Origin: Tubiluchus corallicola
Taxonomy: Eukaryota; Animalia; Priapulida
Direction of reading: 5' to 3'
Length of the DNA stretch: 64,000 nucleotides
Assembly: GCA_030141605.1 (NCBI GenBank)
Contig: JAQGDQ010000312.1
Coordinates: 15,335 to 79,334 of the forward strand
In this document: piece after piece, positions 1 to 64,000 of the stretch
Position numbering within the stretch: position 1 is the first letter of the stretch
How the letters are laid out: every line of letters starts with the position of its first letter
The notes under the pieces: model-generated
The model's input: only the letters and a program-made list of their open reading frames with translations
Database searches by the model: none
What the model was told of the DNA's origin: nothing
Program-made: the position numbers and the translations under genes

Positions 1-12576
<12,576 letters not shown>

Positions 12577-13689
12577 TTTGCTGTTAGAAGTAGCACACTA
12601 GAACAAAATACGCCTTTCACGCGTGTATTCAATAAAAAGTAATATTTTTGGAACTTTTATCAGTACTCTAGTAACATGATTTACGCCGATTGTCTGTTGC
12701 TAACGTCACCAACGACGCATACATTGTGCTGCCATCGCTTAGTGTAACAGGCAACCAAAATAATTTCCTCTATTCTTATGCAAAGCAGAAGCACATAATT
12801 TTACCAGTGTTGCATGTTTGATTGCAGTGATTAAAGGGCATTGTAAAAAGGTTATATTGGTAGTACGTGGCAAGTTGACATTGGCAACAGCTTTGTGCCT
12901 TTATCACAGATTTGAGTTAATTTTGACTTTGAGCACTTGTCACTCGAGCAGCACTACATGCCACGCATTGTTGATAAAATGGACGTTTATTTACATTTTA
13001 TACGGAGTGCTTCTGCTGTTCTGCTAGCCACTTCCGGATAAGGACAATGTTGGTATATTATTGTTGATTATGGTCAAACAACTTCATTAATTAGTTTTAT
13101 GCTACCAATATGTAATTATTACAGTATCAGCGTAATCATGTGGAGCACAGCAATCCTTCAGACGAACACAAGTCAGAATATTTGAAAAATATGAATGCTT
13201 TTATGAGTGCATGAGTTCTTAAATCTGCTTTCTACAAGTTTTACGGATTTACTAATGATCTAAATGGTCAATAATTGTGAATAATTTGCAAATTATTTGG
13301 ATGTGTATACCACACTAGGCTATAGTAACCAAAAAGCTTTTTCCAATAAATATCAGGTTATAGACTTTTTACATATAAACCTATACAGCAGACACCAGGA
13401 GTCAGCAATCAAGATCACCACCTATTTAGTGAGGATGTACTAACACTTATAATTTAAAAAATAACTCATGACCTTGTTGTAGGTGAAGAGGTGCGTAGTA
13501 GTTCGATGTTAGCCAAGCCAAAACAGAAGCATGGCAAAACCAATTTATGTGACTTTCATCAATGCAATTTTAGCCATTTCATTTGTCCACCACGTTTTGT
13601 CTTGTTTCTATTTCAAAGTTAGAGCAAGGATACTTTAGGGAGAACTGAGTTAGCAAAGGTGATCAGTAGAAAAGAAAGAGATGTAATAA

Positions 13690-13950
13690 TAATAATCTTT
13701 ATTTAAATTTAACTTTTTGAATGAACAATTAACATAAGCTCCAAAGAGCTTTTGGGCAGACTGTAAATTACAGTCTATAGCTACATAACAAAGACTATTA
13801 ATATCCCACTTCTACCCTTATGTACCACGCACCAGACAGGGCAACAGCACGTACCATTTTTAAAGTATTTGGTTATGACGCAAGTATTTGGCTGCAGTAT
13901 CGAACTCACAACCTCTCAGATGGAAAGCGAACGCGTTACTACTAGACTAA
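13690..13950 (-). mobile_element. tRNA-derived SINE
   Basis: Minus-strand B-box-like GTGAGTTCGATAC near 13900, a conserved-looking central block (ccatttttaaagtatttggttatgac on plus) and an AT-rich tail. Confidence 0.5.
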
Positions 13951-15709
13951 ATCATCTGATGGTTAATGACACAAATGGCAAATGCAAAGACTTAATTCGT
14001 GATTACTAAGCAGAGCTTGCGACAAACGTGCTCTGATTTCATACAAGTATAAAGAAAACGGCTTATTATATGGAGTATTATCTATAATATTGAATGAAAA
14101 TAGGGGCTGCTGCAGTTTCACAGTACTTATACAGGAGTCACCACTTATGCATTCGAATCTAATTTCTTGTGAAGACGCCTGTGGCTATTGCAGGGGGCGC
14201 TATGAGAGGACAAAAACCATCACTCCTCGGCAACAATAAATTGATGATGGTTTTGGAAATTTTAGAATAGGCAAAAATAAAGGAGCAAAGAAAACCAAGT
14301 GAACTCTCCAAGCATATACAGCTTTTTAAAGATGTGTAAGAAAATCAGTCATTAATGCCTAACATTTTTCTATTGGTAAAAATTGTCATAATTCATATGA
14401 ACAATCCTGAGCAAACAGATAATGAGATTATGAGTGTTTCATGTTACGTATTATTTAAATTACATTACGGTGATAAAATAGCTGAGTAGACCTAGTGCAT
14501 TGTTAATATTGGCTGAAACGTAAAACAGTGCCATGTTTGGTCAGCAAATTGTAAATAACGCTTTGTAAATGTGATCCAATTGATTACCGATTTTCATCGT
14601 GTTAGATATGCTGGATATTGTGTGGCGATCCAAAGTAAAGAAACGCAACTATAATAAAGTGATTTTTGCATATTGCCACATGATCTTTAGAATTCTTTAC
14701 CAGTTATCTTTATTTTTGGTTACATAGTTTGATAGATCTGTTAGAAAAATTGCATCTAGGCCTGTCTGGTACTGGGAACGTTACCAGTAACCACTACTTT
14801 TGTTAACAGGTAGGCAACAAGCAGCTTCCGTAGAACAGTATTGTATCTTGCACTATATATCTAGATAAGCACCTAGGGTACTTGCACTGGCCATTATCCC
14901 TCCAAACTCTCCATGGGGAAAAACCGAAATTTGTGCTCTGTAGTAAACATGCGTAGACATTACCATCACAAGCCTAGGCCTAAAGAAATGACAGAAATAG
15001 CTATTTGAAATTTTTAGGTGTTACCCCCAAGAAAAAAGTCAAGAAAAACTCCAGCTCTGGATGATATTGATAACTAATTAATGATATCGTTAGTTACCAG
15101 TTGATTTGAGAATAGTGTTGAACTCCATTACTGCCTCGGTAGCTTCCTAATGTATATACCAACGAGATCCGATCAAGACCGGATTGCTCATTATGAAGGC
15201 TCAGCTCTTTTTGTGAAGTGTGTACAACAAAAACAAGAAAAACAATGTGAATAACTACTCCGTGCTGGACCTACGACAGGCACGAACACATCTGGCTTCA
15301 TACTGGACCTAAGACCAGCACAAACACCCCTGGCTCTTTCTCTCGTTGATGGATGATGTACATACATCCAAATGCGGGTGGCGCCGACACTTCTGCTAGT
15401 TCAGTATCTCAAAAGATTATTCTTCATAATCAGACAAGATTGCAGTGCAGCCACAACCATCAACATAAGTAGGCCATGCCTTTCAGTGCTAGTTTAATGA
15501 TAGCTTGTCAACAACATAAAAATTTGACAAAACGTCTGATATATTTCTAATTCAAATCCAATAATAAAGTATTCTTAGTCCAACATATTTGACTTATATT
15601 ATTACTTGTAAAATATCATGTGAATGTGCAATGCACCACAATATTACAAAACAAAATGTACTTTTACATAAATACAATAGAAGTAAAAACGTGTAAAAAA
15701 TTCCCATTT

Positions 15710-16315
15710 TCACACAACATCTTTCACTGCCGGAGGCCTGTGAATGTTTCGTTTAACACAATTCATCATCCAACTTATCCCTTCGTTAACACCATCACCT
15801 ATTAGTGCCGAAACAGGCATCACTAAGCAATCTCTGTGTCCGATCACCTCGGGACTGCTGTTAAACGCCGATTTTATTTCACTTATAGTCATACAATTGT
15901 CTAAATCTTGTTTATTTGCCAACACAAGAAGCGGAACTCCGCTTAGAGCTTCGTTCCCAATCATCTGATGGAATGCGTTTTTGGATTCATCAATTCTCTC
16001 CCTGTCCGTCGCATCAATCACGTATATTATCCCGTGAGACTCTGCGTAATATTTATCCCAGAGGACTTGCAACTCCTCCTGACCTCCGAGATCCCAGAAA
16101 TTCAGACGAACCGAACCGATATCAACTTTACCAATGTTCAGTCCAACCGTGCTGGTAATCTTATTCATATTTGTGCCTTTGTAGTTCTTGTTAAATTTCG
16201 TTTTGGTCTGTTCCAGGAATGTAGTCTTTCCGGCATTGTCCAGGCCGAGTATGAGGACGCAATACTCGTCCTTCTGAACTGCCCACTTATAGAAGCCAGA
16301 AAGCAGAGTGTACAT
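15710..16315 (-). CDS. ARFRP1: ADP-ribosylation factor-related protein 1; intronless CDS, 201 aa
   Basis: MYTLLSGFYKW N-terminus (Tyr2, no myristoylation Gly), GLDNAGKT P-loop, ITSTVGLNIG, WDLGGQEELQ, NKQD, SAL, C-terminal RNIHRPP. Candidate 5'UTR acceptor at 16410. Confidence 0.96.
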   Translation of the reverse strand: MYTLLSGFYKWAVQKDEYCVLILGLDNAGKTTFLEQTKTKFNKNYKGTNMNKITSTVGLNIGKVDIGSVRLNFWDLGGQEELQVLWDKYYAESHGIIYVIDATDRERIDESKNAFHQMIGNEALSGVPLLVLANKQDLDNCMTISEIKSAFNSSPEVIGHRDCLVMPVSALIGDGVNEGISWMMNCVKRNIHRPPAVKDVV

Positions 16316-16527
16316 TGTGCAAAGTTTTGCTGCTCTTGTTTTATAGTTTAGAAGCTTATGACAGTGGGTGCATTTACAATTCGTCAGACACTTATTTGGA
16401 TTCCATTATCTAAAACACAAATACGGAAAAATATTTAAACATTTTCAAGTATCGTATTTGGAATAAATTAAAAAAACAACCATATAAGAAGTAAACAAAA
16501 AAGAAGCAAATCTGAACTTTACAGTAC

Positions 16528-16783
16528 AGTCAAACCTCTTTAAGCAATTTTGCCATTATAATGAGGTGCATTAATACATCTAGGCAAGTTTTATATAGAC
16601 ATTTTGGTTTGCCAAAAATATGGGCACTGAGCGAGGTTGGCATTATATTGGTGGCATTATAACGAGATTTCACTGTGTATCATTATAATCATTTATGTAA
16701 ACACAGAACTTTGGTTTTGCCAAAAATATGGGTGCCAAATGAGGTTGACATTATAATGGGTTCATTACAACGAAGTTTGACTG
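16528..16783. mobile_element. Small Tc1/mariner-type MITE remnant with internal duplication
   Basis: Starts ta|cagtcaaacctc and ends gaagtttgactg; contains repeated tttggtttgccaaaaatatggg blocks. Confidence 0.45.
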
Positions 16784-19700
16784 CATAAATATAAATGAAT
16801 TGCAAGCTATTTTAAACAATCGTGACATGATACAGCACCTGCAGGATGCGATATAACACAAGAATTTGAAAGCACTTTACAGTGAGCAACCATGGTTCGA
16901 GGAATTGCAGAAAAGGCCGTTTGTAGCCACTTATACCAAACGGTTACAGTCAGATCTAGAGAAAAACAGAATTTTCACAAATAATTTATAAGCCTACATC
17001 ATTTTTGAAATAGACAGCAACTTGGACAGATAGCATTCAGAGACTCCAAAGACTTGGAAACCTGAAACATGAAGGTCCCAACAATATCGAAGAAATTTGA
17101 CTGTCTGAATGTTCATGCTCAAAAGAAGCTCTAAGTCTTTAACATAGAAAAGTGTCTCCTCAGGGGCAAGAAAACAAACTCCATTTCCCCTTTCAAAAGG
17201 TAAGCAACTATAATAAAGTCCACAAGGGACTGTCATATTCAATACTCACGACATAAAGTTCATGTAAGGGCGCAAAACACATGAAATGACTGACACAAAG
17301 CTACCACCTTGACACTAAGATCTGCTATGATGCGGTAATTAGGCAGTGATTGACTATCAGTGTAAGAACACTAACACAGTATGATGTTGTGGTGCAATTA
17401 ATGTTAGCCTTATCTGCACAGCAGTGCAGTGTAGTCTATAACATAATTGAAATGTTATGAATTTTTAATTTGTTATAACGTTACAGGGGCCGAAGTTCGT
17501 AAATACAGACATTTCCTCTACAGATCACCCTAGAGAAAGCCAGTGGCCGCTCAGTAAAAGAGGTTACAATGAGAAAGTGAAAACGTGAGAACAAATAGAA
17601 CTTTAATAAATGTTGGCAAAATGTTTGTGATGGAAGGTATCAGTAGATGCAAGAGAAGTAAATTCCATTCAGTTTTATTTGCACAAATACATACAATGTA
17701 CATTGGCAAAGCAATACACGTTAAATACTACATAAACCGAAAAAAATTCAATAGGATGCGTGTAAAGTTATTTTCATAGACAAATATTAAGACAAACGTT
17801 TCTATACAAGCAAGCGTACTATACAACGTGCTATACAAACTACATTAAATGAAATACCAATTTAACATTCACCAACATCTACAGCTGCCATGTTGTGTTT
17901 ACTAGTTGCCTTTACCGATTTCGCATGAACATGACACTGCAGTAAATATTGATTACGTTCAATTCTATCTTGTTTGTTTAAAATCGCCTCTAATTGAAAC
18001 CGGCAACAAAAGTAATCCTTAAAACCTTGCAAAAAACCACCTAGTAAACCTAAACCAACTTGTATAGCTAAGATAAATAAAGATGTTTAACAATTTCAAC
18101 CAAATCTATCTTTAGGAGTCGAAGAACTTACACTGTTAGCTGCAGATAGAAGTGTGTGGAATACTCGAATAAAGTAAGTATCTTTATTTAATCACCTTTT
18201 TTGCAAGAAAAACACAGAGCATGAAACGATAATATGGTACAAAGTGACAAAATTATTAAATGAATAAATTAGCTGAGTTATTGATATTCAAGTGGTTGGT
18301 AAAAGGGTGGCGAAAAACTAAAAGTTACCAAAGTCAACCACCCTGTAAGTAATGTTGCTATTAGTAATTAATTATAATCGCAATTATCTTGACGAAGATT
18401 TCAGAATAAGGTGTGCTAAATGGAGCATAAAGTTTACATATGGAAGTTAACCAAGTTGCTTAAGTATGTAAAGGAATGTTGAGTGTACTAAATTAAAACT
18501 ATTGAGATTTAGAATTAAATTTGAACATACATCAAGGACATAATAAATACGTATAATGTTGATATGCCAAGCAATGCACATACAGATGTGTAGATTTACG
18601 CAGACAGAATTGCCTTACCTGTCAACTTTCATTTACATGTTAGTAAATGATGGATAGTAAAAGGTGGATACCTCAATGCCTACAACAGGTGGAACGAGTT
18701 TTGAAAAACAAATTGAATGTTAAAAATAATAGTTAATTATACACTGATTATAATCATTTTTTATTGTAAAACAAGTCAATAAAGTAAATAACAAATGGTA
18801 TTCCAAGTGAAAAAATGTAAAGACATGTAAAGTATGTGTGTTTTTACTCTAAACATGGGCTTGATAATAAGGGTGAGCAAACTGAGCATTTTCTATCAGA
18901 AACCGAATTTGAATTTTGAATTTTTCAATTTCGAACTCGAATCAGACCGATTTTCAAAATCCTAATCACTTCTAATACAAATGAAAAACGGATTTGCAAA
19001 AGCCATGCATATTGCTTGATTTTTTTCTGCAGCAAAATGTATTTCTGAAATTATAGTTCCAAACCCGAACGTTTGATGCAGACTCTCCTCATCTAATTTC
19101 TATTATTGGCTTTTTTTTCTTCCACGAAAACACCAGCCATGGACCATGGTCATTTGAACTGTGCACAAAGTACTAAATTACACTTACACAAGCCATAATC
19201 CCTAGCGCGAAGTACCAACATTTTTACGAAGACGTGTTTTGTGAATCTGCGCGTAGCGGTAAAATGTTCGTGCGCACAAACTTACAAAGAAAATAGTTTG
19301 TAAGAACTTTAGTGAACCAGGCCAATTTCCAAATCATAAACTCCAAAAACGCCAAACAAACCTTTGACTTTGAAAATCTTCTTAGTTCTAGATAATAATA
19401 CTTTCCTGAAAAGTAATTCATTACGATTAAAAATCTGCGATTTCTCGTAGATTATAGAAATAGACATAGACATAGACATTTTTATTTATCTCCTCAATTA
19501 CACCATAGTATACAAATTGATTATTATTTTTATAGTTATTGATTAAAAAGGATAAATTAAACATAAAGGAAAGGGTTAGGGGGGTGCAGGAGAAAGGGTA
19601 GCGAAAGACCAATTGGTGATCGAGTCAGCTACCAATTTGTTGTTCAACCATAAAAGCTTTAAAATACATTTTTGTTTAAGGGAACATACAGGAGTGTGAC

Positions 19701-20309
19701 AAAAAATCTATGATGGAATCACGGATGAAGAGCTTATCTGTTTCAATGCAGAGGTTGAGGTCAAGAGCAAGGAAGAGGAGTAGACGACTAAGAACAGCAA
19801 CACTCATCCGAGGAATACGATTAACTAGCCCCATCACTCAGCCGAATTCAAATTTAGGAATAGGAATACATTACTGTTAGTTGTCTATAATATGTGATAC
19901 AAAGCTCACTAATTCTCATGTGATACAAAGGTTCGTAGAAGGGATTAGTTTGTCAAATTCAGAATTTTAACATGATAGTGACAATGATTCGTGTATGATA
20001 CAAGAAAAGTCTTAGAAAATGAATCGGAAGTAAGTAATTTTTTAGTTTAGGAAAATTGGGATTGCATATACAGTGTACTAAAACATAGAACCCTACAGTG
20101 AGTGAGAGAGTGAGTGAGTGTAAATTTGTATTATGGAAAATAAAATTTAATAAATGAGTAAACAAACAGTAGTAATATATTAAAAAGCAAACAAACAATA
20201 TTTGAGCAAACAAACAGTAGTAAAATATTAAAAAGAAAACAAGCAATATTAGCGTATTATCATTAATTAACTCCTTGGGGAGTCCTTCACTCCCTAAAAC
20301 ACAAAAATG

Positions 20310-23300
20310 CTCTTCCAATAAGTTCTCTTCCTGGGTTGCCCAGGGTCACATTTATTTCAAATTAAGGTCTGGAAAAGCCAGTCTCTTGCGTTCTCCAATA
20401 TATCTTCTAAACCCTCCCTGTCCTTCTCGAAATCTACACGGAAAAGGCAGTCTCTTGCGCTCTCCAATATATCTTCTAAATCTTCCCTTTTCTTCTCGAA
20501 ATATACACCACAATCACCAGTAATAAACACGTTATATGCCCATCTCATTTCATCATTGTTCCTTTTCAGTCTAAATCGGCCGAATAATCGACAATCGATT
20601 ATCTACACAATCGTCGAATCTGTATACGGTTCCCAGTCCCATCTTCGTCCTGGTCTGACAATGGCAGCTACTCTGGTCTTCAACTGGTTAAAGACATAGG
20701 GCTGAGGTAGCTGCCCAGAGTCCTCTTCATTTGTAGCATCTGCACAATCGTCGAATCGGTATACGATGTCCCGGTCCCGTCTTCGTCCTAGTCTGACAAT
20801 GGCAGCTACTCTGGTCTTCAGTTGGTTGAAGACATGTGGCTGAGATGGCTACCCAGAGTCCTCTTCATTCGTAGCATCTACATAATCGTCGAATCTGCAT
20901 GCGATGTCCCGGTCCCTTCTTCGTCCTGGTCTGACAATGGCAGCTACTCTGGTCTTCAACTGATTAAAGACATAGGGCTGAGCTGGCTGTCCAGAGTCCT
21001 CTTCATTCGTAGCATCTACACAATCGTCGAATCTGTATACGATGTCCCAGTCCCTTTTTTGTCCTAGTCGGACAATGGCAGCTACTCTGATCTTCAGTTG
21101 GTTGAAGACATGTGGCTGAGATGGCTGCCCAGAGTCCTCTTCGTTCATAGCATCTACACAATCGTCGTATTTGTGTCCTGGTCCCGTCTTCGTCCTGGTC
21201 TGACAATGACAGCTACTCGGATCTTCAACTGGCTGAAGACATGGGGCTGAGCTGGCTGCACATCATCTTCATTCATAGCATGTTCAACTCTGTCGCTTGA
21301 TTTTTACACGATGTCTGCCCATCGTTTGACATCATCATTCCTTCCAAGTCTGCATCTGAAAATATCAGCTACCCTCGTCTTCATCCGTTTGAAGATGTGC
21401 GGTTGATCAGGCACATCATCATCACTTTCATTCTCATCATTGCTTTCATTTCCAAGTTTTTTTTTTAAATTTGCTGAGGAGTCGAAAGTCTTGTGGGTGA
21501 GTGTGAGAGATCAGTTTCTGTTATTTTAAGGCACATCTGTCAGTTCTAACTCCAAATTTTTTGCATGCTTGATGGTAATATCGTTTGACTTTTGACACAT
21601 TTTCATATCTTAATCATTTCCTTCTGATCTTTGATTACTGATATTGTCTATATGAATCACTGACTATATCGCTGTTGCGTTACACGTACTTCTAACTGCA
21701 TGTGGTGATAGAATTTGAACTTGCTGCATGTAAATTTGTATGTTATACCATTAAAAAAATTGAAAATTAAAGTAAAGAAATAAATTATAATACTCTTCCA
21801 ATAAGTTCTCTTCCTGGGTTGCTCAGGATCACATTTATTTTAAATTAAGGTCTGGAAAAGCCAGTCTCTTGCGCTTTCCAGTACATCTTCCAGTTCTTCC
21901 CTTTCCTTCTCGAAATCTACACCACAATCACCAGTAATAAACACAATATCTGTCCATCTCGTTTTATCATTGTTCCTTTTCAGTCTAAATCGGCTGAATA
22001 ATCCACAATCGATTCTTCGTCTCTTTAGTCGTGTGAAGACATGTGGCTGAGCTGGCTGCCCAGAGTCCTCTTCATTTGTAGCATCTGCACAATCGTCGAA
22101 TCGGTATACGATGTCCCGGTCCCGTCTTCGTCCTGGTCTGACAATGGCAGCTACTCTGGTCTTCAGTTGGTTGAAGACATAGGGCTGAGCTGGCTGTCCA
22201 GAGTCCTCTTCATTCGTAGCATCTACACAATCGTCGAATCTGTATACGATGTCCCAGTCCCTTTTTTGTCCTAGTCTGACAATGGCAGCTACTCTGGTCT
22301 TCAGTTGGTTGAAGACATAGGGCTGAGCTGGCTGTCCAGAGTCCTCTTCATTCGTAGCATCTACACAATCGTTGAATCTGTATACGATGTCCCAGTCCCT
22401 TTTTTGTCCTAGTCGGACAATGGCAGCTACTCTGATCTTCAGTTGGTTGAAGACATGTGGCTGAGCTGGCTGCCCAGAGTCCTCTTCGTTCATAGCATCT
22501 ACACAATCGTCGTATTTGTGTCCTGGTCCCGTCTTCGTCCTGGTCTGACAATGACAGCTACTCGGATCTTCAACTGGCTGAAGACATGGAGCTGAGCTGG
22601 CTGCACATCATCTTCATTCATAGCATGTTCAACTCTGTCGCTTGATTTGTACACGATGTCTGCCCATCGTTTGACATCATCATTCCTTCCAAGTCTGCAT
22701 CTGAAAATATCAGCTACCCTCGTCTTCATCCGTTTGAAGATGTGCGGTTGATCAGGCACATCATCATCACTTTCATTCTCATCATTGCTTTCATTTCTAA
22801 GTTTTTTTTTAAATTTGCTGAGGAGTCGAAAGTCTTGTGGGTGAGTGTGAGAGATCAGTTTCTGTTATTTTAAGGTGCATCTGTCAGTTCTAACTCCAAA
22901 TTTTTTGCATGCTTGATGGTAATATCGTTTGACTTTTGACACATTTTCATATCTTAATCATTTCCTTCTGATCTTTGATTACTGATATTGTCTATATGAA
23001 TCACTGACTATATTGCTGTTGCGTTACACGTACTTCTAACTGCATGTGGTGATAGAATTTGAACTTGCTGCATCTAAATTTGTATGTTATACCATTAAAA
23101 AAATTGAAAATTAAAGTAAAGAAATAAATTATAATACTCTTCCAATAAGTTCTCTTCCTGGGTTGCTCAGGATCACATTTATTTTAAATTAAGGTCTGGA
23201 AAAGCCAGTCTCTTGCGCTTTCCAGTACATCTTCCAGTTCTTCCCTTTCCTTCTCGAAATCTACACCACAATCACCAGTAATAAACACAATATCTGTCCA

Positions 23301-26300
23301 TCTCGTTTTATCATTGTTCCTTTTCAGTCTAAATCGGCTGAATAATCCACAATCGATTCTTCGTCTCTTTAGTCGTGTGAAGACATGTGGCTGAAATGGC
23401 TTCACAGGTTCAAGTTCATTCTTAGCATCTACACAGTCGTCGAATCGGTATACGATGTCCCGGTCCCTTCTTCGTCCTAGTCTGACAATGGCAGCTACTC
23501 TGGTCTTCAGTTGGTTGAAGACATGGGGCTGAGCTGGCTGCACAGAGTCTTCTTCATTCATAGCATCTACACAATCATCGTATTTGTATACTGTTCCCAG
23601 TCCCGTCTTCGTCCTGGTCTGACAATGGCAGCTACTCTGGTCTTCAGTTGGTTGAAGACATGTGGCTGAGCTGGCTGCCCTGAGCCCTCTTCATTCGTAG
23701 CATCTGCACAATCGTCGAATCGGTATACGATGTCCCGGTCCCGTCTTCGTCCTAGTCTGACAATGGCAGCTACTCTGGTCTTCAGTTGGTTGAAGACATG
23801 TGGCTGAGCTGGCTGCCCAGAGTCCTCTTCATTTGTAGCATCTGCACAATCGTCGAATCGGTATACGATGTCCCGGTCCCGTCTTCGTCCTGGTCTGACA
23901 ATGGCAGCTACTCTGGTCTTCAGTTGGTTGAAGACATAGGGCTGAGCTGGCTGTCCAGAGTCCTCTTCATTCGTAGCATCTACACAATCGTCGAATCTGT
24001 ATACGATGTCCCAGTCCCTTTTTTGTCCTAGTCGGACAATGGCAGCTACTCTGATCTTCAGTTGGTTGAAGACATGTGGCTGAGATGGCTGCCCAGAGTC
24101 CTCTTCATTCGTAGCATCTACATAATCGTTGAATCTGTATATGGTGTTCTGGTCCCCTTTTCGTCCTTGTCTGACAATGCCAGCTACTCTGGTCTTCAGT
24201 TGGTTGAAGACATGTGGCTGAGCTGGCTGCCCTGAGCCCTCTTCATTCGTAGCATCTGCACAATCGTCGTATGTGTCCTGGTCCCGTCTTCGTCCTGGTC
24301 TGACTATGACAGCTACTCGGATCTTCAACTGGCTGAAGACATGGAGCTGAGCTGGCTGCACATCATCTTCATTCATAGCATGTTCAACTCTGTCGCTTGA
24401 TTTGTACACGATGTCTGCCCATCGTTTGACATCATCATTCCTTCCAAGTCTGCATCTGAAAATATCAGCTACCCTCGTCTTCATCCGTTTGAAGATATGC
24501 GGTTGATCAGGCACATCATCATCACTTTCATTCTCATCATTGCTTTCATTTCTAAGTTTTTTTTTAAATTTGCTGAGGAGTCGAAAGTCTTGTGGGTGAG
24601 TGTGAGAGATCAGTTTCTGTTATTTTAAGGCGCATCTGTCAGTTCTAACTCCAAATTTTTTGCATGCTTGATGGTAATATCGTTTGACTTTTGACACATT
24701 TTCATATCTTAATCATTTCCTTCTGATCTTTGATTACTGATATTGTCTATATGAATCACTGACTATATCGCTGTTGCATTACACGTACTTCTAACTGCAT
24801 GTGGTGATAGAATTTGAACTTGCTGCATGTAAATTTGTATGTTATACCATTAAAAAAATTGAAAATTAAAGTAAAGAAATAAATTATAATACTCTTCCAA
24901 TAAGTTATCTTCCTGGGTTGCTCAGGATCACATTTATTTTAAATTAAGGTCTGGAAAAGCCAGTCTCTTGCGCTTTCCAGTACATCTTCCAGTTCTTCCC
25001 TTTCCTTCTCGAAATCTACACCACAATCACCAGTAATAAACACAATATCTGTCCATCTCGTTTTATCATTGTTCCTTTTCAGTCTAAATCGGCTGAATAA
25101 TCCACAATCGATTCTTCGTCTCTTTAGTCGTGTGAAGACATGTGGCTGAAATGGCTTCACAGGTTCAAGTTCATTCTTAGCATCTACACAGTCGTCGAAT
25201 CTGCATACAATGTCCCGGTCCCTTCTTTGTCTTGGTCTGACAATAGCAGCTACTCTGGTCTTCAACTGGTTGAAGACATGGGGCTGAGCTGGCTGCACAG
25301 AGTCTCCTTCATTCATAACATCTACGCAATCATTGTATTTGTATACAGTTCCCAGTCCCATCTTCGTCCTGGTCTGACAATGGCAGCTACTCTGGTCTTC
25401 AACTAGTTGAAGACATGAGGCTGAGCTGGCTGTCCAGAGTCCTCTTCATTCGTAGCATCTATACAATCGTTGAATTCGTATACGATGTCCCAGTCCCTTT
25501 TTTGTCCTAGTCGGACAATGGCAGCTACTCTGGTCTTCAGTTAGTTGAAGACATGTGGCTGAGATGGCTGCCCAGAATCCTCTTCATTCGTAGCATCTAC
25601 ATAATCGTTGAATCTGTATATGGTGTTCTGGTCCCTTTTTCGTCCTTGTCTGACAATGCCAGCTACTCTGGTCTTCAGTTGGTTGAAGACATGTGGCTGA
25701 GCTGGCTGCCCTGAGCCCTCTTCATTCGTAGCATCTGCACAATCGTCGAATTGGTATACGATGTCCCGGTCCCTTCTTCGTCCTAGTTTGACAATGGCAG
25801 CTACTCTGGTCTTCAGTTGGTTGAAGACATGTGGTTGAGCTGGCTGACCAGAGTCCTCTTCATTCGTAGCATCTACATAATCGTTGAATCTGTAAACGAT
25901 GTTGCAGTTTCTTCTTCGTCCTGGTCTGACAATGGCAGCTACTCTGGTCTTCAACTGGTTAAAGACATAGGGCTGAGCTGGCTGCACAGAGTCTTCTTCA
26001 TTCATAGCATCTACACAATCATCGTATTTGTATACGATGTCCCGGTCCCTTCTTCGTCCTAGTCTGACAATGGCAGCTACTCTGGTCTTTAGCTGGTTGA
26101 AGGCATGTGGCTGAGCTGCCTGTACATCATCTTCAACACTGTCGTTGGATTTGTACATGACGTCTGCCCATCTTTTGACATCATCATTCCTTCCCTGTCT
26201 GCATCTGAAAATACTAGCTACCCTCGTGTTCATCCATTTGAAGATGTGAATCGGATTCCTTCTCAGTCAAGGCCTGACATGGTCAGTAACTCTTTTCCTC

Positions 26301-26424
26301 CAGTTTTCGATAAGATGCGGTCAACACGCTGTACAGAGTCGCCGTCATCTTGTCTTATCTTCATCTTCACAACTCTATCGTTCCAAAAAACCTTCTGAAC
26401 TTCTCCACTATTCAATTCAAACAT
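20310..26424 (-). repeat. Two-level tandem array: four 1.3-1.75 kb blocks, each containing variable numbers of a 138-bp (46-aa) unit; decayed repetitive protein gene(s)
   Basis: Block marker ctcttccaataagtt(c/a)tcttcctgggttgc at ~20310, 21793, 23137 and 24892. Only one minus frame stays open across units (NEEDSGQPAQPHVFNQLKTRVAAIVRLGRRRDRDIVYRFDDCADAT), with ORFs up to 315 aa broken by frameshifts and stops. Confidence 0.9.
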
Positions 26425-26605
26425 AAGCTACAATCCAAAGAATAAGTATAACAGAAAAAGTACTCTCTCCACTCACGTTTACTATACATGTTGAGAAATT
26501 GTTGTGTTGCAACTGTAACTATACAAAATTAACACACAAGCATATGACAGTAATAAGTATGACCAGATACGTTGCTATGGTGGAAACATTATAACAATAA
26601 TGTTT

Positions 26606-27590
26606 CCTTACCTTACCTTAGACCTTAGTCCTTCCTGTGCACGGATGCACATTGGGCAGACAGCATTTTCCACTGGGTTCTATCGGTGGCTTCTTTCTCG
26701 GTGCTCTCCCAACATCTGTTCATAGTCCAAAGCTCTTCTTTGAAAGATCTGCACCATGTTATTTTTGGCTGACCTCTTTTCCTTTTTCCACCTGGTGGTT
26801 CCCAGCGTAACGCTATTTTCGAGTGGCATTGTTCTGGTAGGCAGAGAATATGTCCAGCCAGTCTGAGTCTTCTCTCTGCGACTATTTCCTGCAACTGCGC
26901 CTGCTGTAGGTCTTCCACATGGGTAACATGGTCGCGATAGAACATTTTTAGGATTTTCCAAAGACATTTTTGGTGGAAGACATCCAGTTTCTTAGATATC
27001 GCTGCTGTGACTTTCCAGGTTTCGCTGGCATGAAGAGCCTGTAGCAGCACAATGGTGTTGTACAAACGAAGCTCGATTTTCAGGTAAATTTTCTTGCTTG
27101 CCCAGATTTTTCCAATATTCCTAAATACTGCTGCTGCTTTGCCAATTCTCACCCTGTCGCACCTCCATCACAACTCATCACATCACCAAGATATGAAAAG
27201 CTGGCAATGTTCTCGACCAGTTGACCTCCCACTGTTATTTGAGCATCATTTTGCTGGTTTGTCCACACTGTGAAAACTTTGGTCTTTTCAAAACTTATTC
27301 TCAGTCCAATTTTCCCACTACTTCTGCCAGACTTGTGGTCAATTGTTGCAAGCCTTCTTTTGATGTTTCCAGAAGTGCTATATCACCAGCAAAGTTCAGG
27401 TCTGCCAATTGTTATTGTTGCTGTTGTTGCTGCAGCTGAATTCCCAGGTCTTTTCCATCAACTGCTTTGTTCATGATGAAATCAATAGAAACAGGAATGG
27501 TGACATAATGCAGCCCTGCCTTAATCACCAGTTTCAATGGTGAAATATTCTGTGTTACCGTCTTGCATTTTTATGCAACTACTCTTTTAA
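26606..27590 (-). mobile_element. RTE-clade LINE, 5'-truncated 3' fragment of the reverse transcriptase ORF
   Basis: RIGKAAAVFRNIGKIW...LYNTIVL...SETW...RRLRLAGHILCLP...ALRWEPPGGKRKRGQPKITW...ATDRTQWK, followed by a (TAAGG)n tail. Degenerate LRQGCIMSP and FSYLG motifs lie upstream. Confidence 0.9.
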
Positions 27591-27943
27591 GCGAAACATT
27601 TTTTTGATACCATTGATGTATGCAATATGCAGTATATTTATCACCCCATAAATTAGTCCATAAAGACATACAGTACAGTATTGGTATCATTGACTATCTG
27701 ACAAACCTGGATATGATTATAATAGTGAATTATACACTTAGTATTCCCTTATTAATTTTTGTTTACTAAACAGGATCATGTTGGCAAAACTGCTTTGGTA
27801 TACAAATAATTAGTTCTTAGGTTTGTCTTACTGAGTTCCTAATTTTCATGCTTGCTAGTTTGTGATTTGAAACTGTTCACTGTGAAAGACAACATTTACT
27901 TACTGTCGTTAATTCATAAGATCAAAACATTAAGAAACGGAAG

Positions 27944-28021
<78 letters not shown>

Positions 28022-28030
28022 CAGAGAGAG
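27944..28030. repeat. (GA)n microsatellite
   Basis: Direct observation. Confidence 0.97.
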
Positions 28031-28778
28031 TTTCATGCACTCCTTTTTTGCTTTTTTCTCTAATTTACCATTAACCTGGGCAGCACCAAAACACGAGATT
28101 TTTTTCTGGAGCTGCCAGTAGCCTATGTGTTAATGTTAAGTCTGTGTAAAAATTCACGTTAATGCTTTCTGTATAAACTGTTAATGTAACATTGTGACAC
28201 ATGTTAAAAATAGAAATTTTTACTGCAGAGTTTTCACTTTCAGTCTTTTGACTGTTAAATATACCGCTGGTAAACACAGAAACAAAAGTCATGACAGTAA
28301 CCTAACGATTAAACTCAGAAAACACATTAAATTATTTAGACTTGTGTTTATTTATTTAAAATTAATTTGATACATTCAAAAGTACAAAGCATTGTATAAA
28401 AATTAAAAAACACTCAGCTATACTATAAAGTAACTAATAAATTATATAGAAACTAATAAAATGTTTATGTATATACATATGCACTCAGACACAAAACATA
28501 AAAACACAAGACAGATCACTAGAAATACAATATACAGAAGCATAAAACGCAATAAAGGTCACTATTAAAGTGGTAAAACATGTTGATTTCATAATGCAAA
28601 ACGTAGTTTTCACCAGTTCATCCATATAACTGTATTATGATATGCAGAGTAAACATACAATTTATCAATTATATTATTACAGAGTTCTGCCAGCCCATGT
28701 ATATATGATCCTGTTATATTTTCTAAGTTTAGGACAGAATATAAACGTATGCAGAGCATTAAACGTAGCAATAGCTAA

Positions 28779-29414
28779 AAAAGAGTACATGGGCTATACC
28801 TCTATACAAAAGAGTACATAGGCTATACCTCCATACAAAAGAGTACATAGGCTATACCTCCATACAAAAGAGTACATAGACTATACCTCTATACAAAAGA
28901 GTACATAGACTATACCTCTATACAAAAGAGTACATAGACTATACCTCTATACAAAAGAGTACATGGGCTATACCTCCATACAAAAGAGTACATGGGCTAT
29001 ACCTCTATACAAAAGAGTACATAGGCTATACCTCCATACAAAAGAGTACATAGACTATACCTCTATACAAAAGAGTACATAGACTATACCTCTATACAAA
29101 AGAGTACATAGACTATACCTCTATACAAAAGAGTACATAGGCTATACCTCCATACAAAAGAGTACATGGGCTATACCTCTATACAAAAGAGTACATAGGC
29201 TATACCTCCATACAAAAGAGTACATAGACTATACCTCTATACAAAAGAGTACATAGACTATACCTCTATACAAAAGAGTACATAGACTATACCTCTATAC
29301 AAAAGAGTACATAGGCCATACCTCTATACAAAAGAGTACATAGGCTATACCTCCATACAAAAGAGTACATGGGCTATACCTCTATACCAAAGAGTACATA
29401 GGCCATACCTCTAC
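28779..29414. repeat. 29-bp minisatellite, ~21 copies
   Basis: Unit aaaagagtacataggctatacctc(c/t)atac. Confidence 0.96.
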
Positions 29415-30201
29415 ATCATACGTAAAATTGCAAAAACACTGCTCAGGATAGTAAGAAGAGTAAAACACAAAGATTACATTACTTTGGCTTGTTGTTTCAG
29501 TTTAATGTCATTATTTTTACATTGATTTAAGACTCGGCATAATCAACACGTGATAGAGTTTATTAAAATTAGCAATAGCACGTACATTGCAAAGTCACGC
29601 ATGATAGAAAGAATTAAGATGAAATACAAGCACATTTATTTCCGAATTTACTTTTTCACTTTTTCTTAATAGTAAGCTATTGCAGACACATGGAATTAGT
29701 CAATTATTCCCTTGTTACGCGCATAAGGAATCCTGCCTAAAGTCCTAAACAGGTTGTGATTGTGAAGCATAATTATTGCAATTATTCCATCCCGGGTCGT
29801 GGTGATGTGCCGTCAAGTATCCTGTTTATGTCCAAATGCTATATGAGCAGAAACGGTTTCCCGTCTTGTGATCCATTTTTTCAGACCAACCAAAAAGTAA
29901 TCAAAATTAGAATAACTTAAATTTCAGCAGGCAAATTAGACAACCAAACATATTAAACGTAATTCTGTTAGACCTCGCAAATTAGTTTTGTTAGGATTTT
30001 CGTTTTCTATGTCCGGATTATCATGATTTTAATTTCTTATTCTCATAAGCATCATTATGATGTCTCTGGAATTATTTATAAATACGTAATAATTCTAATA
30101 ATATTTTGTATGCAGTGTAGTAGTTACTAATAGTGACCCTGAAACCAGTCATGTAAGTTTTGGGTTTTTTTATAACTGCTTAGGTTGAATGGTTGATTGC
30201 A

Positions 30202-33200
30202 ATGCCTGCAGAAAGGAAAATTCGCATTAAGAGGGTGAATCCACATATTACGTGCCGATTGTGTCGAGGATATTTTGTTGATGCAACCACAGTAACGGAA
30301 TGTCTCCACACCTGTAAGAAAAAATCCTTATTACATGTTTAGTAAATGTGATTATGTAAATTATCACCTAATATTCATGAATAGTTCGGTAGAACTCGAA
30401 TCTTGATATGTGCAAAAGGCAGCTGTGAAAACAATATCAAAGCACACAATTTTACTGCATTATGTTGAAATTAACAGTTTCAGTTAAAATTGTATTTTTA
30501 AAACGGGATGAATTTTAGTTACTTATTTTAAACAGTTATGACAAATTTAGCTGTGAAATTTTTCCTAGTATTTTGATTTTATGTTAATTTTTCTTGATTT
30601 AATTTTGTTGTATCAGAATATTCTTATATCTTGCATCTTCCACCCACATTGTAAGAACATTCGTGGGAAGGGGTTAAATAAGTTGTCTGTTACAGTAGTG
30701 TGACTCAATTTTTGTGTAATAGTTAGCGTAGCTACCCGGAAAGCCGAAGGCCTTGAGTTCGAGTCTGAATAAAGGTGAAATAATTTTTCAGATGTACTAA
30801 TTTAGTATATTGCCTTCTTGCATTTAAGATTTCATGCAGTAATCTGTATTTCTAAGCGGCTTTGTGGAAATCCTGTAAAACGATGTCATTGTAGATCACT
30901 GTAGAGAATAGAGGCAGCAAATAATGGTCGTTGATATTGCCCATTTTTCTTTGCAGTTTGCAAAAGTTGTATTGTAAAATGGTTAGAAGAAAACAACACG
31001 TGTCCCCAATGCAAGACGGTTATCCACCAGAGTCATCCACTTCAGTATATTAGGTGCGTAATTTTTTTAATTATTACAAGCTGATTGCGTTACCAGCCTA
31101 GTTTTTAAATTGCACTTTTTGTATCTTTGTACCAAAATTCTATGTAATTCAGCATGTAATTAATTTTTACGCAAAATCTTACAGCTACATTTGTGTAAAA
31201 ACTCTTCTTTTTTGGTTATAAATAGTTTCATTAAATTGGTTAGATTAATTTGGTTAAATTAAGTATTATAATTCAAATAAATCTTGCTTGTACTTCTGCT
31301 GAGCACCATTATTAAAGGAAAGAACAAGTCGCTTAGTATGTTGGGTTTATTTTACTGTTGTCACTTAAACTTAAAGAAACAGAACAAAAAAATTTGTAAA
31401 AAACTGTCAATAAAACATAAAGTTAATTTATATTATTGCTATACAGTGTTCCCTCACTTATCGCGGGTGTTCTGTTCCAGGCCCACCCGCGATAAGTGAA
31501 TTTCCGCGAAGTAGGGACGCTACACTTATTTAATGCTTACATGTTTGGGTAGCATCATAGGCCTTGAATAAATTCAGTCTCTAACGAAAATTTCACAAAT
31601 AGCGCACAAGAAAACAAATTGCACGGTACCTGAGCCAATCAGCGACTGGGATACAGAGCAGCATTCTCTGGTTGGTCGCTTTCCATCAATCAACCAATTG
31701 TATGTTGTGTACAATCTCACGTCGGCAAGTAGCATCTCAAGCGGGCGCAATTACTACATTTCGTTTCTGGTGTGTATTCATCCGCTGAATAAATACACTA
31801 TGTACTGTAAATGGTATTTTTTTATGATTTATAATATTCTTTTAATGTTAGAATTAATATTTTAATATATTTTTAAACATTTTTTATGCAAAATTCATCA
31901 AATCTGTACATTACTGTACAATATGTGCTACGCATCTGCAAAAGTACTTTAGACGGAGTGCCGCAAAAACCCACGAAACAGCGAAAATACCGTGATAAAT
32001 ATTTTACATTAATATTTTTGAAAACCCGCGTAACAGCGAGTCAGCGATAAACAAACCGCGAAGTAGTGAGGGAACACTGTACAGAACATTAAATCTTCAG
32101 GCGCAGTGACCGTCGCTGTTCACTTGAAAATTATGATGTAACTGGGTGACTTTTCATAAGCACATCGTGGCTTTCTGGAAGCACGCGCTGCTTAAACTAA
32201 TTCAGACTTCTGCAGCTTACCTAATATTCATGCAAAAACATCACAAAATTAGCTATCCACTTTGTTGTAAAAACTTATGATACTTTTGATGGAAGTTGAC
32301 AGTGCGCTGCTTTTCTTCAGTCGATGAACGACATCGTTGGAAGAAGATTGAGAATTGAAAATGGGAGCGTACAAACGTAAAGTGATCGTGACTTTGAAGT
32401 GATTGTAATAATTAAACAAGGAGCTTATTGCAGTTTTATTACTAAATCCTTCTAGCATTTTTCACGAACATCGAAATAAGCTTATCTTCCCAGAAGACTT
32501 TGTCTTTCCATTAAAAATGTTCAATACCTTGACAGCTTTGTGATTGTCCGAGCCAGTTTAACACTAACTCTTGTTTTATTATTTTGTTTCATGCAGTTTT
32601 GACAGAACAATGCAGGATATTGTATTCAAACTGATACCAGACCTGCAGGAAAGTATGTGTTAAATTTCATCATCTTAGCTAGTCTCATGGTATCACTAGT
32701 TTGTAGACATTTTAATTTGTACCATTAGATCTAATTTTACTCATCGGTTTTTCCTAGTCGGTGAGATAAATAACTATGTGAGTGGCTTGTGATCTATGTT
32801 AAGCAACACCGAGAATGGTTTGTACCATTAGATCTACGTTTACACATCGGTTTTTCCTAGTCGGTGAGATAAATAACTATGTGAGTGGCTTGTGATCTAT
32901 GTTAAGCAACACCGAGAATGGTTTGTGCCATTAGATCTACGTTTACACATCGGTTTTTCCTAGTCGGTGAGATAAATAACTATGCGAGTGGCTTGTGATA
33001 TATGTTAAGCAACACCGAGACTGGTTACTGAAATGGATGGGTGGCTACTTGGAGTAAACACTCACTTTGGGCAACACTTTTATTATTATTATTATTATTG
33101 TTGTTGTTGTTATTATTATTATTATTATTATTATTGTTATTGTTATTGTTATTTTCGTTTTTGCTGATGTTGAATTGTTGTTATTGTTTGTTGTTGTTGT

Positions 33201-36200
33201 TGCAGCTATCGCTGTCTGCCACTGTCGTTGTTGTTATCATAAAGCGTACATTAGTTTCGAATAAAACGTTAAAATGTCACCAACATTTCTAAAATCGAGA
33301 TTGTTTTTAAACGAACTTACTTACTACGCCGTCATTGTTCAGAAAACCTTCAAAATTAGTTTGTGACTGTTTCGCATCACCTTTTTCACAGGAGAAGCCA
33401 AACGAGAGAAAGAGTTTTACAGGAAACGGGGACTGCCGTACGTGCGATCACCGCCACCGATGTGCGGTCGGGAAGCACCTATAGATGATGATGCAGAACA
33501 ACATAAAGATCATCATCGTTCTGATGAACAGGTTAGTTGGTGTAACATCCTGTGACTCTGTAATAAAACACGTTTGAAAATTATTTTTTTGCTTTTATAG
33601 ATAAGTGCCAGGATTATTATTTCCATTTACAGAGCGAACATTGTATAGGACATTATAAAAAAAACAGTCTTTCAACAAACAACATTAACAAAATAGTAGT
33701 TTACCAAGGCGAGGTCTTCTCCAGTACTTGGGTAGGACCGGGCCTTCCTCACGCACGTTAGTAATGCAGCAGAATTCGGTCTCCAGTGGAGGCTAAGTTA
33801 GCGTCTCTCTCAGTCTAATTCGTAGGCAGCAGGTAGCCTTTTTCAGGAAGTCTCCACAGCTTTCCATCAAACTGGCAGGACATAGAATAGGGTCTCCTGA
33901 GATCGGGTAATAAGAAGATCATCTCCTCCGAGTTCCCACGCAGAACGGGAGTGATTTAGACCATCAAACGTGAAGTCGCAGGTGACAGTATTTTCATCCA
34001 ACGTAAAGGTATTTAGGCTGTGTAATGAATGCCTAATTTAGCAAATGTCACTCAGTAATTGTGTAACTGACGAGGTTTCACCAGCAAAAGAAGAACATTG
34101 TTCACCAACGAATAAGAAGAACATAGTAATGAACAAACCATCCATTTCTTGTTCAGTCATCGTATGAAAGAAACCATGATATAGATATATCTGACCATTT
34201 TTCAACACGGTCACTCTACACTCTGCCACGTAGGCCAATACGCCTAATATCCAGGCCTCGAAAGCTAGCCGACCAATCAGAAATGAGTTCTGGGTGAAGT
34301 GACCTCAATAGTACAGTGACAAAGTGTACTACATTTAAACTCCAGAACATCAAATATGTTTAATATGCAGCAATTGTTGTTTTATCTGTAATAATAAATT
34401 ACAGCAATAAGTTTTCAATGAAAAACATAAGTTTGATTTAGGTACATTACTAAATTAGGTAACTTGATTTTCGTCTATAATTATACAAAAAAATAACAGC
34501 GAAATTGTTCTAATAGCATAAAGCAGTTCAATAAACATAATTAGACAATTACATGTGGTCTCCCTGAGTTTTGGCACTTATAACTTGCAAAAAAAACAAT
34601 AGAAATCAACTTCAACATTCACATCGTATCAATTGAATTGCATGTCTACTTGGCCAACTACCTGGTCACATGACTGATGACAGTTAAAGGGGCAAGACCA
34701 AATTTAACAGGTAGGGAAACGTGTATGTGCATAACACCGCCCCCATACATGTCTCCACCAGCATTTATCACCTCACTAAAAAAACAATCACACGTTCATC
34801 ATTTGACCTTCAATGAAACAGAACTTGTGTATAGGGCGTTTAAGAAACCCTTCTTTGGTTTTCAAGGTGACACTCCTCACCAGACCATCCTTACTGACGT
34901 GGGTTTTCACAACACGTCCAAGCAGCCAATAATTTCTTGGAGTTGTATCCATAATTAGAACGATGTCGTCCTCCTTGAGATTCTGTTTTTCTTTGTGCCA
35001 TTTCGAACGTTGCGGAGCATTGGCAAATACTCTAATTTCCAGCGATTCCAAAATACATTAGAAAGATATTGAATCTGTCGCCACTTTTTCTATAAACATC
35101 TCCCTCAGAAAACTGACCCAGTGGAAGTATTGGAGGAGCATTTCTGCCCATCAGAAGGAAGTGGTTAGGTGTTAAAGAATCATAATCCTTCGGATCATCA
35201 GATGCTGTGGTCAGAGGCGTAGTGTTGACGATGTTCTCGACAATACAGAATAAGGTGCTCAAACCCTCATCATCAAGTACCTGCTCTTGAGCCACTGAGT
35301 GCAGAACTTTTTTAATGCTTTTAATTAGCACTTCCCAAGCTCCTCCCATATGAGATGCCCGAGGAGGACAAAAGTCCCAATCAATATGTTTCTGAAGTAA
35401 GTTTTCCGTGACAACATTGGTGTTCCAAGATTCTACAGACTTTTGGAGCTCTTTGTCTGCTCCCAGAAAATTACTTCCACAATCAGACATTAGTTTGTCA
35501 GGTTTACCTCTTGTGGAGCAAAACCTATCTAGTGCTTTTATGAACGAATCAGTTGTCATCGTGAACAAAACTTCAAGATGGATGCTTCTGCTGGCCATAC
35601 ATGTAAAAAGGATGCTGTAACGTTTTGCTTCTGAGCGACCCTGTTTTACCATAATTGGATCAAAGCAATCAGTATCCACAGTAGCAAACACTCCAGAGCT
35701 TTGCAATCTGTCTATAGGCAAGTCAGCCACTTTTTGGTGCAGTGGCATTGCCCTATTCAATCTACATTGTCTGCACTCAGCTAAAAGCTTGCGTACCATA
35801 CCATGCATTCCAACAATCCAAAACTTCTGGGGGATCAAAGACATTACATGCTGTTTGCCGACATGTACATGCGTAGTGTGGAAATCTTGAGTGACAATTT
35901 ATGTCCCTTTGGTAGAACAATTGGATGCCTAGCATTATAGTTGACATCAGCATGCCTTATTCGGCCACCTACATGAATAAGTTGCTTTTCACATAAGAAT
36001 GGATCTAGTTTCACCAAACAACTGACTTAATAACATTCTGACTAGTACTTAAGTTTTTATATTCTTTCGGCAAACTCTCTTTCTGCACATACTTGATTAT
36101 TTCTTCTTCTGCATAGTCGAGTTCTGCAACAGTCAGTTTATTTGGAAAACTCAAAGTCTTTTTGGCAACTTTGTTCTTTAATACTGTTTTGAACCGAAGA

Positions 36201-39200
36201 AACCATGCAACACTTTTCTTCAACTTGTAGAATGAAGAATAACGATCCATCAAATCATTTATGATAATACGCTGTCGCTGTGTGTCATCCATTGTCGTCG
36301 CTGTTACGGTATTAACAACTGGAGAGTGCTTCACTTCTTTGTCACCTTGTAATAAATCATTCTTTGTATTGTCATGTCAATTCGAGGCCAATCATCTTCT
36401 GGTAGCATCAGGAATCTAAGTCCGAATTTCCAGCGTTTCGACTCTGACAGTGTATAACCATTTAATCCTCGAGATAGGTCGTCAGCTGCATTTTCCTCAG
36501 AAGGGACATATCTCCACTGCTCTGGTGATGAGACCTCTAGAATGCTTGTGACCCTGTTCTGCACGAAGGTATGAAAGCGCTTGACAATATTTCGTATGTA
36601 GTGCAGGATAACAAGACTATCCGTCCAAAATATTGACCTGTCAATGTGGATGGTAAGCTCTTTCCGTAGCACCTTTTCAAGTTTAGCTGCAAGAGCTGCT
36701 GCACATAACGCAAGATGAGGAATAGTCAGTCCTTTCATTGGAGTTAGCCTTGATTTCGCAATGACAAAGACAGTGTGGATAACGTTGAGCTCATTCTGCT
36801 GACGAATGAATACTACCACACCATAAGCACTTTCAGAAGCATCACAAAAATAATGAAGCTCTGTGGATATTACCTTACCAAACTCACAAGGCATGAATGA
36901 TCTCTCAATCTTGAAATCTGTTAGCAGGGTGCTTTCTTCTTTCCATTGTTTCCATTTCTTCCCAATGGCACCGTTCAACTTGCTGTCCCACGTTTTGTCT
37001 GGTAAACGACATTCTTCTTGAAAAAGTTTCTTTCTTTGTAGAACAAATGGGCCACACATTCCAAGGGGATCATAGATACTGGAAAGCGAACTAAGCAATC
37101 CACGCTTTGTATTGGGATGCTCCTTTTGTTTTACATGGACTCCTAGCGTATCAGCCTTCATCTGCCAACTTATCCCCAAGGCACGCTCATTCGGCAGTGT
37201 GTCATGTGACAAGTTTAGATCTTTAACACCTTTTCCCCTATCTTCAATTGGGATAGTGTCGAGAACACGTTTATCATTTGACATCCATTTCGTAAAGCAA
37301 AATCCAACCTTCTGCAAAAGCAGCTTTAGCTGAGTAATTAGCTTCAATGCTTGCTGCACATTCTCGACTGGCTTTAGGCAGTCATCCACATAAAAATTGT
37401 AAAGCACAGTTGCTACCATTTCTTTATCAAAGCTATTGGTAGTCCAATGCAGTGCGTTTCAAGGCAAATGAAGCTCCACTGGGGGACCAAACCCCTCCAA
37501 AAAAATGCACGGTCATTCTAAGTATCTGAAGAGGCTGGTCAATTCGTCATTCAGGCCACCAAATGAACCTCAGCATGTCTCTATGCTTGGGCGAAACAAA
37601 CACTTGGTGATACATCTCACTTATATCTGTTAACACGGCAACTGGATACTGCCTAAATCGTAAGAGGACACCAACCAAATTATTCGTAAGGTCTGGACCT
37701 TGCAAAGCCAATTTGTTCAATGAGATATCTTCACACTCTGCACCACAATCAAAAACAATACGCGTTTTATCTGGTTTATTTTCGTTAAAGACTGGGAAGT
37801 GAGGAAGATACCAAGTCAGATGTGTAGGAGTACTTGCTGATTGTTCTTCCACTAGCTCTGCATGACCCTTGTTTAGCAAATAGTTGATTCCGTCAGTGTA
37901 CTTTTGATGAAGAATGGGATTCTTGGTGAATTTTCTTCTGAGCCCATTGAGCCATTTTGCTGCCCTCTGAAAGCTGTCAGGAATTACATGACGTTTGCCT
38001 TTAAATGGTATTTCTAACTCATAGTGGCCGTCTCTTCTGGTTATTGAGCTTTCCCAAATATCGATGACCACCATCTCTTCTCTAGAATACTATTCTCCAG
38101 AATCCAAAACAGAATCTATTTTCCAAAATCTCTCGACTTGCTGCTGCAAGACATCTGTTTTGGCTTCAGAAGACTCTTTGACCAGAACATAATTATTTAC
38201 TGACACGTTGTGTACTTTGCCGCCCGCTATAGGCCCATTCAACGTCCATCCCAGCTTCGTCTTAACAGCATAAGGAGCGTTTACGGGACCATGTCTAACT
38301 TGCAGAGGGGCCAAAGCATCAGGTACGTCAAGACCGATTAGTAAGCTTAGGTCTTCATCGTCTCCATGATACTCAACTAAAGATGGCGCTATCTCTTTCA
38401 AGTGCGGCCATTTTTGAACATCTGCGAGTGATGCCAAGCATTCTGTATCTAGCATCAGTGACTGTCGAACAAAAACATGAGGCAACAAGATTCTGTTTTC
38501 ACCAATGTTGTCCGTGACAACGAAACTTGTAACTAAAGTGTCTGCTTTACTTTGGCATTTCTCGATTGTGGTTAGGGTAAGAACATCCTCTTTTCCTTCA
38601 GCACCTATGCTGTCAAACAGCTTCCTGGAACAAAATGTGTTTGTAGATCCAGGATCTAACAGAGCCATGGCTTCAACTGGCTTTCTTCCATGTACATGTA
38701 CTTGAACTTTGACCATAGGAAATGCTATCTTCGTTTCTTTACGACTGCCCTTATTTGCACAGCTTGTAGCTTCAGTCTCGTCTTTTCTTTGCTGCTCATC
38801 CCTGGCAAGCCTATTAACAACTGAAGAAGAACTGCCCAGCCTCCCCACTGCATCATGCAATAAAGCTGAATGCTTCTTGTTGCATTCATTACCACTACCT
38901 GACGGTTTGAGACATCTAGATGCTGTATGTTTTCCTTTCGCCAAACAATTAAAACAGAGGCATTCTTTACGCACGAACATCAACTTATCTGGGGTGTCCA
39001 TAGCTGCAAAAGCTTCACACTGTCCAAGAGAAGAATGCTTATTTGAGTTGCAAAATATGAAAACTTTCTTGCAAAATTGGGCGCTTTTGGTTTGAGGCTT
39101 TTCTTGATTTGTTTTCGCCTTGCCATTGTTTGCTTGAACTTGAGGTGCTTTAGCAGAGGTGGCATAATTTTTGGCAGAGATGCTTCGTTTAGGTCTTTCC

Positions 39201-42200
39201 CAATCGCCGAGGCTACAATACACAGGGTGGTTCATTTTTTCAGCATTTTCCTGAATGAATGTTAGCAAATCATAAATACATGGGTTTCTAATTTCATGTT
39301 TTGCTATCCTGGACACCACGTCCTTCATTTATGGCAGTTTTTTAACAATCTGAACGAGACTTGTCTGTGTATTAATTTCGCTGAGATTTTTCATTGCTTT
39401 CAATGTCTCGACACAGCTTAAAAGCAAGTCTGCAAATTCTCGCAGCTTCTCTTTGGCATTGGCCTTGATTTGGTCAAAATCGATTATTTTTGATATCCAA
39501 GCCATAAACGAAGAGCCGAACCTGTCGATGAGTAACTACTTTGCATGCTTGTATGCTCGACTGGGGTCCATGTAGCTTCCAGTGCAAAATTGCATTAATC
39601 TCTGAAACCTCGCAGCCTCATCTTGTGTGTAGCTCTCGACATTGGCTTCAAAACGTCGCATGAATTGCCAAAAGTTTAGAACGTTACCATCAAATTTGTC
39701 CAACTCCGCTATTGGAAGTTGCATTGCTTTGTACATGTTGGTATGTTGACGTTGTGCTTCAAGCATGATGTTCATGATCATAGCCATGTCATTGTTCTGT
39801 GGATGGCATTGATTAGGCATGTCGTTTAAATTATCAGTACAAATGGTAGGTTGAGTAGAATTAAAAGCATACCTATTCTCACGCGGTATATTACTGCCAT
39901 GTGCTAGTGGAATAAAAGCAGACGCTGATGCATTCAGACACTGATTTCCAGAGCTTGGATACTGCATAGGCAAACGAATATTTTTGTCTTCCAGCAGTTG
40001 CCTAACGTCAGTATCAAAGATCTATATCCACTTGTTCATTATGTCGAATTCATAACCTTTCTTGCCAAAAGGTGGCGCCACATGAGCTGTGTGCGAATCG
40101 TGTTCAATATAGTGCCATGGTTTATGTCGACCTAAAAAACGAGCAATTTTTACATTTTTCCCAAATTGCATTAAAGCTGGTAAATATCTGTACCGACCCA
40201 GAATGACAGCATTATAAGTGAATGGCAAATGTTTTTCATAACTAGTTGACCAGTCTTTAAAAAACTGATTCAATAATCCTTGGTCCCCACCATCAAAAGT
40301 ACAGGATTCTGATTTAGCATACAACATTACCTTATTATACATATCAATACTTGGCTTGTAAACAAACACCCCAGAGTTAAAGCAATCTGGCCAGCCTACA
40401 CCAGGGGCAACTCAAAGCTCTTTAAATCTAAACATTTCATCAACATTACAATTGTATCAGAATCTACAAAAACACATTTGCTAAATTGTGTTAACCTCCA
40501 ACAATGTCGCTTAGTAAAACTCACATTAAGTTCTGGTCTTCCTAACAATTGTAACCTTTTAAACTCATGACTATCAATAATACTGACATGTTCAACCAAA
40601 TTAAATGCATTTCTCAAAAGTGTCATAATATCACAAGAAATACCCTCTCTTACCATGATGACTAAGCATTTCATTGTTCCTGTGCGATGCAAACTAGAAG
40701 CAAGAACAAGTGCACCCAAAGCATACTTATCAGTAGTTGCTAGAGTAACAAAGGCTTCAGACAAATAATTCTCATCGCTTTCGCATGTAGGTTGTGTATG
40801 TTTAACTGTCGGATCCATGTATGTTGACCTTGACCTTAGCCATGCTTTGACCTTTGAGTCTGATGTTCCATGGTCCACTAACCTGGTCTCAACATCAGCT
40901 GCAGAACCAAAGCTGTCTTCATCACGTTCATCTTCAGAACTACACTCATTCTGCATGAGTTCATGTCTACCTGGTCACATGACTGATGATTGACTAAGTC
41001 TGGTTAATTTGACTGACTTGAGTGTGGCTAATATTTTCGACTGCCAATCTTTTTTAATGTTTTCAACTGAGTGAGTCTGGCTGTTATTTTTGACTAACTA
41101 TGATCTGTATTGTTTTTCTCCAGGTAAACATCTGCTTGGAATGTATGAGGGACACAAAGATAAAGGTGCTGAAGAAACGATTCATTAGGTGCTCGTCTCA
41201 GGCGACTGTCACGCATTTAAAAAAGTTCATCGCGAAAAAGTTGTACAATAATCTTGATCGATACCAGGAGGTACGTGACTAACCAGCTACGTTTCTGTTT
41301 CGCTACTTTTTAATCCGTTGAGTTTGGAAGTAAGATGCTTTGCAGTGAATGTACAGAATAAGTGAGAATTAGCCTGGGTTCTGTGAGAAACGAGACGAGA
41401 AATTATGCTTCTCACGAGAATCAAGTTGAGGGGAGAATGTGATTTTGATCTTAACGAAGTAATTAAATTTCAAATAAAGTTTAGTTTTTTATTTGTGTAA
41501 ACAAAGTCGTCACAACGTTTGTACTCCGAATGACAGGGAATATTTATCAGTATCACAAATGGCAACAAAATTAGTATTTAACTAGCAAAGGCCCCGCAAA
41601 AGATTTTGCGTATAAATACACGTGTAATAAATAATACGCAAACATCCTACATAGTCCTCATTTATAACGCAAAGCCAGCAGCAGCAGCTTTTACTGAATT
41701 AAAGGTATAAGGCTATAGACAAAGTACAATGGATGACGTCACAACAATGGCTTTGCGTCAGCAGTTTTCTAAGCGAAAATTGCCAAAAATAGAACATCTA
41801 TTTAACTCGTCGGTACTCCTCTTGGTGGACGGGAAAACGGCCGTTACGGGATGCCGTGGCCCTCTCGCGAATTCTAAATATGCCTACTACACCCTATCTA
41901 TCCATAGCCAGCACCGCCTGTGGCCCGTTCCCGTTCTTCAGATCTCAGGCGTATAACTTTTGCAAAAAAACGGCCGAAAAATGGCCATTTTTGGAGGTTT
42001 TTCGCCTCACGTTCCTCCCGGTGGGCCCGATTCGAAAAATAAACCCCCAATGGCATGACACTAGATCGATGTATAGATTGCCGCAAATGGTGCCGTCGTC
42101 GAAGCTGTAGCCTCGAATTTTATATATATATAACATACCAAGAGAATTAATATAAGAGATCCGATGGCTTGATGGTTAGCATAACTCAATTGAGTAAGAA

Positions 42201-44289
42201 AAGAGAAACTTTACGAAACAAGAACTTTCGCTGCTGCGACTATTTCTCGCTTCCCTACCAAGCATTTTTTCTACACATGAGACGAGATCAGAAAAAAATC
42301 ATTCCTCGCACGACGTGAAATGAAATGAAATCTATTTATTAAATGGAAATTCTTGCAACAGTAATTTGTTACTGGTAAGGCATTGATTTTGTTAGGTTGC
42401 TTGTCGACACTACCTAGGTTTTAACAAAGTAATGTAAACCATAGATCTAAACTGCAAACCACAGTTGCACTTTACTGTAATGTAAAGTCTGCTTTCAAAA
42501 GAATTTGCTAATTAATACTGTTGCTTCTCTAGGTTGATCTACTGTGCAATGAGGAGTTGTTAGGCAAGGATCACACACTTAAATTTTTGTTCGTTACTAG
42601 ATGGCGCTTAAAGGTGAGAATCTTTTATTTTGTTGTTTGATTCTAACAGTTTCTGTGCAGTTACGATTCTATACTCATTGCAATGACTCGTCGCACACGT
42701 GTGAGCAGTGACTCATTGCACACGTGTGAGCAGTGACTCATTGCGCACGTGTGAGCAGTGACTCAGTGCGCACGTGTGAGCAGTGACTCATTGCGCACGT
42801 GTGAGCAGTGACTCAGTGCGCACGTGTGAGCAGTGACTCAGTGCGCACGTGTGAGCAGTGACTCAGTGTGCACATGTCAGCCTTGACTCAATGCGCACGT
42901 GTGAGCAGTGACTCATTGCGCACGTGTGAGCAGTGACTCAGTGCGCACGTGTGAGCAGTGACTCATTGCGCACGTGTGAGCAGTGACTCATTGCGCACGT
43001 GTGAGCAGTGACTCAGTGCGTACGTGTGAGCAGTGACTCAGTGCGCACATGTGAGCAGTGACTCAGTGTGCACGTGTCAGCCTTGACTCAATGCGCATGT
43101 GTGAGCAGTGACTCATTGCGCACGTGTGAGCAGTGACTCAGTGCGCACGTGTGAGCAGTGACTCATTGCGCACGTGTGAGCAGTGACTCATTGCGCACGT
43201 GTGAGCAGTGACTCATTGCGCACGTGTGAGCAGTGACTCAGTGCGCACGTGTGAGCAGTGACTCAGTGTGCACGTGTGAGCCGTGACTCATTGCACATGT
43301 GTGAGCAATGACTTATTGCTCAGGTATGACTCATTGCACACGTGTGAGCAGTGACTCATTGCACAGGTGTGAGCCGTGACTCACTGCGTAGTGTGAGCAA
43401 TGACTCATTGCTGTCATAAGTTGTGTTTATGTTCCTGAAAATGGTGGTTTTGATATTGATTAACATTGTCTTTGGGCACATCCATTATATGGCTTTTACT
43501 ATAATACCGATAATCACGTGTGGCAATCATCGAACATTGAAGTCTGAGCATTTGAATTCAATTCAATTAAAATTATTAGCACTTCCCTTAATAATATACC
43601 ACTGCAATTACATACAATCGTTGTCATCAAAGCCTTTGAAACGCCGTGCAATCAGTACACTTTAACTGTGATTTCTGTGCACAATTTTTAAACAAATTTT
43701 TTTATTGAAGGACAAAATCAAGCAATATGCATGATCTTTGTGAGATCTCTTTTATCTATGATTCGAAAATTTATTCATCCATCTTATTTTTTTATTTACC
43801 ATTTATTTGTTTATCATTTAAACATTTGAAACGCTTTGCATTCAGCACGATTTGTGTGCACAGCTTTTAAACAAATTTTTTATTGAACAACAAAATCAAG
43901 CAATGTGCATCATCTTTGTTGTGAGACTATTTTTTATTAGTGATTCGAAAACTTATTCAGAAATCTTTAAAACTGATTTCGAATTCGATTTGAAATTCAA
44001 AATCTCGAAATTCGGTTTGATTTCAGTTCGAAAGTCAAAAATTCGATTTGACTGGAATTTTGTTTCTAGTAGAGAATGCTCACCCCTAAGAATCATGTGT
44101 TCTCTTAGCCATTGTTTCTCTTACCCATTGTTTTTCTTAGCCATTGTGTCTCTTAGCCATTGTTTTTCTTAGCCATTGTTTCTCTTAGCCATTGTTTTTC
44201 TTAGCCATTGTTTTAAATAATAATGATGGTTTGATCCATTCCAGGATCCCCCGCTCATTCTTAAATATAGACCCAAAGTAAAAATATGA
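30202..44289 (+). CDS. PCGF3: Polycomb group RING finger protein 3 (PCGF3/5 family), complete, 7 coding exons
   Basis: Exons 30202-30313 ([37 protein letters not shown]), 30957-31053 ([32 protein letters not shown]), 32597-32652 ([14 protein letters not shown]), 33392-33531 (DHHRSDEQ), 41124-41270 ([28 protein letters not shown]), 42533-42613 ([27 protein letters not shown]), 44245-44289 ([14 protein letters not shown]). All GT-AG with compatible phases. Confidence 0.95.
31444..32079. mobile_element. Tc1/mariner (pogo/Tigger-like) MITE
   Basis: TIR cagtgttccctcact...agtgagggaacactg flanked by TA on both sides. Confidence 0.9.
32716..33052 (+). repeat. 103-bp tandem triplication ending in a 5S-like internal promoter segment
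   Basis: Three units. The last continues gttaagcaacaccgagactggttactgaaatggatgggtggctacttgg, which resembles 5S box A/IE/box C. Confidence 0.8.
33081..33202. repeat. (ATT)n/(GTT)n trinucleotide microsatellite
   Basis: Direct observation; explains the poly-Leu and poly-Ile ORFs. Confidence 0.95.
34788..39328 (-). pseudogene. BEL/Pao gag C-terminus and pol (protease, RT, RNase H, integrase), fragmented
   Basis: ORFs 38090-39328, 37547-38074, 36331-37419, 36011-36334, 35032-35844 and 34788-35051 are colinear pieces of one polyprotein. Confidence 0.95.
39992..40761 (-). pseudogene. GYG1: Glycogenin catalytic (GT8) domain, intronless, embedded in frame within BEL/Pao Gag
   Basis: [121 protein letters not shown]. 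One frameshift (~40448) and two stops (~40412, 40022). Confidence 0.93.
41579..42132. mobile_element. Probable non-autonomous Helentron/HINE-like insertion
   Basis: CpG-rich island starting taactag with a short hairpin (cgcaaaagattttgcg) and ending in a (TA)n run. Family assignment is pattern-based only. Confidence 0.4.
42695..43412. repeat. 25-bp CpG-rich minisatellite, ~28 copies, in PCGF3 intron 6
   Basis: Unit gcgcacgtgtgagcagtgactca(t/g)t. Confidence 0.96.
44101..44212. repeat. 17-18 bp tandem repeat just upstream of the last PCGF3 exon
   Basis: About 6 copies of tcttagccattgttt(c/t)t. Confidence 0.85.
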
Positions 44290-45079
44290 AAGTGCATCAA
44301 CGACGGTGAAGTTTCGACAATTCAAAGTCACGTTTTTTGCTGCAACAATGTTACAAATGCAATAGTACGAGGAAAACGCTACTTCTTTCATCTGTTTAGA
44401 TTAATTATGTTCCGAATATTTATTGTTTTTTATAATTATCGATTTGCTTTTTTCGAATTAAACAACCAGAAATGTATCTCTGCTAGAAATCCAGTAAATG
44501 TACTTAGATTAGATTAGATTTATTTATTTCAAAAAGGACTAGTAAATTGGAGTCTGAAAATTTTTTGCATTTCAACTGGGAGTTGAACCCAGGCCTCTCC
44601 TTTACGGGTGGCTGTGCGAAAAGTAATTTAAATGGCTACTTATCTTTTTTGAAAGCAACTTATTTAGTGAAACTACACTAGATTGATCGAATTGTGTTAA
44701 GAGTAGCTGTTCTCGTGTGTTACAAATGGTGGTAAAAATAGTATTAGTACTTTTCTCAAATTATTCTGTCTTCAAGTTTTGTTAGCTTCCTTTACATTTG
44801 CTACTAATTACTTTTTTGTCTGCACAATAAAATTATTTATTCAAAAATTTTTGACTGTCATTATAAATTGTGTTTTATAAAATGCGAACTGTAAATCAGC
44901 ATAATATTATGGGCATTAAGTAATGGTTGATCCCCCGGATGGAATAAATAGATTCAAACCTCTTTTATAACGTCCATTTTGTGACAGGAAAAAAGTTGGA
45001 GTTTTAGCAAGTTTTGCATTATAACGAGGTGTGTTAAATTTTGCCATAGACGAGTCATAGGTGTGTATTAAATTTTGCC

Positions 45080-45685
45080 ATAGTAATCTCCAAACATTCT
45101 CTCCTGCTATATTGTTCTAATCTGTCAATGGTTGCATCTTTGTCTTTAACCGACTCTTGCAATCTAGCAACAGTTAACTCCAGGGATTTTACTTTAGATG
45201 TAAGTGAGTTTACCTGTGTGACTACGCCTGAAATTTCCTTTTTCATGTCCTCAAATCTGTTTGAAATAAACTGTTGCAATTGCTTAATTTCTTCAGAAAA
45301 CTTTCTGTCTGATGCACGAACCTGCTCTTGTAAGCTTCGAATGGCATTCAACACTGTAGGCTGACCGACTGATCACCTGCTGCCGTCGTGTTGTTTTGCA
45401 TTGACTGGGTATTCGTTGATAAATTTTGCGTAGTATCAGCTGTTTGTTGCGAAGCCCTTTCCCGCCATATTTGAATTGTTTGGCGCGTTACTAGTTGAAG
45501 CGTTTTGTGCATTCATCTCAGCAACAGATTTCGGATTTTTCGATCCTCGTGTCTCCATCATCTCATAATCAATTGTAATAAGCTTAGTTAAACGTTTAAA
45601 TTTTGCGTAAGCACTTTAAATTTAATGATTTTTGTCAGAGCTCAATCAAAGACAAACTGCTGTTTTTGCGCCGCAGCGCCACCAC
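45080..45685 (-). mobile_element. 5' end of a LINE (CR1/L2-group-like): 5'UTR plus ORF1 coiled coil, 3'-truncated
   Basis: A coiled-coil stretch ending in IDRLEQYSRRECLEIT, a motif typical of non-LTR ORF1 proteins. Start codon near 45560 (METRGSK). Confidence 0.75.
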
Positions 45686-47425
45686 TGAAAGAGCATTTAA
45701 TATTGAATATAAAACGCATATTTTAATATCTATTGTTGCCACCATTTATAACTCTGACGATCATTAACTGACGCGCGTAAGATCGAAGGGTTTCCTTAGA
45801 GCATCTGGCTTCATTATCTTTGGCTTGTTGTGATGAAGAATTAGGAAAACTTATTAAATTTTCGAAAATAATAACAATAATAATAATAGATCGAAAAACA
45901 GGTTTAATATCTTGCAATCATCTCTGGAGGGTTTTTGTTTCTTGCCATCCTGTACAAGGATACGGAAAAAGCATACCAATTTTTAGGAAAAGTATTCAAG
46001 CGAAATTTTATTAAAGGAAAACAAGCAACTGATTAGACTCAAACCCATCTTAATTTACTGTCCAAAATTTAACGTTTTCTTGCTTATAAAAGTTAGCATT
46101 TGTTTCTAATATTTAATTACTTTGGAAGGTTAATTAACGGCAAGGGAACACAGCCATCGCTTACGCCACAAGCTAACCACAGTGTTTTGTTCAGTTTGTT
46201 TGTCTGCATATTGTAACCCATAACGTCAATAAAAAAAATGACGAACACTTTGGTACAGGTTAATTTCCTTTATTGCTGTGCTCTAAAAAAGAAGTGAAGG
46301 CTGTGTAGAGGGGGGGGGGTCAACATAAATTGCAGTCTTGATAAACTACATTATGAAATTTGAAATCTGAACTTCACCAGCAGACTATGAAACCCGAACT
46401 ACTACTGCCCAATATACAATAGCCAGGACTCCTGTTACACCTCATTAACTTTAGTTGAAACCCAGTAAATGGTATGTAAATAGATAGTACAGTAAACAGC
46501 TCAAGAAATAGGTAAATTATTTTTACAGGCGAACAACCAAAAGATGGCAGCACCTCCCTAAGATACTACCACTTTCTGCTAAGTCTAAGTCTAAAAAACC
46601 TTAATTATAAATTAATTATGCAGCTGCGTAACATAATGCATATTGTCAAATTGTTCCCTAAACAATACACACAGTTTGTGCAATGGTAGCCGCCTTCCTT
46701 GCCCGTCAAGCACATTTGCGTAAGCGAAGATTGATATAAGACTGATGTGATGTCACGTAAATGAGCTCTATGTGACACTAATCTCACAGATGAACACTGC
46801 AGTTCATAATCGTGCCTATCACGGTACAGCGTCTATTTGTCGGCCACGTGAATGTGACGAAAGGGCGCCATTGCCAGTATTAGTGGATTCACTGAAAAGC
46901 GTGTAGCTTCGAAAGTTTAACAAAATTTAACTATCCAAAGTAATTCTTATTTAATCTAAGATTTGATTTAAAAAAAGCTGTTTGATTTAAAAAAAATTTA
47001 GACCATACTTTATTCTGAACTAATGTCTACACAATCATCAGATTTTTCTTTAAATAGAGCAAAAATTAAAACTGATGTTTATTGTTGTGTTTATATGTAT
47101 GTTATGTTGAAAACAATAAACACACGTGCGTGTTTTATAAAAGTTTGTTTATAGTAATACATATATAATAATGCAACCAAAAATAACAATTTTCGAATAT
47201 GATTACATTACTCAAATAAACAACTTCTTAGAATAGTTTAAAACAGCTGAATGTATAGTATTCCCACTCAGTTGTGTTGGACATTATTAAATCTGGAAAC
47301 ATTTTTAACACAGAGTTGGACACTTAAAATCTGGAAACATTTTTAACACAGAGTTGGACACTTAAAATCTGGAAACATTTTTAACACAGAGAAAGATGAT
47401 TTTAAAACATGTTAAAACTAATGAT

Positions 47426-47979
47426 CAGGGGCGTCGTGCACCAAAAAAAAAATTAGGGGGGTCCCAACTGTATATAATGGCCGAACTTAACTGTTTAAAA
47501 AACGTATAATTTTGAATTCCCACACCAGTATTTTGCTTGCAAGAAAAATGATTTATTTATTCCCAACTGGCATTTAACTTAAAGCTGCAGAAATTGAATT
47601 TGTAAGTGTAAGCAGACGCACCACAATTTAATCAGAGAGAATCGGCTTTCTAATCCAGCTAACACTGCAAGTGCTTATATAAGAAAGGGGGAAGCAATAT
47701 CATTGGTCCAGTGCAAGGGGCCAATGGCCAATTACCTAGCAGCATAGCCACGAGAGCAGAGGATAATCAATGCAACAATTGGACATTAGATTCAATCAAT
47801 AATCATACCGATGTGTATATATAATCGCATATCATGCCTACAGTGGGAGATTTCACCGTTCTTCAAAATTTTACACCTTATTGGTCTCATTACAAGCCGC
47901 CGAAACCCTTAAAATTTTTGACATTTTATTAACAATGGGGGGGGGCAGGCCCCTGGGCCCCCATAGCACGACGCCACTG
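47426..47979. mobile_element. hAT-type MITE
   Basis: TIR caggggcgtcgtgc / gcacgacgccactg with a perfect 8-bp TSD ctaatgat at 47418-47425 and 47980-47987. Confidence 0.92.
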
Positions 47980-48884
47980 CTAATGATGTGAATCAATCAA
48001 TTAGTCGAATTTATGAAGATTACAACCACGTATAAACCCGTATAATCGGTGATTGAACAGTAATTCAATTAAATGAGATTATTCAAGAGCAAGATACATG
48101 TTGCAAACTGATTCAGAGGCAGTTTTTAGCACAAATACACAAGAATCTACTTCTTCATTTTTCTCGCTTAAACGATGCGCGCAATTGTGAACTACTGTTT
48201 TGGAAGCAGGGGTGGGAGAAGCATCTAATTCGTCGACGTGCACTGCGTGTAGTGACGTAGTCATTGAGCAGTTAACGGAAAAAGCGGAGCACGTCTATAA
48301 AAATAGTTCACGAGTACAAAATGGCAGACAGCGACAAAAGCCGTGAAGAAGTTTATAAGCTACATTTCACTGCAATTATTGAAAAGTGCAGCTAAAACAC
48401 CAAAAAAATCGAAGCAAAGGATTAACCGTGACATCGAATTACAAAATTTCACAATCACTAGCTAACACACAACTTTCTTAATTTATAAACTCTAAAATAA
48501 TACAAAAAAATCTTGTTTGCGACAAGTTATTGTTCACAACCAAAAGTAATAAAGTAATAAACTTGTAATAACACAACAAATATGTAATAATCATAATCAC
48601 TTCTTAACTATACATGTACGGTACTTTTAACAAATGAAATATTGCAAAATGTATAAAAATGTAATACGCATAATGTTCACTATGCAAAAACAGAGAAAAA
48701 TCAGCTTTTTCAACTCTTGAGATCAACATGGCTGTATCATTATAAAATGGTCATGAATTTTCGAAAATTTCGTTGGTTTATTTACTAGAAAATGCATATA
48801 AATGATCACCGATAATGTAAAAGAAACATTGTTACTTTATCAACATTGTTACGTTATTTAATCTTAGTGAATCAACGCCATACT

Positions 48885-49590
48885 GAAATAGGCATAGGGC
48901 CTCCAAAGGATAAAGTGAATTATAGGAGATTGATGTTCTATCGGAATTTACTGATTAGTAAACCAAAGAGATTAGCATCAGAGGCACTTGGAATGCAAAT
49001 AAACAAAGGTCCGTGGTATAATGAAGTAGTTGAGGCTGCAAAAAATATACCATAGATGCTAATAAAGAAAGGGTGTACGTCATGAAAAATTCTGAATGGA
49101 AGAAAGAAATAAAGAATAAGATTGAATGTTGTATGAAGAATGAATGTGCAGAAAAATGTAGGAGCAGCACTAAATTAAGATTTTTAAGGCATACTGAGTG
49201 GAAACGACAAAATTACATAGACACATGCAAGCCAGAAGAGGTTAAAGATATATTGAAAATAAGACTGAATATGATTAAAGTTAAACGAAACTACAAGAAT
49301 GAGTTTAAGGATCAGTTATTATGCCCAGTGTGTGGGGAAGATGATGATACTACTGAACATATGCTTAAATGTGACAGATATGGAGAATGGAAAAAATTTT
49401 GAACTCAGATATATTGATGAACAATGAAAAGGAAGGATTGCTAGAAATTAGAAATCTAGTGAATGAATGCATGGAATACAGGATAAAGACATTAAACTTG
49501 GAAAAGACAACTAGAAGATCAGCATTATAGAGGAATAGACTTTGCACCCTATAAAGGTGCCCACCTCTGACAGGTGGAGAGAGTCGAGTA
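48885..49590 (+). mobile_element. LINE 3' fragment (ORF2 C-terminus with CCHC zinc knuckle)
   Basis: STKLRFL..QNYID...ILKIRLNMIKVKRNYK...LCPVCGEDDDTTEHMLKC. Confidence 0.75.
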
Positions 49591-50171
49591 TCGCAATCGC
49601 AAACAAGATTTCACCATTAGACAGTGACGCTGTTAAAATGAATAAATGAGAAATTTTTGCTTTAGCTGCTTAAGGATACAGACACAAACAGTCACACATT
49701 ATTGACATTCATTAGAAGCAAGTTGTAGGATGGCATTATTAAGTGTTACAGGCTCAAGTTAGAACATTTAAAAGGAAAAATTCCAACATTGTCCTTTTAT
49801 CCAATTAAGCAAAAAGGAACACATTAAAAAAATTTAAAACACTTGTGTAACTTGTGACAGGTTTTATACGTGAGACTGTTATTTACACTTAATTTTCATG
49901 GCACAAAAAACTGTCACCAACAGTTAAAGGCACACCAGCTTATAATGCTTGCTTTTCTTACAAACAGATGGCACCACATTGTGCATACTGGCACTGCCAT
50001 TGTTTACATGCTGGAGACAACCATCTTGTAAGAATATTAGCAAACTAACAGAAGCTAGTACGCTTTTAATTAGTAATTAATGCAAAGTGCCTTTAATTAG
50101 CTTTCGTAAAACATTTTAATTACAAATTAATCACATTTTTATTTTCTTGTTCAGTTGTAGCTGCGTTAGGG

Positions 50172-50998
50172 TAAGCCATCAGCATGAAACAATTGTACCA
50201 AATTACCAGCAACCATATATACATAAGAAGTTGCTAGATTGCATCCCCTGTCATCAGCATGAAACAGTTGTACCAAATTACCAGCAACCATATATACATA
50301 AGAAGTTGCTAGATTGCATCCCCTGTCATCAGCATGAAACAATTGTACCAAATTACCAGCAACCATATATACATAAGAAGTTGCTAGATTGCATCCCCTG
50401 TCATCAGCATGAAACAGTTGTACCAAATTACCAGCAACCATATATACATAAGAAGTTGCTAGATTGCATCCCCTGTCATCAGCATGAAACAGTTGTACCA
50501 AATTACCAGCAACCATATATACATAAGAAGTTGCTAGATTGCATCCCCCGCCATTAGCATGAAACAGTTGTACCAAATTACCAGCAACCATATATACATA
50601 AGAAGTTGCTAGATTGCATCCCCTGTCATCAGCATGAAACAGTTGTACCAAATTACCAGCAACCATATATACATAAGAAGTTGCTAGATTGCATCCCCTG
50701 CCATTAGCATGAAACAATTGTACCAAACTATCAGCAACCATATATACATAAAAAGTTGCTAGATTGCATCCCCTGCCATTAGCATGAAACAATTGTACCA
50801 AACTATGAGCAACCATATATACATAAGAAGTTGCTAGATTGCATCCCCTGCCATTAGCATGAAACAATTGTACCAAACTATGAGCAACCATATATACATA
50901 AGAAGTTGCTAGATTGTATCCCCTGTCATCAGCATGAAACAATTGTACCAAATTATCAGCAACCATATATACATAAGAAGTTGCTAGATTGCATCCCA
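50172..50998. repeat. 60-bp minisatellite, ~14 copies, at the 3' end of PCGF1
   Basis: Unit catcagcatgaaacaattgtaccaaattaccagcaaccatatatacataagaagttgctagattgcatcccctg-like. The 23-aa period of the ORF track implies a 69-bp unit and about 12 copies, so the unit length needs exact measurement. Confidence 0.9.
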
Positions 50999-51000
50999 CG

Positions 51001-54000
51001 TTACGAATGCCGACGGTTGGTGGTGTCCAAGGCACACCGTTCCAATAAATACAGACGTAATAACTTAGCGTCCACAAATGGTTCAAGTCTCAGCTGACTT
51101 TTAGCCTGTAATTTACTAAAATTGGCACATCCTAGAAAAGAAAGTCAGTAATGAGTTTTTAAACGAGACAAAAAAGCCAGAACTATGTACACATTCAAGC
51201 ACACACATGGTGTAAAACTACACTACTACATTTGCTAGTTCTTTATATTGTAACTTCTTACTTTAATTATAGTATTATAGAATTAGCAGTTCTGTCTGTA
51301 TGTCTACCTGCCTGTCACCATTTTTTTGGCTGTAAGGTTATATAAGTTGGTACTTTGTATGCGGGTAAAACATGGTTCACACTCACACCCCATAAATATT
51401 TGGATCAATCAGTGCAGATTTATGCAATTTTTTAACTACTATAGAATTATCAGTTCTGTCTGTATGTCTACCAGCCTGTCACCATTTTTTGGCTGTAAGG
51501 TCATATAAGTTGGTACTTTGTATGCGGGTAAAACATGGTTCACACTCACAACCTATAAATTTTTGGATCAATCTGTGTAGATTTTTGCAATTTTTTCAAA
51601 GATTCATGTGTAACAGCTAGTCATGCTGCAAACTGGCTACACAGCCAAACGAATTACAAGTGATTAGTGGGGCATCAGATATCAACAATCATTAACAGAT
51701 GTATATAAAAAGCAGGAGACGATCAAGCATACTCTAACTATCATTGTATAATCACGCTCTTGAAAGCATGTCGACCTAAAATTGAACGAGATCTAAATTA
51801 CCGTCTATACCAGGGGTGTGCAAATTATCTGACTAGCCGGGCCACATTAAAGATTCCCGCAATTACTGTGGGCCACATGCAGTTTGGTAAAGGAGCCAAG
51901 TACAGTAGGACTTAATAACAATTTTTTTGCATCCGATTTGTGCACATCATTACTACTGCACTACTACACTCAAGAAACTATTTTAGAAGTTATTAAAATT
52001 TATATTAAAAACCATATATTTCGTCATGTTCGACAGTGACATTAAGTGACAACAGTCTTGTAAGGGTTAATGCCATCCAATCTAGAGGAAAAAACTACCT
52101 GCATTATCTTCGCGATATTGGCAGAGACTTCAACTGGACCGCATGGACTGCACTTTCATTACGTTGACAAACCTCTATACATATCATTGCAGTCGTGGCC
52201 AAAAGTTTACGCCCACCTGAATTACGACGTGAATTTTGAGCTTTTTTGGTATTCAATACCATATGTTTTCCCTCATGGTGGACCGATTCGTACACACGAT
52301 GGCTCATTAGGAAGGCAATTGAAAATCGCAATTAAATGTTTGTGTTGCGCATGTGCAGGACTTACAAGATGATGATGTCATCATGTTAATGACGTCATCA
52401 GTATCGTTGCGGGAATTGTCTTAGACGCGCTCTCGGCAGTAGCTTCCTCCCCAGTCGACTGATTATGTTGGATGGTAATTCTAATGAAAGGTAAGAGAAT
52501 GAGTGATCAACTGCGCATGCGCACATGTCTCCGACTTGATGACGTCATCCTCGCTGTGACGTGAAAGGTAAGAGGATGGGTGATCAACTGCGCATGCGCA
52601 CATGTCTCCGACTTGATGACGTCATCCTCGCCGTGAGTAATTTATCAACGCGATGACGTCATCATCTCGTAAGTCCTGCGCATGCGCAACACAAACATTT
52701 ACTTGCAATTTTCAATTACCTTCCTAATGAACCATCGTGTGTGGTCCGCCATGAGTGAAAACATATGGTATTGAATACCAAAAAAGCTCAAAATTCACGT
52801 CGTAATCACAGGCGGACAAACTTTTGGCCACGACTGTATTATACAGCAACTCCAGACCGAAAATAAGAACCCCTAAGTGAAAAATTTAACAACAAGTTAT
52901 CACACAGAAGCTAAAACTAACAGATTGACTCCTCCATATGAATAAATAAGAAATTTGTAAACCAACCCGATCTTGTCCATATTGTATCAACAGTTTCTTC
53001 ATTGGCGTATCGGAGCTCAGTACAATTCCACGACACAGAATCTCCAACTAAAACGAGAGAAATTTGTGCATGAAGATTAAGCTAATATGGACAATGGAAG
53101 GCATCGCTTAGTTTCATCGCATCAAAGGATGACAAACGACAAAGTAAAATCAACAAGCTTTTTTGTTTGTAGTTAAAATTTTCACCAGTTTTGAAAATCT
53201 TGTTCATTAGTAACTTCAAAGATGGAGAAAATATTATAATATATATTAGTATTACAATATGATATTAATGTTATTATTAACGAAATCCAGCACCATCAAA
53301 CGTCAAAACTGCTATGACAATTTTGGATATTTTAGACTTTAGTTAGGGTACCATTATGAGGTACATGACTCATATTTATTTTTAAGAAAACATTTTCTAA
53401 ACAAAGCTTATAAATTCATCTTGAAATTTTATATCGCTTACATGCTGTCTCATTGCATACGGAGCGTGCCCTAATAGTAACGCTGTATAAAACTTAAACA
53501 TTTAAACTCCAATGAGGACCGTTACGAGCAGCCATTTTAACGCTAAGTCATGTCAAATGAGTTTAGATTACATTGCATAAGGTTTGAAAAAACAATCGGA
53601 GCATTCGCAGCAGCAATGTTCACTAACTAAGCAAAAGTTTGTTATTTTTATTCTCAATCAGATCTACGACGTATTTTTTTGGTGAATCAGTGATGTCAAC
53701 TGGGATATCGTCAATCAGATCTACGATGTATTTTTTTGGTGAACCAGTGATGTAAACTGGGATACTGTCAATCTGATCTACGGCGTATTTTTATAGTGAA
53801 CCAGTGATGTAAACTGGGATGTTGTCAATCAGATCTACGACATATTTTTTTGGTGAACCAGTGATGTAAACTGGGATGACGATGCAGTCACATTTTACTA
53901 GATGCTACAAATATTCTGAATTATTAGGAATTTTCTTTTCCAATTACATGACGTATTTAAATGGGTAAGTAATATAACTACATGGAAAGTTTTTTTGCAA

Positions 54001-57000
54001 CATACTTTAAAATTTCATTGTCTTCCCCTTTAACTTGCCGATGCTGATGATTTTCACATCATCAGCCAACAACTAAATAAGATAATGTTTTGATAAAATA
54101 CCTGAGCTTGCGGCGGCACTGGCACCTTCTTTCTGACTAGCCTCTCCAGGTGGCAAGCTCTTGCTCGAACAGAACAGCGTACATACTTCTGCTGCATAAA
54201 TGCTAGCTGTAACGCTGCATTACCACCACTGAAATAAAGAGTTCATTCAAAAATCATGCAAAATTTATTTAACAAAAGTACCAAGTATTTAAAATATGTT
54301 CAACAAATTTTTCAATTGTACTGAAAATTGAGTACCAAGTATTTGAAATATGTTCACCAAATTTTTCAATTGTTCTGAAAATTGAGTACCAAGCATTTGA
54401 AATATGTTCAACAAATTTTTCAATTGTTCTGAAAATTGAGTACCAAGCATTTGAAATATGTTCAACAAATTTTTCAATTGTTCTGAAAATTGAGTACCAA
54501 GCATTTGAAATATGTTCAACAAATTTTTCAATTGTTCTGAAAATTGAGTACCAAGCATTTGAAATATGTTCACCAAATTTTTCAGTTGTTCTGAAAATTG
54601 AGTACCAAGCATTTGAAATATGTTCACTAAATTTTTCAATTGTTCTGAAAATTGAGTACCAAGCATTTGAAATATGTTCACCAAATTTTTCAATTGTTCT
54701 GAAAATTGAGTACCAAGCATTTGAAATATGTTCACAAAATTTTTCAATTGTTCTGAAAATTGAGTACCAAGCATTTGAAATATGTTCACAAAATTTTTCA
54801 ATTGTTCTGAAAATTGAGTACCAAGCATTTGAAATATGTTCACCAAATTTTTCAATTGTTCTGAAAATTGAGTACCAAGCATTTGAAATATGTTCACAAA
54901 ATTTTTCAATTGTTCTGAAAATTGAGTACCAAGCATTTGAAATACGTTCACAAAATTTTTCAATTGTTCTGAAAATTGAGTACCAAGCATTTGAAATATG
55001 TTCACAAAATTTTTCAATTGTTCTGAGACTTTTACTCCCTTCAAGGACAACTTATTCTCTCAGCCATCAAAAATATTGAATGGATGGGCAGGTTCAATAT
55101 GCATTACGAATGGCTGCATTTGCGGAACTTTATTCTAGATCTGAAATCTACCTTTGAGGTTCCAAACAGAGACTAATTTGAGGATCAAAGCAGTAGAGAT
55201 GGCCCCAGTCGTTGCGCACTTTTTCCGGAGCTGCTTCTCTGGGCTGCTCCTCTTCTAAACAAAAAAATCAATAATCTTAAAGGGTTTTATACATTCCAGC
55301 AAAATCTTACTGCCCTAATAGGTATCTTTACTTCGAAATGCTTAGTGAATATGAATGTAAAGGTGAATGCTTACTTCGACAGAGTACTGAAAACAGATTA
55401 ACTCACAAATGCATACATAAAAACATCCATTTAGCATATTGGTTTTTTATTATATTCACAAGTATAAAATTAATTATACTTATGTAAATGTAAAATGTCA
55501 TCCATTTTGTTTTTCAAAAGATTTTTTTCTTTCAGAGCAATACCACATGGTAGAACATTTATTACATCAAGTAAACATATTACACTTTCAATCCATCATA
55601 AATATATCGTTTCATTAACACAGTGATGTTAGTCCTTCAAATCGAAGATGACCATAGTGACAGTTATAAAAGGTCAGTTTGGGGGGTTGTCATTCCTTTG
55701 ATGAGCTCGAAGGTGACTGACTTGGCCAATTCTGGCTTGGAAACTTCTTTGGCATTTGGCACAGGTGAGGCTGGGTGTTTGGACCTGTTGTTAGGCAGTG
55801 TCACATGCCTTGCGTCTCCTGCGCTTCTCCTCTGCCTCTTCAATTATTTGTGTTAGCCCCTGAGGTGATGGCACTCCGCCATGCTGAGCGATCTTGTGCA
55901 AGGGTTTCCATTGAGCAGATATCCATGCTGAGCTCCTAGAGTGAGGCCTTCGGGCTGTCTTTGAAGCGTTTCTTTGGTCGTCAAAACAGTACGCATCACT
56001 TAATAGACTCACTTTGGGACCAAAGTGTTTTGACCCAGTTAACCGACTGAACCCATTAACCGATGAGTGTAGCGTTACTGGTATAGAAGTATGAGTCACA
56101 GCTTAATATGCACTGCAAAGCTTTTTAATGAATTTTAGAAATGAAGTAATGCCTAAATTCCTTTGTGCAGTTAAAATTAAAAAAAAATATTTTAAAATAT
56201 TAATTTATAGAAGTGAATTAGCAATTAATCAAAAGTATACTTTTCTAAACCAGACAAATCTGTTTATTTGCAAAAATTCCTTCAAAATCGGCTGCTTCAT
56301 TTTCTTGTGAAGAAATTAACCTACAAAGTTCTCATAATTATAAAAATATTGAAAATCTGTTGCTCTGTGATGCACGTATTTTCAGTTTCCCCTTAACTGT
56401 TAGATCTTTCCGCTTATGCTCCATTTTTCAAACTTCTTAACTCTATGCCCCTATTTGCTCTATGATGTTTATTCTTGTAAGTCACAAGGAATACCGGCTG
56501 ACTGCTGTACCTGCATCTTTGACTGTTAACTGATTAAGAGTGAAAGGGTGATTTGCAACGAGAGCATCAAAAGAAAACCGCTAGGTAAGTGATTAAATGT
56601 TTAGCTTCCAGAAATTCTTTGGGTCACAGTGGGCATGTGCATTTGGTTAGAAGGTGGCCCGTACCAGGCGGTTTTGAGTCAATTAAGCGACTGAGTCAAT
56701 TAAGCGGCGCCTACTGCATGGCTAAATCTCAAAAGAATGCATATAAGTTATTGACTGTTTAGTTAACATTAAACACAACTTACTCATTCCAGCCATGGCT
56801 GCATTGTCAGGCAATCCTCTTGTTCTATAGAACTCAGCCCTTCTCTGTTCTTCCTCTGCAGTAATTAATAAATCATTAATTGATTGATTTTGTGATTTCA
56901 ATAAATAATCAAGTAACGTCACATATAAATTGGAAAAACATGTGAGCTGAATCTATGCTAAGTGAGGTTCAAAGGTCTATTTGCAAAGCGAGATTTTTGC

Positions 57001-60000
57001 AAGGTACCATTACAAGTGAATTAAGCAGGTTAAAGACTGCGGGAAATTTGTGGCTTCTTTGTACAGTATGCACATTGTCAAGTAATGGATATAATATTAT
57101 TGTCTGTAGATTGTATTTAATGACATATAGAAAAACCTGCTCACATTTACAGACACCTGTTAGGCACATTGTCAAGTAATGGATATAATATTATTGTCCG
57201 TAGATTGTATTTAACAACATATAGAAGAACCTGCTCACATTTACAGACACCTGTTAGGCACATTGTCAAGTAATGGATATAATATTATTGTCCATAGATT
57301 GTATTTAACGACATATAAAAGAACCTGCTCACATTTACAGACACCTGTTAGGCACACTGTCAAGTAATGGATATAATATTATTGTCTGTAGATTGTATTT
57401 ACAACATACAGAAAAACCTGCTCACATTTACAGACACCTGTTAGGCACATTGTCAAGTAATGGATATAATATTATTGTCCGTAGATTGTATTTAATGACA
57501 TATAGAAGAACCTGCTCACATTTACAGACACCTGTTAGGCACACTGTCAAGTAATGGATATAATATTATTGTCCATAGATTGTATTTAATGACATACAGA
57601 AGAACCTGCTCACATTTACAGACACCTGTTAGGCACATTGTCAAGTAATGGATATAATATTATTGTCCATAGATTGTATTTAATGACATATAGAAGAACC
57701 TGCTCACATTTACAGACACCTGTTAGGCACATTGTCAAGTAATGGATATAATATTATTGTCCATAGATTGTATTTAATGACATATAGAAGAACCTGCTCA
57801 CATTTACAGACACCTGTTAGGCACATTGTCAAGTAATGGATATAATATTATTGTCTGTAGATTGTATTTAATGACATACAGAAGAACCTGCTCACATTTA
57901 CAGACACCTGTTAGGCACATTGTCAAGTAATGGACATAATATTATTGTCCATAGATTGTATTTAATGACATATAGAAGAACCTGCTCACATTTACGGACA
58001 CCTGTTAGGCACATTGTCAAGTAATGGATATAATATTATTGTCCGTAGATTGTATTTAATGACATACAGAAGAACCTGCTCACATTTACGGACACCTGTT
58101 AGGCACATTGTCAAGTAATGGATATAATATTATTGTCCGTAGATTGTATTTAATGACATATAGAAGAACCTGCTCACATTTACGGACACCTGTTAGGCAC
58201 ATTGTCAAGTAATGGATATAATATTATTGTCCATAGATTGTATTTAATGACATACAGAAGAACCTGCTCACATTTACAGACACCTGTTAGGCACATTGTC
58301 AAGTAATGGATATAATATTATTGTCCGTAGATTGTACTTAATGACATATAGAAGAACCTGCTCACATTTACGGACACCTGTTAGGCACATTGTCAAGTAA
58401 TGGATATAATATTATTGTCCATAGATTGTATTTAATGACATATAGAAGAACCTGCTCACATTTACGGACACCTGTTATGCACATTGTCAAGTAATGGATA
58501 TAATATTATTGTTCATAGATTGTATTTAATGACATACAGAAGAACCTGCTCACATTTACAGACACCTGTTAGGCACATTGTCAAGTAATGGATATAATAT
58601 TATTGTCCATAGATTGTATTTAATGACATACAGAAGAACCTGCTCACATTTACAGACACCTGTTAGGCACATTGTCAAGTAATGGATATAATATTATTGT
58701 CCATAGATTGTATTTAATGACATATAGAAGAACCTGCTCACATTTACAGACACCTGTTAGGCACATTGTCAAGTAATGGATATAATATTATTGTCCATAG
58801 ATTGTATTTAATGACATACAGAAGAACCTGCTCACATTTACAGACACCTGTTAGGCACATTGTCAAGTAATGGATATAATAATATTGTCTGTAGATTGTA
58901 TTTAACAACATATAGAAGAACCTGCTCACATTTACAGGCACCTGTTAGAAACTACATGGCGATAATAGTACAAGTAGTGTCAAAGTATACTTTTTAAACC
59001 ATAACGATAAGAACAGTGAAACAAAGCTAGCTTGTTGCTTCAAAGAGCAACTTAACTGCTGTCGTCATCATCATCACCACCATCATCGTCACTTCGTGCA
59101 GTATCAAAATATGCAGACGGTAAAATTGCTAAGCGGTTATATGCTTTGCATTCTGATCTCGAGTTAAATGTCTAACTCATGCGTTTTTTTTGTTTTTTGC
59201 ACTACTGTTTCCAGCTAAAGCTTAAACTACGTGCACCATTGGGTGGCCAATGTTGTACAAGCACCTAAATAAAATTTTGGTGAGAGGAGTAGGACAAGCT
59301 TTTGCCTGCTTTTAAAAGAGGTGACATGGTGCACCAGGAAGTCTTTGCAACTGACCTTCCTAGCAAAATTCCCGAACACTCTGAGCACACACTAATCTTA
59401 CAGTTTATAGTGAACTTGTCTTTGCACAGTTTAGCTTAGTACACTGTTCTTGTTTTCAAGTGGGTGAACAATTTCAGAGGTTTTTCACAGCTCAACACGC
59501 ACAAGAGGAGTCAAGAATGGTGTTTCCCTTTAATCCAAAGAAGACAAAACCCGAATCCTTTTCTCCTTGTTCCATTACTATACACTTAGGGAAGTTTCAT
59601 CTTTTTCTGATCAGCTTTAAGTTTGTTTGCTTGGTATTCACTTGACTTGAGATGAAGTGGCTAAGAACAAATGGGGTGCAATGCTGGTAATTATCCCACG
59701 CCTGATGCTGTGCAGTCCCCTTATAAATCGACCATTCTTGCATGGAGTAAAGCAGTCATATATCTAAGTTGGTGCCTCGACATGCTACCATAACGCATGT
59801 TACGATAATGCATGTTACCGTAACACATTACCATAATGCATGTTACCATAATGCATGTTACCATAACACAAGTTACCATAATGCATGTTACGATAACACA
59901 AGTTACCATAACACATGTTACCATAATGCATGTTACGTAACACATCTTACCATAATGCATGTTACTGTAACACAAGTTACCATAATGCATGTTAAGTAAC

Positions 60001-62361
60001 ACATGTTACCATAATGCATATTACGTAACACATGTTACCATAATCCATGTTACCGTAACACAAGTTACCATAATGCATGTTACCGTAACACAAGTTATCA
60101 TAATGCATGTTACCGTAACACATGTTACCATAATGCATGTTACCATAACACATGTGAACATAATGCATGTTATGTAACACATGTTACCAAAACACAAGTT
60201 ACCATAATGCATGTCACCATGACACATGTTACCATAATGCATGTTACTATAACACATATTATCGTAATGCATGTTACCGTAGCACGCTTGACAAATTGAA
60301 AAATCATACTGTGCATCTGGTTGGGTCAGATTTAGGGCTGACAAAGTAATTCATTGATCACCAAATGTCTGTTTATCACTGCATTCAACTTCTTTACTCT
60401 CAGCACCACTTCCTCAGTGCCGAGAGTTTCTCGTAGGACCAGTCTGTTGCTGCTTCTCGTAATTTTTACAGTAGATATTCCTAGGGAACGCCTACTGCCC
60501 TACACTTGGAATATGCTATTCATAAAAGCGTCTCTACACGCAGTTTTTTCCTCGGACTTCCTATATGTGGAATTCTTCAATAGAATTTACATTCCTGTTA
60601 ACTACAACTTCGACTGCTTAAAAAAGAGCACCAACAAATACCTCCTAGAATCTCCATATTTCTACCTGTAGAAATAGTTCCCACTTGCCTTGTTTGGAAC
60701 AATTTATATAAAAAGGGTTGCAGTCATAATTTAACAACTTGTCTGCAATGTGTAACAGACGTAATCAATGTAAGAAAAGTAATAATTACTGGACTTACTA
60801 TTATGAAGATTCGGCACCAGCTTGTAAACGATATCTTGCATGACGATGTCCAACTTCAGTTTTAGCAACGGTCTCGTCTCGTGTACCTTTGCATTGCACG
60901 CAGGACAGTTCTTCTTCGTTTGCAGGTACTTAACAATGCAACTCTTACAAACTGTTGAAAAAACATTAGTAGCAAGATTTAATGATCTTAAACGATTTTA
61001 AACATTAGATTTTTAACATACTACCTCACTTCTAAGTATGGTAAAAAGTACATATTTTAACTCGAATAATACTGCAAGTGTTTCTGATAATTAAATAATA
61101 TATTAAAATCTTAATTAATGGCAGGATAGTTGGGATGGCAGCCCAACTAGTGATGACATCACAAACTAACATAATTTTCAACAGTAAAAATACTCCATGA
61201 GCGTGTGTTGCATGTGTTCGTGAAAGAGAAAATTGAAATACAGTGCTACTGTAAGATATTCAATATGTTGTGCTAAAACTTGGCAAGTTTTAAGATAGAA
61301 ATTTAAATTTCAAATATACCTCTGTGTTCACGCATGAGCTGTCGAACGTGTGCAGTACATCACAAACGAACACATCTGAACTGTGAGAGGTACAGCACCT
61401 GTTTTTTGTGCAACATGTTTCCAAAATCCAGGTGCTAGTGCCCATCTAACAAGCGAATGGCGAAATGCATACAACAGCGAAGAACTAGCAGTGCAAACGT
61501 GAAATTGTGTTTGTGTGGTAATAATTGCATTTCAAGTAAGTCATTTTTGAAAAAATGATATGTTTCCTTTTTCAATATTTTAAAGAGTAGATTGTTCTGA
61601 CCTACAGTTTAAGATTGGGTCTGGTTTTCCTTTAAATATTTTTCTAGGTGGGTACAAAAACGAGTAACAGTACAGAAGAATTTACTACATGAAACTTTTG
61701 CTTAGAGTAGGTAATACAGAAAGGCAAGAAAAGGGTAATATGAAGTAGGTTTCAGAAAAATCACCTTGAAAAATTATATTATTTTATGGCATTTTTATGC
61801 ACATATACTACATGCATTGAAAGGAATTGTTGTTTGTTTTCATTTTAAATCTCCCGCAACACTGTTCCGAATTCCCCATTACATGGCGTCACTTACTACG
61901 TAAATCAGGGGAAGAAAAGGAAATGTTAAACTATGTCCCAAAAAACTTTCCATGCAAATCTATATTACTTAGCATTTCACTTACTCATGCATGCACATAT
62001 GTCACTAGCACATTAGAGCACTACAAAAAACTGCATTTTTCTGGACATGTGTTGACTTGAGTGTACGATTTCTTTCTACTGTAGCTCCTTTCCGTCAGAC
62101 GCTACTGCCATTGTTTGTGGTAGAAAACAATGAAATTTAACAAGCACAATGAGTGAATGCAATAATGTAAGTTCAAACAATGGTTCAGCTTGACTGTGAA
62201 AGTCAACCTACAGTTGACAACATAACTGATGCACTACAAACACGGATAACAGCAAACTCACATGTATGTAAACATTCGGTAATAGTCGTAGCATCAATGA
62301 AATATCCAGCACACAAGATGCAGACGATATGTGGATTCAAACCCTTAATTCTTAACATCAA
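51001..62361 (-). CDS. PCGF1: Polycomb group RING finger protein 1; start codon and last exon uncertain
   Basis: Exons 62262-62361 ([31 protein letters not shown]), 60799-60951 ([47 protein letters not shown]), 56784-56855 ([14 protein letters not shown]), 55152-55254 ([14 protein letters not shown]), 54102-54228 ([16 protein letters not shown], diagnostic of PCGF1), 52967-53047 (LEILCRG...PMKKL), candidate last exon 51001-51105. Phases are compatible. Confidence 0.9.
51277..51595. repeat. ~164-bp tandem duplication
   Basis: tagaatta(g/t)cagttctgtctgtatgtctacc... occurs at ~51278 and ~51442. Confidence 0.85.
52190..52836. mobile_element. Tc1/mariner-type MITE with ~200-bp terminal inverted repeats
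   Basis: cagtcgtggccaaaagttt...aaacttttggccacgactg|ta. Long arms pair (gtgaattttgagcttttttggtattcaataccatatg). Contains an internal tandem duplication at ~52487-52635. Confidence 0.92.
53655..53878. repeat. ~57-bp tandem repeat, 4 copies
   Basis: Unit caatcagatctacgacgtatttttttggtgaaccagtgatgtaaactgggatattgt-like. Confidence 0.9.
54277..55026. repeat. 54-bp minisatellite, ~14 copies, in a PCGF1 intron
   Basis: Unit agtaccaagcatttgaaatatgttcaccaaatttttcaattgttctgaaaattg; matches the 18-aa period of the ORF track. Confidence 0.96.
57070..58947. repeat. 94-bp satellite, ~20 copies, in a PCGF1 intron
   Basis: Unit gcacattgtcaagtaatggatataatattattgtccatagattgtatttaatgacatatagaagaacctgctcacatttacagacacctgttag. 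Confidence 0.97.
59781..60282. repeat. 15-bp minisatellite, ~33 diverged copies
   Basis: Unit catgttaccataa(tg/ca). Confidence 0.93.
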
Positions 62362-63462
62362 CTGAAACATCAAAACCACGTTAAATGGCAACACCGTCTA
62401 TTTGAAAAGATGTGGGACGTTGCGACGTCTGTTGGCAAGAAAGAAAAGCATTACAAGGAACTGACGATTTAAAGTAAATAGACATGAAAAATGCCATAAT
62501 TTTGACTATCTACTGTTGTTCTAAATCCATCTAATGCACTAACTCGGCATGGAGGGGACAGGGATGAGAATGACACATTACAAAAAACTCTGAAACAGGC
62601 TGGGGGTTTGGGGGCCCGTGTAGGCTATAGGGAACCTCTAAGTGGACTTAAAACATCAGTTACCTTGTTTCGTGCATAATTCAAAACATCCAACTATCAC
62701 GGATACATGATACCTAATTGTCTCAATTACTGGCCGCTCCTATGCAAAAGTATATAAAAAGTGTCTGCAATTGACTCAAATGACTCTGCACAATTGATTC
62801 TATATTTTTATACATAGAGATATACACGTGGTTACACTGATGTACGTGATGTAAACAAAGTGGCACCTTGCCAACTAGCGGTCAGCTTGTGAAATAATGT
62901 ACTGGGTCCGTAAAAAATTTCTCAACGAATTTACGCGATTTACAAAAACGGCACTACTGGTCTTCCAAAAACTCGTATTTCTGCGTATCAGCGGAAAATT
63001 CTCATCCCTGCATAAAAATCAATCTATGGCATCATATGGGCTGTGAACAGCTCAGGCCATTCAGTACCCAGAATCTCAATGCCCATTCCTACCGTCATAT
63101 TGTAAAAAAGACTCAAAAACTACCATACATAATCTGGTATGTTTTACTTTTGGGTAATTATTCCATTTGAAAAAAACTGTGCAGGACCCTCTTCCCCCGA
63201 GAACCTAAGCACGTAATTATTTTGCTTAATAGTTAATCCAGGGCTACAAAGACATGATAACAACAAAGTCTTTAATATTAAAAAGCAACAGAGTCTGACA
63301 CTCAAAATCAAAATGCTAATTTTAGTTCTTGCAAGATTGACCCTATTCTGTTGCCCACTAATTTAGAGTAGATGTATTGTCTTTACTCTGGATTACTTAA
63401 TTACATAGCAATTGTAATAATTTTAAAAATTAATAATGTTTTCTAGATTAAACTGACAACAT

Positions 63463-64000
63463 TCATTTTCTTGCCCACCAGTAAGGGACAGCAGACTACG
63501 TGACTTTATAGTCTTTTCACTTTTCTTGCCCACCAGTGTCTAATGGTCCTTTTCTATATTCGGTAAGGGATAACAGACTAGGTGACTTTATAGTCTTTTC
63601 ACTTTTCTTGCCCACCAGTGTCTAATGATCCTTTTCTGTATTCGGTAAGGGATAGCAGACTAGGTGACTTTATAGTCTTTTCACTTTTCTTGCCCACCAG
63701 TGTCTAATGGTCCTTTTATATATTCGGTAAGGGATAGCAGACTAGGTGACTTTATAGTCTTTCACTTTTCTTGCCCACCAGTGTCTAATGGTCCTTTTCT
63801 GTATTCGGTAAGGGATAACAAACTAGGTGACTTTATAGTCTTTTCACTTTTCTTGCCCACCAGTGTCTAATGGTCCTTTTCTATACTCGGTAAGGGATAA
63901 CAGACTAGGTGACTTTATAGTCTTTCACTTTTCTTGCCAACCAATGTCTAATGGTCCTTTTCTATATTCGGTAAGGGATAACAGACTAGGTGACTTTATA
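63463..64000. repeat. ~82-bp satellite, at least 6 copies, running off the window
   Basis: Unit cacttttcttgcccaccagtgtctaatggtccttttctatattcggtaagggataacagactaggtgactttatagtctttt. Confidence 0.96.

What the first reader, a model, noticed from the sequence alone, without database searches (positions are those of the whole stretch)
34681..40966. BEL/Pao retrotransposon whose Gag polyprotein contains a captured glycogenin domain
Seen: on the minus strand a 65-aa acidic leader (…DSKVKAWL…) runs in frame into a nearly complete glycogenin catalytic domain (40761-39992). This continues in the same frame, across one TAG, into [10 protein letters not shown] and the Gag core ([19 protein letters not shown]), followed by zinc knuckles, protease, RT, RNase H and integrase. 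The glycogenin part has no introns, no own start, no C-terminal glycogen-synthase-binding tail, and no 3'UTR or poly(A). Established: glycogenin is the self-glucosylating GT8 primer of glycogen synthesis, and BEL/Pao elements encode a single gag-pol frame. Inference: in-frame joints at both ends and trimming to the domain boundary suggest that an active element family captured a host mRNA and kept it, rather than a chance retrocopy landing in a dead element. A Gag-glycogenin fusion could glucosylate the capsid, coat particles with glycogen, or target them to glycogen-rich oocytes. I do not know of a described case.
Basis: partly seen in the sequence, partly recalled or inferred. Interest (0 to 1): 0.92.

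Follow-up and report, generated by a model that had tools for sequence, protein, structure and literature searches.

The report
Glycogenin enzyme domain inside retrotransposon Gag
A family of virus-like jumping genes in an animal genome carries the catalytic domain of glycogenin, the enzyme that starts glycogen, inserted inside its capsid (Gag) protein in several copies; the active-site residues are largely kept, so the domain likely still attaches glucose chains to the element's own particles, an apparently undescribed kind of retrotransposon cargo.

Summary
The capture is real and belongs to the family; this copy is dead. A glycogenin GT8 domain (40761-39992, minus strand) lies inside the Gag region of a BEL/Pao element.

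The window copy is more broken than reported: one frameshift and two stops in GT8, about five frameshifts overall, and no 5' LTR. Contigs from three samples carry the same fusion without these GT8 breaks. They lie at about 5 times flank depth, and one is a roughly 9%-diverged lineage. Both joints are bridged in an independent study, and no GT8-skipping joint was listed.

The 'leader' is truncated Gag, so GT8 is an internal insertion. Invariant glycogenin columns are kept (67 of 75) while variable ones drift (28 of 115). An open-frame-only null reached that level in 6 of 1000 runs.

No such fusion appeared in other organisms, in ten paper searches or in earlier scan notes. Template-switch capture and a self-glucosylating Gag are inferred; enzyme activity, expression and benefit are untested. 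Verdict: new variant of a known kind, interest 0.72.

The parts
40967..40989 (-). 23-bp remnant identical to 3' LTR positions 34658-34680; marks the loss of the 5' LTR, primer site, UTR and Gag start in this copy
   Evidence: exact repeat; family contigs of X1 and X4 leave the window at 40967; an X4 contig links the LTR end to this point across about 600 nt (record 29)
40762..40966 (-). truncated Gag N-terminal region (acidic stretch, VKAWL), in frame with the GT8 N-half
   Evidence: ORF 40396-40974; covered by multi-copy contigs
40447..40761 (-). glycogenin GT8 domain, N-half (DxD motif at 40467-40453)
   Evidence: PF01501; PDB glycogenin-1 E 2e-26; motif places
39992..40446 (-). glycogenin GT8 domain, C-half (FDGGDQ 40297-40280; Tyr195-equivalent in 40195-40175); window-private frameshift near 40446 and stops at 40412-40414 and 40022-40024
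   Evidence: PF01501; PDB E 7e-38; breaks not shared by the contigs of X1, X4, X5 that cover them
39719..39991 (-). Gag low-complexity linker with [10 protein letters not shown] (39937-39908), matching the LNPxAxxF-type motif of GT8-less BEL Gags
38850..39718 (-). Gag core and zinc-knuckle region, with stops and in-frame deletions
   Evidence: 35-54% identity to BEL Gags P0227, P0240, P0255, P0258; four of the five relatives scanned hit DUF1759
36334..38849 (-). protease (LLDPGS 38662), RT (YVDD 37392), RNase H (FCDAS 36849); broken
   Evidence: Peptidase_A17 E 1e-42
34791..36333 (-). connection, integrase (zinc-binding and D-D-E motifs) and DUF5641; broken
   Evidence: Integrase_H2C2 and DUF5641
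34737..34746 (-). polypurine-tract-like stretch before the 3' LTR
   Evidence: sequence
34325..34736 (-). 3' LTR, about 412 bp, TG...CA; high copy, likely many solo LTRs
   Evidence: sequence; X4 joint at 34321 and depth about 100-280 times the flank in X1

Best explanation
A BEL/Pao LTR retrotransposon family carries an intronless glycogenin catalytic domain inserted in frame inside the N-terminal region of Gag, likely captured from an mRNA by reverse-transcriptase template switching and likely kept by selection as an active enzyme that would glucosylate its own tyrosine on the Gag polyprotein. Shown: the fusion is in several copies and in two lineages about 9% apart; it lies between the Gag N-terminal region and the LNxxAxxF motif ahead of the capsid core; only the catalytic domain was taken; invariant glycogenin positions are kept while variable ones drift; the window copy is dead and decays neutrally. 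Inferred: every Gag made would carry the domain. Gag assembly would bring the domains together as dimers, which would add short malto-oligosaccharide chains from UDP-glucose. The particle surface would then be sugar-primed and could associate with glycogen-rich germ-cell cytoplasm or be masked from host recognition. Without the synthase-binding tail a full glycogen granule is not expected. My odds: family-level capture about 0.92; constraint on the enzyme domain after capture about 0.75; self-glucosylation of Gag as the selected role about 0.45.
For: Multi-copy fusion: X1 contig of 874 nt over 39924-40790 at depth 1053 against 197 for the unique flank; X2 about 59 against 11; X3 23 against 5 (X1-X3 are one sample). 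That contig differs from the window by 29 letters in 874, the flank contig by 2 in 688, so it is not this locus's allele. Independent study X4 bridges GT8 to the Gag core (record 28, 39585-40285) and the LTR end to leader to GT8 (record 29). X5, a third study, has GT8 at 50 differences in 584 nt and runs on into the linker in register (records 24 and 18; linker read by eye). The only joint listed skips 41 nt of linker, not GT8. Constraint: 67 of 75 invariant columns kept against 28 of 115 variable ones; uniform decay expects 35 (P 5e-15); the open-frame-only simulation gave mean 0.61 and reached 0.89 in 6 of 1000 runs. Window-private changes: 8 synonymous of 30, and 4 of 5 invariant columns hit are lost. 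Between-lineage changes listed: 5 synonymous of 6. GT8-less relatives P0255, P0256 and P0258 have an uninterrupted Gag N-terminus. Template-switch capture is described in PMC5131818; Tyr195 self-glucosylation, dimers and the synthase-binding residues 300-332 in PMC9188544.
Against: No intact single copy was seen. Logan contigs merge copies and drop rare variants, so the open frame is a majority form, and summed depth is not a copy number. Only 25 of the 29 X1 differences and 6 of the X5-type differences were listed, and only 2 of those 6 lie in GT8, so no real dN/dS was possible. An open frame is needed for Pol anyway. The donor gene is unknown and the tree does not place the domain (branch 1.65), so part of the constrained divergence could predate capture. 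In one search the runs reaching 0.85 or more (22 of 1000) came from donors that were already divergent. 8 of 75 invariant columns are changed outside the listed private sites. One diverged single-depth X1 contig (record 2) matches the Gag linker but not the GT8 C-half, and another (record 5) has two indels and leaves GT8 at 40634, so disrupted or GT8-less old copies may exist. The X5 contrast of GT8 against linker is not significant (P 0.09). Nothing here tests expression, activity or benefit.
Confidence: 0.55

Rival explanations
1. In-frame passenger. The family captured a glycogenin from an already divergent donor gene and tolerates it as a spacer in a flexible part of Gag; only the reading frame is under selection.
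For: The frame must stay open for Pol. The donor is not identified and the tree is unresolved. Divergent donors can give retention up to 0.92-0.93 in the null. Only 2 between-lineage GT8 sites could be classified.
Against: The other glycogenin seen in the same samples differs at 14 of 18 third codon positions in the loose ends (table 7, read by eye, biased towards mismatch) and is under 80% identical outside about 40 nt, so it is not a recent donor. About 770 nt are kept without indels in two lineages. GT8 is no more diverged than the Gag linker between X5 and the window (8.6% against 13%).
Confidence: 0.2
2. Active accessory enzyme acting in trans. The element's protease releases the domain, or it stays on Gag, and it glucosylates or binds a host factor (silencing or glycogen machinery), for example by dimerising with host glycogenin.
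For: The same constraint evidence. The domain is flanked by low-complexity linkers, it has a long branch, and the residues around the acceptor tyrosine are changed. A glycogenin homolog that glycosylates another protein is known (Gat1, 10.1101/764241, passages).
Against: The Tyr195-equivalent and the FDGGDQ motif are kept, as expected for self-glucosylation. No target is suggested by any result.
Confidence: 0.17
3. Host domestication. One locus supplies the host with a useful glycogenin and the other copies are by-products.
For: Captured host ORFs outlasting the surrounding element are known (crocodilian KIT-ligand, PMC4299795, passages).
Against: Pol regions are covered at the same or higher depth than GT8 (1300-1400 against 1053 in X1). 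There are many LTR copies. A separate glycogenin exists in the same samples. The synthase-binding tail is missing.
Confidence: 0.05
4. A one-off processed pseudogene landed in a dead element.
For: The window copy itself is dead and decays neutrally.
Against: No poly(A), UTR or own flanking duplication. The fusion is multi-copy, has at least three 5' contexts in X1 and is bridged in independent studies.
Confidence: 0.03

Closest known systems
BEL/Pao LTR retrotransposons (Belpaoviridae; PMC3118150 passages, PMC9094657 passages)
   Same: LTR, Gag with DUF1759-type core and zinc knuckles, PR-RT-RH-IN order, Peptidase_A17, DUF5641; size within the 4.2-10 kb range given
   Different: The known extra cargo in the passages seen is env at the 3' end; here a host metabolic enzyme domain sits inside Gag
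LTR-mediated retroposition (Tan et al. 2016, PMC5131818; abstract and Discussion read), including maize Bs1
   Same: Partial, intronless mRNA piece inside an LTR element, no poly(A), further rounds of copying
   Different: Those retrocopies are mostly young chimeras that act as non-autonomous elements. Here the element keeps gag and pol, and the piece is trimmed to one domain, in frame at both ends, old and constrained
Crocodilian ERV captures of KIT-ligand (CrocERV29) and nectin3 (CrocERV31) (PMC4299795, passages)
   Same: Host mRNA captured by an LTR lineage, multi-copy, purifying selection; KIT-ligand taken without loss of a viral domain
   Different: An additional ORF or an env replacement, encoding signalling or adhesion proteins, in retroviruses; not an enzyme domain within Gag
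Accessory domains of retrotransposon polyproteins: chromodomain, DnaQ-like exonuclease, viral SF1 helicase (PMC6338049, part 1 of 4 read, whole text searched by word)
   Same: Non-essential domain translationally fused to an element polyprotein with its motifs conserved
   Different: Those act on nucleic acid or chromatin; the words 'glyco' and 'transferase' do not occur in that paper
Glycogenin-1 (GYG1, GT8; PDB 3t7m, 1ll2, 7q0b)
   Same: Whole catalytic domain, about 50% identity, DxD, FDGGDQ and Tyr195-equivalent
   Different: No start codon, linker or synthase-binding tail; fused within Gag; branch about seven times the median length

Membership tests
BEL/Pao retrotransposon | Domain order Gag, protease, RT, RNase H, integrase | tested here: met
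   motif places; Pfam
BEL/Pao retrotransposon | Pao-type profiles (Peptidase_A17, DUF5641; DUF1759 Gag) | tested here: met
   PF05380 E 1e-42 and PF18701 E 9e-20. The window Gag itself did not hit DUF1759; 4 of its 5 nearest Gag relatives did
BEL/Pao retrotransposon | LTRs with TG...CA ends and a polypurine tract | tested here: met
   3' LTR 34325-34736. The 5' LTR is lost here but is linked to the leader in an X4 contig
BEL/Pao retrotransposon | Single open gag-pol frame | tested here: inconclusive
   One frame with stops from 40444 to about 37435; about five frameshifts in the window; no intact copy seen
BEL/Pao retrotransposon | Three Gag zinc knuckles | tested here: inconclusive
   One clear Cys-His knuckle at 38956; the flanking two look degenerate
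BEL/Pao retrotransposon | Target-site duplication; placement in an RT tree with named superfamilies | not tested
   5' end lost; no named reference set was available in the script box
Glycogenin (GT8) | GT8 domain closest to glycogenins | tested here: met
   best full-domain identity 54%, median 49% over 207 glycogenins
Glycogenin (GT8) | DxD motif, FDGGDQ and acceptor Tyr195 | tested here: met
Glycogenin (GT8) | Metal-binding His and the Asp of the APD motif (roles recalled) | tested here: inconclusive
   Changed in the window copy. Both codons hold window-private differences not shared by the X1, X4 and X5 contigs
Glycogenin (GT8) | C-terminal glycogen-synthase-binding tail | tested here: not met
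   Alignment ends at the last helix of the catalytic domain; tail defined in PMC9188544
Glycogenin (GT8) | Self-glucosylation activity | not testable with these tools
   needs an enzyme assay
L1-type processed pseudogene | poly(A), own flanking duplication, single locus | tested here: not met
LTR-mediated retrocopy (template switch) | Partial intronless mRNA piece inside the element, copied further | tested here: met
LTR-mediated retrocopy (template switch) | Microsimilarity at both joints | not testable with these tools
   Neither the donor gene nor a close GT8-less parent element is available as DNA

The most novel reading that the evidence does not exclude
An autonomous retrotransposon lineage has carried a working glycogenin inside Gag for a long time and builds self-glucosylated, glycogen-primed virus-like particles, using sugar chemistry to localise to germ-cell glycogen or to hide from host defence: a glycosyltransferase used as a retroelement accessory factor.
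Probability: 0.4. Interest if true: 0.9.

Novelty: new variant of a known kind. Interest (0 to 1): 0.72.

Why it matters
Host-gene capture by LTR elements usually gives short-lived, non-autonomous chimeras, and the retained accessory domains I found described act on nucleic acids, chromatin or cell entry. A metabolic glycosyltransferase kept under constraint inside Gag would add a new class of retroelement accessory function. It would suggest that cytoplasmic capsids can be self-glycosylated and would link transposon biology to glycogen stores in the germ line. It is also a natural experiment on what glycogenin does without its synthase-binding tail. The first test is cheap: a self-glucosylation assay on one domain.

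Tried and rejected
No whole genome is held for this window, so individual copies could not be listed.

Protein searches found no GT8-plus-Gag protein:
- 0 of the best 120 listed, of 603 hits of 546-1738 aa.
- 0 of 13 hits to leader plus N-half.
- 0 of 12 hits over 1738 aa.
- None of the best 150 listed, of 2302 representatives, matched both parts; 26 of them were scanned with Pfam. The top hit P0135 is a glycogenin with an internal duplication.

DNA collections:
- The window protein found nothing in metagenome contigs (152 pattern matches, 0 confirmed) or viral contigs.
- A glycogenin alignment gave 80 of 365 confirmed metagenome loci and 1 viral locus. 0 of these 81 lie next to BEL sequence, but most are 1-2 kb and likely transcripts, so this is a weak test.

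Expression: no RNA holder was listed, and run X6 laid nothing. Neither is evidence on expression.

Other checks:
- X4 depth over GT8 is inflated (up to 120,000, adapter ends present) and was not used for copy number.
- The tree did not place the domain. The motif LNV[TS]xTK is shared with 6 of 207 glycogenins, four of them named bivalve proteins and two unnamed, a weak hint only.
- ESM Atlas gave only sub-0.9 Gag-like leads.
- No tRNA or Rfam match.
- No structure was predicted, because both folds were already assigned by sequence.
- A recalled baculovirus GT8 gene (p13) was not confirmed and is not used.
- Repbase, Dfam and GyDB could not be searched, and paper supplements were not opened, so an unnoticed GT8 in a deposited BEL sequence is possible.
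Full report
OBSERVATION. The minus strand holds a BEL/Pao-type element from 40989 to about 34325. Two ORFs give the glycogenin match: 40396-40974 (PF01501 E 0.0014; PDB glycogenin-1 E 2e-26) and 40022-40411 (PF01501 E 1.5e-6; PDB E 7e-38). They are in different frames. The GT8 part therefore has three breaks in this copy: a frameshift near 40446 and stops at 40412-40414 and 40022-40024. From 40444 one frame, read with X at stops, runs through the GT8 C-half, [10 protein letters not shown], the Gag core, a zinc knuckle, protease and the start of RT. RT YVDD, RNase H, integrase and DUF5641 follow across four more frameshifts. A purine-rich tract and a 412-bp TG...CA repeat close the element. No 5' LTR is present; only 23 bp identical to the LTR remain at 40967-40989. 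There is no intron, poly(A) or synthase-binding tail.

IS THE FUSION SHARED? No genome is held, so I laid Logan contigs of five of the six listed runs over the whole element or the GT8 region, plus the RNA-guess run X6, which laid nothing. X1-X3 are one sample and may be the window's source; X4 and X5 are two other samples and studies. In X1 the unique flank contig has depth 197 and 2 differences in 688 nt. The Pol contigs have depth about 1300-1400, and one 874-nt contig over 39924-40790, which crosses the GT8-linker joint, has depth 1053 with 29 differences. X2 gives about 59 against 11 and X3 23 against 5. The tool warns that summed depth is no copy number, so I also used evidence that does not need depth. 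X1 shows three different 5' contexts for leader plus GT8: this locus, a contig that leaves at 40967, and an 87%-identical contig that leaves at 40950. X4 has a 700-nt contig from GT8 into the Gag core and a 1115-nt contig joining the LTR end, about 600 unknown bases, the leader and the GT8 N-half (records 28 and 29). X5 has GT8 at 50 differences in 584 nt and a contig that runs from the GT8 end into a diverged linker in register (records 24 and 18; linker read by eye). X5 shares listed variants with the diverged X1 contigs, so two lineages carry GT8.

The window's GT8 breaks are private. The X1 and X5 contigs differ from the window at the frameshift (it lacks 7 nt), and X1, X4 and X5 differ at both stops. 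Of the 29 X1 differences 25 were listed, and the 24 of these classified include both catalytic-site losses of the window copy. The only joint listed skips 41 nt of linker.

Against: contigs merge copies, so this is a majority form, not a proven intact copy. One single-depth X1 contig matches the linker but not the GT8 C-half, and another has two indels and leaves GT8 at 40634. Old disrupted or GT8-less copies may therefore exist.

WHERE IN GAG. The nearest Gag proteins (P0227 54%, P0258 44%, P0240 37%, P0255 35%, P0256 32%) have no GT8. The three with a complete N-terminus run from a serine-rich start through a coiled coil to LNPDAPEW, LNPFAHEF or LNPNALTF and on to the core. In the window GT8 precedes the matching [10 protein letters not shown]. 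The 30 loose letters beyond 40967, identical in X1 and X4, read in frame without a stop into the leader and resemble the end of that coiled coil (read by eye). The leader is thus truncated Gag and GT8 is an internal insertion. The joints could not be aligned to a parent, since the leader did not align reliably.

IS THE DOMAIN CONSTRAINED? I aligned the domain with 207 stored full-domain glycogenins (insect-rich), leaving out 20 columns with listed private changes. The window matches the modal residue at 67 of 75 columns conserved at 95% or more, 31 of 43 at 80-95%, 20 of 65 at 50-80% and 8 of 50 below 50%. Uniform decay scaled to the variable columns expects 35 of 75 (P 5e-15). A null that mutates natural glycogenin coding sequences with only stops forbidden (50 donors kept of 66 usable among 81 loci; 1000 runs) retained 0.61 of invariant columns on average. 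It reached 0.85 or more in 22 runs and 0.89 or more in 6, only from donors that began divergent. The 30 window-private changes typed are 8 synonymous to 22 not, as expected under neutrality (P 0.5), and 4 of the 5 in invariant columns destroy the residue. The six listed X5-type changes are 5 synonymous to 1 not (Fisher P 0.016), but only two lie in GT8 and most X5 differences were not listed. GT8 differs between X5 and the window by 8.6% and the Gag linker by 13% (P 0.09). DxD, FDGGDQ and the Tyr195-equivalent are present. The roles of residues other than Tyr195 (PMC9188544, passages) and Asp102 (PMC5203857, search listing) are recalled.

DONOR. In a 57-row tree the domain has a branch of 1.65 against a median of 0.23 and no supported placement. 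X1 and X4 hold a second glycogenin-type sequence that matches only 40469-40507. Its loose ends differ from the window at 14 of 18 third codon positions (table 7, by eye, biased towards mismatch). Its X1 depth works out near 480 by hand, which would fit a single-copy host gene. If it is the donor's descendant the capture is old. If the donor was another gene, part of the constrained divergence may predate capture. This is the main gap.

MECHANISM. Shown: an internal, domain-trimmed, multi-copy, constrained fusion. Inferred from PMC5131818 (abstract and Discussion read): capture by two template switches on a co-packaged mRNA. Inferred from glycogenin biology (PMC9188544 and 10.1101/764241, passages: a dimer that self-glucosylates a tyrosine to 8-12 sugars, with the synthase bound through residues 300-332): Gag assembly would concentrate and dimerise the domains, which would glucosylate themselves. 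That would give sugar-primed particles but not full glycogen granules. The benefit (germ-cell localisation or masking) is speculation. Rivals are an in-frame passenger (0.2), a trans-acting enzyme (0.17), domestication (0.05) and a one-off retrocopy (0.03).

COMPARISON AND NOVELTY. The element meets the BEL/Pao tests I could run; superfamily placement was not tested. Precedents for the kind are LTR-mediated retrocopies (PMC5131818), crocodilian ERV captures under purifying selection (PMC4299795, passages) and accessory polyprotein domains (PMC6338049, part 1 of 4 plus word search). BEL/Pao env captures are also described (PMC3118150, PMC9094657, PMC13524379, passages). Ten full-text searches (listings seen) returned no glycogenin or other glycosyltransferase inside a retrotransposon polyprotein. 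Subscription journals, Repbase, Dfam and supplements were not seen.

Protein and DNA searches found no such fusion outside these runs. Earlier scan notes contain no such case. They do record other BEL/Pao captures and glycogenin fused to a PKS or to RNase III, all unchecked here. The words 'Bcl-2' and 'ubiquitin' do not occur in the main text of PMC13524379, so I do not cite it for note e1-8073080's claim about such domains.

VERDICT. A real, family-level capture of a glycogenin domain into BEL/Pao Gag, probably under enzyme-level selection, seen here through a dead copy. New variant of a known kind; interest 0.72, and 0.9 if self-glucosylated particles are shown.

Noticed in passing
window 15710-16405 (-): Intact, intronless Arf-family GTPase ORF (Pfam Arf E 2e-47). 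It looks like ARFRP1 (name recalled), which usually has introns, so it may be a retrogene or come from an intron-poor lineage.
   Followed up: partly
runs X1 and X4, laid at window 40469-40507: A second glycogenin-type sequence, under 80% identical to the captured one outside about 40 nt. It reads on without the intron that several other animal glycogenins seem to have just after the DxD motif. Candidate host gene or another retrocopy.
   Followed up: partly
run X4, laid at window 40250-40530: Depth peaks above 100,000 on the most conserved part of GT8, with adapter ends. This looks like sequence enrichment; element-borne glycogenin copies could be mistaken for the host gene in such data.
   Followed up: no
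window 41580-42120: Very high-copy dispersed repeat about 600 bp upstream of the element (depth thousands of times the flank); no tRNA or Rfam match.
   Followed up: partly
window 40967-41100: The 5' break has a 23-bp LTR remnant preceded by several short AGTCA-type repeats, and X1 has an 11-nt insertion at 40985. This may be a repair scar with templated insertions.
   Followed up: no
window 39908-39937 (-): [10 protein letters not shown] and the LNPxAxxF motifs of related Gags resemble the PAM2 poly(A)-binding-protein motif (recalled, not tested).
   Followed up: no
window 21840-26266 (-): Several long ORFs made of tandem peptide repeats with no credible Pfam match.
   Followed up: partly
window 42555-43454 and 28631-29568: Minisatellite arrays with 25-bp and 29-bp units.
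   Followed up: no
window 26625-27167 (-): Fragment resembling the C-terminal part of a LINE reverse transcriptase (by eye; weak DUF6451 match).
   Followed up: no
window 34108-34735: The LTR region has about 100-280 times flank depth in X1 against about 7 times for the element body, suggesting many solo LTRs and a long-lived family.
   Followed up: partly
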